The position numbers and the translations under genes are program-made. A DNA stretch of 64,000 nucleotides. Origin: Candidatus Nealsonbacteria bacterium (GTDB lineage: Bacteria; Patescibacteriota; Minisyncoccia; Minisyncoccales; JAGGXC01). Of the stretch, positions 1 through 64,000 are shown piece by piece. Location of the stretch: positions 77,784 to 141,783 of the forward strand of contig JAPLXH010000006.1 in the NCBI GenBank assembly GCA_026396195.1, given 5' to 3'. The notes below the pieces were generated by a model that worked only from the letters and a program-made list of their open reading frames with translations, had not been told where the DNA came from and did no database searches. The number at the start of each line of letters is the position of its first letter. The first letter of the stretch is position 1.

Positions 1-3000
1 TTCTAAGGGTACGCCAAAATAATATTTCGCATTCACTTCTAGGTTTGCCTTGTCCTTAGAAATATATTCTTCTTTATCGCTTTTTACACTCACCTCGAAA
101 GCCGCCGGCACATACTCTTCAACATCAAAATAAATATCATAAACACAGTGGTCACTTTCATTGATGCAAACGCGATAGTTTCCCAAGGGAGAATTCAGGG
201 GAAGCATATAATCGGTATCAAAAGTGCCAAAATCATTGATATTCAAATCCTGGCTCAAAACTTCATCATTTCTCGGATTAAAAATTTTAAATTTAATTTT
301 TTTATCCTGATAAATTTCATAATTTCCATCATAACCTATACGATAAATTCCTTTTATGAAAACTTTCTGGTCAGGACGATAAATGGGTTTGTCGGTATAA
401 ATATAGAATTTTTCTGAAGTAAATAATTCGCTAGCCCATTGCAAATTACTCTGATAAGAAGGAATAATCGTGCTGTCTTGGTCTTTTGTAACAACTGCTC
501 CATTTAAATTAGCGAAAGTTTTAGTAAGAGATACTCCTTGCTGGTCGGTAAAATAACTGCTGTTAAATTTAAAATTAGCCCCTTCCGCTGTTTGCTGATA
601 AAGGTCGATTTTAGCCCCAAAAACCGGTTCCAAACTAGAAATTTCCGTTACCCAATAAAGATTATTTATCTGGCTAAGCTGTTCTTCGTTAAGCGGTTTG
701 TTCAATCCATAACTTGAATACTCCGGCATTATTTTCTTTTCAGCCACAGCTAAATTAGTTATGGTTAAATAAGTTTTTTCGTAAACTTTTTTGTAAATTT
801 CTGAATCAGTATTGCTGTCCCAATAACGATATTTATAATTGGGATTAGAAAAAGTTAAGATATAATGGCCAAAAGATTCGTTAAAATAATCTTTAAGGTC
901 GACTTGAAAATAATTTTTAATCCAATATTTCTTTGGCAATTCAATGGTGTCTTGGACTATCTTCTCGCAATTATAGCTCGGGACCGATTGAAACCATGAC
1001 AACCTGTTTTCTAAAAGATTAAGAAGATTAAGGGGCTTTAGTTTGCAAATCTCCAGATTAATATAATCCATGTTTTCAGCCGCATAGGTCAATTTTGTTT
1101 TTGAAAGTGAAGTAACATTATAATCTCTTTGAAGATGATAAAAAGCTAAGTGCTCGTCCGGCATAGAACCTGTTTTAAAGGCGAAGGTCTGATTAATTTT
1201 TTGGCCGAAAACATCTTCTAAATTAATCTCTAAAAAATAATCGGAAAGAGGCATTAATCCGTAACTAATCTGGGTATGAAATTCTCCTTCCCTGCAAGGC
1301 TCTTCTTTATAAATATAATAACCCTCTATTTTCCATGAATCACTCCAGCTTTTTAATTCGTAATCTAAGTTGGATTTGAAATATTTATCATAATCTTCTT
1401 TTAATGGTGGTAAAATCGGAACGTTAGTACAAAAAACAAGTCCGGTTAAAGAAGCTGACCCATCATTATTCGCGGAGGATGTTTTTAAAATTTTAAAATC
1501 GGGATAGGACTTAATTGATGAAAAAATCGGGTCTTTATTGATTACCAGGCCATTAACATTAGTTATTTTTTGAAAATTAATGTTCAATGTCTCTTCCTTG
1601 GAAATTTCATTGGAATTAAAAATCAAATAAATTCTTTTTTTATCCGGAACCTTCTCGCAATCATTAGAATAATTATTCCCATCTTTGCATTTTTCCCCAT
1701 AGCCAATTTCTTTTAATTTCGGAACGGAAATGACGGTTTTGTCTTTATCGATTTCTTCATAAAAACTGACCCATAATTTGCCTTCGGGGTCAAAAAAATC
1801 TGGACTAGCGTATCTTGTTCTTTTTGATTCGGCAGAAATGCCGGCAATAACATCGCTAATATTAAACGCAGTCACGCGATTCTCGTTTAAAATAATATCC
1901 CCTTCTGCAGGATAAGCTTTATTAATTCTCAGCTGATAATTATTTTTGAAATCCCAAAATTTTTCCCGACCGAAAATATCGAATTTATTATAAATCTGAA
2001 TAGTTGAAAGATCTTTTTTTGTTTCTTCTTTCTTTTCGCCCAAATAACTGATTTTTTCTATCTTGGAAATTAGGCCGGCAACAAAGTTTCCCAGGGCTTC
2101 AAACCCCTGATTTTTAACTTGTAAATTATTATTGGAATTATTGTTGTCTGAAGATCCGGGAGCGTACTCAACAATAAAAGGTATTTCTTGATTTGTATTT
2201 AAATTCTTAAGGGATATTTCATTTTTTATTTTCTCCAGATCGACCGGTTGATTAAAATGAATCGAGATGGGTTGATTATAAACAACATTTCCTCCTGTTA
2301 AGTTCAGGTATCTCAGTTTCCTGGTTACAAAATTATTTTCCTTGCCCGCCAAAGACAATCCATCCATTGAAACCATCTCGGGTTTTATCGTTACTTTATA
2401 ATTGGAAGATCTTGTCAATCTTTCTTCCGGAATAAATTGCAAATTTCTTGTGCTTATCCATTTAAAACGGCCCTTGGTCGCGGGAGTTATTTCTATTGGA
2501 ACATCTTTGCCCTCCAAATATCCCAAAGTAGTTAAAGGAACCATAGGCCGGTTAAAAACTATGGTAATTTCGCTTTGTTCGGGAGCTTCCGAATTATTGG
2601 CAGGAAAAACAGCTACAATTTGAGGATCTTCATCGGCTAAAAAATCTGATTTTATGGCTCGAGATTCCGATTCGCTTAAAGTTAATTCAATGGAATAATA
2701 ATGATTAACATCTAATTGTTTTTTTGGTTTAAAAACAATTTCTTTTTCATTATCAGAACTCAACCATTCACCTTCTATTTCAGGGTCGAATTTTGTATTT
2801 TTCTGGGCTAAATTTTTATCTATCGAATAAGGAAGATAAATTGAAATAGGAGCTGATTTGGAAATTTTTTCGTTAACCAAACGATAGCCGGAAATAAAAG
2901 GAGGTTTAGGCATTTGTTTGGTATAAAATTTTTCTCCAAAATAAAAACCGAGGGCTGCGAGCCCCAGTATTAAAATTAAAGGAATGATGGGTTTCGATTT

Positions 3001-3054
3001 TAAAATAAATTTAATTTTATTGGGTTGATTAGAAACGTTGATAGATTGGTCCAT
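1..3054 (-). CDS. alpha-2-macroglobulin family protein, N-terminal ~1018 aa (gene continues past left edge)
   Basis: Absent from the ORF track because it has no stop inside the window. The minus frame is open from the ATG at 3054-3052 down to base 1. It has an N-terminal TM helix (IIPLILILGLAALGFYF). MG-domain signatures FYIYTDKPIYRPDQKVFIKG and FDVEEYVPAAFEVSV...YYFGVPLE are typical of bacterial A2M (YfhM-like). Confidence 0.75.
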   Translation of the reverse strand, partial: MDQSINVSNQPNKIKFILKSKPIIPLILILGLAALGFYFGEKFYTKQMPKPPFISGYRLVNEKISKSAPISIYLPYSIDKNLAQKNTKFDPEIEGEWLSSDNEKEIVFKPKKQLDVNHYYSIELTLSESESRAIKSDFLADEDPQIVAVFPANNSEAPEQSEITIVFNRPMVPLTTLGYLEGKDVPIEITPATKGRFKWISTRNLQFIPEERLTRSSNYKVTIKPEMVSMDGLSLAGKENNFVTRKLRYLNLTGGNVVYNQPISIHFNQPVDLEKIKNEISLKNLNTNQEIPFIVEYAPGSSDNNNSNNNLQVKNQGFEALGNFVAGLISKIEKISYLGEKKEETKKDLSTIQIYNKFDIFGREKFWDFKNNYQLRINKAYPAEGDIILNENRVTAFNISDVIAGISAESKRTRYASPDFFDPEGKLWVSFYEEIDKDKTVISVPKLKEIGYGEKCKDGNNYSNDCEKVPDKKRIYLIFNSNEISKEETLNINFQKITNVNGLVINKDPIFSSIKSYPDFKILKTSSANNDGSASLTGLVFCTNVPILPPLKEDYDKYFKSNLDYELKSWSDSWKIEGYYIYKEEPCREGEFHTQISYGLMPLSDYFLEINLEDVFGQKINQTFAFKTGSMPDEHLAFYHLQRDYNVTSLSKTKLTYAAENMDYINLEICKLKPLNLLNLLENRLSWFQSVPSYNCEKIVQDTIELPKKYWIKNYFQVDLKDYFNESFGHYILTFSNPNYKYRYWDSNTDSEIYKKVYEKTYLTITNLAVAEKKIMPEYSSYGLNKPLNEEQLSQINNLYWVTEISSLEPVFGAKIDLYQQTAEGANFKFNSSYFTDQQGVSLTKTFANLNGAVVTKDQDSTIIPSYQSNLQWASELFTSEKFYIYTDKPIYRPDQKVFIKGIYRIGYDGNYEIYQDKKIKFKIFNPRNDEVLSQDLNINDFGTFDTDYMLPLNSPLGNYRVCINESDHCVYDIYFDVEEYVPAAFEVSVKSDKEEYISKDKANLEVNAKYYFGVPLE

Positions 3055-3114
3055 TTTGATAAAACTCTTATTTATTATTGAATTTCAATAAGAGCAAATT
3101 ATTAGTTTATATAA

Positions 3115-4110
3115 TTATATCAAATATTTTGCTTTGGCAATATTATGTTCTTCAAGGGTACGGCTGAAAATAGTTTGACCGTCAGGAGTAGAAAGATAAT
3201 ACCAATAATCGCTTTCCTTGGGATTTAAAGCCGCTCTTATGCTTTCCAGTCCGGGATTGCAAATTGGACCCTTTGGCAATCCGGCGTATTTATAAGTATT
3301 GTAGGGAGAATCTATTTTAATTTCTTCATATGAAACTTTGCCAGTTTTTGTATTTTTGATATAGGCGATAGCGGCGTCAACCTGAAGGGGCATGTTGATT
3401 TTTATTCTTTTCCATAAAATACCCGACACTATTTCCTTTTCTTCCTCGGTTTTTACTTCTTTCTCCAACAAAGAAGCCATGGTAATTATTTCAAAAATAT
3501 TTTTTTGCTGCGTTTCGATTTTTTCTTTAAAATCTCGGGTAAATTTTTTATCAAAGTTTTTTAAAAAAATTTCAGCTATTTCCTTGTCATTAACCATTGG
3601 ATTCAATAAATAAGTGTCGGGAAACAAAAAACCTTCCAAGGATTCTTCTTCGGGAATCTCGGATAAAAAATCAAAACTATCTTTAAATTCTTTGACTGAA
3701 AATTTTAAAGACATAGTTCTTTCCAGTTTTTCGCTTAACACTTCTTCTATTTGTTTCAAGTTGAATCCTTCGGGTATTGTTATTTCTATTTGAAAGGTTT
3801 GGCCCTTAACAATTTTTTCTAAAATTTGGGGCACGGTCAGCGAAGGATTTAATTTATAAACTCCGGCCTTAATGTCTTTGGCGGTTCCCCTGAATAAAGC
3901 GTAAATTTTAAAATATAAATCGTCTTTAATTAAATTTTCTCTTTCCAGGTTTAAAGCGATTTCTTCCAGGCCTTGGCCCTTTTCAATATCGAAAATTACC
4001 TCTTTTTCGTTTAATGAATTAGGCAAAAAAATACCCCGCCAAACTGCTAAAAATAAAAAACCGCAGGTTACAATCAAAAACATCAAAACTAATAATATTT
4101 TTTTAATCAT
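3115..4110 (-). CDS. mltG: endolytic murein transglycosylase MltG (YceG family)
   Basis: 331 aa with an N-terminal TM helix. YceG-like body with C-terminal YNTYKYAGLPKGPICNPG motif. Confidence 0.85.
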   Translation of the reverse strand: MIKKILLVLMFLIVTCGFLFLAVWRGIFLPNSLNEKEVIFDIEKGQGLEEIALNLERENLIKDDLYFKIYALFRGTAKDIKAGVYKLNPSLTVPQILEKIVKGQTFQIEITIPEGFNLKQIEEVLSEKLERTMSLKFSVKEFKDSFDFLSEIPEEESLEGFLFPDTYLLNPMVNDKEIAEIFLKNFDKKFTRDFKEKIETQQKNIFEIITMASLLEKEVKTEEEKEIVSGILWKRIKINMPLQVDAAIAYIKNTKTGKVSYEEIKIDSPYNTYKYAGLPKGPICNPGLESIRAALNPKESDYWYYLSTPDGQTIFSRTLEEHNIAKAKYLI

Positions 4111-4118
4111 AAATAAGT

Positions 4119-4829
4119 TTATTTTTTCAATAAATTATTTATATAATCTATCATTTCAAGCTGTTCTTCTAAGTTGTTTTCCAGTTCCAAAGCCGTAAAA
4201 TCAGAAAAATAATTTATCGGATATTTTTTAAGATAATCCAGTTCTGAAAAATTTTCCAAAAAATGCCTATCATGCCTGGTTTTTCCTTGGCCGTCGAGAT
4301 GAGTTGTTTTACAGATAGCGCTCACGTGATTACAACCGATATGGCATTTTTCTATTACTTTTATATTATAATTGAACTTTTCATTCTCCAACAATCTGTC
4401 GTTTTCTAAATGAGCAAAATCCAAACAAACGCCTCCGAGTTTTTTAATTTCTTTTTCATTCAATGGCTTGCGGGTATTTTCAATAAAAATAATTTTTCTG
4501 TATTTTGATTTTGAATAATCATGAATAAATGGATGAGATTGATGCTCTGATTGGCTATGGATATTAAAAGCTTTGGCGTTAAAATTATTAATTAAATATT
4601 CAATTTCCTTAAAATCCATGTCTTCTTCCCTTAAGTGAATGAGAGGAATATTTTTAATTCTTATTTTTTTGAGCAATTCGTAGGCCTCTTTTCTTTCGTT
4701 TTTGTCCAAACAGGTCGGAAAAAAACAAAATTCTTTTAAGTGAAGTTCCTTCGCTTCTGTTATTTTTTCCCGCCAATTAGAATAAAGGGGAGAGAATCTT
4801 GTGGTTGTAATTGAGGGTAAAATTTTCAT
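4119..4829 (-). CDS. hypothetical protein, possibly xylose-isomerase-like TIM barrel (AP_endonuc_2-like)
   Basis: 236-aa ORF. GVCLDFAHL and NIHS motifs resemble TIM-barrel sugar-phosphate isomerase/epimerase proteins; the match is weak. Confidence 0.4.
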   Translation of the reverse strand: MKILPSITTTRFSPLYSNWREKITEAKELHLKEFCFFPTCLDKNERKEAYELLKKIRIKNIPLIHLREEDMDFKEIEYLINNFNAKAFNIHSQSEHQSHPFIHDYSKSKYRKIIFIENTRKPLNEKEIKKLGGVCLDFAHLENDRLLENEKFNYNIKVIEKCHIGCNHVSAICKTTHLDGQGKTRHDRHFLENFSELDYLKKYPINYFSDFTALELENNLEEQLEMIDYINNLLKK

Positions 4830-4851
4830 TTTTTATAAAATATATTTTTCC

Positions 4852-4880
4852 ATTATACTTTTTCCCTCCCGAACTAACAA
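4852..4880 (-). promoter_or_regulatory. sigma70-type promoter for the 4829 gene (TTGTTA-17-TATAAT)
   Basis: On the minus strand: TTGTTA (4880-4875), a 17-nt spacer, then TATAAT (4857-4852), about 22 nt upstream of the ATG at 4829. Confidence 0.45.
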
Positions 4881-4991
4881 GTTGAGTCCCCCCAATCTGT
4901 CGGGACGAAATCCCGATTTATCGGGGTAAAAAAGACAAAAACTGCCCGTTACGCTAGGCGGTTTTTAAAGTTTCAGCCCAATGGCTTATTT

Positions 4992-5882
4992 TTAAAATCT
5001 AAGCTTACTTTTGATTAAATGAAAAGGCAAATAATTTTTTACTTGAATTTTAAACACTTTCCTGGCTCTCCTGACGCAGTCAAAAGGAACCCAAAACAAA
5101 AGAAATATAAACAGATAATAAATCCACCATTTAAGAATGAAGTGTTTCAACATCACCAAAAAACATAATAAAAAAACAAATTGGATTAAAATCAAAAAAA
5201 CAAAACTCATTTTCCGGCCGATTCTTGTTGTGGTGTTTTGTGTGTTGCCCAAATCCTGGTCGTAATCAATCACCTGATGGGATAAAAGGGCGTTGCAATT
5301 TATAAGAAAAAACAAAAATCCGACAGATAAAATATAAAAATCAATGATTCCTCCCGCTAGCGTTACTCCGGCTAAAAAGGGAAAAAACCCGCCCATCAAT
5401 CCGTGAGAAATTATATCAGCTCCGGTTTTTTCTTTAAGGCGGACTTTCTTTATGGAATAAAGAGTGGAAGTGATAACGCTCAATACCACAAAAATAAAAC
5501 CTATTAAATTCATATAAGCGGCTAAGGCAAAAGAAAAAAATAACAAAAGCATCATAATAAACAGAGTCCCTCTTTCGGTTACGGAACCTTGGGCCAATGG
5601 GTTTTTATTCGCTTTTATTTTTCTTTCGTGTTTTTTATCAATCTCTACGTCAAAATAATTATTTATAATGTAGGCATAGGCCAAGGTGCAAAACGAAATC
5701 ATCGAAACAATTAAAGCAACCTTCAAAGAATAAGAAACTAAAAAAGTGGCTAAGACCGGAATCCAAAAAAATCCACGAACCCAATCTTTGGGTCGCAACA
5801 TTTGTAAATAATTAAAAATCATTTTTTTATAAAATAAAAACTGATCAAAGTTTTTTCTTAAAGGTTTTTTATTTGATATCAA
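4992..5882 (-). CDS. UbiA-family prenyltransferase (integral membrane)
   Basis: 296 aa, polytopic. First Asp-rich motif NNYFDVEIDKK and second motif VIDYDQD. Confidence 0.75.
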   Translation of the reverse strand: MISNKKPLRKNFDQFLFYKKMIFNYLQMLRPKDWVRGFFWIPVLATFLVSYSLKVALIVSMISFCTLAYAYIINNYFDVEIDKKHERKIKANKNPLAQGSVTERGTLFIMMLLLFFSFALAAYMNLIGFIFVVLSVITSTLYSIKKVRLKEKTGADIISHGLMGGFFPFLAGVTLAGGIIDFYILSVGFLFFLINCNALLSHQVIDYDQDLGNTQNTTTRIGRKMSFVFLILIQFVFLLCFLVMLKHFILKWWIYYLFIFLLFWVPFDCVRRARKVFKIQVKNYLPFHLIKSKLRF

Positions 5883-5890
5883 AAACGCCT

Positions 5891-6025
5891 TTATTTTTCT
5901 TTACATCCGCAAGAACAATCCGACTCGCATTCACAGCAATGGAAGCAAACGCATTCCTCGCAGGAGCATTCATCTTCCGGCTTCTCTATGGGCATGCCAC
6001 ATTTTTTGCATTTTTTTTCGGCCAT
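5891..6025 (-). CDS. 44-aa cysteine-rich small protein (metallothionein-like candidate), below the ORF-track length cutoff
   Basis: Hand translation gives MAEKKCKKCGMPIEKPEDECSCEECVCFHCCECESDCSCGCKEK*. It has 12 Cys in 44 residues in CxxC/CxC/CC arrangements. The stretch is locally GC-richer than its flanks. It lies 20 nt downstream of the 6046 gene and 8 nt upstream of the UbiA start. Confidence 0.5.
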   Translation of the reverse strand: MAEKKCKKCGMPIEKPEDECSCEECVCFHCCECESDCSCGCKEK

Positions 6026-6045
6026 AAATTTTAAATTTAATTTTA

Positions 6046-6432
6046 TTAAACTTGAGAAATGGGTGAAACTTTTTTATCAAATCCTCTTTTTACTGCAAAG
6101 TAATAAATAATCGCTCCAAAAATTCCGGTAAATATCATTAAAATAATCCAAACTGGCTTGCTTTCTATCGGCTTTTTAATGGCATGAATTAGCATCATCA
6201 ACCAAAAAATAAAAGAAATTAATCCTACCGTCAAACTCACTATAAAAAAACCGAGTCCTAAAGCTAAAAAGCCCTTCGCTCCATCACTTAAAAAACTATT
6301 CATTTCATCGCAAGACACCTCTTTACCGTTTACGGTACACGTTTCTTTTATTTGAGCTAAAACAGTATTGCTTATCGTAAGCCCTAAAATAAAAATTAAT
6401 AAAATAATTTTGAATTTATTTATTTTCAACAT
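6046..6432 (-). CDS. membrane protein with PLD_N-type (cardiolipin synthase N-terminal-like) domain
   Basis: 128 aa with a signal/TM segment. The motif FWLMMLIHAIKK...PVWIILMIFTGIFGAIIYYF matches the PLD nuclease N-terminal domain pattern. Confidence 0.55.
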   Translation of the reverse strand: MLKINKFKIILLIFILGLTISNTVLAQIKETCTVNGKEVSCDEMNSFLSDGAKGFLALGLGFFIVSLTVGLISFIFWLMMLIHAIKKPIESKPVWIILMIFTGIFGAIIYYFAVKRGFDKKVSPISQV

Positions 6433-6506
6433 AATAATAATTTATTATTAAAGAAATCGACCGTTTATTTTATTCTACCATAAAATCCCGCCGTTCCTTT
6501 AATTTC

Positions 6507-8360
6507 CTATCTGAATAATCGCAAAGAATTAAAAATTGGGATAAAGTCAGTAAGGAAATTATAAACCGCGGCACCCGGAGGATTAAGAATATGCAAAAAA
6601 ACAAGAGTAAAACCTAATATATTCAATATCCCCCATAATAATAGATTTTGGCGGATAACCTTTATCGTGGCGCGTCCGATCTTTATTAATTCCGGGATTT
6701 GAGAGATATCATCTTTCATCATTGCAATATCAGCGGCCTCTATGGCTGAATCGGAACCTATGGCGCCCATAGCGATTCCAATATCAGCCAAGGCTAAAAC
6801 AGGCGCATCATTAACTCCGTCGCCAACCATTGCCACTTTATATTTTTTATTTGAGTATTTCTTATAATATTCCAGCTTATCCTTCGGTAAAAGATTGGCA
6901 TGAAAAATATCAATTCCTATTTCCTCGGCCACTTTTTGAGCAATGTGCTCGTTATCACCCGTAAGCATCACGGTTTTTTCTATGCCTAATTTTCTCAATT
7001 CTTCCATTGTGTCTTTTGCCCTAGGCCGTAATTCATCAACCAAAGCTATAAACCCAACCAATTTTCTATCATACGCAACAAGAGTAACGTTCAATTTTTT
7101 TAGTGTTGCTTTTTTTACCTCAGAATGCTGTTCTAACGTTATTTTAATTCCCAAATCTTTTAAAAACGATGGCTTGCCTATCGCAATTTGCTTGCTTTTA
7201 TAAACGGATGACATGCCCTTTCCTCCATATTCTTCAAAATTTTCCGATTCATCGATGGAAAAATTTTTCTCTTTTGCATAATTAACAATGGTTTTCGCGA
7301 TGGGATGACTAGAACATGAAGAAGGAATGGCAGCTAATTTTAAAACTTCGTCTTTGGTCTTTTGATTAAAACAAAATATTTCCTCGACTTTCAATTTTCC
7401 TTGCGTTAAAGTGCCGGTTTTGTCAAAAATTATCATTTTTATTTTTGCCAGTCCCTCAAGGTAGTTTCCGCCCTTAATAATCGCACCGTGTTTGGCACTG
7501 TGAATAATGGCCGACATCAATGCTAACGGCGTGGCTATGGCAATATCATCAGCGCAACTCACCAAGAGAACTCCTGCAACTAAATTCATATCTCTTGAAA
7601 ATAAATAAACCAAGAGAGAGCCGGTGAAAGTAAAGAAAATATACCACTTAGCAAATTTGTCAATTAAGGTATAAATCGGCGCCTTATTCACTTGGGATTG
7701 CTCAACCAAGGCAACGATTTTCTCAAAAGTCGTTTCATTACCAACTTTTTCTGTCTTAATAATCAAATGACCGGCAATAATTGTGGTAAAACTTAAAATC
7801 CTATCTCCTTCTTTTTTAAAAACCGGAAGCGATTCCCCTGTTAAAGAAGACTGATCAATTGTAGCTTCGCCTTTTTCAATTATGCCATCAACCGGAATCA
7901 TCTCTCCCAATTTGACAACAATACTATTCCCTTTTCTCACGTCTCCCAGCGGAATTTCCGTTGTTTTTCCATCCTTTATTATCCTCGCTTTTTTTGGCTT
8001 AAGCTTCATTAAACCCTGCAAGGCGGAATGTGATTTAATCTTGACATAGTCAATAAAAATTCTTGCCGAAACAATCATTAGGTTTATAAAAATAACAGCC
8101 AGCCATTCCTTTTCAAATAAAGAAACGAACAAGGCGACGCTTGCCAATAAATCAATGGAAATCTTTCTATTTTTTAAAGATTTAATGGCGCTGAAAAAAA
8201 CCGTTGAAGTGGCAATAATAGAAATAGTAACCAAAACTGATTCATTCCAGAATAAAGAAATTTTAAGTAAATGAAAAAGCAGAGTTCCAACCAAAAGGAA
8301 ACCGAGGAAAAAATCAAAATTCAAAAAATTTTTTGGCTGCCGACTTTCTTCTTCAACCAT
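6507..8360 (-). CDS. heavy-metal-type (P1B) P-type ATPase, no N-terminal metal-binding domain, atypical SCADD transmembrane motif
   Basis: 617 aa with TGES, DKTGTLT phosphorylation site and GDGVNDAP hinge. Four TM helices precede the actuator domain, which is the P1B topology. Where CPC/SPC is expected the sequence is VSCADDIAIATP (nt 7545-7559). Confidence 0.85.
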   Translation of the reverse strand: MVEEESRQPKNFLNFDFFLGFLLVGTLLFHLLKISLFWNESVLVTISIIATSTVFFSAIKSLKNRKISIDLLASVALFVSLFEKEWLAVIFINLMIVSARIFIDYVKIKSHSALQGLMKLKPKKARIIKDGKTTEIPLGDVRKGNSIVVKLGEMIPVDGIIEKGEATIDQSSLTGESLPVFKKEGDRILSFTTIIAGHLIIKTEKVGNETTFEKIVALVEQSQVNKAPIYTLIDKFAKWYIFFTFTGSLLVYLFSRDMNLVAGVLLVSCADDIAIATPLALMSAIIHSAKHGAIIKGGNYLEGLAKIKMIIFDKTGTLTQGKLKVEEIFCFNQKTKDEVLKLAAIPSSCSSHPIAKTIVNYAKEKNFSIDESENFEEYGGKGMSSVYKSKQIAIGKPSFLKDLGIKITLEQHSEVKKATLKKLNVTLVAYDRKLVGFIALVDELRPRAKDTMEELRKLGIEKTVMLTGDNEHIAQKVAEEIGIDIFHANLLPKDKLEYYKKYSNKKYKVAMVGDGVNDAPVLALADIGIAMGAIGSDSAIEAADIAMMKDDISQIPELIKIGRATIKVIRQNLLLWGILNILGFTLVFLHILNPPGAAVYNFLTDFIPIFNSLRLFR

Positions 8361-8543
8361 TTTAGCGATTTTAATTAATTAACAATATCATAACAAAAAA
8401 CCGCCCTTCGATAAATCCTCCGACTCTGAATTATCAGGACCGAAGGGCTCAGGGCGATTTTTGTTTGGTTTGTTGTTATGTAAAGTTTACGCGTCCGTAG
8501 ATTTAACGAAGAACAAATATCAGAACTTATACGGTTGCAATCT

Positions 8544-8618
8544 TTAACGATGCTTTAATTTAAATTTTCTGTGAAGCCTTGCTCGTCTGCCATAATTTTT
8601 ATTTTTATGATTTTTCAT
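8544..8618 (-). CDS. candidate 24-aa highly basic peptide
   Basis: MKNHKNKNYGRRARLHRKFKLKHR*. It is preceded by AAGGAG 8 nt upstream of the ATG, which is unusual here because most genes in this window lack a Shine-Dalgarno sequence. The ORF is very short, so it could arise by chance. Confidence 0.25.
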   Translation of the reverse strand: MKNHKNKNYGRRARLHRKFKLKHR

Positions 8619-8663
8619 AATAAAATTCTCCTTATTATTTTAATTTTTATATTTTCTATCTAG

Positions 8664-8933
8664 CTATGCTTTTTTAATTTTTTGTTTTTCTTCCGGTGTT
8701 AAAGAAGTAAGCCAAAAAATGAACGGCCGACGAAGTTTATCTAAAGGCCAATTTTCACTTTTAAAAAGCATTGCTTTCTCTATTCTAAAACGAGACAGCA
8801 AAGACATGGTAGTCTGCATGTTCGGAGAAGACAATCTGTTATGTTCTGATAAAAATTCTTCTTTTGTGGTTTTCTGAAGCATGACCGCTGAAGACTTTCC
8901 TTTATTTAAAAATCTTTGAAGACTTTGATACAT
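8664..8933 (-). CDS. hypothetical protein
   Basis: 89-aa ORF with no recognisable motif. Confidence 0.4.
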   Translation of the reverse strand: MYQSLQRFLNKGKSSAVMLQKTTKEEFLSEHNRLSSPNMQTTMSLLSRFRIEKAMLFKSENWPLDKLRRPFIFWLTSLTPEEKQKIKKA

Positions 8934-9163
8934 AAATTTTTTATTAATTCGACAAGTTTAAGATAAATACTGAGCTGGCTGAGGCATAAAAAAACAACTC
9001 TTAACCGCAATGAGTTGCAAATAGTATTATTGATTATTTTTCAGGGAAAACGAAGTAGCTATTTGTGGGTCCTGGCTCTCAGCTTCTATTTTCATATTAC
9101 GCTTGTTCTTCAGAAAAATCAAGCTGTTTGCCGGCTGATTAAATTAATCTAAGCAAGGTTCGT

Positions 9164-11173
9164 TCACTGAACAATAATCTCTTCTCCTGATTCAGGACTG
9201 CAAGATTTAATCATAATTATTCCGCCAGGACTCTTCTTTATCGCATAATATGTCCTTTCCGGACTGCCCATGACAGGATCATAAGGTATAAAAGATATAT
9301 AATCAGGCACCAAAGAAGAGGTCAAATCTAAACAAGAAACAGCATTTGTTTCAACTAATTTTTGAAAATCAAATTCATAAAGCTGCCAGTAAAAACCTTC
9401 ATTGGCAAGGGTGGCATAAAATCTAATTCGGGCCTGGCTGACCACGCCTTCGCTAAAACTCTCTTCTGTCCACTGCTTATCATTAAATGCGCCTTCAAAA
9501 ACATGTACCCATATACCATCCTTGAAAACATCGACATCAACAGAACTGACTTGGCTGCCCCCGCGGGCAGAAAAACGAAGCTTATTGGAGACCATCGCAA
9601 GATGAGTAAAATAAATAAAAGAGCTCCACTGCGGGTCGCCAATATTGTGATAACTCCTGGCATAAGTAATGGTGTAGCCATCAAAAGCATAGGTTTCATC
9701 TCCCCATTTATTATCCGGGTCGGCATATCCGGTTGGCAAAACCCAGCCAGTTGATGCCGGAGCGGTAGTAAATGCTTTATCACCGCAATCAACAGTACCT
9801 GCGCTATTCTTGACTTGGGCCTGAAAGTGATATTCAGAACTGTTATCAAGGCTAAATATAGATTCATTGAAACCATCGCCGGTTATTTTGCCGCTCTTCC
9901 AATCTGTATTATTGCCATAAACTATTGTTTTTCCGTATTGAAATCTATATTGACAAGGTTCTCCGCCATCGTTTATCACAAGGCCAAGCAAATTAGCCGT
10001 ATTCTCTTCAACTGAAATAGCATCTTGAGTGGCGCAAGCAGGAGGATTAATTGTTAATGATGTTTCATAAAACTGAAATTCGTAAAGCCAGTAATAAAAG
10101 CCTCCGCGTTTATAATTATACCTGAATCTTGCCTTTGTCACTGTTGCGCTTTTCGCAAAAGATAATTCAACCCACTTGCAGTTCCAATCATTTTCGTTCC
10201 CGCCCTGAAAAACATGTACCCATGTTCCACCTTCAAAAACATCGACGTCAACTTCTGTTATATCTGAATCCATATAATCAGCGTTTATCCGGACACGGTC
10301 AGAAACTATAGGCCCCGGCAAGGTAACCACTATGAATTGGCCCCATCCCGATGAACCATAATTATTTGAGGCGTAGGTGCCTATATCGCCATCGTAAACA
10401 TTGGGTTCATTGCTCCACTGGCTTCCGGGGTCTTCGTAGCCGGTTGGCAAAACCCAGCCGGATGGCGGGTCAATCCAATTTATTTCTTTTTTAGAGAATA
10501 AATTAAGAACATTTGCCGCAATTATTGTCGTAACATATCCCTTTCTTTCCGTATCACGAACTTTCCACTCGGCTTCCCAAGTTCCCTGATAACTGTTCCC
10601 TTCTTTTAATTCCAATTCAATCTTCTCGATTCCGCCCATGTCAGCAATAACAGAATTTATGCCATAGTTATCCTTTATTTCGGTTTTTACCAGCATAATA
10701 TCTCCGGGCACAACCTTAACCGGTTCAACTGAAGCAGAAATTATATTTGGAACTTCCGATTGATTGTCAAAGTTTTGCGCTATCTGGGCGGCATAAACAG
10801 TTGATTCTTTTTTAGAAAAATACCGGCCTATTTTGCCGATATTCCTGTTTTTTTCTTGGTCATTATTTATTTTGCTGATTTTTGTACCGCAAATAACATC
10901 ACAGCCCGAAGTAGCTGTCCCTATCATTCTCAGGGTAGTATCAACTTCCGGAAGGCCGGCTCCTTTATGGTCGGTAGCGTACTGATTTGTAGCATTCCAA
11001 ATAGTCCTGATGTTCATTCTTCTTTGAACATCATGCGCTTTTTTAAATTGCTTGGCAGGATTTATCGCAATTACCGCCACTGTTGAAAGTAAAACAACAA
11101 TGCCCACGACAATCAAAAGCTCGATAAGAGTAAATGCTTTTTTGAATTTAAATTTAAAAATCAATTTTTCCAT
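9164..11173 (-). CDS. large type IV pilin-like protein (prepilin N-terminal methylation motif) with tandem lectin-like modules
   Basis: The leader MEKLIFKFKFKKA is followed by FTLIELLIVVGIVVLLSTVAV, a class III signal peptide with Glu+5. Two ~130-aa repeats (aa 238-370 and 475-605) flank an Fn3-like segment. Confidence 0.8.
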   Translation of the reverse strand: MEKLIFKFKFKKAFTLIELLIVVGIVVLLSTVAVIAINPAKQFKKAHDVQRRMNIRTIWNATNQYATDHKGAGLPEVDTTLRMIGTATSGCDVICGTKISKINNDQEKNRNIGKIGRYFSKKESTVYAAQIAQNFDNQSEVPNIISASVEPVKVVPGDIMLVKTEIKDNYGINSVIADMGGIEKIELELKEGNSYQGTWEAEWKVRDTERKGYVTTIIAANVLNLFSKKEINWIDPPSGWVLPTGYEDPGSQWSNEPNVYDGDIGTYASNNYGSSGWGQFIVVTLPGPIVSDRVRINADYMDSDITEVDVDVFEGGTWVHVFQGGNENDWNCKWVELSFAKSATVTKARFRYNYKRGGFYYWLYEFQFYETSLTINPPACATQDAISVEENTANLLGLVINDGGEPCQYRFQYGKTIVYGNNTDWKSGKITGDGFNESIFSLDNSSEYHFQAQVKNSAGTVDCGDKAFTTAPASTGWVLPTGYADPDNKWGDETYAFDGYTITYARSYHNIGDPQWSSFIYFTHLAMVSNKLRFSARGGSQVSSVDVDVFKDGIWVHVFEGAFNDKQWTEESFSEGVVSQARIRFYATLANEGFYWQLYEFDFQKLVETNAVSCLDLTSSLVPDYISFIPYDPVMGSPERTYYAIKKSPGGIIMIKSCSPESGEEIIVQ

Positions 11174-11252
11174 TTTATTGTCCCGCTGACTTCTTAAAAT
11201 CTGCTCGCGCTCCCTAAAAGAAACGGTTTATTACAAAAAAATAATCAAATTA

Positions 11253-11915
11253 TTAATTAAACAATTTTACCAACCAACCGAATAAGCTGAATTTGCCTTC
11301 CTGGGCTTTTATAAAACTTTCGATTCTTGTTTGTTCCTGCTCTAATACTTGGATTTGATTCTGAAACTCTGTTTTATCTCCTTCATTCTGAACATTTACC
11401 ATTAATCTATTTAACTGTTCTAATCTATTTTTAGTTTGAACCGTTTCGCTTCTTAACGCACCGAGGTTTTTGTAATCCGAACCAAAGAAAAATGTTTTTA
11501 CCTTGCTCCTCGCCTGAACTTTTTCCATCGCTTGAATTGTTGTGCTCGCAGATTGGTTCTGCTGTTGGGCAATAACTCTTACCTCCTGTCCTATTCCTTC
11601 TTCTCTATTGGCAACTTGTAAAAGATTCTGGACAAAATTTGCTACTGCGCTACGATGTTGCTCGGCATTAATTTGTCCTTGTCCTTGTTGCTGTTGCTGC
11701 TGAACTTGTACTTGATTTTGTTCTTGGTTCTGATTTTGAACCTGTTCGTTGTTTTGCACTTGGATTTGACCGTCTTCGCCATGATCAGATGTTTGCGTCT
11801 GTTGCTGAACTTGATTGCCAGTTCCAGTGTTGTTAATTTGACTTACTGAGTATGCATTAACCGTAAAAACAAAAGTGAACGCAAAGACGCTTGCTGTTAA
11901 AATTTTGTTTTTCAT
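11253..11915 (-). CDS. secreted Gln-rich coiled-coil protein
   Basis: Signal peptide MKNKILTASVFAFTFVFTVNA, a poly-Q/N tract, and a GSDYKNLGALRSE motif. Function unknown. Confidence 0.6.
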   Translation of the reverse strand: MKNKILTASVFAFTFVFTVNAYSVSQINNTGTGNQVQQQTQTSDHGEDGQIQVQNNEQVQNQNQEQNQVQVQQQQQQGQGQINAEQHRSAVANFVQNLLQVANREEGIGQEVRVIAQQQNQSASTTIQAMEKVQARSKVKTFFFGSDYKNLGALRSETVQTKNRLEQLNRLMVNVQNEGDKTEFQNQIQVLEQEQTRIESFIKAQEGKFSLFGWLVKLFN

Positions 11916-12105
11916 TTTTTAAAAATTAATTTAATTATTCTTATGACTTTTATATTATTCTACCACTTCGATGAGCTAAACTTAAGTCCTGAGCCTGTCG
12001 AAGAGCTCAGTGTAAACGCTTCGATAAATTCAGCGCAAGCAAAAAACCGCCTCTTGAAAAAGCGATTTTTTTGATTACGCAATGTTAACCTCGCCAAACC
12101 AATTA

Positions 12106-12303
12106 TTAAATACGGGTGACGTTTGTTGCGTTGGGTCCTTTTGGAGAATCAGCTTTTTCAAAAGACACTTTGTCTCCCACTTTTAATTCTTCGTAACTCA
12201 CGTCTTTTAGTTCATTCTTGTGAAAAAACAAATCTTTTTCTTCGCCTTCAACGGTAATGAATCCAAATCCCTTATCTGTAAGATTTTTAATTGTTCCTTC
12301 CAT
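12106..12303 (-). CDS. cold-shock domain protein (CspA family)
   Basis: 65 aa with RNP1-like KGFGFI and RNP2-like LFFH. Confidence 0.9.
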   Translation of the reverse strand: MEGTIKNLTDKGFGFITVEGEEKDLFFHKNELKDVSYEELKVGDKVSFEKADSPKGPNATNVTRI

Positions 12304-12644
12304 AATTATGGTAATATAAATTAATTTAATTAATGTTTTAAGGTTTACCCCGTTAAATAGCTGTAAATTAAATTTAACAGGGTGAATCCTAAAGTTTAGT
12401 TCCCCGAAAAAACTCGACCAAATTTTCGTTAGGCAACTATCTTATGTGAATAATATTAACATCTAAAAATCAACTAATCAACCCCGTTAGAGATTATTTT
12501 TTTATTTATTTTCAATTAACTTTTAATTTGGGAAGTATCTTTAATTTTTTATACCCTGTAATCTCTAAGGGGATGTCAATCTGTGGAAATTAAGATTTGA
12601 TATTTTACTCTACCCCGCTAATCTATTAAAGCGAAACCAGAATA

Positions 12645-13025
12645 TCACTCCGCTGCCCCCAACCTTTTTTTAACTTTTTCCACTATGTCGTTTAAGTTCC
12701 AGTTGGACTTAACCAAATAGTCAGATTTGCTTATCTCTAATGCGTCACTGATGTGCTTGATGTCGTCTAAATTAGTTAAGAATATAATCGGCACATTACT
12801 TCCGGCTTCTTTCAGTTTTTGGGCCATAGCAATGCCGTCAACTTTAGGCATTACAATGTCTAAAAGAATCAGGTCGGGTTTTTCTTTTTCTGCTGCGGTT
12901 AAGCCGTCTTCACCGTCTAAGGCGGTAACCACTGAAAATCCCTCGCTCGTAAATTTTTCTCGAAGGGCTGAAAGAAGGGCTTCTTCGTCTTCGACAATTA
13001 AAATTTTTTTATTTATTTTGGCCAT
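12645..13025 (-). CDS. single-domain response regulator (CheY-like receiver)
   Basis: KILIVEDEE...PDLILLDIVMPKVDG...K. There is no output domain. Confidence 0.85.
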   Translation of the reverse strand: MAKINKKILIVEDEEALLSALREKFTSEGFSVVTALDGEDGLTAAEKEKPDLILLDIVMPKVDGIAMAQKLKEAGSNVPIIFLTNLDDIKHISDALEISKSDYLVKSNWNLNDIVEKVKKRLGAAE

Positions 13026-13049
13026 AATAAATTATTAATAATTTTTTAA

Positions 13050-13778
13050 CTACTTAATGGGCAAGGCAATCCAAAAAGTTGTTCCCTCGCCCTCTTTGCT
13101 TTTAAACCAAATTTTACCAGATAAGGCATCGACCATTGCCTTAGTAATATAAAGTTCCAAGCCGGTTCCCCCTGGATGTCCCCTAACTGCATTATCCCCT
13201 CTGAATAATTTTTGGAAAATCTTATTTTGTTGTTTTTCGGGAATTCCGATCCCTGTATCTTTAATTGCGGTAATAATCTCTTTATCTTTTTTCTCCACAG
13301 TACAAGTAATATTGCCTCCAGGGTGCGTGTACTCAACGGCATTGCCAAAAATATTTTGAAAAATCATCCGAACTGATTCAGGGTCAGTAAAAATTTTTAA
13401 CAACCCCTTCGGTATTTCAACAACAACCTCATGCTTTTTTCTTTGAATAAAAGGCGCTTGCTCTTTAACAACCTCTCGAAGTATTTCTCCAATATCAGTC
13501 GGTTTGGAGTTAACGGTCAAAATGCCCATTTCAATTCGGGAAACGTTTAATAAATTACTCACCAGGCCAATCATTCTTTCGTTCCCGCGATAAACTTCTT
13601 CGACATATTTTTTTTGTTTTTGGGTTAACTCCTCGGCACCCTCCCCTAAAAGCATCTCTGAATACCATTTTATAGAAGTAAGAGGAGTACGCAGCTGATG
13701 AGAAGCCAAAGAAACAAGTTCGCTCTTCATTTCACTAATCTTCTTTTCTTTTTCTATTTCTACTTTGTATTGCCTCAT
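13050..13778 (-). CDS. histidine kinase core (HisKA + HATPase_c), no sensor or TM region
   Basis: H-box SLASHQLRTPLTSI, N-box and G-boxes (DTGIGIP, GGTGLELYI). The start ATG overlaps the upstream stop as ATGA. Confidence 0.85.
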   Translation of the reverse strand: MRQYKVEIEKEKKISEMKSELVSLASHQLRTPLTSIKWYSEMLLGEGAEELTQKQKKYVEEVYRGNERMIGLVSNLLNVSRIEMGILTVNSKPTDIGEILREVVKEQAPFIQRKKHEVVVEIPKGLLKIFTDPESVRMIFQNIFGNAVEYTHPGGNITCTVEKKDKEIITAIKDTGIGIPEKQQNKIFQKLFRGDNAVRGHPGGTGLELYITKAMVDALSGKIWFKSKEGEGTTFWIALPIK

Positions 13779-14323
13779 TGTTTTTTTGCAAGAGTTGCTT
13801 TTTTTTGCGACCTCCTCAGACTAGTAATGTCTTCTATAACAAGAAGAATCATTGGGTTAATAATATTTTTAAAGATCCCCATTTTTTCATAAATTTGACG
13901 GCCATTGAGCAACATTATTTTTTTCCCAATTTTTGGAAATTTATGTTCAACATAAAAATTTCTGAAATAAGTTTTCTTTGGTAAAATTTTCTCTAAAAGC
14001 TTCCTTAATTTAGGGATATTCCATTGACCCTTTCCTAAATTATAAATAAGCTTATTTTCCGTATTTTTTCGTGAAACTTTGAATACTCGGTAGAAAAATT
14101 TATTTGCCGCGATTACCCGCAATTCAGAGTCAAGAATTAAAAAGGGGGTCGGCGCCGTATCCACAATAGTTTTGACAAAAGCCCAAGCGGTCTCCTCTAA
14201 TCGCTTTACCGTCCCTTTCTTAAACAATTGCTTAGTTTCTTTTTTTGCACATTTTTTATCTTTCATAATTAAAATAATAGTTTTTATTACAAAATAAAAA
14301 TCCCTATTGCCGACCTTAAACAA
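13775..14323 (-). CDS. PAS-domain protein (sensor module adjacent to the kinase core)
   Basis: PAS-like fold: VDTAPTPFLILDSELRVIAANKFFYRVF...GQWNIPKLRKLLEKIL...LLVIEDITSLRR. The more likely start is the internal Met at 14266 (MKDKKCAKK). Confidence 0.65.
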   Translation of the reverse strand: MFKVGNRDFYFVIKTIILIMKDKKCAKKETKQLFKKGTVKRLEETAWAFVKTIVDTAPTPFLILDSELRVIAANKFFYRVFKVSRKNTENKLIYNLGKGQWNIPKLRKLLEKILPKKTYFRNFYVEHKFPKIGKKIMLLNGRQIYEKMGIFKNIINPMILLVIEDITSLRRSQKKATLAKKQ

Positions 14324-14561
14324 TAGGGTATTTTCTTAAATTCAAAAATTTTTGAAAGTCCCTTGACTCTCTCTTTTAATGCTTTTTTTCGAATGGCATC
14401 CTCCTTTGCCATAACTATTTTGATTATATCAAAATTTGACGAAAAAAGTATAAAAGTTTAATGTTTACATTATATATTATACTACATCTTTGATAAAACG
14501 ACAATGTAAGGTTTTACACAAGTAGAGCAATTTAATAATCTACTTGTAGTGGTCAAACAAA

Positions 14562-15107
14562 TTAACCTTTAATTGTTTGCCCAAATTTTTTCTGATACCA
14601 CCACCAAGGCAATTTAAATCTACAAGGAAGATTATTAAAATATTTCGTTCTTAATGTCAAAAATTGCCATTTATGCTCTCGAAAAGCCCCTAAGCTGGCG
14701 AGGTCCCAGATTGGCGGCACAAGCAAAAAAACATTCTCAGAAATTCTCTTTAACTCTTTATAAAACTTATCCGGGTCATCTACGTGTTCCATCGCATGGG
14801 AACATATTGTATTTTTAAACTCTTTGTCTTTAAACGGCAGTTTATAGATATTTTTTATCAGAATAAAATTTGTTACATTTCTTTTAACAATATCTGCGTT
14901 AACACCTCCCCCGTCTGTGCTTCCGCAACAAACATTAAGGTCCCATTTTTGTTTCTTAAAATAATAATTCTTTAGGATTATATAACTAAAAACATTGGCT
15001 AGCACTATATAAACAAGTAATGGCCAATATATTAGCCCGATTATGATTAAAATAATAAACTCTGAAACTCCCGGAAGATGTTTTTTTATTATTTCCTTTC
15101 TTATCAT
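14562..15107 (-). CDS. class I SAM-dependent methyltransferase domain protein with N-terminal TM segment
   Basis: Motif I-like DLNVCCGSTDGGG and the Methyltransf_11-like stretch LPFKDKEFKNTICSHAMEHVDDPDKFYKELKRI. Confidence 0.6.
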   Translation of the reverse strand: MIRKEIIKKHLPGVSEFIILIIIGLIYWPLLVYIVLANVFSYIILKNYYFKKQKWDLNVCCGSTDGGGVNADIVKRNVTNFILIKNIYKLPFKDKEFKNTICSHAMEHVDDPDKFYKELKRISENVFLLVPPIWDLASLGAFREHKWQFLTLRTKYFNNLPCRFKLPWWWYQKKFGQTIKG

Positions 15108-15159
15108 TGTATTTTTAAATTATACTTTGTCCGTCCGAAGTTTCGACGTAAGGGGGATG

Positions 15160-15768
15160 TTAGAACCGAATATGAAAAAAATCAAGAATCATAAAAAAAA
15201 TCACTAAAATATATGGGATAAGTAAAGGAGTAATAAATATAATTGCTAAAATGGTTAAAATAATTTTAATTATCTCTTTTTTATTCCATAAATTATTTAA
15301 TTTATTATCTCGTGAAATTAATTTATTTATTATAAATAAGGGTATTCCTAAAATAACTAATAAAAAAAGGAAGGTTGGAACGAAAATAACGATTGGAAGT
15401 ATCATAAATTCAAAAGGATCATAACCTTTTTCTAATTGACTGAAATATTGAAAAATAGAATTACTTAAACCAATGATGAAAGAAATAATTATCCAAATTT
15501 TTATTACTTTTTTGCTATTCATATTCTTTATTCTATCGTAAAAATATCCCCACGAGATTAATTTATTTATTATAAATATGAGTATTCCTAGAATAATTAA
15601 GAAAAAAACAAAAATCGGAACGAAAACAACAATTGGAACTATTATAAAATTAACAGGATTATGAGCTTTTTCTACTTCACTAAGATCTTGAAAAATAGGA
15701 AAAATAGAATCAACTAAACTAATAATCAAAGAAGTAATTATCCAAATTTTTATTATTTTTTTGTTCAT
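15160..15768 (-). CDS. polytopic membrane protein made of two tandem ~85-aa repeats
   Basis: aa 1-82 and 83-170 are clearly homologous: KIWIITSLIISLVDSIFPIF...FIINKLISW versus KIWIIISFIIGLSNSIFQYF...FIINKLISR. The DNA copies are at about 15300-15525 and 15545-15768. Confidence 0.6.
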   Translation of the reverse strand: MNKKIIKIWIITSLIISLVDSIFPIFQDLSEVEKAHNPVNFIIVPIVVFVPIFVFFLIILGILIFIINKLISWGYFYDRIKNMNSKKVIKIWIIISFIIGLSNSIFQYFSQLEKGYDPFEFMILPIVIFVPTFLFLLVILGIPLFIINKLISRDNKLNNLWNKKEIIKIILTILAIIFITPLLIPYILVIFFMILDFFHIRF

Positions 15769-15893
15769 GTTATTTAAATTAGTTAGTTACTTCTTTATTC
15801 TATCAAAAAACCCTGCCTACCGGTAGGCAGGCGCCTTAATGGCGATTTTTTATTGGATAGGCGATGTTAGAACCTGTTTTAAAAAAACGGAAT

Positions 15894-15919
15894 GAAAAAA
15901 AGCGTCAAAAATAGACGCT
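15894..15919 (-). terminator. rho-independent terminator after the 15921 gene
   Basis: Minus strand reads AGCGTC-TATTTTT-GACGCT followed by T7, immediately after the stop codon. Confidence 0.6.
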
Positions 15920-15920
15920 T

Positions 15921-16262
15921 CTACAAAATTACACTAATTAGTTGTTCATCAACTGTCTTCGCTATTTCTCTGTAAGCCTTACGTAGAGTGAATTCACTGA
16001 TCTCAAATTCTGAACATATCTCTCTCTGAGTTCTACGACAACCCTCTAAGATAAGCACAATATACAGAGAACCGGCTAGAAGAGATAAAGGTTTTCCTTG
16101 CATTTCTTTGCCTTTAAGATTTTTTAAAATCAATTCGGTTTTTTCATTGACTTTTTTATTAGATTCTTCCGAGCCTCTTATTATTTTTTTTATCAATGAT
16201 CTTTTCTTTCTTAAAAGCTTTAAAGCTTTTTCTGCATAGATATCTCTATGTTCATTTTTCAT
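15921..16262 (-). CDS. small protein with a single TFIIB/TFB cyclin-repeat-like helix-turn-helix domain
   Basis: GKPLSLLAGSLYIVLILEGCRRTQREICSEFEISEFTLRKAYREI follows the TFIIB-repeat pattern G-R/K-x-P-x-S-x-x-A-A-x-x-Y-...-R-T-Q-x-E-I-...-V/I-S-E-x-T-I/L-R-x-x-Y-K/R-E-L/I. There is no zinc ribbon. Confidence 0.5.
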   Translation of the reverse strand: MKNEHRDIYAEKALKLLRKKRSLIKKIIRGSEESNKKVNEKTELILKNLKGKEMQGKPLSLLAGSLYIVLILEGCRRTQREICSEFEISEFTLRKAYREIAKTVDEQLISVIL

Positions 16263-16311
16263 TTTTTACCTCCGACAAAATTCTACATTTAATTAATTAA
16301 TTTGTCAAACC

Positions 16312-16342
16312 AAAAAACCGCCTCAACAAAAAGGTGGTTTTT
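16312..16342 (-). terminator. terminator-like hairpin downstream of the intron-containing tRNA
   Basis: Minus strand reads AACCACC-N10-GGCGGTT followed by TTTTTT. Confidence 0.5.
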
Positions 16343-16442
16343 AGTGGCTTGCCCTGAGCGAGTCTTCGGCTTGGCTCAGACCAAGACGAAGCGAGTCGAA
16401 TGGGCTCCGCGGGTAGGATTCGAACCTACAACCTAGTGCTTA

Positions 16443-16971
16443 CACCTTGCCCTCATGTTTCCATAAGGAGTGGACTATATCTTCATCTTGTTCCGATTTC
16501 ATCGAAATTTAGATGTTCCGGTATCTAGTCTCTACGGAGCCCCCGCCAAGGCGGGGTTCCCACGGTATTACCCTGAGCTTACTTAAGGGCTTCACCGTTA
16601 TCCCGGAATGTTTCATTCCAAAATTTCTTTTGGAAGCTGCGTAATGCCTACGTGCAATTCTCTATGACAATTTGCGCACAATAAAATACATTTATCAATT
16701 TCTTTTTTTACTTTCTCCCACGATCTTGTATATCCCTTATCAGAAATTGAAAAATCTTTTTCAGAATTATTAAGATGGTGGAATTCTAAAGCTTGAATGC
16801 ATTGATTATAACCGCATACAATACATTTGCCACCCTTATATTCTATCGACATTTGTCGAATTTTCCTTCTTCTTTTCGCTACTGCTTTTATAAGATATTT
16901 TGCACGATCGGCGTATTTTCTTCTGTCTGGCATAAATTTAATTAATTTTACCAAAAAAGAAGAATTGTGTC
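16443..16971 (-). mobile_element. group I intron (529 nt) in the tRNA anticodon loop, carrying an HNH ORF
   Basis: An R element CCGTAGAGACTAGAT (16523-16535) and an S element AAGATATAGTCC (16472-16483, exact match to the group I consensus) form P7 (GACUA/UAGUC). The 5' exon ends in U and the intron ends in G (16443). P1/IGS could not be assigned by eye. Confidence 0.75.
16613..16954 (-). CDS. HNH homing endonuclease (intron-encoded)
   Basis: CIVCGYNQCIQALEFHHLNN...CILLCANCHRELH matches the pattern CxxC...HH...CxxCH...H. The track start is TTG at 16954; the alternative is ATG at 16933. Confidence 0.8.
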   Translation of the reverse strand: MVKLIKFMPDRRKYADRAKYLIKAVAKRRRKIRQMSIEYKGGKCIVCGYNQCIQALEFHHLNNSEKDFSISDKGYTRSWEKVKKEIDKCILLCANCHRELHVGITQLPKEILE

Positions 16972-17013
16972 ACAGGCACCCGCGCTACCATTGCGCCACC
17001 GCGGAATATTTCT

Positions 17014-17041
17014 ATTATAATGAAATTTCTAAAAAAATCAA
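17014..17041 (-). promoter_or_regulatory. sigma70-type promoter for the tRNA (TTGATT-16-TATAAT)
   Basis: On the minus strand: TTGATT (17041-17036), a 16-nt spacer, then TATAAT (17019-17014). The hexamer ends 8 nt before the tRNA 5' end. Confidence 0.45.
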
Positions 17042-18250
17042 TTAGTAGCCTTTTAGTTTTTGCAAAGAGCGATGTTGTCGGATTTTTTCAAGGGCTTTGG
17101 CTTCAATTTGTCTTATTCTTTCCCGAGTTACGCCAAAAACCTTGCCCACTTCTTCCAAAGTGTGATTTATTCCGTCTTTCAAACCAAATCTCATGGAAAG
17201 AATTTTATGCTCTCTGGGAGTTAAATCAACTAAAATCTCTTCCAGTTGTTTTCTCAAAAAAGCTCTGGCGGCTTTTGTCTGGGGAGGCGGAGTTTTTTCA
17301 TCTTCAACAAACTCCAATAAAATACTGTCTCCGTCTTCATCTCCCACCGGTGTTTCCAAGGAAATGGTTTTTTGGGAAATTTTCATTACATGATGAACCT
17401 TTTCTACTTCAATGCCCATTTCAGCCGCAATTTCCTCAGGAAAAGGCTCCCGCCTCAGGTTCTGAGACAGCTGTCTTCTGACTTTTGTGTATTTGGAAAT
17501 AGTTTCCACCATGTGAACCGGAATTCTGATGGTTCTGGCCTGGTCGGCCAAAGCCCGGGTAACAGCTTGTCTTATCCACCAAGTTGCATAAGTTGAAAAT
17601 TTATAACCTCTCCGCCAATCAAATTTTTCCACTGCCCGGAATAAGCCCAAATTGCCCTCTTGAATCAAGTCCAGCATAGTTAGGTTAGGAGAACGGCCAA
17701 CATATTTTTTAGCAATAGAAACCACCAATCTTAGATTGGCCTTAGCCAAGCTTTTTTTAGCCTCTTCGTCTCCTTTTTCAATAAGCTTTGCCAATTCTTT
17801 TTCCTCTTTCGCGTTCAAAAAAGGAGTTTTACCGATTTCTTTTAAATAAATTTGCACCAAATCAACCCCTTCTCCTCTTGCCGGCTTTACCTTGACCCCT
17901 TTAACTTCCAAAAATTCTCTTGATTGCTTGACTTCAATACCTTGCTTCTCCAATTCTTTATACAAATCTTCCAGGCCGGAGATATCATTTTCCATATCCG
18001 GAAAATGATACAAAAGTTCGGAAAAAGTGATAAACCCTCTGGACTTGCCTTTTTTAATCAGCTCCGCTATCTTTTCGGGAGTAAAAACTTTCTTTTTTCT
18101 CCCCCTGGTTTCTTTGGGCGATTTCTTGGTTTTTTTCTTTTTCTTTGCTTTTTTCTTTTTCGTTTTTTTAATTTTTTTCTTTTTTGCGGTTTTCTTTCCG
18201 GTTTTTTTCGCCTTTTTTGTTTTCTTCTTTTTATTTTTTTTCTTTGCCAT
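17042..18250 (-). CDS. rpoD: primary sigma factor RpoD with Lys-rich N-terminal extension
   Basis: Regions 1.2-4 are present ([27 protein letters not shown]; region 4 [19 protein letters not shown]). The first ~55 aa are poly-K. Confidence 0.9.
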
Positions 18251-18253
18251 AAT

Positions 18254-20044
18254 TTAATTATTATTAATTAACTCTTTTGACAAATCATTAAATTGCCTCA
18301 CCAGTTCCTCTATTTTTTTATAATCTTTTTCGTTCTCGGACTTTTTAATTTCTTTGGCAATTTTTTCCAATCTTTCTTTAATGTCAAAACCCCTGATTTC
18401 CCGCAGACAAACTTTTGTTTCCTGGCAGGGGTCCATTTCACAAAATTCCTCGTCAATCTCCGCTTTTAAAAGCAAAGGATTTAAAAATTCAATTTCCCCT
18501 TCCGGCAAATCTTTTTGAAAATCGGCGAACCTGATTTTAAAATCGGAAAAATCTTTATCTTCCTGAAAAAATTTCTTAAATTTCGAAACAAAGCCCGAGG
18601 CGTTTCCGCCCAGCAAACAAATATCGTTATCACAGATTAACTTGTGATTTTCGGGTTTCCTTAAAAGAAGAGAAAGCAATCTTTCCTCTGTTTTCTCTTT
18701 TCTTGATTTAGCAACGCTTTCCACTTCGACCTTATCTTCTTCGTCCATTAAATTGTAATTTTGGTCTTTAATTTTTTTAAGCTCCTCTTCAACGTCCTCC
18801 ATTCTGACTTCCAGGCTCTTGGATAACTTTTGAATCCAGTGTGATTGGACGATTTTATTGGGAATTCTTTTTATAACGGGCAACAGAATTTTTGAAATTT
18901 CTTTTTTACCTTCGGGAGTTGTTTTATCAATCCGGGAAAGGGTGGTATCAAAATAAAAATCCAGAATTGATTTTGCCTGGCTGATTAATTTTTCCCATTC
19001 CTTTGGGTCCTTGGAAATAACATCAGCCGGGTCGGTATCTTGAGGCGTATTAAGGATTTTGATATTAAAATCCAAACTCTGGGCTAAGTCTATCCCTCTT
19101 TTGGTTGCCGTATCGCCGGCCAAATCCATGTCAAAGGCTAAAATCAAATTTTCCGAATATCTTTTTAAAATTTTTAATTGAAAAAGAGTTAAAGCGGTTC
19201 CGGAAGCAGCCACCACATTTTCCTGGCCAACCTGGTGAGATAAAATACAATCGGTATATCCTTCAACTAAAACAACCGAGTCCCTTCTTCTGATTTCCAC
19301 CTTCGCTTGGTCCAATCCGTACAGGGTTCGGCCCTTGTCATACAAAAGAGTGGCGGGAGTGTTTACGTATTTGGCTATTTCGTCTTTTTCTTTGGGTCCG
19401 AAAATCCGGCCGCCAAAACCTGTCACTTGGGAGTTAATATCGAAAACCGGAAACATAATCCGGCTTTGAAAGCGGTCGTAATAGTTTCCCCTGTCGTTTT
19501 CAATGGCTAAACCCGATTTTACGATTTCTTTTATTTTATATCCCTGGGAAATCAAAAAATCGCTTAATCCCCTGAAATTATCCGGGGCATAGCCGATTCT
19601 CCATTTATTTATTGAATCTTGGGTTATATTCCGCCCTAAAAGATATTTTTTAGCCGATTGTCCCGCGTTGTTTCCCTCTAATTGCTTCTCAAAAAATTTA
19701 CAAGCCAACTCTGAAATTTCATAAAGATTTTGGCGCTCGGTTCTCATCTCAGGCCTTATCTCCTTTAATTGAATTCCTGCTTTCTGGGCTAAAATTTTTA
19801 AGGCGTCTCCGAATTCTATTCTTTCCACTTCTTTAATAAAACCGAAAATGTCTCCGCCCTTGCCGCAACCGAAACAATGCCAAATCTGACGGGCCGGTGA
19901 AATAAAAAAAGAGGCCTTTTTTTCCGAATGAAAAGGACAGCGAGCCCTGTAATTTGCTCCGCATTTTTGAACTTTAATATAACCGCCGATAACCTCGACT
20001 ATATCCAAGCGGGATTTAATATCATCAATTTGAGAGCCAAACAT
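18254..20044 (-). CDS. dnaG: DNA primase DnaG
   Basis: Zinc finger CPFHSEKKASFFISPARQIWHCFGCGKGGD and a TOPRIM domain (VLVEGYTDC...DMDLAGD). Confidence 0.9.
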   Translation of the reverse strand: MFGSQIDDIKSRLDIVEVIGGYIKVQKCGANYRARCPFHSEKKASFFISPARQIWHCFGCGKGGDIFGFIKEVERIEFGDALKILAQKAGIQLKEIRPEMRTERQNLYEISELACKFFEKQLEGNNAGQSAKKYLLGRNITQDSINKWRIGYAPDNFRGLSDFLISQGYKIKEIVKSGLAIENDRGNYYDRFQSRIMFPVFDINSQVTGFGGRIFGPKEKDEIAKYVNTPATLLYDKGRTLYGLDQAKVEIRRRDSVVLVEGYTDCILSHQVGQENVVAASGTALTLFQLKILKRYSENLILAFDMDLAGDTATKRGIDLAQSLDFNIKILNTPQDTDPADVISKDPKEWEKLISQAKSILDFYFDTTLSRIDKTTPEGKKEISKILLPVIKRIPNKIVQSHWIQKLSKSLEVRMEDVEEELKKIKDQNYNLMDEEDKVEVESVAKSRKEKTEERLLSLLLRKPENHKLICDNDICLLGGNASGFVSKFKKFFQEDKDFSDFKIRFADFQKDLPEGEIEFLNPLLLKAEIDEEFCEMDPCQETKVCLREIRGFDIKERLEKIAKEIKKSENEKDYKKIEELVRQFNDLSKELINNN

Positions 20045-20102
20045 TTTTAAATCTTAAAGTTAATGTTATACTGAAAATAGGTATTTTTATTATACTTAAT
20101 TT

Positions 20103-21134
20103 ATGAGAATTGCTCAAGTGTCTCCCCTTTGGATTCCAACTCCGCCTTACACTTACGGAGGAACGGAGCTGGTAGTCTCCTGGCTGACGGAAGAACTGGT
20201 TAAAAGGGGCCATCAGGTCACGCTTTTTGCTACGGGCGACGCCAAAACTTCGGCTCGCCTTGTTCCAATTTGGCAAAGAAGTTTATGGCGGGCAAGGCTA
20301 TCCGCTCCCCACGCTGTTTTCGGTTTACTTTATCAAAAACTGGTTGAAATGCAAAATGAATTTGATATTATCCATGACCACTGCGAGTTTTATACAGCTC
20401 CCTTCAGCCCTTTTTTAAAACCGCCCATCGTCAGCACGCTTCACCACCCGATTTATGAAGAAATGACCGTTCTTTTTAAAAGATTTTCCAAGATTAATTA
20501 CGTTACCGTTTCTAAAAACCAAAAAAAGAGCAGCCCGGGAATAAATAACGTCAAAACTATTTACCACGGACTGCCGATAGAAAAATATATTTTCAATCCC
20601 GAACCCAAAGATTATTTACTGTGGCTTTCAAAAATTATTCCAACAAAGGGCTTGGCAAGGGCAATTGAAATTGCCATTAAGTCTGGAGAAAAATTAATAA
20701 TCTCGGGAGTTATACCTAAGGATTATCAAGATTACTTTGATTACAGAATCGCCCCCTTAATCGATGGAAAACAAATCCAGTTCGTGGGAGCGGCCGATTT
20801 TAACAAAAAAATAGAACTTTTTAAAAACGCCAAGGCCTTTATTTTCCCGGTAAGAAGGCCCGAGCCCTTCGGTTTGGTGGTTATTGAATCAATGGCTTGC
20901 GGAACGCCGGTCCTTACTTACAAAGAAGGTTCGATGCCCGAAATTATCAAAGACGGAAAAACGGGATTCTTGCTTAACAACCAGGAAGAAATGATTGAAG
21001 CCGTTAAAAAAATAAAGCAAATTGACCGCCTTGATTGTCGAAGATATGTGACTCGCAAGTTTTCTCTCGAAAAAATGGTAAATAAATACGAAGCTCTTTA
21101 CAATACAATTTTAAAAAATGAAAAAAATAAATAA
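20103..21134 (+). CDS. GT4-family glycosyltransferase
   Basis: N-terminus MRIAQVSPLWIPTPPYTYGGTELVV. C-terminal EPFGLVVIESMACGTPV matches the E-x7-E region. Confidence 0.8.
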   Translation: MRIAQVSPLWIPTPPYTYGGTELVVSWLTEELVKRGHQVTLFATGDAKTSARLVPIWQRSLWRARLSAPHAVFGLLYQKLVEMQNEFDIIHDHCEFYTAPFSPFLKPPIVSTLHHPIYEEMTVLFKRFSKINYVTVSKNQKKSSPGINNVKTIYHGLPIEKYIFNPEPKDYLLWLSKIIPTKGLARAIEIAIKSGEKLIISGVIPKDYQDYFDYRIAPLIDGKQIQFVGAADFNKKIELFKNAKAFIFPVRRPEPFGLVVIESMACGTPVLTYKEGSMPEIIKDGKTGFLLNNQEEMIEAVKKIKQIDRLDCRRYVTRKFSLEKMVNKYEALYNTILKNEKNK

Positions 21135-22260
21135 AAAAATAAAAGTTTCTAGCAAAATAAAATTTTTATTTGTAAGCATGGGTCCCGGAGAAACAAGCCA
21201 GGCAAGAGCTCTGGCTAAATTTATTTTTAAAAAAGGAGGCAAAATTATTTTTGCCCTTCATCAAAAAATAAACTTTCATTTTCTTGAAAAAGACAAAAAT
21301 AATTTTGAAATTTTTTTAACGGAAAGCCCATCTAAATTAAACCTATTGATAAAAACAAAAAGGCCGGATGTTCTTTTGTTTTTTAATTCAAAAACTTGGG
21401 GAAGACACCAAGAATTTCAACAAATACCCCCTTCCCCAAAACCACTTACGCTTTGTGTCGATTCCAATTGGTTGTTTAACGATAAAAAATATCCTTTTTT
21501 TAATTTTATAAAATGGGCGGATAATTATTTAATTAATATCCCCGAAAAAATATTTAATTTCGGTTTGAAAGAAAACGGGGGAAATTTTGTTATTTCTTCT
21601 CAAACGAAAAATAAAATAAAAATAGTAGGACTTATCCCTTATTACAGGAAAATTTCTTTTAAAGAAAGATTAAATATAAGGAAAAAATATAAAATTAAAG
21701 GAAATGAAAAATTTATTTTTTCCTATTTTAGCGGATTTGGCGCCGGACACAGAATTTGGGCCTTTGATAATCTGCTGAAAGCGACGGAAAAAATTATTAA
21801 AAAGGGTTTGAAAATTAAATTATTGTATCTGGGACCTACGGATAATATAAATCCGGAAAAATTAAAAAAAGACTGGATTATTTTAAAAAATTCCTTGTCC
21901 TCCGATGAATTTTATTCCGTTTTAGCTTCCTGCGACTTAATATTTCAGCACCAAGGATTGGCAACCTTATCCCAAGCGATTTCAGCCCAAATTCCCGTGA
22001 TAGCTAATGTTGCAAGACAACCAAAAGCAAGCTTACCGAAAATTCATTTCTGGGAAGTGGAACCCTTTAAAAAAGCTGGGGTTTGTTCTTTACTTTCCAA
22101 ATCCACTCCTATTGATAAAATAGCCAAAGAAATTATAAAACTTCTTTATGATTCTTTGGCAATAAAAAAAATGAGAGAAGTGCAAAAAAAATATTGCGTT
22201 CCCGGAGAAATAGAAGCTTATAAAATAATAAAAGAGTTATTAATTAATAAAAACAAATGA
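21118..22260 (+). CDS. hypothetical GT-B-fold-like protein (GT1/GT28-like C-terminal half)
   Basis: 380 aa. FQHQGLATLSQAISAQIPVIANV resembles the hhGGxgT...G.P motif of GT-B enzymes. It overlaps the upstream GT4 by 17 nt and the downstream GT4 by 4 nt. Confidence 0.4.
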   Translation: MKKINKKIKVSSKIKFLFVSMGPGETSQARALAKFIFKKGGKIIFALHQKINFHFLEKDKNNFEIFLTESPSKLNLLIKTKRPDVLLFFNSKTWGRHQEFQQIPPSPKPLTLCVDSNWLFNDKKYPFFNFIKWADNYLINIPEKIFNFGLKENGGNFVISSQTKNKIKIVGLIPYYRKISFKERLNIRKKYKIKGNEKFIFSYFSGFGAGHRIWAFDNLLKATEKIIKKGLKIKLLYLGPTDNINPEKLKKDWIILKNSLSSDEFYSVLASCDLIFQHQGLATLSQAISAQIPVIANVARQPKASLPKIHFWEVEPFKKAGVCSLLSKSTPIDKIAKEIIKLLYDSLAIKKMREVQKKYCVPGEIEAYKIIKELLINKNK

Positions 22261-23345
22261 AAAAATTGAGAATCGGACAGATAGGACCGCTTAATCTCCC
22301 AATTCCTCCTAAAAAATACGGCGGAACGGAAAAAATTATCTATTCTCTTTGTGAGGGTCTGACAAAAAAAGGACACGAGGTTTTTCTTTTTGCCGCCAAA
22401 GATTCAAAAACCAGCGCTCATCTTTGTCCTATTGTTGAAAAGAGCCTCTGGACTTTAAAAATAAAACCCCAAGAATATGCTCCCTATTATGCTTATCAAA
22501 TGGCAATAGTCGCCCAAAAAGCAAAAAAATTAAAATTAGATATTATCCATGACCACTTGGGCCCTTGGAGCCTAGCACTTTACGGCCAAACAAAAATTCC
22601 CATAGTCCATACTCTTCACGTCCCTTTTAGAAAAAAAGACAGAATCTGGGCTTACCGAAAATTAAATTCTAAATTAATTTCTATTTCTTTTGCCCAAAGA
22701 AAACCAGCCCCTGACTTAAACTATGTAGCCAATATTTATAATGGAATTGATTTATCTCTTTACCCTTTCAATCCAAAACCCAAAGATTATTTTATCTGGG
22801 TAGGAGAGCTTTCTCCCAGAAAAGGAATAATGGAAGTAATTGAAATCGCTAAATTAGCTAAATTAAAATTAATTATAATAGGAAGAATTCCGCCTCCGGT
22901 CCAAAAAATTGACTATGATTTTTTTAATCAATATATTAAAAAAAATCTGAACAAAGGAAATGCTAAATATCTGGGAGAATTAAATCAGGAAAAAATCGGA
23001 AAATATTATAAAGAGGCAAAGGCCTTTCTTTATCCCTTACAATGGGAAGAACCCTTCGGTCTCACAATGACCGAATCAATGGCTTGCGGTACTCCGGTTA
23101 TTGCCTTCAAAAGAGGCTCGGTTCCGGAAGTAATTAAAGACAATAAAACCGGACTTATAGTTTCTCCTTTGGAAAAAAATGGAAAAATTAATTTAAAAGG
23201 ATTTATCCAAGCGATAAAAAAAATCGGCCAAATAGACCGAAAAGAATGCAGAGATTTGGTCAAAGAAAATTTTTCAGAGGAAATGATGATTGATAACTAC
23301 GAAAAAACTTTTCTTAAAATTCTAGATCAACGCTCCTCTCGATAA
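22257..23345 (+). CDS. GT4-family glycosyltransferase (paralog of 20103)
   Basis: MKKLRIGQIGPLNLPIPPKKYGGTEKII and EPFGLTMTESMACGTPV. Confidence 0.8.
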   Translation: MKKLRIGQIGPLNLPIPPKKYGGTEKIIYSLCEGLTKKGHEVFLFAAKDSKTSAHLCPIVEKSLWTLKIKPQEYAPYYAYQMAIVAQKAKKLKLDIIHDHLGPWSLALYGQTKIPIVHTLHVPFRKKDRIWAYRKLNSKLISISFAQRKPAPDLNYVANIYNGIDLSLYPFNPKPKDYFIWVGELSPRKGIMEVIEIAKLAKLKLIIIGRIPPPVQKIDYDFFNQYIKKNLNKGNAKYLGELNQEKIGKYYKEAKAFLYPLQWEEPFGLTMTESMACGTPVIAFKRGSVPEVIKDNKTGLIVSPLEKNGKINLKGFIQAIKKIGQIDRKECRDLVKENFSEEMMIDNYEKTFLKILDQRSSR

Positions 23346-23347
23346 AA

Positions 23348-24541
23348 TTAAGCGACAAAATTAAGCAAAGCAGCCGAAGCCCAAGCTTGAGGATAACAAG
23401 GTTTTTTCTCATTTTTTAAAATAATTTTATTGTTTACAGCGCTGTAAAATTCCGGTAAAAATCCTAATTCGTTGTGGACCCTTAAAAGGGATTTTTTAAT
23501 TTTCTGATATTCTTTTTTTAAACCCATTTCTTTCAGGCCCTCGGCGATTATCCAATTGTCGTGAGGCCAAATTGTTCCCCTCTGGTAACAAAAAGGGTCA
23601 AAATCAGGTTCCCTTGCGGAGTGATTTCTTATGCCAAAAGAAGTCCAAAGGTCTTTTTTAAAAATTCGTTTAACAACGGCCTTTGCTTTATCGGATTCGC
23701 AAATCCCGGTAAAAAGAAGCTGGCCCGGATTTGAGGTTATAATTTTTTGCTGTTGGTTTTTTCCGTCAATGGCCAAAGAGAAAAATTTTTCCGAAGAAAA
23801 CCAAAATTTTTCGTTAAACGATTTTTTTAATCTTTTTGCTCTTTGTTCAAGATCTTTTTCCAAAAATGGTTCCTTCATAATTTTCGCCATTTTAACTCCC
23901 GACAACAAAGCAAAATAAGCGTAGCCCTGAACCTCAACCACGGAAATTGGAGACGCCATTTTTTCTATTGGTCCTCCCCAACCGTCTTTCCAGCTCTGGC
24001 TCATCAAGCCCTCGTCAGGATTTCTTTTCTCGTGTTTTAAAAACCCCGTATCCAATCCGCCAAAATTTATCATCCAGTTAATTGCCGATTTGGCGTTAGG
24101 CCATATTTTTTTTAAAAAAACTTTGTCTTTTCCAAGCTCCCAATATTTATTTAATAAAATTAAAAAAAGAGGCGTACTGTCCACGCTAAAATAAACCGGC
24201 TCTCCCCTTTTCAACCATTTGATATGAGCTTTGTATTTTTTCCACCAAACGTCTGAAGTTTCTTTAGGATAATACTCGTGGATAATTTTACCCGGCTCCT
24301 CTCCGGTTTTATAATCTATTTTTTTTCCCTGATAAAGCGCCAGTATTTCCAAAGTTTTTCTGGCAATTTCAGGTTTCAATTCAAGTAGTTGCCAGGAAGT
24401 AATCAAAGAATCTCTGCCAAAAAGACCCAGCAATCTTGGATAACCGGCCATAATAAATCCCAGTTGAGGGTGCAAAAGCGATTCAATTTCGTGCCAAAGT
24501 TTTTTCTTGATTTCTTTTGTTGATTTTGTTGTATTGTTCAT
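23348..24541 (-). CDS. amylo-alpha-1,6-glucosidase / glycogen-debranching-enzyme C-terminal-like (alpha/alpha)6 barrel protein
   Basis: LFGRDSLITSWQLL, SWKDGWGG and GTIWPHDNW motifs are typical of the GDE_C family. Confidence 0.7.
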   Translation of the reverse strand: MNNTTKSTKEIKKKLWHEIESLLHPQLGFIMAGYPRLLGLFGRDSLITSWQLLELKPEIARKTLEILALYQGKKIDYKTGEEPGKIIHEYYPKETSDVWWKKYKAHIKWLKRGEPVYFSVDSTPLFLILLNKYWELGKDKVFLKKIWPNAKSAINWMINFGGLDTGFLKHEKRNPDEGLMSQSWKDGWGGPIEKMASPISVVEVQGYAYFALLSGVKMAKIMKEPFLEKDLEQRAKRLKKSFNEKFWFSSEKFFSLAIDGKNQQQKIITSNPGQLLFTGICESDKAKAVVKRIFKKDLWTSFGIRNHSAREPDFDPFCYQRGTIWPHDNWIIAEGLKEMGLKKEYQKIKKSLLRVHNELGFLPEFYSAVNNKIILKNEKKPCYPQAWASAALLNFVA

Positions 24542-24641
24542 ATCAAACGGTCTTTTTTAATCTTACCAAAAACAGCAACAGAAAGAAATAAAAAAGGGCT
24601 CTTAAATTATTAAGAAACCCATACCATACATAAGGTGCTTT

Positions 24642-24875
24642 CTAGGCGATTTGAATTAATTTCGTTTCGCCTTTTTTGTTTTTGGAATAGAGTTTTCCTT
24701 TCATAAAAAAAACCATATTATTTTTCTTGTCTATTACCCGGGAATTATCTATCCAGTATAAAGCTCCGCATTTTTCACAGGCAAAAGCTACGTTTTCGTA
24801 GGGACATCCCATTTGAAGCTGCCTCGGAGTAACTTTATCGACTATTCCATTACAATCTTCTTCTATACATCTCAT
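24642..24875 (-). CDS. small Cys-containing hypothetical protein (possible zinc ribbon)
   Basis: 77 aa with C3, C8, C24, C33 and C36 (CEKCG). Confidence 0.4.
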   Translation of the reverse strand: MRCIEEDCNGIVDKVTPRQLQMGCPYENVAFACEKCGALYWIDNSRVIDKKNNMVFFMKGKLYSKNKKGETKLIQIA

Positions 24876-25040
24876 TCTCTTTCCACATCCTTTAATTTTA
24901 ACAGAAAAGGGTATCTTTTATTGATTTTCTAAGGAGAGACGAAAATCAAAACCCTGCTTCCCGCCACGCATACGTTAACACAATAAAAAATTAAATCAAG
25001 GAGTTCTTGTCTCTATAATTCAAAAATCAACTAATTTCTT

Positions 25041-25577
25041 TTAGGCGTTGTTTTTCTTCAATAATTTTCTAAGGTTTCTTTCTAAAAGATTTGTTTTATC
25101 AACAAAAACATAAAGCCCGAAGAAAAAGGCGTCGAAAAGATACCAAATAGCATGCTGAGATAAGTTAGCGTACCATCTTCCTTGAACTCTTATTATATTG
25201 GCGGGAAATAAAACGGTTTTATTGATTGCGAAATCACTTAAAGGATAAAAAATAAAAACTACGCCCGTGACCATATCTAAGCATAAATGAATCATTGCTC
25301 CCGCAAAAAATAAAAAAACCAATGAACGGTATTTAATATTCAATGATTTAAATATTAAATAAAGCCCGAGAAAAAAAATTGGAAAAAATAAAGAATGAGA
25401 AAAACTGATTCTGTCCGCTACAAAAAGATGGGGCTTTAACAAATCCGGAAATATCCCGGCAAAACCAATTACAATAAACCAAAAATAAGGAAAGCTTGTC
25501 TCGTTTTTAGCTTTTTTAATTTTATCGTAAACAGACAAAGATAGAAGCGAGGCTGACAGATGAGCGATTGGTAGCAT
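25041..25577 (-). CDS. membrane-bound metal-dependent hydrolase, YdjM/DUF457-like
   Basis: 178 aa, polytopic. Has the N-terminal MLPIAHL start, FSHSLFFP, and His/Asp residues in the loops. Confidence 0.5.
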   Translation of the reverse strand: MLPIAHLSASLLSLSVYDKIKKAKNETSFPYFWFIVIGFAGIFPDLLKPHLFVADRISFSHSLFFPIFFLGLYLIFKSLNIKYRSLVFLFFAGAMIHLCLDMVTGVVFIFYPLSDFAINKTVLFPANIIRVQGRWYANLSQHAIWYLFDAFFFGLYVFVDKTNLLERNLRKLLKKNNA

Positions 25578-25611
25578 AAAAAATTTTATTTATTTTGACT
25601 TTTATCCAATA

Positions 25612-26952
25612 TCAATACAAATATCCCCAGGTTTGGAGCCGGTCAGAATCCTGATACCATTTAAGGCCGATATCTGTCCGATAATACATATTCTGCAACA
25701 TGATATTTTTTAATCTCGAGTAGACTTGTTTCCGAGCATCGTCGACAGTTAAACCAGAACCGGTTATTACTAAAACATAGCCAGATTCTCCAGCAATACT
25801 CCAAACTCCATTTAACAGCTTAACGTCGCCCAAGTGAACTCCATTAAGGTCATTTTTTTTAAAAAGAATTGAAAGGTCTTTATAGATAAAAGTTTCATTC
25901 TTATCTTCGTATGGAAAAGGAGGGACAACGACTATAACGCCGATCTGAAAACCTTTCTTGTTTTTTAATTCTAATGCCTCTTTTTTGGTTAATTTATAAA
26001 AAAATTCTCCCCAGTCATTGGTTACTCCTTCCATTTGAACGCTAATTGTCGGATAGCCGAATCTGCAGGTGAACTCAAGAGGGAAAATACCTTTAGCATT
26101 AGCAATACAGTTAATATCAATATATCCAACATAACCGGACTCTATTAGTTTCGGTTTTATTTTTAATAAAGTATTTCTAAAAATTTCATTTTGAGGGGAC
26201 CAATACATTAAAGTTCCCATCTCGCCGGTGTAGGGACCTATATCTCCGGGGAATAATTTTTTATGCTCAAAATTTATATTAACCGGGAAGATAAAGTCTT
26301 GGCCGTTAAAAAAGGCTCCGACCGCCACTTCAACCCCGACTGCCATTTTTTGCAACTGAAATTTTTTGATTTTTTTTGCCCAAGTTTTTTTATTTTGTTC
26401 CAATATTTCAATTAAATCTTTGCCGTCCTCCTCTTGTCCTAAAAATAAAATTCCTTTTTGATCGGAAGCAATATTGCCAGAAGGTTTAAAAACATAGTGA
26501 GTGGGATTTGATTTAATAAATTCAATAGCAGAATCAAAATCAGAAAAATCCCAATGGGGAAGCACCGCCAGTCCCGCTTGCTTCATTTCGTTTTGTCCGA
26601 ATTCACGGTCTTCTTCCAATTTGTCCGTATACTTACTGCCACCGATAACTAATTTTCCTTCAGTCCTCAAAGAGTCAGCGAAACTTCCAAAACCAACATC
26701 ATCAAAAATAATGATATCTGCCCAGTCTTTATATTTTTGCCAATCATCAACTTTATCAAGAAAACCATCGTAAACATCTTGGTCGCTTTCTGCTTTAATA
26801 TATGCCTTAACTTCATGCCCTTCATTTTTTATTTTTAAAGCCAGGTCCCCGCTTAAACTTTCCCAAGAAACAAATAAAAATTTTTTAGCCGAAAAATGAT
26901 TTTTATCGTGATTATTGTTTTTTTCATTATTATTTTCTGAATTGTTTGACAT
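25612..26952 (-). CDS. divergent PurD-like ATP-grasp ligase
   Basis: EHKKLFPGDIGPYTGEMG, LEFTCRFGYPT and SGYVLVITGSGLTVDDARKQVY...YYRTDIG parallel the PurD segments DHKR..GPNTGGMG, EFNCRFGDPE and GGRVL.V.A.G......A...Y. Confidence 0.55.
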   Translation of the reverse strand: MSNNSENNNEKNNNHDKNHFSAKKFLFVSWESLSGDLALKIKNEGHEVKAYIKAESDQDVYDGFLDKVDDWQKYKDWADIIIFDDVGFGSFADSLRTEGKLVIGGSKYTDKLEEDREFGQNEMKQAGLAVLPHWDFSDFDSAIEFIKSNPTHYVFKPSGNIASDQKGILFLGQEEDGKDLIEILEQNKKTWAKKIKKFQLQKMAVGVEVAVGAFFNGQDFIFPVNINFEHKKLFPGDIGPYTGEMGTLMYWSPQNEIFRNTLLKIKPKLIESGYVGYIDINCIANAKGIFPLEFTCRFGYPTISVQMEGVTNDWGEFFYKLTKKEALELKNKKGFQIGVIVVVPPFPYEDKNETFIYKDLSILFKKNDLNGVHLGDVKLLNGVWSIAGESGYVLVITGSGLTVDDARKQVYSRLKNIMLQNMYYRTDIGLKWYQDSDRLQTWGYLY

Positions 26953-27081
26953 TTTTTTGTGTTAATCAAATTAATAAATATTTTTAAAATCTTTTTTAAT
27001 TTTATCATAAAAAATAACATTTGTTTATACTTTTTAAAAAATAATCATACGTTCATTAAAACATTTAGATAAATTCAGTAC

Positions 27082-27109
27082 AAAAAAAACCGCCCGATAG
27101 GCGGTTTTT
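27082..27109 (-). terminator. rho-independent (bidirectional-looking) terminator
   Basis: A8-CCGCC-CGATA-GGCGG-T5. It overlaps the stop codon of the GIY-YIG gene. Confidence 0.7.
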
Positions 27110-27347
27110 ACCATTGCACAAAATGTTTATTGATGAAGGCCCGTCCCGATCCAAATTTTAAATATTTTTCAAATTCAAAAGCTTTGTATTTATCATTTAT
27201 CGCGAAATAAAAATCTAATTTTACCGGTAAACGATTTGCCGTTGCCGGTATTTGTCCCTTTTGATGTCTTCCCAATCTATCTTTTAAGTTATCTGTACAT
27301 CCAATATAGTAGCCGTCTTTGCATTTTAAACTGTAGATATAATGCAT
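27108..27347 (-). CDS. stand-alone GIY-YIG nuclease-superfamily protein (UPF0213/YhbQ-like)
   Basis: MHYIYSLKCKDGYYIGCTDNLKDRLGRHQKGQ...AFEFEKYLK. The track extends the ORF to 27383, but the domain begins at the Met at 27347. Confidence 0.7.
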   Translation of the reverse strand: MHYIYSLKCKDGYYIGCTDNLKDRLGRHQKGQIPATANRLPVKLDFYFAINDKYKAFEFEKYLKFGSGRAFINKHFVQW

Positions 27348-27467
27348 AAAAAAATTCCGGCGCATTAATAATGAACTTATCACTCCTAAGCTCTAACGAG
27401 GCGAATCCCACTTTCGCTCGCTTGGCGGATTTTATCACGCCGAAGCCGAGCTTCAGCGAGGCGAAGG

Positions 27468-27552
27468 CGGAGAGGGTGGGGTTCGAACCCACGGGCCCCT
27501 TTCGAGGCACGGCTTTCCAAGCCGTTCCATTAAACCACTTTGGTACCTCTCC
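27468..27552 (-). tRNA. tRNA-Ser(GGA), class II with long variable arm
   Basis: GGAGAGG acceptor, anticodon stem ACGGC/GCCGT, loop UUGGAAA, T-arm GTGGG-TTCGAAC-CCCAC, discriminator G. No CCA is encoded. Confidence 0.9.
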
Positions 27553-27553
27553 A

Positions 27554-27595
27554 TTTTGCAATTTGCAATTTGTAATTTGCAATCTACAATTTTAA
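27554..27595. repeat. heptanucleotide tandem repeat (ATTTGCA)n, ~6 units with decay
   Basis: ttttgca atttgca atttgta atttgca atctaca attttaa. It lies between the tRNA-Ser 5' end and the last codons of htpX. Confidence 0.6.
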
Positions 27596-28480
27596 ATCTC
27601 TCAACGCCTTAACTCTCTCTATTGTCAGAGGATGAGTTCTCAACAAATTAGCAAACCAATTTTGCTTTTCTTCGGCCCTGAAAGGAGCTGAAATAAAAAG
27701 ATGAGCTATGGAACTGTTGGCTACTCTTAAGGGATTAGGATCGGCTGAAATTTTTTCTAATGCTCTGGCCAGTCCTTCCGGGTATCTGGTTAAAAGCGCT
27801 CCGGAAGCATCGGCTAAAAATTCTCTTTTGCGGGAAATAGCCAGTTTTATTAGGGTTGCGGCTAAAGGCGCTAGAATTGCAGCAATTATCAAGATAGCTA
27901 AAAAAATTGCATTTCCTTTTCCCCGCCTGCCTCCTCCTCCGCCGAAACGACTCATCCTAAAAAATAATTGAGCCATCAAGGCTATCATTCCTGCTAAAAC
28001 CACTACAACTGTTTGTAAAAGCATATCTTTGTTTCCAATATGAGAAAGTTCGTGAGCAATCACTCCCTCCAATTCCGTTTTCTCCAATTTTTCCAGCAAT
28101 CCCCTGGTTACCGCAATTACAGCATGTTCCGCGTCCCGGCCGGTAGCAAAAGCATTGGGCTGGAGTTCATTTAAAATATAAATCTTTGGCAAGGGAAGAC
28201 CGGCAGTAATACATAAATTTTCTACTAATCGATAAAGTTCGGAGTTTTGCTCTTTTGTAATTAACTGAGCTTTAGTCATTGCAATTACAATTTTATCCGA
28301 ATACCAATAACTTCCAAAACTGGTAAACACGCTAAAAACAACCGCAATTGGCAAAATAAAAGGAGCTTCCAGATAATAACTGAATAAATAACCGAGAACA
28401 ATAATGAGAATAAAAAAGAAGCTCATCAATATCCAAGTCTTGCGAGTATTGGACTCGGCTTGAGTATAAAGAGTTGCCAT
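27584..28480 (-). CDS. htpX: M48 zinc metalloprotease HtpX
   Basis: HELSHIGNKD (HExxH), a four-TM layout, and a Gly-rich loop. Confidence 0.9.
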   Translation of the reverse strand: MATLYTQAESNTRKTWILMSFFFILIIVLGYLFSYYLEAPFILPIAVVFSVFTSFGSYWYSDKIVIAMTKAQLITKEQNSELYRLVENLCITAGLPLPKIYILNELQPNAFATGRDAEHAVIAVTRGLLEKLEKTELEGVIAHELSHIGNKDMLLQTVVVVLAGMIALMAQLFFRMSRFGGGGGRRGKGNAIFLAILIIAAILAPLAATLIKLAISRKREFLADASGALLTRYPEGLARALEKISADPNPLRVANSSIAHLFISAPFRAEEKQNWFANLLRTHPLTIERVKALRDLKL

Positions 28481-28491
28481 TTTATTTTTAT

Positions 28492-29046
28492 TTAGAAGTT
28501 TACTTTGACAGGTTCCCTAGCCGCCGCTGCCTCTTCCAGTTCAAAAAACTCCATCTTTTTAAATCCAAAAGGGCCGGCAATCATGTTGCTGGGAAAAATT
28601 TCAATCTTTATGTTTAAGTCCCTGACGTTGCCGTTATAAAATCTTCTGGCAGCTTGAATTTTATCTTCTGTATCGGTTAACTCCCTCTGAAGCTCCAAAA
28701 AGTTTTGAGAAGCTTTCAAATCAGGATAACTTTCCGCTACGGCAAAAAGAGATTTTAAGGTAGAAGAAAGCATGTTTTCAGCTTGAGCTTTTTCTTGCAT
28801 GCTTCCGGCTCCCATTGCTTTGGCTCGAGCTTCGGTTACTTTCTCAAACACTTCTCTCTCGTGGGTAGCGTAACCCTTGACCGTTTCCACTAAATTGGGA
28901 ATCAAATCGTATCTCCTCTTTAACTGGACATCGATATCGGCCCAGGCCTCTTTAGATCTGGTCCTTAAAACAACCAAACCATTGAAGGTATAGGCCAGCC
29001 AAACACCTATAACTAAAATTATACCGACTAAAAAATATAAAATCAT
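28492..29046 (-). CDS. lemA: LemA family protein
   Basis: N-terminal TM helix and the LemA pattern ([20 protein letters not shown]...). It sits in the classic lemA-htpX pairing. Confidence 0.85.
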
Positions 29047-29172
29047 AATTTAAAATAAATATTATTATTTTTTGACCTTTTTATTATCTTTTTTTATTTT
29101 ACCAAAATCTTAAAATTTATCAACACTAAAAACAAAAATCGCCTATTTTTTGGCGGTTTTGTTTTTTTATTT

Positions 29173-29727
29173 TTAATCTTTTTTCCTGATATCCAGCTTC
29201 TCGTCAAAAGCAACGGACAGAAAATCTTTCTCTTCCATGCGATATAAAAAATTCTTTCCTTCAAGATGGTCAAATTCGTGCTGGATGACTCTGGCATGGA
29301 AAGAGTCTTTTATCTGCTCAGTGTGTTTTTTTCCTTCCAAATCAAAATATTCTATTTTTAGATTATTGGCTCTTTTCACTTTTCCGTAAAAAGCGCCGTA
29401 AAAAACACTGAGACACCCTTCCGGATTTTTATTGGCTCCCAATGAAAACTTTAAAATTTTAGGGTTAATATAAGAAACAAAGCCAACTTCTTGCATCTCA
29501 GGATATCTTTCTTTATATCTTTCGGTTGGTTTTATATCCACAATAAAGATTCTTTTCGAAATCCCAATTTGAGGAGCGGCAATTCCAACCCCGCCGTAAT
29601 GATTCAAGCTTTCCTTGAGGGATTTTACAATTTCGTCCGCTTCTTTAAAATCTAAAACCAACTCTGATTTCTTGGAAAGCAAATCCCCTTCTTTAGTGCC
29701 TAACTGTTTGGGAAGAACAATTGCCAT
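29173..29727 (-). CDS. def: peptide deformylase
   Basis: GVGIAAPQIG, EGCLS and HEFDHLEG motifs. Confidence 0.9.
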   Translation of the reverse strand: MAIVLPKQLGTKEGDLLSKKSELVLDFKEADEIVKSLKESLNHYGGVGIAAPQIGISKRIFIVDIKPTERYKERYPEMQEVGFVSYINPKILKFSLGANKNPEGCLSVFYGAFYGKVKRANNLKIEYFDLEGKKHTEQIKDSFHARVIQHEFDHLEGKNFLYRMEEKDFLSVAFDEKLDIRKKD

Positions 29728-29733
29728 AAATTT

Positions 29734-31359
<1,626 letters not shown>

Positions 31360-31364
31360 TTAAA

Positions 31365-31655
31365 TTATTCTAAAATCGCCAAGATGTCCTCCTGCTTAGC
31401 AATTAAATATTCTTTGTCATCGATTTTTACCTCATTGGGGCCGTATTTGGTAAACAAAACAATGTCCCCGGGTTTTACTTCCGGCGGAATAACTTTGCCG
31501 TCTTTGGTTCGCTTGCCGGACCCCACGGCAATAACTTTTCCCTGTTCCGGCTTTTCTTTTTCAACGGTAGAAGGAAGAATAATGCCGAATTTGGTTTTCT
31601 CTTCCTGGGAAATTGGCTCAATTAATATGTAATCGGCCAAAGGTTTAATGTTCAT
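31365..31655 (-). CDS. groES: co-chaperonin GroES
   Basis: MNIKPLADYILIEP..., 96 aa, 11 nt upstream of groEL. Confidence 0.95.
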   Translation of the reverse strand: MNIKPLADYILIEPISQEEKTKFGIILPSTVEKEKPEQGKVIAVGSGKRTKDGKVIPPEVKPGDIVLFTKYGPNEVKIDDKEYLIAKQEDILAILE

Positions 31656-31702
31656 ATTTTTAATTTTATTAATATAATTTTAATTGATATTGATTTTACC
31701 TG

Positions 31703-31729
31703 TTAGCAATTGCGACCTTTGATTGCTAA
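31703..31729. promoter_or_regulatory. CIRCE-like inverted repeat (HrcA operator) upstream of groES
   Basis: TTAGCAATT-N9-GATTGCTAA versus the consensus TTAGCACTC-N9-GAGTGCTAA, 7 of 9 per arm. It lies just downstream of the putative -10. Confidence 0.65.
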
Positions 31730-31735
31730 TTTTTT

Positions 31736-31763
31736 ATTTTAATTTTTTAAAAAATAATGTCAA
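31736..31763 (-). promoter_or_regulatory. sigma70-type promoter for groES-groEL (TTGACA-16-TAAAAT)
   Basis: On the minus strand: TTGACA (31763-31758), a 16-nt spacer, then TAAAAT (31741-31736). Confidence 0.45.
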
Positions 31764-31802
31764 GCCCTGTTGCTAAAAAATGTTTTTAAGGGCGCGGAGA
31801 AA

Positions 31803-34625
31803 TTATAGAAGGGGTTTTAAATATTTTCCGGTATAACTTTCCTTGTTTTTGACGATTTCTTGAGGAGAGCCCTGGGCCACGATATATCCCCCCTTTTGGC
31901 CGCCTTCCGGCCCCAGGTCCAAAATCCAGTCAGCGTTTTTAATAACATCCAGATTATGCTCTATTGTCAGAATAGTATTTCCCTTTGCAACTAATCTTTT
32001 TAAAACCAGCAAAAGTTTTTTAATATCTTCAAAATGAAGGCCAGTGGTCGGCTCGTCTAAGATATAAAGAGTTTTTCCGGTGGCTTTTTTGGAAAGCTCG
32101 GTAGCCAGCTTAATCCGCTGGGCCTCTCCGCCCGACAAAGAAGGAGCCGGCTGACCCAAACCGATATAACCCAATCCCACTTCTTTTAAGGTATTTAATT
32201 TTTGAAACAAAGGAGGAATATTTTTAAAAAACTCCAAAGCATCTTCAATGGTCAGCGCCAAAACCTGGGCGATATTTTTCCCTTTATATTCTATCTCTAA
32301 AGTTTCTTTATTGTAACGGGCTCCCCTGCATTCCTGGCATTCCACATAAACATCGGGTAAAAAATACATTTCAATTTTTTTAACTCCCTGGCCTTCACAG
32401 GCCTCGCAACGGCCCCCTTTAACGTTAAAAGAAAACCTACCGGATTTATAACCCCTGACTCTAGCCTCTTTAACCTTGGAAAATATATACCTAATGTAAG
32501 AGAAAGCTCCGGTATAAGTTACGGAATTTGACCTTGGCGTCCGGCCAATCGGCGACTGGTCAACCAAAACCACTTTATCTAAATGCTCCAAGCCCAAAAT
32601 TTCATCATATTTCCCCGGCTCTTCTTTTGATTTATAAAATTTCTTGAATAAAGCGCGGGCCAACGTGTCGGTGATTAAAGAGCTCTTCCCGGAACCGGAC
32701 ACTCCGGCAATGCAAACCATTTTTTTTAAGGGAATCTTGGCCGTGATATTTTTAAGATTGTTTTCTTTGGCTCCCTTTATTATTAAAAATTGAGGGGTTT
32801 TGTTGTTTTGATTTTTAATCTTTTCCAGTTCTATTTTTTCTTTTTCTTCTATCTCTACCTTTTTTTTGCCTGAAAGATATTGGCCGGTAAGGCTCCTTGA
32901 CCTTAACAATTGCTTTGGGGTCCCCTCAAAAGTTAAGTTTCCGCCGTGCTTGCCCGCGCCTGGCCCGATATCGATAACCCAGTCGGCCTCTAAAATAGTA
33001 TCTGCGTCGTGCTCTACGACAACAACGGTGTTTCCCAAATCCCTTAAATTTTTCAAGGTAGCAATCAATTTTCTCTGGTCTCTGGAATGAAGACCAATTG
33101 AAGGCTCGTCTAAAACGTATAAAACGCCGGTCAACTTTGAACCCAACTGGGTGGCTAATCTTATTCTCTGCTCTTCTCCCTCTGAAAGCGTGGCGGCTTT
33201 TCGGTCCAGGGTCAAATAATCTAAACCGACATCGCTCAAAAATTGAAGGCGATTGATAATTTCTTTAAAAATCGGGTGGGCGATTTTTATTTCTTCTGGT
33301 TTTAAAATAAATGATTTTTGCTCCAACATTTCGCCAAAAAACTCTTTCAGGTCTTGGATGTTTGTTTCCACTATCTGGTCAATCGATTTTTGGGCGACCT
33401 TAACCGCCAAAACCTCGGGCTTCAACCTCTTTCCTAAGCACTTAGGGCATTTTTTAATAATCATATATTGTTCAATTTCTTGGCGAGTCCAGTCGGAATC
33501 AGTCTCGTGATACCTTCTTTCCAAATTACGAACCACTCCCTCAAAATTTTGGTCTCCATGAAGAATTAAATCAATAACTTTCTTTGGCAAATCACTGACC
33601 GGAGCGTCAAGGGAAAAATCGTGTTTTTGGGCCAGTTTAGACAGTTGCCAAAAAAAATATCCCTGCCTGCCGATTTTATGGGAAGCCCGGGACCAAGGAA
33701 AAATAGCGCCTTCGGCAATGGTTAAACTTTTGTTCGGTAAAACCAACTTTGGGTCCACTTCTAATTTTTCGCCCAATCCCTGGCAAAAAGAACAGGCGCC
33801 GTAAGGAGAGTTAAAAGAAAACAATCTGGGTTCTATTTGAGGCAAGCTTATCCCGCATTCCTCGCAGGCGAAATGCTCGCTAAACAATATGTCTTTATTT
33901 TTTAAATTTATCATTAAAACGCCCTTGCCCAACTTCAAGGCGGTTTCTATGGAATCAACCAATCTGGTGCGGTCAATTGATTTTTCAATAATTAATCTGT
34001 CCACCACCACCTCAATGTTGTGATTTTTTTTGGGGTTCAAATCAATGGCCAGGGCCTCCTCAATCAAATGAACGATACCCTCAACTCTTACCCTGATGAA
34101 ACCGGCTTTTTGAATTTCTTCCAAAACCCCTTTATGCTCTCCTTTCCGACCTCGGATAACGGGTCCTAAAACTAAAATTTCCGAACCTTTCGGTAACTTA
34201 AAAATTTGGTTGGTAATTTGAGCGACCGTCTGACGGGTTATCGCTTTTTTGCAATTTGGACAATGAGCCTGGCCTGTCCTGGCGAATAACAACCTTAAAT
34301 AATCATAAATTTCGGTAATAGTGCCGACAGTTGAACGAGGGTTATGGGCGGCCTTCCTTTGGTCAATGGAAATTGCCGGAGAAATGCCCTCAATTTTATC
34401 AACATCAGGCTTTTGCATAATGCCTAAAAATTGGCGGGCATAAGGAGACAAGCTTTCCACGTATCGCCTCTGGCCTTCGGCATACAAAGTATCAAAAGCC
34501 AAAGAAGACTTGCCGGAACCGGAAATTCCGGTAATAACAACCAGTTTGTTCTTTGGGAGATTAACGGAAATATTTTTTAAATTATGGATTTTAGCTCCTT
34601 TGATTTTTATAAAATTACTATACAT
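31803..34625 (-). CDS. uvrA: excinuclease ABC subunit UvrA
   Basis: 940 aa with two ABC ATPase modules ([18 protein letters not shown]) and zinc-finger Cys clusters. Confidence 0.95.
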
Positions 34626-34749
34626 ATATATAGAATAAGAGAAATCTTTAAGTCCTTAATTATACGCTGATTTTTCTTTAATTTCAATAGCTAAAAAGAC
34701 CTCCCCCTACGTTGAGAATTCAAGATTTATGTTTTAAAATGAAAAAGTA

Positions 34750-36039
34750 ATGGAAAAATTCAAGTTTACGAATCAAAATAAAATTTCTCATCTCTCTCAA
34801 AGCCCGGGAATTTATGCTTTTTTTGGAAAAAAAGAAATTTTTTATATAGGCAAAGCAATAAATATAAAAAAAAGACTAAAAAGCCATTTCCAGCAATCCT
34901 CTTATAAAGATAAAGTTTTTTTAGAAAAAACAAATAAAATAGGAATTATTGAAACCGGTTCGGAAATTGAGGCTTTAATTTTGGAAGCCAAGTTAATCAA
35001 AAAATACCAACCCAGGTTTAATGTGATATGGCGGGATGATAAAAATTATTTCTACGTTGTATTTACCAAGGAAAATTTTCCAAGAATTTTTATCACCCAT
35101 CAAATTCCAAAAAATCATATTTTGAATAAATGTGCGGGACCCTTTGTCGACGGGAAAGCTTTAAAACAAACCTTGAAAATCCTGAGAAAAGCTTTTCCAT
35201 ACAGGAATTGCAGGTTTTTACCCAATAAGCCCTGTTTGTGGTATCAACTGAAAAGATGCCCGGCTCCCTGCCTCCTGAAAAACAAGCTGGCCGAACAAAT
35301 CCCTGAAATTTCAAAAAAAATAAAAGAGGAATCCCGAAGAAATGCCTTTGACATTATAAAAATCTTGGAAGGTAAAAAGGAAAACCTTTTAAATGACCTT
35401 AAAGAAAAAATGAAAGGTGCGGCTAAATCAAAAAATTTCGAAGCGGCTCTCCAAATAAGAGACCATATCGGGTCCATGGAAAAAATAATGGCTCACCGAA
35501 TAGCTTTAGACGAAAAAGAAGAAAATTTTAACTGGGAAAAAATTAAAAATAATTTACAGCTCATTTTAAACAATAAAAAAGATTTTTACAGAATAGAGGC
35601 TTATGATATTTCCAATTTCCAAGGTAAAGAAGCTACGGGAGCTCTTATTGTTTTTATAGAGGGAAAACCCGATAAAAATCATTATCGCAAGTTTAAAATT
35701 AAATTTTCCGAAAATAAACCCGACGATATTGCAATGCTAAAGGAAATTTTAAAAAGAAGATTTAAACATAAAGAGTGGCCCCTGCCTGATTTGGTTTTGA
35801 TTGACGGCGGAAAAGGACAGCTGAATTTGGCTTTAAGGGCCATAAAAAATAAGGAGATAAAAATTATGGCTTTGGCTAAAAAAAATAATGAACTTTTTTT
35901 GCCTTATCAAAAAAAGCCGATTTTACTAAAAAAATTGCCTCCCCAATTTTCTAATTTAATTCTTCGGCTCAGAGACGAAGCTCACCGTTTTGCCATTGAT
36001 TATCATCGTAAATTAAGAAAAAATAAACTGTTCAGTTGA
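34750..36039 (+). CDS. uvrC: UvrC-like excinuclease subunit, short form (no C-terminal HhH2)
   Basis: GIY-YIG (PGIYAFFGKKEIFYIGKAINIKKRL), a UVR domain (FEAALQIRDHIGSMEKI) and an RNase H-like domain (RIEAYDISNFQG...). The protein ends at 429 aa. Confidence 0.8.
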   Translation: MEKFKFTNQNKISHLSQSPGIYAFFGKKEIFYIGKAINIKKRLKSHFQQSSYKDKVFLEKTNKIGIIETGSEIEALILEAKLIKKYQPRFNVIWRDDKNYFYVVFTKENFPRIFITHQIPKNHILNKCAGPFVDGKALKQTLKILRKAFPYRNCRFLPNKPCLWYQLKRCPAPCLLKNKLAEQIPEISKKIKEESRRNAFDIIKILEGKKENLLNDLKEKMKGAAKSKNFEAALQIRDHIGSMEKIMAHRIALDEKEENFNWEKIKNNLQLILNNKKDFYRIEAYDISNFQGKEATGALIVFIEGKPDKNHYRKFKIKFSENKPDDIAMLKEILKRRFKHKEWPLPDLVLIDGGKGQLNLALRAIKNKEIKIMALAKKNNELFLPYQKKPILLKKLPPQFSNLILRLRDEAHRFAIDYHRKLRKNKLFS

Positions 36040-36060
36040 AAAACAATTTGAATTCTGGTA

Positions 36061-36441
36061 TTGTTTCTGGTATTATTAGTTATTAAACAATCTATGAAGT
36101 CACGTTTTAGAAAATTAATCTTACAGATTATCGCGGGAATCGTGTCAATCTGGCTGGCTAAAGAGCTTGTTCCGGGCATAGAGTTTACCGGGTTTATCAA
36201 GGATTTATTGCTGGCGGGGCTTTTATTGGGCTTGATAAATGCTTTTATTAAGCCTATTCTTAACCTGATTACCCTGCCCTTAAGAATAATTACCCTTGGA
36301 CTCTTTGGCCTGTTAATCAACATGGGAATCGTTTGGGCAATTGATATCTTTTTTACAAATTTAAACTTTGTCGGACTTTTGCCTTTATTTTGGACGGCAA
36401 TCATTGTTTGGGCTTCGAGCTTGATAGCTAATCGAATTTAA
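36061..36441 (+). CDS. small 4-TM membrane protein, phage-holin-IV/YvlD-like (DUF360)
   Basis: GLLLGLINAFIKPILNLITLPLRIITLGLFGLLINMGIVW. The likely real start is the ATG at 36094 (MKSRF). Confidence 0.55.
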   Translation: MFLVLLVIKQSMKSRFRKLILQIIAGIVSIWLAKELVPGIEFTGFIKDLLLAGLLLGLINAFIKPILNLITLPLRIITLGLFGLLINMGIVWAIDIFFTNLNFVGLLPLFWTAIIVWASSLIANRI

Positions 36442-36451
36442 CCATATTATT

Positions 36452-36661
36452 ATGTCTATTTTATCTATAACGCAAATTATAGTTTCTATTTTTTTAATTA
36501 TTTGCATTCTGCTTCAACAAAGGGGAGCAGCTTTGGATTCCGCTTTCGGCGGAGGAGGAGAATCTTACTCCTCCCGCAGAGGAATGCAAAAAACCATTCT
36601 GTGGATTACAATCGTCCTGGGAATTGCCTTTATTATTTTATCCCTGTTGAATCTCAAATGA
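36452..36661 (+). CDS. secG: preprotein translocase subunit SecG
   Basis: 69 aa with two TM helices and the central Gly-rich loop AFGGGGESYSSRRG. Confidence 0.8.
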   Translation: MSILSITQIIVSIFLIICILLQQRGAALDSAFGGGGESYSSRRGMQKTILWITIVLGIAFIILSLLNLK

Positions 36662-38589
36662 GTCAAAATTCATTTCTCAAAAATTTTAAATTTTCTTGGT
36701 TTGGTTTTTCTCAATGGAAAAAGCTTTATAGCTTGCTTTCCAAAACCGAAAAGAACATTGTTTTTTTATTTTCAATTTTAGCTTTGGGTTCTTTTGTTTT
36801 TTTAAGCGCAAATTTTTATCTCAAAAACACTGAAATTAAACCGGCCGTCAACGGCTCTTTTGTCGAAGGAATAGTGGGCCAGCCGAGTTTCATCAACCCC
36901 TTGTATTCGGAGGCTTCTGATGTTGACCGAGATTTGACGGAAATATTGTTTTCCGGGCTGATGAAATATGATAAAGATGGAAAAATCGGAAAAGACTTGG
37001 CTGACAACGTAAAAATAAAAGAAGGGGGAAAAATTTATGAATTTTCAATAAAAAACGATGTTCTTTGGTCTGACGGCAAAAAATTAACGGTTGACGATAT
37101 AATATTCACGATTCAAGCCATCCAAAGCTCCGACTATAAAAGCCCGTTAAGGGCGGAATGGCTGGGAATAGAAATAGAAAGAATCTCCGATTATGAAATC
37201 AGATTCATTCTAAAAAAACCTTCTTTTGTTTTTTTAGAAAACACCACTTTAAAAATAATCCCGAAACACATTTGGGAAAAAATACCGATTGCCAACGTCT
37301 ATTCAAGCCCATATAATTTAGAGCCTATAGGTTCGGGACCTTATAAATTTAAAAGCTCGGAAAAAGATAAGTCAGGTTCGATAATTAATTTTATCGTGGA
37401 AAGAAACCCTGATTATTACGAAAAAGGACCCTTTGTCTCTGAAATTAATTTTAAGTTTTTTAAGACAGAAGAAGAATTAATGACAGCCGTAGAAAAAGGA
37501 GAAATCACCGGATTTTCAATAATTAGTCCTGAAAACTATCAAGATTTTTACGTTAAATATTTTAACGTAAACAAGATTGTTCTGCCCAGATACTTTGCCG
37601 CATTTTTTAATATAGCCAAATCAAAAATTTTGGAAGATAAAGAAGTAAGAAAAGCTTTAAACTTAGGAACCGATAAAGAAGAAATATTAAAAGAAACTTT
37701 GGCGGGCAACGGAAAAATAATTGACTCTCCTTTAATGCCTGAAATTTACGGCTTCTCCGCGCCTTCCAAGATTTACGAATTTAATATAGAAAAAGCCAAG
37801 GAAACGTTGGAAAAAGCCGGTTTTAAAGACGAAAACAATGACGGCTTCAGGGAAAAAACCATAGAAAAAATTCCGGCTTTCAGGTTCAGTTCGGTTTTAA
37901 ACACGGGGAGCCAGGGATTGGAAGTCCAAGAACTGCAAAAATGTCTGGCTAAATACGCCGAAGAAGTGTTGAAACCGTCGGGATTAACTTCGGGAACCGG
38001 CAAGGTTGGAAAAGCAACGATGGACAAGCTAAATCAAGTGTGTTTTCCATCCCCTAAAGAAACCTTAAGCTTAGGGTTTACCTTAGTAACGGTTGACCAG
38101 CCCCAATTAGTCAAGGTTGCAAATCTTTTAAAAAACCAGTGGGAAAAAATAGGGGTCAAGCTGGAAATTAAAACCACTGACATCGCCACCTTAGAAAGAG
38201 ATTATATTAAAACCAGGGATTATGAAATTTTATTATTCGGAGAGGTTTTAGGTTCAATTCCCGATCCCTTTCCTTTCTGGCATTCTTCTCAAAAAAAAGA
38301 CCCAGGGTTGAACTTGTCCAGCTACGAAAATAAAAAAGCCGATGAATTTTTAGAGAAAGGCCGGGAAAGCACCAGCTCCGAAGAACAAAAGAAAAATTAC
38401 GAACAGTTTCAAGACGTTCTGATAGAAGATGCTCCCGCTATTTTTATTTATACTCCCGATTATTTTTACTTAATAAAAAAAGATACGATTCAAGGGATGG
38501 AAACAAAAGTCATCACCGATCCGTCCCAAAGATTCTCAGGAATTGAAAATTGGTATATCAGCACCAAAAGAACTTGGAAATCTCAATAA
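36658..38589 (+). CDS. family-5 (peptide/nickel-type) ABC substrate-binding protein homolog, membrane-anchored, no cognate permease nearby
   Basis: The start is reassigned to MSQNSFLK (ATGA overlap with the secG stop). It has an N-terminal TM helix and an SBP_bac_5-like body (DGKIGKDLADNVKI...WSDGKKLTVDDIIFT). Confidence 0.75.
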   Translation: MSQNSFLKNFKFSWFGFSQWKKLYSLLSKTEKNIVFLFSILALGSFVFLSANFYLKNTEIKPAVNGSFVEGIVGQPSFINPLYSEASDVDRDLTEILFSGLMKYDKDGKIGKDLADNVKIKEGGKIYEFSIKNDVLWSDGKKLTVDDIIFTIQAIQSSDYKSPLRAEWLGIEIERISDYEIRFILKKPSFVFLENTTLKIIPKHIWEKIPIANVYSSPYNLEPIGSGPYKFKSSEKDKSGSIINFIVERNPDYYEKGPFVSEINFKFFKTEEELMTAVEKGEITGFSIISPENYQDFYVKYFNVNKIVLPRYFAAFFNIAKSKILEDKEVRKALNLGTDKEEILKETLAGNGKIIDSPLMPEIYGFSAPSKIYEFNIEKAKETLEKAGFKDENNDGFREKTIEKIPAFRFSSVLNTGSQGLEVQELQKCLAKYAEEVLKPSGLTSGTGKVGKATMDKLNQVCFPSPKETLSLGFTLVTVDQPQLVKVANLLKNQWEKIGVKLEIKTTDIATLERDYIKTRDYEILLFGEVLGSIPDPFPFWHSSQKKDPGLNLSSYENKKADEFLEKGRESTSSEEQKKNYEQFQDVLIEDAPAIFIYTPDYFYLIKKDTIQGMETKVITDPSQRFSGIENWYISTKRTWKSQ

Positions 38590-38595
38590 ATCAAA

Positions 38596-38679
38596 GCCCT
38601 CGTGGTGAAATTGGCAGACACCTTGGTTTCAGGAACCAAGGACCGCAAGGTCGTACTGGTTCAAATCCAGTCGAGGGCA
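38596..38679 (+). tRNA. tRNA-Leu(CAG), class II
   Basis: GCCCTCG acceptor, anticodon stem TTGGT/ACCAA, loop TTCAGGA, long variable arm, T-arm ACTGG-TTCAAAT-CCAGT, discriminator A. Confidence 0.9.
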
Positions 38680-38742
38680 CTGTAAAAAACTTAAAAAATC
38701 TGAAATCTCTTTAATTTTGAGATATAAGATTGCTTTATTTTT

Positions 38743-40428
38743 ATGACAACTAATTTAAAGAAAAAAGATTCAAATTTAAGAATTATCCCTTTGGGCGGTT
38801 TGGGAGAAGTCGGCCGGAACATGATGGTTCTTGAATACAAAGATGAAATATTAATTATCGATATGGGATTTAGAATGCCCGAGGAAAACATGCCCGGCAT
38901 TGATTATATTATTCCCAATGTTTCTTATTTGCAGGGAAAACAAAAAAATATTTTGGGAGTAGTTTTTACTCACGGACATTACGACCACATCGGAGCTGTC
39001 CCTTATTTAATAGAAAAATTAGGGAATCCCCCGCTTTTCGCTTCGGGATTAGCTAAAGGCATTATTCTGAAAAGACAGGAAGATTTTCCTCGCTCTCGAT
39101 TAAATATAACTCAAGTTAAAAACGGTTCAAAAATCAAACTGGGCCAATTTAAAATTGAATTTTTCCGGCAGAACCACAATATTGCCGATAATTTGGGAAT
39201 TTTAATCGAAACCCCGATCGGCAATATCATTGACACTTCAGATTTTAAATTTGACAAAGAACCGGTTAATGATTTACCGACTGACTTTGAAAATTTAAAA
39301 AGAATCGGTGAGAAGGGAATCTTGCTTTTAATGTCCGATTCTACCGGAGCCGAGGAACCGGGACATTCTCTTTCGGAAAAGCAAATTTTTGAAAATCTTG
39401 AAGACATCTTTAAAAAAGCCCGCGGCCGGATTATCGCCGGCACCTTTGGTTCTTTGATTAATCGAATCCAACAGGTAATATCTTTATCGGAAAAATACGG
39501 AAGATTTGTCGCGGTTGACGGCTATACAATGAGAAATAACGTGGAGCTTTGCAAAAACTTAGGTTACATCAAAACAAAAAAAGGAACCTTAATCAAACCG
39601 GAAAAAATCCGCAATTATCTCGACTCCAGGGTAACCCTGCTTTGCACGGGAGCCCAAGGTGAGGAATCGGCGGTTCTGATGCGGATTGCCAATCAAGAAT
39701 ACAGGCCCCTGAAACTGAAGAAAGAAGATACAGTAATTTTTTCCTCTTCTGTCGTTCCGGGAAATGAAAGAACGGTTCAGTATATGAAAGATAACATCAT
39801 AAGACAAAAAGCCAAGGTTTTCCATTATAAAATGATGGATATCCACGCCGGAGGCCATGCCCAGCAAGAAGAATTGGAAATAATGATAAAAATTTTAAAA
39901 CCGAGATTTTTTCTGCCGATTCACGGCCAATATTCAATGCTGGCTGCTCATGCCGAATTGGCCAAAGAATCGGGCATTCCCGAAAAAAATATAGTTGTGG
40001 CTGAAAACGGACAAATTATTAACTTAAAACAAAATCAAATTTTTATTGAGAAAAAAGAAGTGCCTTCAAACTACGTAATGGTTGACGGATTGGGAGTGGG
40101 AGACGTGGGAGAAATTGTCTTGAGCGACCGCCAAACTTTAGCTAGTGGCGGAATGTTCGTAGTCATTGCGGTCGTTGACAGAAAAACCGGCAAAATTATC
40201 GGCTCACCGGATATCATTTCCAGAGGTTTTGTTTACTTGAGAGAATCAAAGGACTTGTTAAAAGAAACCCGAAAAAAAGTGGTGGAAATCGTAAACCGGG
40301 CAGCTTTTTCCGGAGGAGCTATAAACTGGATTAACATAAAAGAGGAGATAAAAAATAAAGTCGGGTCCTTCCTTTTCCAAAAAACTAAGAGAAGACCCAT
40401 GGTATTGCCCGTAGTAATAGAAGTTTAG
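38743..40428 (+). CDS. rnj: ribonuclease J
   Basis: Metallo-beta-lactamase motif THGHYDHIG, a beta-CASP domain and an RNase J C-terminal domain; 561 aa. Confidence 0.9.
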   Translation: MTTNLKKKDSNLRIIPLGGLGEVGRNMMVLEYKDEILIIDMGFRMPEENMPGIDYIIPNVSYLQGKQKNILGVVFTHGHYDHIGAVPYLIEKLGNPPLFASGLAKGIILKRQEDFPRSRLNITQVKNGSKIKLGQFKIEFFRQNHNIADNLGILIETPIGNIIDTSDFKFDKEPVNDLPTDFENLKRIGEKGILLLMSDSTGAEEPGHSLSEKQIFENLEDIFKKARGRIIAGTFGSLINRIQQVISLSEKYGRFVAVDGYTMRNNVELCKNLGYIKTKKGTLIKPEKIRNYLDSRVTLLCTGAQGEESAVLMRIANQEYRPLKLKKEDTVIFSSSVVPGNERTVQYMKDNIIRQKAKVFHYKMMDIHAGGHAQQEELEIMIKILKPRFFLPIHGQYSMLAAHAELAKESGIPEKNIVVAENGQIINLKQNQIFIEKKEVPSNYVMVDGLGVGDVGEIVLSDRQTLASGGMFVVIAVVDRKTGKIIGSPDIISRGFVYLRESKDLLKETRKKVVEIVNRAAFSGGAINWINIKEEIKNKVGSFLFQKTKRRPMVLPVVIEV

Positions 40429-40448
40429 ATATTGTAAAATAAAAAAAT

Positions 40449-41429
40449 ATGAGGATTGTAACCGGCATTCGGCCTTTAGGCAAATTTCATATAGGAAATT
40501 ATTTGAATACCGTGAAACAATATAAAGAACTTCAGGAAAAAAATGAATGTATTTTTTTTATTGCCGATTTGCACGGCCTCACTACCCCATTTGATTCAAA
40601 AACATATTCAAGGGAAGTTTTTGATAAGGCCATTGAAATTCTAGCGTCCGGCTTAAATCCCGAAAAATGCATCATTTACCTCCAGTCAACGATAAAGGAG
40701 GTGACGGAATTGGCTTGGATATTGAGCACGGTAACTCCTTTGGGAGATTTGCAAAGAATGACTCAATTTAAAGAAAAATCAAAAAAACACATTCAAAATA
40801 TAAACGCCGGACTTTTGAACTATCCCATCTTGATGGCGGCTGATATTTTGATTTATCAGGCTGATTTGGTGCCAGTTGGAAAAGACCAGGAACAGCATGT
40901 GGAATTGGCCAGAACCATTGCCAGAAGGTTCAATAAAACCTTCGGCCAAATCTTCAAAGAACCTGAAGCCCTAATTTTAAAATCCTCGGCTAAAATCATG
41001 TCCTTACAGGAACCCGGGAAGAAAATGTCAAAAAGCGACGGGCCTCAAACCCAAATTAATATTTTTGACGAACCTGAAATTTTAAAGAAAAAAATAATGT
41101 CGGCAGTAACAGACACCGGTAAAACAATCAAATACTCACCCGATGCTAAACCCGGCATCTCCAATCTTTTAACCATCTATTCATTGGTTAGTGAAAAATC
41201 AATAAAAGAAACAGAGAATAAATTCAAAAAGAAAGGCTATGCTGATTTTAAAAAATCGCTGGCCGAACTTTTAATTGAAAAATGGGAACCTATGCGCCGA
41301 AAAAGAAAAGAACTTCTAGCCAGAGAAGATTATATGAAAGAGATTTTAGACCAAGGAGCGAAAAAAGCTCGAGTTTTAACCCAATCAACGATTGAAGAAG
41401 TAAGAAAAAAAACCGGATTAGTTCAATAA
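40449..41429 (+). CDS. trpS: tryptophan--tRNA ligase
   Basis: HIGN (HIGH-type) motif, KMSKS, and the class Ic size of 326 aa. Confidence 0.9.
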   Translation: MRIVTGIRPLGKFHIGNYLNTVKQYKELQEKNECIFFIADLHGLTTPFDSKTYSREVFDKAIEILASGLNPEKCIIYLQSTIKEVTELAWILSTVTPLGDLQRMTQFKEKSKKHIQNINAGLLNYPILMAADILIYQADLVPVGKDQEQHVELARTIARRFNKTFGQIFKEPEALILKSSAKIMSLQEPGKKMSKSDGPQTQINIFDEPEILKKKIMSAVTDTGKTIKYSPDAKPGISNLLTIYSLVSEKSIKETENKFKKKGYADFKKSLAELLIEKWEPMRRKRKELLAREDYMKEILDQGAKKARVLTQSTIEEVRKKTGLVQ

Positions 41430-42842
41430 ATTAACCCCGCTGTCATTTAAATATTTGCAGCCCTCACTTTCTAAGAGATTAAAAACCTCTTTTTGTTTTT
41501 CTGAAAGAAGCTTGTTATTGATTGCCTCTGCTGTAAAACGCAGAACCGGATCGTTGGCTGAGGGACGTAAATTAAAATTCCATTCCGGGTAAGAAATCGT
41601 TAAAGTATCGAAATCAGAAATTTTAGCTGAAAAATATTTTTCTCTAATCTTATCTAAAACTTTACCCATTGCCTTCAAAACTTCTGGAGTTAAATCATCT
41701 ATCTCGGAAAAACCGGGTAAAACAAAATTATATTCCCCGCTGACGGGATAATTTTTACGACCGTCACTAGTTAACTCTCCCAAGGTTTTATTGCTTTCTG
41801 AAATTATCTGAAGCATTTGTAAAAAAGCAATTAAGCTATTTTCTGCCATATAATCTCCGAAATTATAATAAACATGGCCTGAAGATTCAGCTCCGAAAAT
41901 AGCATTTTCTTTTTTCATTCGGCTTTTAAAAAAACTGTGCCCGACTAGTTCAATTTGGGGAATTCCCCCGGCCTCAATAATTTTTTTTCTGATATATCTT
42001 GTGGCCCGAACATCATGTAAAACAACTCTTTTTTCATTATTTTTGCATATTTTTTCAGCGATTAGGCCGTTTATATAGGCTCCGAAAATAAATTCGCCAT
42101 TTTCATCGATAAAATATATTCTATCAGCATCGCCGTCGAAAGCTACGCCCAAATCTGCTTTAACTTCTTTCACCTTATCGACTAATTGCTCTCTGTTCTC
42201 TTTTAAAAAAGGGTTGGGAGCGTGCCCCGGATAATGACCGTCCAACTTCCAGTTAATCTTAATAAAATTTATTTGAGGAATATTTTTTTCGAGATGGTCA
42301 ATTTCTAAAATACCCACTGCGTTTGAAGCGTCAACCACTACTTTTAGCGGTTTGATTTTTTTAACGTCAACAAAAGACAAAACTTGAGAAATGAAATCTT
42401 TCCAAACATTTTTTTGTTCTAATTTTCCTTTTTTTGAAGATTTTAATTCTTTATAACGCAAGAAATCCTCTTTAAGTTTCTCCATGCCTAAACCCTTACC
42501 AAAAGGACTGGCTCCAGGTCCCACAATTTTAATACCGCTTAAGTGACCGGCCGAATGCGATGCTGTGACTTCCAAGCCTATATCAAACTTAAAGTTGCCG
42601 GCGGTAAAATAAACAACATCCGTACCGGCGATACCGATATCCGTAACCTTGACGCCCTGGTCAAGAGCGCCTTTTACCAAGGCCTTATAAATATTAGGGG
42701 TAGCCAAACTGATATCTCGGCCAATGACTAAGTTTTTTGCATTAAAAGTACGAACTAAAATTCTGACTATTTTATAAACAATATCATCGTTGATATCTTT
42801 GGGATATTCCCCCCTGATATCATAAGTTCTAAAAATTTCCAT
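41418..42842 (-). CDS. phosphohexomutase (phosphomannomutase/phosphoglucomutase family)
   Basis: Active-site loop TASHSAG and Mg site FDGDADR; 474 aa. Confidence 0.85.
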   Translation of the reverse strand: MEIFRTYDIRGEYPKDINDDIVYKIVRILVRTFNAKNLVIGRDISLATPNIYKALVKGALDQGVKVTDIGIAGTDVVYFTAGNFKFDIGLEVTASHSAGHLSGIKIVGPGASPFGKGLGMEKLKEDFLRYKELKSSKKGKLEQKNVWKDFISQVLSFVDVKKIKPLKVVVDASNAVGILEIDHLEKNIPQINFIKINWKLDGHYPGHAPNPFLKENREQLVDKVKEVKADLGVAFDGDADRIYFIDENGEFIFGAYINGLIAEKICKNNEKRVVLHDVRATRYIRKKIIEAGGIPQIELVGHSFFKSRMKKENAIFGAESSGHVYYNFGDYMAENSLIAFLQMLQIISESNKTLGELTSDGRKNYPVSGEYNFVLPGFSEIDDLTPEVLKAMGKVLDKIREKYFSAKISDFDTLTISYPEWNFNLRPSANDPVLRFTAEAINNKLLSEKQKEVFNLLESEGCKYLNDSGVNLLN

Positions 42843-42852
42843 AATTCATTTA

Positions 42853-43638
42853 TTATATTAATAATTTTAATAATTTATCATGTACCTTATCGTTTGAAGC
42901 TATCAAATGAATAGTCTTTTTTATAAACTTATTTCCATTTATATTTGTAACTTTTCCTCCGGCTTCTTTTACTATGATGGCTCCCGCTGCAATATCCCAT
43001 AATTTAGCACCGTCGTTTAATGCTATATAAGACTCAAATCCTCCCGAAGCAACATAACAAAGCCCCAAAGGACCGCTTCCCCAAGCCCTAACTCGATAGG
43101 TTTTTTTAAATAATTTTTCTAATTTTTTATGATTTCTACTAAAAGCTTTTTTTGATAATTTATAATTTGGCAGTTCGGTATAAATAAAAGAATTTGCGAG
43201 ATTTTTTATTCGGGAAACATGAATTTTTTTATCGTTAAGAAAAGCCCCTTTACCCTTTTCAGCATAAAAAAGATTGTTCATTGCCGGAAAAAAAACTACC
43301 CCAACAATTATCTCTTCTTTTTTTTGGAGGGCAATGGATACACAAAATATAGGAATTTTTCTTATATAATGCTTTGTCCCGTCAAGAGGATCAATAATCC
43401 AAGTATATTCTGATTTTAAATTCTCTTCTCCTTTTTCTTCAGATATAATATTATGGTCCGGAAAATTTGATTTAATCTTATTAATTATTATTTTTTCAGC
43501 CCTTAGGTCCGCATCGGTAAGAACGTCTTGTCTGTCTTTGTATTTAATGACCGTAGCTTTGTTAAAATTTTTCATTAACATTTTTCCGGCTTCTTTTGCT
43601 GCTTCTATGGCAATTTTCTTAAAATTATTGATTTTCAT
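42853..43638 (-). CDS. inositol monophosphatase family protein
   Basis: WIIDPLDGT and WDIAAG motifs. Confidence 0.85.
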   Translation of the reverse strand: MKINNFKKIAIEAAKEAGKMLMKNFNKATVIKYKDRQDVLTDADLRAEKIIINKIKSNFPDHNIISEEKGEENLKSEYTWIIDPLDGTKHYIRKIPIFCVSIALQKKEEIIVGVVFFPAMNNLFYAEKGKGAFLNDKKIHVSRIKNLANSFIYTELPNYKLSKKAFSRNHKKLEKLFKKTYRVRAWGSGPLGLCYVASGGFESYIALNDGAKLWDIAAGAIIVKEAGGKVTNINGNKFIKKTIHLIASNDKVHDKLLKLLI

Positions 43639-43687
43639 ATGTTTTTATTATATCATAATCTCATAAGTTTTTCATCGGTTTTTTCGC

Positions 43688-43716
43688 TTGATTATTCAAA
43701 GAAAAGCTGTTATAAT
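43688..43716 (+). promoter_or_regulatory. sigma70-type promoter for rpsF-ssb-rpsR (TTGATT-17-TGtTATAAT)
   Basis: TTGATT at 43688-43693, a 17-nt spacer ending in TGT (extended -10), and TATAAT at 43711-43716, 45 nt upstream of the rpsF ATG. Confidence 0.55.
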
Positions 43717-43761
43717 GCCCTTGATTCGATAATCTTAAAATAATAGAATTTAAATTGTCTT

Positions 43762-44181
43762 ATGAAATATTACGAATTAACTTATTTAGCTTCTCCGGAA
43801 CTTTCCGAAGTAGAGGTTAAAGAACTTCAGCAAAAGATCAACGTTTCCGTTCAAAATAAGGGAGGAATTTTAGATTTTTCTTCGGAGCCCTTCAGGATTA
43901 ACTTAAAATACCCGATAAAGAAAAATAACGAGGCTTATTTGATTACTTTAATTTTTAGCTTAAAACAGGAAGATATTCAGCAGTTGGACAAAGAAATAAA
44001 AACAGAGGAAAAAATTATTCGATTTTTATTATTCTCAAAAATAAAAGCAAAAGAACCTGAAATTGAAATTAAAGAAACGCCAATGGAAAAAGGTATTGTT
44101 GAACCTAGTGTAACCAAAAAAACGGAAAAAAAGGTCGAGTTAAAGGATATTGAAAAAAAATTAGAAGAAATTTTAGAATAA
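43762..44181 (+). CDS. rpsF: 30S ribosomal protein S6 with C-terminal extension
   Basis: MKYYELTYLASPELSE... and its position at the head of the S6-SSB-S18 operon. Confidence 0.85.
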   Translation: MKYYELTYLASPELSEVEVKELQQKINVSVQNKGGILDFSSEPFRINLKYPIKKNNEAYLITLIFSLKQEDIQQLDKEIKTEEKIIRFLLFSKIKAKEPEIEIKETPMEKGIVEPSVTKKTEKKVELKDIEKKLEEILE

Positions 44182-44697
<516 letters not shown>

Positions 44698-44719
44698 ACA
44701 ATAAAAAACTTAAAAAACC

Positions 44720-44926
44720 ATGAAGACGAATTGTTATTTCTGCCAAAGAAACATCAGAGAAATTGATTTTAAAAATGTAAAATTACTGGAAAGATTTATT
44801 TCCAGCTGGGGTAAAATTAAGTCTAAAAAAAGGACGTGGCTTTGTTCAACCCATCAAAGAAAATTAGCTAAAGTTATAAAAAGAGCAAGATTTTTAGGTT
44901 TGCTGTCTTTCACCAGCAAGTATTAA
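44720..44926 (+). CDS. rpsR: 30S ribosomal protein S18
   Basis: CYFCQRNIREIDFKNVKLLERFIS...RKLAKVIKRARFLGLL. Confidence 0.9.
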   Translation: MKTNCYFCQRNIREIDFKNVKLLERFISSWGKIKSKKRTWLCSTHQRKLAKVIKRARFLGLLSFTSKY

Positions 44927-44996
44927 TAAACTTAGACATATCATCAAAAACAAAAAAACTGCCCTTGATGAACAGCTTTTTTGTTTTTTAATAAGA

Positions 44997-46001
44997 TTAG
45001 GAATTGCTATAACTTTTTAAAATGTCTTTTTTTATTTCTTTTGCCAAGTCAATATTTTCCTTCAAAAAATCCTTGGCTCCTTCCACGCCTACTCCTATTT
45101 TTTTATCTTGATATTGAAAAGAGTTTCCCACTCTTTTTATAATTTCTTTTTTTAAAGCTAAATTCAAAATATCGGAAGATTTGGAAATGCCTTCGTTGTA
45201 ATAAATATCAAATTCAGCGATTTTAAATGGAGCGGCTACCTTGTTTTTTACTATCTTGGCTTTGTGCCGGCCGCCGACAACTTCGTCTCCTTTTTTAATC
45301 TGAGCTATTCTTCTCAGATTAATTCTTACAGAAGCGTAAAACTTTAAAGCCAACCCTCCGGGAGTGGTTTCGGGGTCTCCGAAAACAACGCCGATTTTCA
45401 TTCGAGTTTGATTTAAAAATATAATTACGGTATTAGTTTTAGCGACAATGCCGGATAACTTTCTTAAAGCCTGGCTCATTAATCTAGCCTGAAGCCCTAT
45501 TTTAAACTCACCCATTTCGCCGGCTATTTCTGCTTTAGGAGTTAAATCCGCTACTGAATCCACCACTACCGCATCAATCGCTTCCGACCTGACCAGGGTT
45601 TCTAAAATTTGAAGCGCCTGTTCGCCGGAATCAGGCTGGGATATTAAAAGCTCGTCCACATTTACTCCGATTTTACGGGCATAATCCGGGTCTAAGGCAT
45701 GTTCAGCGTCAATAAAAGCGGCTTGGCCTCCTTTTTTTTGAGCTTCAGACAAAATATGAAGAGCTAAAGTGGTTTTCCCGCCGGCTTCCGGACCAAAAAT
45801 TTCAATAACCCGGCCCCTGGGAATTCCTCCCACGCCTAAGGCTAAATCTAAAGAAAGAGAACCCGTCGGAATGACATCAATGTCAGCGGCTTTTACTTCT
45901 TTCAAGCGCATGATAGCGCCTTCCCCGAATTTTTGGGTTATTTCATCCAAGGTTTCTTGGATGTCTTTTTTCTCTATTTTTGAGACCGGTTTTTTTGTCA
46001 T
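44997..46001 (-). CDS. recA: recombinase RecA
   Basis: Walker [10 protein letters not shown], and [10 protein letters not shown]; 334 aa. Confidence 0.95.
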
Positions 46002-46038
46002 ATATTATAAAAATTAATTTAAAATTATTTTATATTTT

Positions 46039-46175
46039 CTTGCCCTAAAACTATGGGCGTAAGCCCGTAGATACAGGGCAAGCCCGGAGCGAAGCGGAGG
46101 GAAATACATAAATCCTAAAATTTTGCTTCGCAAAATTTTGAATGGTACGTAAGTACCATAGACGTAAGCCCATGG
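46039..46175 (+). ncRNA. candidate structured RNA / regulatory element in the ftsK-recA spacer (strand assignment tentative)
   Basis: A nested hairpin is formed by CTTGCCCT (46039-46046) pairing with AGGGCAAG (46075-46082), enclosing CTATGGGC-GTAA-GCCCGTAG (46051-46070). A palindrome AAAATTTTGCTTCGCAAAATTTT lies at 46117-46139. A third hairpin ATGGTAC-GTAA-GTACCAT lies at 46142-46159. A third CGTAAGCCC copy (46163-46171) can re-pair with 46051-46058. GNRA loops appear only when the plus strand is read. Confidence 0.25.
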
Positions 46176-46182
46176 ATTTCTA

Positions 46183-48519
46183 TTAAACTTCTTCTTTTTC
46201 AGACGTTTCTTCTTCGTTTTCATTGTCTTTATTGCCTTTCTCTCCATTCTCTTGTTGTTCTTCTTCTTTTTCCTCTGAAACTTCTTCTTTTTCAAAGGTT
46301 TCTTCTTCAGAATCAGTTTCTTCCTCGTTTTCCGTTCCATTTTCTTTAGGTTCTTCCGGCTCTTCAATAATATCTTCATCTTCTTTTTTCGTTCCAAAGG
46401 TCTCCAGCTCGTCTCCTATTATTTCCCGAGGCTTGGCGCCGTCGGAGGGACCCACCACTCCTCTTTCTTCCAGCATATCCATTAATCTGGCGGCTCTGGC
46501 ATAACCTATTTGCAATCTCCTTTGCAAAAGAGAGGCCGATGCTTTCATTGATTCTATGACTACGCTCTTCGCGGTATCGTAAAGAGGGTCCTCTCCTCTG
46601 GAAAAAATATCGAAACCTTCTTTTGTTTCTTCTTCGGAAAGTTTTTCTTTCAAACTGTCCGCCATATCTGCGTTATAAATCTCGGCGGGGTCTATTTTGG
46701 AAGCTATAAATTTAACCACTCTTTTCGTTTCTTTTTCAGTAACCAAAGCTGCTTGGATTCTTTTGGGTTTGGAAATTTCGGTTGAAACAAAAAGCATATC
46801 ACCTCGGCCTAAAAGTTTTTCAGCTCCGGAGATATCAAAAACAGTCCTGGAATCAACCTGGGAAGCAACCTGAAAAGCAACCCTGGAAGTAATATTGGCT
46901 TTAATTAAGCCGGTAATCACCTCTACTGAAGGCCTCTGGGTAGCCAAAACCAAGTGAATGCCTACGGCTCTCGCCATTTGAGCTATTCTCACAATTAAAG
47001 CCTCGACATCTCTGCCTTTTGAAGCCATTAAATCAGCCAGCTCGTCAATAATTAAAACAATATAAGGCAGAGGTTCCGCGGAGCCGTTAGCAACGTGCTC
47101 GTTATAAGAAACTATATCTTTTGACCTAAAACGAGATAAAACATCAAATCTTCTTTCCATTTCTTCAACCAGCCATCTTAAAGCGTTAACCGCCCTGCTC
47201 TTGTCGCAAATCACCGGTGATAATAAATGAGGAAGTTCTCCGTAAACCGGGAACTCCACTCTTTTCGGGTCAATTAAAATCAATCTTAAAGTTTCGGGAG
47301 AATTTCTATAAATTAAACTTAAAATTAAATTATTTAAAAATACGGTCTTTCCGCTACCCGTACTGCCGGCCACCAACATATGAGGCATCCGGCACAAGTC
47401 AGCATAAGCCGGATTGCCGGATACGTCCTTTCCTAAAGCAAAAACAAGCCAGGAGGCGGAATTTTGAAAAACAGGGGTTTCCAACAAGCTTCTTAATCTA
47501 ACCTCGCCTCTAACCGCATTTGGCACTTCGATGCCCACTAAGGGTTTTCCGGGAATGGGAGCTTCAATTCTTATGGGATGAGAAGCCAAAGCTAAAGATA
47601 AGTCATTGGAAAGAGTGGTAATCTTTGACACCTTTATCCCTTCGGCCGGCTTTAAGGTGTATTGAGTAACGGTCGGGCCGATATTAATTTGGCCCATCTC
47701 AACGGGAATATTAAAATTCTGCAAGGTTCTCTTGATAATAGCGGCGTTGGTGTTTGTGTCTCCGCTTATTGCCTCTTTTCTCTCCACTTCAAGCAAATCA
47801 AGGGAGGGCTTTTCGTAATTTTTATTATTTTTAGCAAGCGAAAGTTGTTTTAATTTCAAGCCGGGAATAGCTTGGGTTTCTTCCACTTTTTCCGATTTTG
47901 AGACAAATAAAACATTCCTTGAGGGAAGCAATTCCTTTACTTTAAAATTATGGAATATTTCTCTTTTAATAAAGGAAACCTTGCTTTCTTTCTGGGAAAT
48001 TTTTTCTCTTTCTTTTTTTTGTTTATAAAAAGGATATAAAATTACAAGGCCGGAAATTAAAGTAAGGGTGCCAAAAACAATAAGTGAAACCCAAAATTCA
48101 AAAAATTTCAAAAACGGCCAACTTGCGGCATATCCTACCCAGCCGCCAAGTTTTGAGGATTGCTTGAAAGAACCCAGGATTCCCGACAAACCGACCATAA
48201 AAAACAAAATGGCGAAAAAAATAAGCCATTTTTTATTTTCAAAAGTTTTAAATCCTTCCCATAAAACCAACCCCACCAAAACTAAAAACAAAGGAAAGGC
48301 GAATATCGCCTTTCCCATAAGCAAATTGGAAACTTTAAAAAAAGCATCACCCGCCACTCCGGCTAACCCGAAAAAGCTTAAACCGACAATTATCGCCACT
48401 AAAACAACCAATACCGCTAAAATTTTTTGCTTAATTTTAGAAGATAAAATAGAAAAACCGACAGGTTTCTCTTTGAATTCTTTTTGAAATTTTCTATTGT
48501 TTTTTTTATCTTTAGCCAC
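46183..48519 (-). CDS. ftsK: DNA translocase FtsK/SpoIIIE with acidic C-terminal tail
   Basis: N-terminal TM helices, motor domain with Walker A GSTGSGKT, and a gamma winged-helix (SASLLQRRLQIGYARAARLMDMLEERGVV). About 80 Glu-rich residues follow. Confidence 0.9.
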   Translation of the reverse strand: MAKDKKNNRKFQKEFKEKPVGFSILSSKIKQKILAVLVVLVAIIVGLSFFGLAGVAGDAFFKVSNLLMGKAIFAFPLFLVLVGLVLWEGFKTFENKKWLIFFAILFFMVGLSGILGSFKQSSKLGGWVGYAASWPFLKFFEFWVSLIVFGTLTLISGLVILYPFYKQKKEREKISQKESKVSFIKREIFHNFKVKELLPSRNVLFVSKSEKVEETQAIPGLKLKQLSLAKNNKNYEKPSLDLLEVERKEAISGDTNTNAAIIKRTLQNFNIPVEMGQINIGPTVTQYTLKPAEGIKVSKITTLSNDLSLALASHPIRIEAPIPGKPLVGIEVPNAVRGEVRLRSLLETPVFQNSASWLVFALGKDVSGNPAYADLCRMPHMLVAGSTGSGKTVFLNNLILSLIYRNSPETLRLILIDPKRVEFPVYGELPHLLSPVICDKSRAVNALRWLVEEMERRFDVLSRFRSKDIVSYNEHVANGSAEPLPYIVLIIDELADLMASKGRDVEALIVRIAQMARAVGIHLVLATQRPSVEVITGLIKANITSRVAFQVASQVDSRTVFDISGAEKLLGRGDMLFVSTEISKPKRIQAALVTEKETKRVVKFIASKIDPAEIYNADMADSLKEKLSEEETKEGFDIFSRGEDPLYDTAKSVVIESMKASASLLQRRLQIGYARAARLMDMLEERGVVGPSDGAKPREIIGDELETFGTKKEDEDIIEEPEEPKENGTENEEETDSEEETFEKEEVSEEKEEEQQENGEKGNKDNENEEETSEKEEV

Positions 48520-48542
48520 TTTGATACCAGATAATAAATAAA

Positions 48543-51500
48543 TTATTTAGTTTCTTGTTTTATTTTAAATCCGGTGCCCGCTGGTATCAGTTTACCAATG
48601 ATTACGTTTTCCTTCAATCCCAAAAGTTTATCTTCCCGACCCTCAATGGCGGCTTTTATTAAAATCCTGGAAGTTTCCTGAAAAGAAGCGGCGGATAAGA
48701 AACTTTTCGTAGTCAAAGCCACTTTTGAAATACCCAACAAAATGGGAACTGCTTTAATTAAGTTTTTATTGGCTTTCTTAAGCACTTCGTTTTCTTCAAT
48801 TATTTCCGATCTTTCGGCTATCTCTCCGGGAATAAAATCAGAGTCACCCGAATCTTTTATTCTTACCCGAGAGAACATTTGCCTGGCAATGGTTTCAATG
48901 TGTTTATCGTGAATATCCACCCCCTGAGAAGAATAAATTTTCTGAATTTCTTGAACAACATACCGCCAAGTTTCTTCCAAGCTGGTTAATTTAAATAATT
49001 TTTTAAGGTTTAAGCTCCCCTCGCAAAGCTGTGTTCCTCGTTTAACTTTTTGGCCAGGTTTCACCCACATAGCCAAGTCTAAAGGAATTAAATATTCGAT
49101 TTCTTTTTCTTTCAGTTTTTTTGAATCCAAGTCCGGAGCAATTTTAATTATACCTTTTTTCGCATCCACGCTTATTATCTTGCCGTCAACCTGGCTCATT
49201 ACCGCCTCTCCGGCTGGCGAGCGCAATTCCAAAACTTCTTCTACTCGAGGCAAACCCTGAGTAATGTCCCCTCCGCCGGCTACTCCGCCGGTATGAAATG
49301 TCATTAAGGTAAGCTGGGTACCAGGCTCTCCGATTGCCTGAGCGGCTATAACTCCAACAGCTTCTCCCATTTTTATTAATTGATTTCTTCCCAAATCCCA
49401 ACCGTAACATTGCCGACAAACTCCCCGGCTAGTTTTACAGCTTAAGGGAGACTTGACTCTGACTTCGTTTATTTCTTCGCTGTCTAAAATAATTTTTGCT
49501 TTTTTAAAATCTACTAAATCTCCTTTTTGAACAATAACCTTTCCTTTAATTTTCACCTCGTCAAGACAAACTCGGCCTAAAATCTTATATAAAAAACTCT
49601 GGCCGATTTCTTCCGCGTCTTTCTTAAAAACTAAAATGCCTTTTCTGTCACCGCAATCTTCTTCAATGACTATCACTTCGTGGGCGACGTCAACCAACCT
49701 TCGGGTCAGGTAACCGGCTTTGGCAGTTCTTAAGGCGGTATCGGCCGTTCCTTTTCGGGCGCCGTGAGTGGAATTGAAATATTCAAGCACGTTAAGCCCT
49801 TCTTTATAAGAGCTCTTAACTGGCAATTTTATAATATTCCCCATGGGATTGGTAACCAATCCCTTCATGCCGGCCATCTGCACCGGTTGAGACCAAGAAC
49901 CTCGAGACCCCGAGTCAACGATTGTATAAACGGAGCCTTCAACTGATAAGGTTTTTGAAAATTCTTTTTCAATCTTATTTTTTGCTTCCTGCCAAGTGCT
50001 GATTATCTCATCATCCCGCTCTTGCTCTGAAAGAAGTCCTTTTTGAAAATGTTTCTCTATCTGGTCAATTTTATTTTCAGCTTCTTCTAAAATTTTAGGT
50101 TTCATGGCCGGAACTTGAAGGTCGTCCATGCCCCAGGAGATACCCGACCTCGTTGAATACTCAAATCCTAAATTTTTAATTTTATCCAAAGTTTCTTCCA
50201 CTATCGGTTCATAACCTATGAGGGCTTTGTGCTCTTCAATGATCGTACTGACTATATTTTTAAGATCTTTAATTTTTATTTTGATATTTTGAAAAGGAAA
50301 GCCCACGGGCAATGCTTGGTTAAATATAATCCGACCGACCGAAGTTTCAATGAAATCCTTTTCTATTTTAATTTTTATTTTTGCCCTCAAATCAATGTAT
50401 CCCAAGCTTTCAGATAAAATCGCCTCTTCGGGAGAGCTCAGAACTTTTCCTTCGCCTTTTAATCCTTCTTTTATTGTTGTCATCCAATAACAGCCCAGAA
50501 CTATGTCTTTGCTCAAAGACATGACCGGAGTGCCGGTGGCCGGTTTCAACAAATTCAAGCTGGAAAACATAAGTTCTCTGGCTTCTTTTTGAGCTTCCTG
50601 CGACAAAGGAACGAAAACCGCCATTTGATCTCCGTCAAAATCAGCGTTAAAGGCCTGGCAAACCATGGGATGGATTCTTAAGGCCTCTCCTTCCACCAGT
50701 ACGGGCTTGAAAGCTTGAATTCCCAATCTATGCAAAGTTGGGGCTCGGTTAAGTAAAACTAACTTGTCCTGAACCACCTCTTCCAGCAAAGCCCAAACTT
50801 CGGGAGTCTTTTCTTCAATTAATCGGGAAGCTCCCCTGACATTATAAGCTAATTCTTTATTTAAAACTTTATGTATGACAAAGGGTTTGAACAATTCCAG
50901 AGCCATTTTCTTGGGAAGACCAACTTCCGAAAGTTTAAGTTCCGGCCCCACCACAATCACCGACCTCCCGGAATAATCCACTCGCTTTCCCAATAAATTT
51001 CTCCTGAATCTCCCTTCCTTGCCTTTTAACATGTCAGCCAACGACTTTAATAATCTTTTTCCGCCGGTGGTTGACCTAGTTGTCTGGGCCTTTCTCATGC
51101 CGTTATCGATTAAGGCGTCAACCGCTTCCTGAAGCATTCTTTTCTCGTTTCTAACAATCACTTCCGGAGCTGAAATTTCTAAAAGATATTTTAAGCGGTT
51201 ATTCCGGTTAATCACCCGGCGATAAAGGTCGTTCAAATCGGAAGAAGCGAACCGACCGCCTTCCAACTGCACCATTGGCCTTAAATCAGGAGGCAAAATG
51301 GGCAGAGTTTCCCAAAACATCCATTCCGGCCTTATTCTTTCTTCTTGCATTTTTTTAAAAAGCTTCAATCTTCTCAGGATTTTTTTCTTATCAATCAGTT
51401 CTTTTTCCAGCTGTTTTTTCAATTTTTCAATTTCTTCTTTTAAATCAATTTTTTTAAAAATTTTTACCAAAGCTTCCGCCCCGGTTTCGGCTTCAAAAAC

Positions 51501-52139
51501 TTCTCCGTATTTTAAGGCTAAATTTTGATAATCGATTTCCGATAATATTTTTAAACTTTCCAGTTCTGAAACTTCTTTTCTGGCTTTTTCCCTGGCGTCT
51601 TTCAGGTCCTGCAAAACATTCTTAAGTTTCTTTTTGTCCTTTTCAAATTGGTTTTGACCGGCTTTTACTTTGGTTTTATATTCTTTTTCTATTTCGTCAA
51701 GAATTTTTTTCTGGGCGTCTTTATCAACTTTAGTGATAATATAAGCTGAAAAATAAATCACTTTTTCCAATTTTTGCATCGGCAAATCCAAAACCTGGCC
51801 CATGCGCGAAGGCATGCCTCTTAAAAACCAGATATGGGAACAAGGGGTAGCCAGATTAAGATGGCCCATTCTTTCCCGACGGACTTGAGATTTAGTTACC
51901 TCTACTCCGCAACGGTCGCAAACCACTTCTTTAAACCTTACTCCCTTGTATTTTCCGCAATAGCATTGATAGTCTTTGGTGGGCCCGAAAATTCTTTCGC
52001 AAAAAAGGCCGTCTTTCTCAGACCTTTGAGTTCTATAATTTATCGTCTCGGGCTTGGTGACTTCTCCATGAGACCAAGAAAAAATATCTTCAGGAGAAGC
52101 CAGTTTAATTTTTATTGAATCTAAATCTATGACTCGCAT
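48543..52139 (-). CDS. rpoC: RNA polymerase beta' subunit
   Basis: NADFDGD catalytic motif; 1198 aa. Confidence 0.95.
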   Translation of the reverse strand: MRVIDLDSIKIKLASPEDIFSWSHGEVTKPETINYRTQRSEKDGLFCERIFGPTKDYQCYCGKYKGVRFKEVVCDRCGVEVTKSQVRRERMGHLNLATPCSHIWFLRGMPSRMGQVLDLPMQKLEKVIYFSAYIITKVDKDAQKKILDEIEKEYKTKVKAGQNQFEKDKKKLKNVLQDLKDAREKARKEVSELESLKILSEIDYQNLALKYGEVFEAETGAEALVKIFKKIDLKEEIEKLKKQLEKELIDKKKILRRLKLFKKMQEERIRPEWMFWETLPILPPDLRPMVQLEGGRFASSDLNDLYRRVINRNNRLKYLLEISAPEVIVRNEKRMLQEAVDALIDNGMRKAQTTRSTTGGKRLLKSLADMLKGKEGRFRRNLLGKRVDYSGRSVIVVGPELKLSEVGLPKKMALELFKPFVIHKVLNKELAYNVRGASRLIEEKTPEVWALLEEVVQDKLVLLNRAPTLHRLGIQAFKPVLVEGEALRIHPMVCQAFNADFDGDQMAVFVPLSQEAQKEARELMFSSLNLLKPATGTPVMSLSKDIVLGCYWMTTIKEGLKGEGKVLSSPEEAILSESLGYIDLRAKIKIKIEKDFIETSVGRIIFNQALPVGFPFQNIKIKIKDLKNIVSTIIEEHKALIGYEPIVEETLDKIKNLGFEYSTRSGISWGMDDLQVPAMKPKILEEAENKIDQIEKHFQKGLLSEQERDDEIISTWQEAKNKIEKEFSKTLSVEGSVYTIVDSGSRGSWSQPVQMAGMKGLVTNPMGNIIKLPVKSSYKEGLNVLEYFNSTHGARKGTADTALRTAKAGYLTRRLVDVAHEVIVIEEDCGDRKGILVFKKDAEEIGQSFLYKILGRVCLDEVKIKGKVIVQKGDLVDFKKAKIILDSEEINEVRVKSPLSCKTSRGVCRQCYGWDLGRNQLIKMGEAVGVIAAQAIGEPGTQLTLMTFHTGGVAGGGDITQGLPRVEEVLELRSPAGEAVMSQVDGKIISVDAKKGIIKIAPDLDSKKLKEKEIEYLIPLDLAMWVKPGQKVKRGTQLCEGSLNLKKLFKLTSLEETWRYVVQEIQKIYSSQGVDIHDKHIETIARQMFSRVRIKDSGDSDFIPGEIAERSEIIEENEVLKKANKNLIKAVPILLGISKVALTTKSFLSAASFQETSRILIKAAIEGREDKLLGLKENVIIGKLIPAGTGFKIKQETK

Positions 52140-52161
52140 AAATTAATTGGGTTTATTTTTT

Positions 52162-55100
52162 TTATTGCTCTGGTGTTTGTTCTTTGGCTTTTGATTTAGA
52201 AAAAGTTTCTTCTGTTTTTCCTTTTATTTCAACGTTCAAACCCAAAGCTTTTAATTCTCCGACTAATAGATTAAAGGAGGCCGGTAAGTTTGGTGGAGAG
52301 ATATGTTCTCCTTTTAAAATGGCTTCGTAGGCAGCCGCTCTTCCCGGGACATCGTCCGATTTTATAGTCAGCATTTCCTGCAAAACATTAGCCGCGCCGT
52401 ATCCTTCCAAGGCCCAAACCTCCATTTCTCCGAATCTTTGACCGCCAAACTGCGCCTTTCCACCCAAGGGTTGCTGGGTAATCAAAGAGTAGGGACCGAT
52501 AGCTCTCATATGGACCTTGTCTTCCACCATATGAATCAGTTTCATCATATACATTGAGCCGATGGTAATTTTTTCCGGAAAAGCCTCTCCGGTCTTTCCG
52601 TCATAAAGAGTAATTTGACCGCTTTCAGGAAGACCGGCCGCTTTAAGCTCTTCCTTGATATCCTTTTCATTAGCCCCGGTTAAAGGAGGAGTTATCGCCA
52701 CATATCCCAATTCTCTTGCGGCCCATCCCAAATGAGTTTCCAAAATTTGACCCAAATTCATTCTTGAAACCACCCCAAGGGGAGTCAAAACAACATCAAC
52801 CGGCACGCCGTTTGCCGTAAATGGCATTTCTTCGGCCGGTAAAATTTTTGAAACCACGCCCTTATTTCCATGACGGCCGGCCAATTTGTCTCCGGGCGTT
52901 ATTTTTCTTAATTGAGCAACTTCAACTTCCACTCTTTTTATTATTCCCGGTTCCAAATTGGACTCTTCTCTGTTAAAAACCTTTACTTTTACCACTCTTC
53001 CTTTTTTCCCATGCTCCATTCTAAGAGAAGTGTCTTTTACCTCTTTGGCTTTTTCGCCGAAAATAGCGCCAAGCAATCTCTCTTCGGCCGTCAAATCTTC
53101 TTTCCCTTTAGGGGAAATTTTACCGACCAAAATATCACCCGGCCCCACTTCAGCTCCAACCCTTACAATCCCTTCTTCGTCCAAATCTTTAAGTTTTTCC
53201 TCTCCGACATTGGGAATATCATAAGTGGTAATTTCAGGCCCTAATTTTGTTTCCCTGACGTCGCAACCGAAGTTATCAATGTGTATAGAGCTATAAAAAT
53301 CCTCTTTTATCAATCGGTCGGAGATTACAATCGCATCTTCGTAGGTCTCTCCCCTGAAAGCTAAGAAAGCCACTAAAACGTTCTGGCCCAAAGCCAAATA
53401 TCCATTATCGATTCCTCCGCCGTCAGCCAAAATATCGCCGGCTTTCACTTTTTGGAACTTTTGAACTCTGGGTTTTTGATGAAAGCAAGTATATTGATTG
53501 GTTCGAACAAAAGTTCTTAATTCGTAATTTTTAATCTGGCCATTTTGGGTTTTTAACTTTACGTGATTGGAATCCACCTCTTCTACTGTGCCGGAATCTT
53601 GAGCTAAAATTTCCTGCCCCGAATCCTGAGCAACTCTTTTTTCATTGCCGGTCATAACAAGAGGCATTTTTGGGTTTAAAAGAGGAACGGCCTGGCGCTG
53701 CATATTAGAACCCATAAGAGCTCTATTCGCATCGTCATTTTGTAAAAAAGGTATAAGAGAAGTCGCGATTGAAATTGATTGCTGGGGAGAAACATCAATA
53801 AAATCAATTTTTGATTTTTCTATTTCTCCCGGCTCTCCTTTGATCCTGGCTTCCACTTTTTCAGGAATAATACAGCCCTTTTCATCAATGGGAGTGCCGC
53901 CGTGAGCAATATTATATTTTTCTTCTTCAAAAGCTAAAAGATAATGGAGCTCCGAAGTAATTTTTCCGTTTTTAACTTTAAAATAAGGAGTTTCAATAAA
54001 ACCAAAAGCGTTGACCTTAGCAAAACCGGCTAAATGGTTAACCAGCCCGATATTAGGACCTTCGGGAGTTTGAATCGGGCAAATTCTGCCGTAATGAGAG
54101 GGCTGAACATCCCTGACTTCAAAACCGGCTCTTTCCCGGGTTAAACCTCCTGGTCCCGTTGCCGACAATCTTCTTTTGTGTTCCAGTTCCGCCAAAGGAT
54201 TTTCATTGTCCATAAACTGGGAAAACTGGGAAGAGCTGAAAAATTCTTTAACCACCGCCATAAAGGGCCTGGGATTTATCAAATGAATCGGAGCTAGAGT
54301 ATAAACATCAAGGGTGGACATTTTATCTTTTATAATTCTTTCCATTCTCATCAGTCCTACTCTTAATCTATTCTGTAAGAATTCTCCCAAATTCCTGACC
54401 CGGCGGTTTCCCAAATGGTCAATTTGGTCCGGCTTTGCATCAGGAGTATTGTTTAAGCGGATAATTTCTCTTAAAACAGCGACGAGGTCTTGAACGCTCA
54501 ATACCCGATTTTCCTTGGTGATTTCTTCTTCTTTACTCTTTTTAAGGTCAGGCACTCTTTGTCGCATTTTCCAACGGCCGACTCGTGACAAGTCATATCT
54601 CTCAAAATTGAAAAACATATTCTCTAAAAGCTCTCTGGCTGTATCCGAACTCGCCATGTCCCCGGGCCTCAAACGTCTATAAATTTCAACTACCGCTTCC
54701 GCCTGATTTTTGGTTAAATCTTTTTTCAGGGTTTCTTCAATAAACTTAATTTCTCCCCTATCCACGTCTTCAAAAAGATTCTTTATTGAGTTGTTATCGC
54801 TAACTCCGAAAGCCCTTAAAAGAGCGGTGGCGGGAATTTTTCTTTTTCGGTCTATTTTTAACGAAATAGCGCCTGATAACTCCGTATCAAACTCCAGCCA
54901 GCTGCCGCGATTAGGAATTATTTTAGCTCCAAAAAGTTTTTTTCCTTTATTGTTGTTTAAAGTAAAAAAAGCCCCAGGGGAGCGGATTAATTGGGAAATT
55001 ATCACTCTCTCAACGCCATTAACGACAAAAGTGCCCCTTTCGGTCATTAAGGGGAAGTCGGTCAAGAAAACTTCTTGCTCTTTTGCTTCTTTGGTTTTTA

Positions 55101-55383
55101 AATTAACCAGCTTTGTCCTAACCCTAAGAGGAGCTTCAAAAGAAGCGTTATTTTGTTTTGCTTCCAAGTCTGATTTATACTTGCATTTTCCGAGCTTATA
55201 ATCTAAAAACCAAAGCTCTAATTCTTTACCGGTGTAGTCCTTAATGGGAGAAATTTCGGCAAAAAGCTCTTTAAGTCCGTTTTCCACGAACCATTGCCAG
55301 CTCTGTTTTTGAATATCAAGCAAATAAGGGAGATCTAAGTTAACTTTTGATTTTGAAAAACTTTTAAATTGAGTTTTTTCCAT
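52162..55383 (-). CDS. rpoB: RNA polymerase beta subunit
   Basis: 1073 aa with conserved beta-subunit blocks (GRHGNKGV, GGQRFGEMEVWALE). Confidence 0.95.
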   Translation of the reverse strand: MEKTQFKSFSKSKVNLDLPYLLDIQKQSWQWFVENGLKELFAEISPIKDYTGKELELWFLDYKLGKCKYKSDLEAKQNNASFEAPLRVRTKLVNLKTKEAKEQEVFLTDFPLMTERGTFVVNGVERVIISQLIRSPGAFFTLNNNKGKKLFGAKIIPNRGSWLEFDTELSGAISLKIDRKRKIPATALLRAFGVSDNNSIKNLFEDVDRGEIKFIEETLKKDLTKNQAEAVVEIYRRLRPGDMASSDTARELLENMFFNFERYDLSRVGRWKMRQRVPDLKKSKEEEITKENRVLSVQDLVAVLREIIRLNNTPDAKPDQIDHLGNRRVRNLGEFLQNRLRVGLMRMERIIKDKMSTLDVYTLAPIHLINPRPFMAVVKEFFSSSQFSQFMDNENPLAELEHKRRLSATGPGGLTRERAGFEVRDVQPSHYGRICPIQTPEGPNIGLVNHLAGFAKVNAFGFIETPYFKVKNGKITSELHYLLAFEEEKYNIAHGGTPIDEKGCIIPEKVEARIKGEPGEIEKSKIDFIDVSPQQSISIATSLIPFLQNDDANRALMGSNMQRQAVPLLNPKMPLVMTGNEKRVAQDSGQEILAQDSGTVEEVDSNHVKLKTQNGQIKNYELRTFVRTNQYTCFHQKPRVQKFQKVKAGDILADGGGIDNGYLALGQNVLVAFLAFRGETYEDAIVISDRLIKEDFYSSIHIDNFGCDVRETKLGPEITTYDIPNVGEEKLKDLDEEGIVRVGAEVGPGDILVGKISPKGKEDLTAEERLLGAIFGEKAKEVKDTSLRMEHGKKGRVVKVKVFNREESNLEPGIIKRVEVEVAQLRKITPGDKLAGRHGNKGVVSKILPAEEMPFTANGVPVDVVLTPLGVVSRMNLGQILETHLGWAARELGYVAITPPLTGANEKDIKEELKAAGLPESGQITLYDGKTGEAFPEKITIGSMYMMKLIHMVEDKVHMRAIGPYSLITQQPLGGKAQFGGQRFGEMEVWALEGYGAANVLQEMLTIKSDDVPGRAAAYEAILKGEHISPPNLPASFNLLVGELKALGLNVEIKGKTEETFSKSKAKEQTPEQ

Positions 55384-55557
55384 GTTAATTTAGAAAAGCC
55401 GATTTACTCTTTTTTAGAGAGCAAATCAATAAACAAAAGACCCCTAGGTTTTTTGTATTTTAGGGTTAAAAAATAAGTTTTTAATTTTTAATAAGAAAAA
55501 AAGTTCAAAAGATAAAAAAAATTACAAATTTTTTAAAAAATTCATCTACTCCAAATA

Positions 55558-57219
55558 TTATTCTTTTTTGGAATAACTGTCAAGCCCGTCAAAGTCACCA
55601 TTGCTTACTTTCTTTATTTCTTGTTTTTCGCCGATTGGCGGATATTTTTCTTCCCTTCTTTTTCTTCTTTTCTTCCTTATTATATATGTAAGGAAAACCA
55701 ATAAAATAATCAGCCATAAAATCGAGAATCTAATCTCGGGTTTTTGCGCTTCTGCCCAGCCGGTTCCAAGCTCTAAAATTCCGATTTTTTTGATTATCAT
55801 TTTGCCCGAAATTTTTTTTAGAGATTGGTTTTTATAATTAATGATAAAAATATCGAAAGCATAAATTTCAGGTTCGGGCGGAAGAATTACGGCTGAATAC
55901 TGTTTTTTATCGCCGTCTATTTTTAAAAGAAAAGAAAAGGTCTTCCCGTCTTTTTTTAAGGTAACCATTATTGTTTTTAAAACCTCGGGCAGTTTTTCGT
56001 AATCAACAAAAATCGTTAAGGGTTTTTCCGGTTCAACTCTTACTGTTTCTTTATCAAAAATCAATAATTTTTTTCCTTCCTGAATAAAATTGAAATCCTC
56101 TAGGGTCAATTCTCTGACTATTGGCGGCACTTCTTCGGGAGGAACTTGAGGCGGAATTTCAGGGGGTATTTCCGGAGGGACTTCCGGCGCCAAAGAAAAT
56201 CTTGGTATTTCAGAAATTACAGCTCCGGAAGAAAAATTTCCGGCCTTGTCAAAAGAAAAAACAGTATAATAATAACGGCTCCCGTTTTCTACTCCTTTGT
56301 CCAGAAAAAAAATGTCCGCTCCTTTGTAAACTAAAACTCCTTCATAAATATGAGTGGGATAAAAAATAGTTGAACGCACTATCATTACCCCGCCAAAATC
56401 TTTTTCCAAAGGATTTTCCCATTTTAGCCCTATCTCCCGATCCTGAGCTTTCGCTCCTAAGTTGGAAACGTTTAAGGGCGGAGTGGAATCAAAAATAATG
56501 GAATCTGAAACAACATTAGAAACTCCGCCGGCAAAACTTCTAAATTTGGCGTAAACTTTTTTTTCACCTTCCCCTGGAGTTAAAAACCATTCTTTTTGGG
56601 GCTGATAATTTTCCCAAACGTCTCCGCTAAAATCAGGGTTATTGCTGATTGCCATTATAGAAGCATTCTTAGCAAAAAGACTCAAAAAAATCTTAACAGA
56701 ATTCGTATAAATTAAATTATTATTTATCACGACTGAAGGATTTTCAGGCGGCGGAGGAAGAAGGGTGGGACCCCCTGTTTCTTCCGCTTCCAAGCTAGGC
56801 AATGATAATGTGGTGGCCGAAGCTGAATCGCTTTGAGAAGATTCTGTTCCTCCGCTATCTAAGGCTGAAACCTTATAAGTATAAGTGGTAGCCGAAGACA
56901 GTCCAATGTCCGAATAAGAAACTTGGGTAGTTGAAGCAATAAAACTTCCTTCTCGATAAATTTTATAATAATCAGCTTCTGTAACTGAATCCCAAGAAAG
57001 GTCTATTTGATATGGACTCGAAGCTATAGCTGTTAAATTAGTCGGGGCTGAAAGAGTCACAATCGTCACCGAAGGTGTAATACTTAGTGCTGAAATTTCC
57101 GAAGAAAAAATAGCAAAAAAAGAAAAGAAAAGAAGGAGTAATATCCCAACTCCTTTTTTTTTAAAAAAATTTTTTACTGAAATATTTATTTCGGAAATAA
57201 ATCTAAAATTTTTTGCCAC
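55558..57219 (-). CDS. surface protein with Fn3 domains, Pro-rich spacer and C-terminal TM anchor
   Basis: Signal/TM segment GILLLLFFSFFAIF. Fn3 domain LSAPTNLTAIASSPYQIDLSWDSVTEADYYKIY...TYTYKVSALD and a second Fn3-like domain GLKWENP...RYYYTVFSFDKAGN. Spacer PEVPPEIPPEIPPQVPPEEVPP. Anchor ILWLIILLVFLTYIIRKKRRKRR. Confidence 0.65.
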   Translation of the reverse strand: MAKNFRFISEINISVKNFFKKKGVGILLLLFFSFFAIFSSEISALSITPSVTIVTLSAPTNLTAIASSPYQIDLSWDSVTEADYYKIYREGSFIASTTQVSYSDIGLSSATTYTYKVSALDSGGTESSQSDSASATTLSLPSLEAEETGGPTLLPPPPENPSVVINNNLIYTNSVKIFLSLFAKNASIMAISNNPDFSGDVWENYQPQKEWFLTPGEGEKKVYAKFRSFAGGVSNVVSDSIIFDSTPPLNVSNLGAKAQDREIGLKWENPLEKDFGGVMIVRSTIFYPTHIYEGVLVYKGADIFFLDKGVENGSRYYYTVFSFDKAGNFSSGAVISEIPRFSLAPEVPPEIPPEIPPQVPPEEVPPIVRELTLEDFNFIQEGKKLLIFDKETVRVEPEKPLTIFVDYEKLPEVLKTIMVTLKKDGKTFSFLLKIDGDKKQYSAVILPPEPEIYAFDIFIINYKNQSLKKISGKMIIKKIGILELGTGWAEAQKPEIRFSILWLIILLVFLTYIIRKKRRKRREEKYPPIGEKQEIKKVSNGDFDGLDSYSKKE

Positions 57220-57237
57220 ATTAATTTAAAATTTTGA

Positions 57238-58161
57238 TTATTTTCTTTTAAAAACAGTTTTTATTTTATCCTTGTTTATCCAGGCCAGCATTACTAAAAC
57301 CATAACAATAGTTATCCCTCCCAGCTTATAATCAATCGTGCTTAAGCCTTTTGTTTTTTCAACCTCTTTATTTAAAGTTCCTTCGGGAACCACTTTGAAA
57401 TAAACCTTATAAGCATCCAGCGGGACTTCTTCTTTGTAGAGAGTGACGTCTGCCCAATACTCGCCTATTTCCAAATTAATGGGCAAGGTCCCTTGAATCT
57501 GACTTTCCTGGAAAGCCTCGACAAAATCCATGTCAAAAATATCTCCGCTCTTAATTATCTGAGTATGGGCGGTATTGTAAATATCAAAATGAACTTTTGT
57601 CGGCTTGGTCTTAATGTTCCCGGTATTAATCAAAACCATCAAACAAACCAGAGGGTCTCCTTTTTCAAAATCAGGGATACTCAGCCCCTTTAATCTAAAA
57701 TCGGAAAATCCCTCTTCTGAAACGGTCAAGCCGACATCAATTCTTCCGCCTAGAAGATTAGTCACTTGGCCGCCCGTCGATGATCCGGAAGGAATTACCC
57801 TGACTCTGATATAACCCTGATAGTTTCCATAAGCTGCGTCATCAGGAATATTAATAATTACTTTCATCGGAAACTGCTGGACATCTTTTGGCAAAAGAAA
57901 CCTTAATCCTTTTTCAATGGTTATCCACTTCTCAATTTCCGGAGCATCAATGTTTATTTCGGCTATTAAGTCCTCGGTGGGCTGGCCCCTAACCAAATAG
58001 ATAGTTTCTTCAAAATTAGAGCCGGGTCTTAGGTGGTTATTATTTATAAAGGGAGGGCTCACTCCAAAGCCAGCTAGAACCTGACAAGTTCCGCCGAATA
58101 TTCCAATTAAAGAAACAATTAAAATTGGAATAATATATTTTTTCATTTTTTGATTTACCAT
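57238..58161 (-). CDS. secreted two-Ig-like-domain protein with C-terminal TM anchor (reminiscent of DUF916/DUF3324 CscA-type proteins; unverified)
   Basis: Signal peptide; GFGVSPPFINNNHLRPGSNFEETIYLVRG...YGNYQGYIRVRV; C-terminal GGITIVMVLVMLAWINKDK. Confidence 0.55.
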   Translation of the reverse strand: MVNQKMKKYIIPILIVSLIGIFGGTCQVLAGFGVSPPFINNNHLRPGSNFEETIYLVRGQPTEDLIAEINIDAPEIEKWITIEKGLRFLLPKDVQQFPMKVIINIPDDAAYGNYQGYIRVRVIPSGSSTGGQVTNLLGGRIDVGLTVSEEGFSDFRLKGLSIPDFEKGDPLVCLMVLINTGNIKTKPTKVHFDIYNTAHTQIIKSGDIFDMDFVEAFQESQIQGTLPINLEIGEYWADVTLYKEEVPLDAYKVYFKVVPEGTLNKEVEKTKGLSTIDYKLGGITIVMVLVMLAWINKDKIKTVFKRK

Positions 58162-58205
58162 AACAACCTTGCGTTCAATTCTATTGCGACCCTAAGCCTT
58201 ATTTA

Positions 58206-59126
58206 TTATGACGCTGCATAAATAGGGTTGAAAGTATTGGTTCCGTTATAAACACCGGGAAGCGTTGAGGTTGATATGTTTATCACCCAATAAATAATAT
58301 CTGTGCTGTTAGAAGTGGTCACAGTTGGTTTGGGCAAAACAAGGTCAAAAATAGTAGCTCCAATAGTTAAGGCTGTGCCATCTGCGCTCCAATCGCCTAT
58401 TGTACCGGTTGAGTATTTCTGCTGACCTACTGCGATTGAAGCTGTAGCTCCGCCGGTTTGCATATTAACTCCGGACAATTCAGCATTAATATGATAATTG
58501 CCCGTGTTAGTAGCATCGGTGGTTATATTGCTACTGGTAGCGCCCGGATTAACGGTGCCGTATTCCGTACTAGTACCAACGCTCATATAAGAAGCAACGT
58601 TTAATTCTTGACTGGAGGATCCGGTAGTAGCATTGCCCCCGCTGTCTTGAATTGTTATATCCATTTGCCAGGCCTTTGTTGAATAACTGCTGCTGGCGGT
58701 CGAAGGTTCAGCAACAAACCAAACATTAGCTGAACAGGTTAAGGTACAAGAAAGTCCGGCACAACTGCTGGTGGCGCAGGAACTGATATAATAACACCAG
58801 TTAGGATTGGTGCTTCCGCTCCCGCAGGTGGTGGTGTTATTAAGAAATAGAGTAGAGGTTGCTGATGTAACATCTGCGTATCCGTTATTATCAGTGAATG
58901 TAGTTGTTCCGCTGACCGTAACATAAGTGTTTTCATTTATCGTAATGGCGGTGCTGGTATTTAAAATTACTGTTCCTATCGTCGGAGCAGAGTTGCCCAC
59001 CGTCACTGAAGGTTGAGCCGTATCAGCCATTATTTCTTTTAAAACAAGGCCGGCCCCGCAAAGAACCAAAAAACAAATAGCCAGCATGGTCAACCAAGGA
59101 AGAGAGTTTTTAATTTTTTTCGCCAT
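58206..59126 (-). CDS. secreted Thr/Ser-rich two-module protein (module A with 6-Cys cluster + module B beta-sandwich-like), paralog of the 1289-aa protein termini
   Basis: Signal peptide. Module A is aa ~40-178 (SAPTIGTVILN...CGSGSTNPNWCYYISSCATSSCAGLSCTLTCSANVWF). Module B is aa ~179-306 (EYGTVNPG...VGQQKYS...DIIYW...LPGVYNGTNTF). Confidence 0.55.
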   Translation of the reverse strand: MAKKIKNSLPWLTMLAICFLVLCGAGLVLKEIMADTAQPSVTVGNSAPTIGTVILNTSTAITINENTYVTVSGTTTFTDNNGYADVTSATSTLFLNNTTTCGSGSTNPNWCYYISSCATSSCAGLSCTLTCSANVWFVAEPSTASSSYSTKAWQMDITIQDSGGNATTGSSSQELNVASYMSVGTSTEYGTVNPGATSSNITTDATNTGNYHINAELSGVNMQTGGATASIAVGQQKYSTGTIGDWSADGTALTIGATIFDLVLPKPTVTTSNSTDIIYWVINISTSTLPGVYNGTNTFNPIYAAS

Positions 59127-59298
59127 TCTTTTTGTTAATTTAAAACTAAAAAATATTATTTATTTTTTTATTAAAACGCGGTCTTTAATACAATTTTAAT
59201 TTACATATATATCATATCATATTAATTTTTTTAAAAAAAATTTATTGGGGAAAACTTTTTTTGATTTCGAATTTAATTTTTAATTATAGAAATCAATA

Positions 59299-62200
59299 TC
59301 AATCAGCTTTTGCCTCAAAAGTATTCGTTCCTGTATAAAAACCGGCAAATTGACCAAAAGGAATCGCCAATCCCCAGTAAATATCATCTGTGGAAACGGA
59401 AGGATGACTGGTTGTTTTAGGCAAATCCACTTCAACAGCCGTGCTGATTGAAGAAGTCAAATCAGTCCCTGAACCGTAATTTACTCCGGAACTAGTAGAA
59501 TATTCTTGCTGACCGACATCTATAGAATAACTGTTAGTAGCCATATTGGCCCCGTAAAGATAAATATCTATCGCCACGTTGCCGGTATTGGTAAGAGTCG
59601 TAAACTGATTCAAAGTGCCAGTATTTTCTCCCGGATACATGGTTCCGTAATTAGTGCTGTCGGGACCTGTTGAAGTTGATTCTTCGGTTCCAAAACTCAT
59701 AAAAGTAGATGGTGAACTTTGATTGCTGTAAGAATTAGAAATCCAAGCCGCGCTTCTGCCGCTATCACTAATTCTCATTTCGTCAAGAAGTCCATCAAAC
59801 CATTCTTGTGCAGAATTGTGTCTGCCTAAATAAAGAGAAACGCTTGAATTGTGGGTTATAGAATCAGTTTCGGCAAGAGCGTCTATGAGTGAACCATCTA
59901 GATAAACACGCATATATTGTTTGTCATATGATGCAGCAACATAATGCCATGTACTGGTTGAAACAGTAGTATTAAAATCATATTGATTTAATGACCCTGC
60001 ATACATTTGCCAAAGAAAATCGTTTGAATATACCAAAAATGAGTATCCATAATTAGGAGAAGTTACGATTCCCTTATTAAAAATCCTTTCACCCGTACTT
60101 CCGCTTGGAAAAAGCGATTCAGCGCGAAACCATGCTTCCATTGTTATTCCATTTGCCGGACGCAAACTAGACGAATCAGGAATACTTAAATAATCTGAAT
60201 TATCTTTTTCAAGATCAACGCCATATCCAATTTGACCTGATTGGCTGAAGGCACTACCGCTGGCAGCCGTGACGTCATTATTATAATTCGTAGAATCATC
60301 AATCGCGTCATATGATGCGCCGTTCATATGTTGAACCATCATAAAATTACTATCCCAGACACTGGTTGCCTGTTGCTGATTAGAAGCAGTAGCGTTTCCA
60401 TAGTACATATATAAATAAGTATCTGTGGTTGAAGAAAGGTTGGTTTTTACCCAAGCTACCAGTTCACCCGTAGAAGAAGCGTATTTTTCTATCTCATGGG
60501 ATATTTTGGTTGTTCCGTCCGATGAAGTAAATAAAATATCATCACCATCATATTGGGCTTTTGATGATAAATCAGCGCTGGTAGTAGAAACTAAAACTGG
60601 GAAATCGGTTAAATCATTAATTGCTACTTTAGGTATGGTTATTTTCTTGCGATAGAACCAAGAGTCGTACAAAGGAGTTAAAACTGAAATATCCAAGGCC
60701 TGGAGAGTATTCATCTCCACTCCTGAAGTGGCTGAAGCAGAAGCAGCGGAAGCGTCAGTCACTGTCATCTGGGCAATCCAATTTTCAGTAGGGTAAGTAG
60801 AAGAAGCGTCTGTGGGGTCGGCATGAAACCAGACATTATAACTGCAAGTGGCAGTACAATCGTTGCCGGAACAAGAGCTGGTAGCGCAGGCAGAGTTTGA
60901 ATAACAATTATTGTCATTAGCAGAACAACTGCTTCCCGCTCCTGACCTATAAAGTTTCCCTGTTATTGAAGTAATATTTCCGTAACCGTCTGTGTCTGTA
61001 ACCGTAGTGGTTGATTGGATTGTAGCGGTTGCGTTCTCGGTCAAGGTAATATTATTGCCGCCGTTTAAAATCACAGTTCCAATTGTCGGAGCAGCGTTTG
61101 AGGGAGCGGCGACACCTCCGTCAATTTTAACAAAATTAACAGCATAATAACTGGTGCCCGTGCTCACCATAAACTCAGCAAACATGTCATTTTCCGTGCT
61201 GGCATAAGGAAAATAATTGGAAGTCAGCGAGGTTAATACCCTGCTTGTTGTTGAATACAAGGTTTGGGCTGTTGTCCAGCTGGTATAAGGAGAAGCTGAT
61301 GTGCTGTATAATATCCTATATTGGGTGGGACTGCCGGTACTGCTGGCATTTATCCAAAAAGCATAAAGATTCTTGTTCATTCCGTCAATGGAAATGGAAA
61401 CATAATCACTGGTATTTACCGTAGAAGTATTAAAAAGCGTTACAGCCGAGCCCCAAGTTCCTGCGCTGTTATCCCACATTTTATATTTTACAACATCACT
61501 ATTTTCTTGAGCGCTGCTGGCATTATAAAGAAGATGAACATCATAGTTTGTGTCATCATAAATAGCTGAAATATTCCCTGCCCCACTAAGATGTAAATAA
61601 TCAACCGTAGTAGCATTAGTCGTATCCCAAGTAGTCCCGTTATATTTTACTGATTTAATTTCTGAGGCGACAAGGTCTTGGCTGACATTATAAATAGCCA
61701 ACATCGTACTGATACTGCCCCGAGGAACAGTAACCCCGTAATAAAGAAGTCCAATATCATCAACATCACTATCAATTGCTTCCGAGGTCTTCCAAGAACT
61801 GACGCTATTTGTGCTGCTTGATTTGGCCATCATCCAGGAATAACCCAACAGACCAGTGCCGGCAAGCTGATAAGATGCAAAAAGATATCCATTTATTGAC
61901 CTGGCTAAATGAACTTTATCCATCAAACGAATGCCGGAGACAACCGTCACAGCGCTTCCCCAAGAAAAATTAATAGCCGGATAACTGCTTGCGCTTCGGG
62001 CATAAACATAGTAGTTAACTCCTGCATTACCATGATAAAGAATAAAGCAGTAGGTTTTGTCGCAATCAACAGAAAAATCACTGCTGGCGCCGGTTAATCT
62101 GGGCAAACTAATGCTTGCGCTTGTGTTTTGCGTCCATCTTGCGCCTTCCTCGCTCGTAGTTGAATACCAAAACTCCAGAGTAGTGGTAGTCATTAATGTT

Positions 62201-63168
62201 CCTGACCAAAAAGATGCCCAGTATCTGCTCCCGTCATGCCAAGTTTTTCTCTGAAAACTATAAGCAGTAACATTATTAGAAGTACTGGTGTCTACCTGAT
62301 AAATTGGGTCAATACCTAAGGAAGAATGAGGTAAAATAGAAAGATAAAGCTTGGTTAAAAGCAAATTATCGGATTCGCCTTTGGAAAGCCAGATTTCCGG
62401 ATTAAATTTCAGCAAATCAGAAAAATCATAGCTTAAATGCTGGCCCAAGACATCAGAGGAAAAAGAAATCGAACTGCCAGGTTCAGAAGATAAAAGCCGG
62501 GGCCTGTCGGAAACTTTGTATTCTTTGCCTCCCAAAAAAACTGAGTCAGCTCCTATTGAATTGACAAAACTCAGCTGGAAATTTATTTCTTGGTCAGAAT
62601 TGTTTTCTAAAAACATTGCTTGCTTCACTTTTCCCTCTTCTATTTCTTCATAAGCGGTTTTCAGGTTTATTTTGGAAATTCCAAAACTTGTTTCTAACTT
62701 TTTATCAGTATTTTTAATTTCTTTTGTCAGCCTGTAGTCCGGCAAACTTTCATCCGAAAACAACGACTTTATTTTTCCTAAAAAGCTTTTGGGCTGAAAA
62801 AAAATTTCTTTTTTAAACAACGGCTGGTCAATCTCAATCTCCATTTTTAAATCTTTAAAACCTGATTTTAACCGGGAGTATTTTTCCAAAAACTCGTTTT
62901 CAGGAATCCCGGAAATCAAATACTGGTCTACGATATTTACTTCTCCAGAAATCTGTTCTTTGTTGTTTTCTTTTTTGGTTAAAGGAATTTTTTTAAGATT
63001 GGAAGGTTGTTGAATTTCAAGGCGAGACCCCTCTAATTTATATTGGGAAATTATTTTTGTTTCTTCGGCAAAAACAAAATAAAAACCGGCGAAAGCTAAA
63101 AATAAAAATAAAAAAATCCCTCCTGAGATTAATGATTTTTTGCTAAATCTTTTTATAAGAAAACCCAT
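59299..63168 (-). CDS. giant (1289 aa) multidomain surface protein: N-terminal anchor, Asp-box-like propeller region, module A, DUF2341-like + LamG/ConA-like cassette, module B
   Basis: TM helix GGIFLFLFLAFAGFYFVF. Degenerate Asp-box-like strings occur at aa ~300-680 (WDNSAGTWGS, YNGTTWDT, EGARWTQ). Module A is aa 688-830. The DUF2341-like segment is WFYRKKITIP...DFPVLV...YLYMYYGN. The LamG-like segment is ITMEAWFRA...WHYVAASYD...RVYLDGSL...LYLGR...FDGLLDEMRIS. Module B is aa 1165-1289. Confidence 0.65.
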   Translation of the reverse strand: MGFLIKRFSKKSLISGGIFLFLFLAFAGFYFVFAEETKIISQYKLEGSRLEIQQPSNLKKIPLTKKENNKEQISGEVNIVDQYLISGIPENEFLEKYSRLKSGFKDLKMEIEIDQPLFKKEIFFQPKSFLGKIKSLFSDESLPDYRLTKEIKNTDKKLETSFGISKINLKTAYEEIEEGKVKQAMFLENNSDQEINFQLSFVNSIGADSVFLGGKEYKVSDRPRLLSSEPGSSISFSSDVLGQHLSYDFSDLLKFNPEIWLSKGESDNLLLTKLYLSILPHSSLGIDPIYQVDTSTSNNVTAYSFQRKTWHDGSRYWASFWSGTLMTTTTLEFWYSTTSEEGARWTQNTSASISLPRLTGASSDFSVDCDKTYCFILYHGNAGVNYYVYARSASSYPAINFSWGSAVTVVSGIRLMDKVHLARSINGYLFASYQLAGTGLLGYSWMMAKSSSTNSVSSWKTSEAIDSDVDDIGLLYYGVTVPRGSISTMLAIYNVSQDLVASEIKSVKYNGTTWDTTNATTVDYLHLSGAGNISAIYDDTNYDVHLLYNASSAQENSDVVKYKMWDNSAGTWGSAVTLFNTSTVNTSDYVSISIDGMNKNLYAFWINASSTGSPTQYRILYSTSASPYTSWTTAQTLYSTTSRVLTSLTSNYFPYASTENDMFAEFMVSTGTSYYAVNFVKIDGGVAAPSNAAPTIGTVILNGGNNITLTENATATIQSTTTVTDTDGYGNITSITGKLYRSGAGSSCSANDNNCYSNSACATSSCSGNDCTATCSYNVWFHADPTDASSTYPTENWIAQMTVTDASAASASATSGVEMNTLQALDISVLTPLYDSWFYRKKITIPKVAINDLTDFPVLVSTTSADLSSKAQYDGDDILFTSSDGTTKISHEIEKYASSTGELVAWVKTNLSSTTDTYLYMYYGNATASNQQQATSVWDSNFMMVQHMNGASYDAIDDSTNYNNDVTAASGSAFSQSGQIGYGVDLEKDNSDYLSIPDSSSLRPANGITMEAWFRAESLFPSGSTGERIFNKGIVTSPNYGYSFLVYSNDFLWQMYAGSLNQYDFNTTVSTSTWHYVAASYDKQYMRVYLDGSLIDALAETDSITHNSSVSLYLGRHNSAQEWFDGLLDEMRISDSGRSAAWISNSYSNQSSPSTFMSFGTEESTSTGPDSTNYGTMYPGENTGTLNQFTTLTNTGNVAIDIYLYGANMATNSYSIDVGQQEYSTSSGVNYGSGTDLTSSISTAVEVDLPKTTSHPSVSTDDIYWGLAIPFGQFAGFYTGTNTFEAKAD

Positions 63169-63189
63169 AAAAATAATATTTGAAAAAAA

Positions 63190-64000
63190 TTATCCTTCCG
63201 GGTTTTCCGGGATTAGCGGATTTTCCGGAATTAAAGGAATCTGCTCTCCCGGTAAAGGCAAGATTATTTCTGTTGGATTTTCTATATTTTCAGCCGTTGA
63301 AGTAGTTTGAAAAACCTCTTCATTCATTTTTTCTTCAATAATTATATCTTTGGTGCTTGTTTCTTTACTTTCAGTTTGTCCCGGGTTTTCTATAATTGGA
63401 TTCTCTTGGAATGAATCTTCTTTATCGCCCTCTTCTTCGTTTAAAATCCAGTAATCAAATATTAAATCTTTTCCAGCCGGCGATTTTAAAGATATGTTAA
63501 AAGAGGAACCCGGTGTTTTTTCGGAAATCCACCACGAGCTTCCCGGGTCTTCTGAAAAACTGACGAAAATTAAGCTGTTGTCCCTCACTGACTGGTCAAA
63601 AATCATTAAGGAAGTTTCTCCTGATTTAAAAACCACTCTTTCGGTTTTTTTATTGGTATAATCCGTTTCTAAGGGGCCTTGAACCGGGGAGAGCCCTTTG
63701 TCTTCAACAAAAATTTTATAAAGAACGTCAATTTTGAATTTCATGTCGGTTAAAATCGAAGTAAGCGCTTCCAGTTTGGCTGAAATGCCTTCTATTTTTA
63801 CCCTTATTTTATAAATTTCTTCAAAAATCTGGGAAATTTTATCGCTGATAAATGTTACCAGGTTTTTGAGCACGTCAAACAATTTAGAGCTGGCCACCCC
63901 TCCGGTTTCTCCCAAATTTTCTAATTGTTGGTTATCAAAAAGAACCACTAAGTCCGGTTGAATTTTTAATTTTTCTTCTATCAGGCTGAAAATTGTTTTC
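63190..64000 (-). CDS. hypothetical coiled-coil / beta-rich protein with Pro-Glu-Asn C-terminal repeats; the frame stays open to the right edge
   Basis: The track starts it at GTG 63948, but the same frame has no stop up to base 64000 (…KTIFSLIEEKLKIQPDLVVLFDNQQ…). The 5' end may therefore lie outside the window. Confidence 0.5.
   Translation of the reverse strand, partial: KTIFSLIEEKLKIQPDLVVLFDNQQLENLGETGGVASSKLFDVLKNLVTFISDKISQIFEEIYKIRVKIEGISAKLEALTSILTDMKFKIDVLYKIFVEDKGLSPVQGPLETDYTNKKTERVVFKSGETSLMIFDQSVRDNSLIFVSFSEDPGSSWWISEKTPGSSFNISLKSPAGKDLIFDYWILNEEEGDKEDSFQENPIIENPGQTESKETSTKDIIIEEKMNEEVFQTTSTAENIENPTEIILPLPGEQIPLIPENPLIPENPEG

Follow-up and report, generated by a model that had tools for sequence, protein, structure and literature searches.

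The 64,000-nt stretch of DNA analysed here (hereafter the window) carries on its minus strand a tRNA-Asn(GUU) gene in two halves, 17005-16972 and 16442-16405, with a 529-nt group I intron between them. The explanation that we favour, with a probability of roughly 0.93, is that this is a tRNA-Asn(GUU) gene of a Patescibacteria bacterium, split between U35 and U36 by a self-splicing group I intron with an HNH ORF. This type of intron is already known: Nakagawa et al. (mSystems 2026, PMC13011429; preprint 2025) described Patescibacteria tRNA-Asn(GUU) genes with group I introns at 35/36 and validated these introns experimentally, and it is from the homology of our copy to same-class introns spliced in vitro that we infer its splicing. 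The locus itself is one more copy of a described class; the only leads worth following are the prevalence of the intron and its phage relatives.

The 5' exon (17005-16972, U1 to U35, with the 3' end ...GGUGCCUGU) reads TCCGCGG-TG-GCGC-AATGGTA-GCGC-G-GGTGC-CTGT, and the 3' exon (16442-16405, U36 to A72 plus the discriminator G73) reads TAA-GCACT-AGGTT-GTAGG-TTCGAAT-CCTAC-CCGCGGA-G. A preliminary description of this DNA, made without database searches, had recognised the two minus-strand halves, 529 nt apart, as parts of one tRNA, and the arms on which it relied are all present (TCCGCGG/CCGCGGA, GCGC/GCGC, GGTGC/GCACT, which includes one G-U pair, and GTAGG-TTCGAAT-CCTAC). ARAGORN in intron mode recovered the split tRNA with its 529-nt intron; given the joined exons, it found a tRNA fold in all four possible registers, and it called tRNA-Asn(gtt), with a canonical cloverleaf, on the joined exons. 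Their scoring, which had been suggested as a check, ended with their acceptance as a tRNA. In default mode the same program reported only tRNA-Ser and tRNA-Leu in the 64-kb window and missed the split gene. The 3' exon is followed by CCC; CCA is not encoded in the gene and must therefore be added post-transcriptionally. A U1-A72 pair together with discriminator G73 is what is expected for bacterial tRNA-Asn. Both features can be read directly from this tRNA, and in the related loci, all of which start with TCC... or TTCC... and end with ...GGAG, U1, A72 and G73 are found throughout, which bears out their earlier use as support for Asn.

The gene lies 3' of dnaG (18254-20044) and rpoD (17042-18250), both on the minus strand, a neighbourhood that fits a bacterial chromosome. 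At its N-terminus the rpoD product carries a long tail rich in lysine. The TTGATT-16-TATAAT promoter of the preliminary description was found again by a consensus scan as a promoter-like site at 17041-17014 (minus strand; pattern match to 10 of 12 consensus positions), and the end of its -10 hexamer is 8 nt 5' of tRNA position 1. Downstream of the gene there is a structured trailer with two hairpins (16400-16310, minus strand; fold -40.9 kcal/mol, z -3.6). The first of these, at 16350-16392, is the longer one, and the second hairpin with its U run is probably a terminator.

Two splice registers fit group I chemistry at this locus, Asn(GUU) at 35/36 and Thr(UGU) at 33/34. If the same intron were spliced two bases upstream, at 33/34, the product would be a tRNA-Thr(UGU) with the loop CUUGUAA, carrying CCUUGUAAGC / CCTTGTAAGC. 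This is the default ARAGORN call on the region (Thr(tgt), 33/34), and here too there would be a U at position -1 and a G at the intron end. We nevertheless consider the Thr register extremely improbable. Of the 80 loci examined around relatives of the intron ORF, 76 contain a split tRNA, and in 75 of these the 5' exon ends with CTGT, the intron ends with G and the 3' exon begins with TAA. Where the intron starts with A, ARAGORN unambiguously places it at 35/36 of tRNA-Asn, and in such introns the GTT register alone gives a 7-nt loop and a terminal G. The Thr calls were confined to introns that start with G and end with TG, as the one in the window does; one further ambiguous locus was called His. 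The 76th locus (L074), called Pro by ARAGORN, is without CTGT and looks spurious. The U1-A72 pair and G73 also fit Asn, and precisely this miscall by ARAGORN and tFind, as Thr(UGU) at 33/34, was reported in PMC13011429, where the 35/36 site was confirmed by sequencing of the spliced product.

Uninterrupted alleles lead to the same register. When metagenomes were scanned for the anticodon stem-loop in its spliced form, 120 contigs were obtained; it must be noted that the search pattern presumes the GTT register over 17 nt, and that the remaining 55 nt of the tRNA and the synteny are independent of the pattern. In 22 of the 120 contigs there is an uninterrupted tRNA gene identical to the joined exons in 72 of 72 nt, and many of these intron-less alleles lie in the dnaG-rpoD-tRNA order of the window, at about 70% nucleotide identity. 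The intron core was found in none of the 120 contigs. When the syntenic intron-less contigs were compared with the window by BLAST, the alignment ran up to 16972 and resumed at 16442, and their uninterrupted genes read CCTGTTAAGC, which speaks against Thr. Based on the junctions of the relatives, the P1 pairing described below, the tRNA body and the intron-less alleles, we place the intron at 16971-16443, with a terminal (omega) G at 16443; a G at the intron end was also part of the earlier reading. Rfam, ARAGORN and the covariation analysis point to the same element. The preliminary description had already preferred Asn(GUU) to Thr(UGU), placed the insertion at 35/36 of the anticodon and suggested a search for intron-less alleles, and with the 75 of 76 loci, the BLAST breakpoints (16972/16442), the 22 uninterrupted genes and the wobble at U35 in P1 we regard the Asn(GUU) register as settled on the sequence comparisons.

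The internal guide sequence, GCAGC at 16640-16636, would form the 3' strand of P1. It is invariant in 49 of 49 aligned relatives and lies directly 5' of the P2 hairpin (UUCCAAAA-GAAA-UUUUGGAA, 16635-16616). GCAG pairs with C32-U35 of the exon, U35 (16972) standing opposite G16640 as a U.G wobble; in the Thr register GCAG would set A, not G, opposite U33, and the wobble falls at U35. P1 consists here of 4 pairs, followed by a C31.C mismatch, and cannot be supported by covariation because both of its strands are invariant. Our first candidate for the guide was GUAGGCAUU (16651-16643), which can pair with the exon end GGUGCCUGU at 9 positions. We rejected it because it lacks conservation, being absent from relatives that share the exon sequence (e.g. 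L001 and L002), and because it falls within Val-Gly-Ile codons (GUA GGC AUU). Both candidates put the wobble at U35. A P10 helix would have at best 3 weak pairs (UAA with UUA, at a one-base offset), and we make no claim for it.

That the intron belongs to group I was proposed on the basis of its S and R-like elements, together with a recommendation to run the Rfam model. The model RF00028 (Intron_gpI), run on a 700-nt region, matched 16666-16451 over its full length with 60.0 bits (cutoff 50, E 1.1e-14). A scan of the whole window at the gathering threshold with default filters reported no intron, and since the same model scores 60 bits on the small region, we regard this miss as a speed-filter artefact. 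The S element AAGATATAGTCC is located at 16483-16472 exactly as described, and the R-like element GTAGAGACTAGA and its pairing with S to form P7 (GACUA/UAGUC) were likewise found; the range given for the R-like element was, however, one base too long, the actual range being 16535-16524. The catalytic core P3-P9 occupies 16608-16451 on the minus strand, with P3 formed by 16608-16603 and 16521-16516, P4/P5 at 16597-16563, P6 at 16561-16536, P7 formed by 16532-16526 and 16477-16472, P8 at 16515-16484 and P9, with a GAAA loop, at 16468-16451. P9.0 pairs AC 16471-16470 with GU 16445-16444, just 5' of the omega G.

Support for this structure came from related loci, which were gathered via the intron ORF and whose ribozyme parts were aligned. 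RNAalifold, applied to 49 sequences, recovered P2, P4, P5, P6, P7 and P9, with compensatory changes in 24 of the 31 predicted pairs; P3 and P8 cannot be drawn by this program because of the pseudoknot. A complete structure with the P3/P7 pseudoknot, P8 and P9.0 was therefore written by hand. It was applied to the ten sequences that belong to the sub-class of the window copy, since the MAFFT alignment of P3 was wrong across sub-classes. In these ten sequences 94.9% of the cells pair, and 28 of the 51 pairs have changed on both sides. When the partners were slid by 1-3 columns, pairing dropped to 34-47%, and none of 500 shuffles reached the observed value. Covarying pairs were found in P3 (5 of 6), P8 (4 of 5) and P9 (5 of 7), whereas P7 is invariant; in P2, 6 of 8 pairs are compensatory in the ten sequences, and in the 49-sequence alignment all 6 predicted pairs are, each in 2-31 sequences. 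Both pairs of P9.0 covary (AC/GU, GU/AC, AU/AU, AA/UU, GC/GC). Two extra hairpins between P7 and P3' occur in 30 of the 49 aligned relatives and are absent from the window copy. The intron core was present in 79 of the 80 related genomic loci. On this pattern of matches and covariation, the locus is a group I intron in a tRNA gene.

The intron contains an uninterrupted ORF, which can be read as 113 aa from a TTG (16954-16613) or as 106 aa plus stop from an ATG (16933-16613). The ATG is used in the NCBI annotation of a 100% identical protein, a hypothetical protein of a Candidatus Nealsonbacteria assembly. In the protein collection over 3400 relatives were found, and an HNH endonuclease, as assigned earlier for the 113-aa frame, is the probable identity of the product: the motif CxxC...HH...CANCH...H is present, and HNH endonuclease families of PHROG match the product with E values of 1.4e-31 and 3e-27. 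The residues C37, C40, H52, H53, C86, N88, C89, H90 and H94 (CxxC, HH and CANCHRE-x-H) are invariant across the relatives. The match to Pfam PF01844 (HNH) stayed at 16.5 bits, below the cutoff of 21.4. The ORF starts 38 nt into the intron and stops inside P2, its last 14 codons (...HVGITQLPKEILE) overlapping the guide sequence and P2. Two ORF-less phage tRNA-Asn introns (L227 and L254) have the same GCAGC and P2 element 6-9 nt past the 5' splice site, from which it follows that in the window the P1 loop has received the ORF as an insertion. The free-standing relatives from phages diverge immediately past CANCHRE-x-H and are without the TQLP tail, and this fits the idea that the tail is fixed by the structure of the RNA and not by the function of the protein. 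Across the 5' splice site, a short distance before the ORF, lies a second promoter-like site (16973-16945, minus strand), GTGACA-17-TAAAAT, which has a TG extension. It could allow expression of the HNH protein independently of the tRNA precursor; its surroundings are AT-rich and contain 8 promoter-like matches where 2.5 are expected.

With these parts the following course of events can be proposed. The precursor would probably be transcribed from the TTGATT-16-TATAAT pattern just upstream of the gene. The exon end C32-U35 would pair with GCAG of the intron to form P1 with its U35.G wobble, free guanosine would attack after U35, and the terminal G16443, placed by P9.0 and P7, would direct the ligation of the exons to U36. 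The spliced junction in the GTT register would be GGUGCCUGU/UAAGCACU (CCUGU/UAAGC), and the product a tRNA-Asn with the anticodon loop CUGUUAA. The HNH protein would cut intron-less tRNA-Asn genes, leading to homing and spread of the intron.

It is conceivable that the locus has decayed, i.e. that the tRNA halves and the intron are relics which no longer splice, and that the cell uses another tRNA-Asn gene. P1 is weak in the window copy, CCA is not encoded, expression of the locus is assumed from its sequence, and the visible part of the genome, 64 kb, leaves room for a second, intron-less copy. Against this, the exons have remained identical at 72 of 72 positions to intron-less alleles that look functional, all core helices are intact and in line with the covariation pattern, the ORF is open throughout and shows 82-86% identity to the nearest relatives that are not the same protein, and ARAGORN found no other tRNA-Asn in the 64-kb window. 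We consider decay very unlikely, and a working intron in a tRNA-Asn gene remains our reading of the locus.

The HNH-bearing form of the intron appears to be widespread. In a set in which each species is represented by a single genome, relatives of the HNH protein are encoded in at least 592 stretches; among the best 80 of these, the intron core is present in 79 and a split tRNA in 76, the tRNA being tRNA-Asn in 75 of the 76. Nakagawa et al. found 15 tRNA-Asn(GUU) genes with group I introns at 35/36 among 95 complete Patescibacteria genomes, 4 of the 15 introns carrying an HNH (PF01844) gene and exceeding 500 nt, and in 4,934 complete genomes they counted 12 endonuclease-bearing tRNA introns, of which these HNH-bearing Asn introns make up 4 (PMC13011429). 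Occurrence in at least 592 species-level genomes, as judged from the HNH relatives and the best 80 loci, would make the HNH-bearing form far commoner than reported, and goes slightly beyond that paper. About 22 of the best 80 loci are labelled as coming from outside Patescibacteria (Omnitrophota, Elusimicrobia, Acidobacteriota, Aerophobetes, Simkania and Planctomycetia); some of the labels on third-party assemblies ('uncultured Gammaproteobacteria', for example) do not look reliable, and contigs may have been mis-binned. The copies of the Omnitrophota type form a sub-class of their own, with no P7-P3' hairpins and a different ORF tail.

Relatives of the HNH protein are also encoded by viruses. 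At least 571 stretches of IMG/VR viral contigs encode one, with about 47-74% identity among the best 80 (L201-L280). In these 80 loci the intron form was found in L201 only; the others contain free-standing ORFs in tRNA arrays (e.g. L217:1420-1824 and L205:1071-1870). The phage proteins have additional N-terminal extensions, which are Cys-rich or helix-turn-helix-like. In 57 of the 80 loci the tRNA immediately beside the ORF is tRNA-Asn(GUU), and the share of tRNA-Asn, 13% among all tRNAs of these loci, rises to 43% among the immediate neighbours. In two loci (L227:517-1149 and L254:1411-2267) the free-standing HNH ORF lies just 5' of a tRNA-Asn that is itself interrupted after CTGT by an ORF-less group I intron of about 200 nt, an arrangement that resembles a proposed step in the process by which endonuclease genes come to reside in introns.

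These associations bear on the function of the HNH protein. To judge from its motif and its genomic associations, it is in all likelihood a homing endonuclease with intron-less tRNA-Asn genes as its targets, and the existence of intron-less alleles is a further, indirect hint. One could also imagine that the intron splices and that the protein is not a mobility nuclease but a splicing helper (maturase) or an inactive remnant. Nuclease activity is predicted from sequence, the best match in a search of solved structures was the HNH domain of a group II intron maturase (weak, E 0.007), and the overlap of the ORF with P1 and P2 could couple translation to RNA folding. A role of this kind is nevertheless rather unlikely in view of the invariance of the catalytic and zinc-binding residues in the relatives, and of the position of the free-standing phage relatives beside tRNA-Asn in the 57 loci mentioned above, a position seen typically with homing endonucleases, not with maturases. 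Furthermore, the tRNA-Asn intron studied by Nakagawa et al. spliced in vitro without protein.

Taking the homing endonuclease as the preferred reading, it is tempting to speculate that a single endonuclease lineage has specialised on tRNA-Asn genes and exists in, and moves between, intron-encoded and free-standing forms, that the intron is actively mobile, and that phages may contribute to its spread. The intron-encoded form would then be present in hundreds of species of Patescibacteria as well as in some Omnitrophota, Elusimicrobia and Acidobacteriota, and the free-standing form beside tRNA-Asn in phage tRNA arrays, sometimes next to an ORF-less tRNA-Asn intron. We offer this as a tentative proposal, which we hold with somewhat less than even confidence. 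If true, it would argue against the conclusion of Nakagawa et al. that bacterial tRNA introns undergo only limited horizontal transfer, and would provide a natural series for the invasion of an intron by a free-standing endonuclease gene.

The locus also illustrates a problem of annotation. Standard tools miss or mislabel the gene: ARAGORN without intron mode returns nothing at the locus and with intron mode returns tRNA-Thr, and the failure of the default-filter Rfam scan on the whole window is a warning for automated annotation. A genome treated in this way would appear to lack tRNA-Asn, which would lower the completeness estimates for these small genomes. This point about annotation and completeness was already made in PMC13011429.

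In the preliminary description an ORF-bearing intron at 35/36 of tRNA-Asn was thought to be unusual. This view is out of date, as the class described in PMC13011429 includes HNH-bearing members. The accompanying survey of bacterial tRNA introns (Leu, fMet, Arg and Ile, mostly ORF-less) was correct as an earlier state of knowledge and has been overtaken by the papers of Nakagawa et al. and Williams. According to Nakagawa et al., the class was first listed, under the name Asn.4Ug, by Williams 2020 (bioRxiv 10.1101/2020.01.27.920355); in the searchable text of that preprint, whose results table is an image, the terms 'Asn' and 'HNH' do not occur, and we attribute priority for the Asn class to Williams on the strength of the citation by Nakagawa et al. 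The intron of the window shares with the published class the host phylum, the tRNA, the insertion site, the U at position -1, the terminal G and the two-base register ambiguity that leads ARAGORN to Thr(UGU) at 33/34. The in vitro self-splicing reported for the class was precise, as judged by sequencing of the ligated exons and by a control in which the terminal G was changed to C. Our copy differs in coming from a draft Nealsonbacteria assembly, outside the complete genomes studied there. The Patescibacteria introns were assigned to subgroup IA in that paper; the window copy is without the two P7-P3' hairpins of 30 of the 49 relatives.

Among the longer known bacterial systems, the introns of Azoarcus tRNA-Ile(CAU) and cyanobacterial tRNA-Leu(UAA), which belong to subgroup IC3, are similarly small and are likewise located in the anticodon loop. 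They appear to share with the present intron the core elements GUAGAGACUAGA and GAUAUAGUCC and the GAAA tetraloops on P2 and P9. They differ in interrupting other tRNAs at other sites (36/37 and 34/35), and the classical representatives are ORF-less. The Synechocystis tRNA-fMet intron, which encodes I-Ssp6803I, provides a precedent for a homing endonuclease gene in a bacterial tRNA group I intron, a function that is predicted in our case; I-Ssp6803I is, however, a PD-(D/E)XK enzyme and not an HNH enzyme, and its intron is inserted at 33/34 of tRNA-fMet (PMC13011429). For the phage HNH relatives in tRNA arrays the closest parallel is SegB of phage T4, described as a free-standing homing endonuclease in a phage tRNA region (PMC2330249), although SegB is a GIY-YIG enzyme of unrelated sequence.
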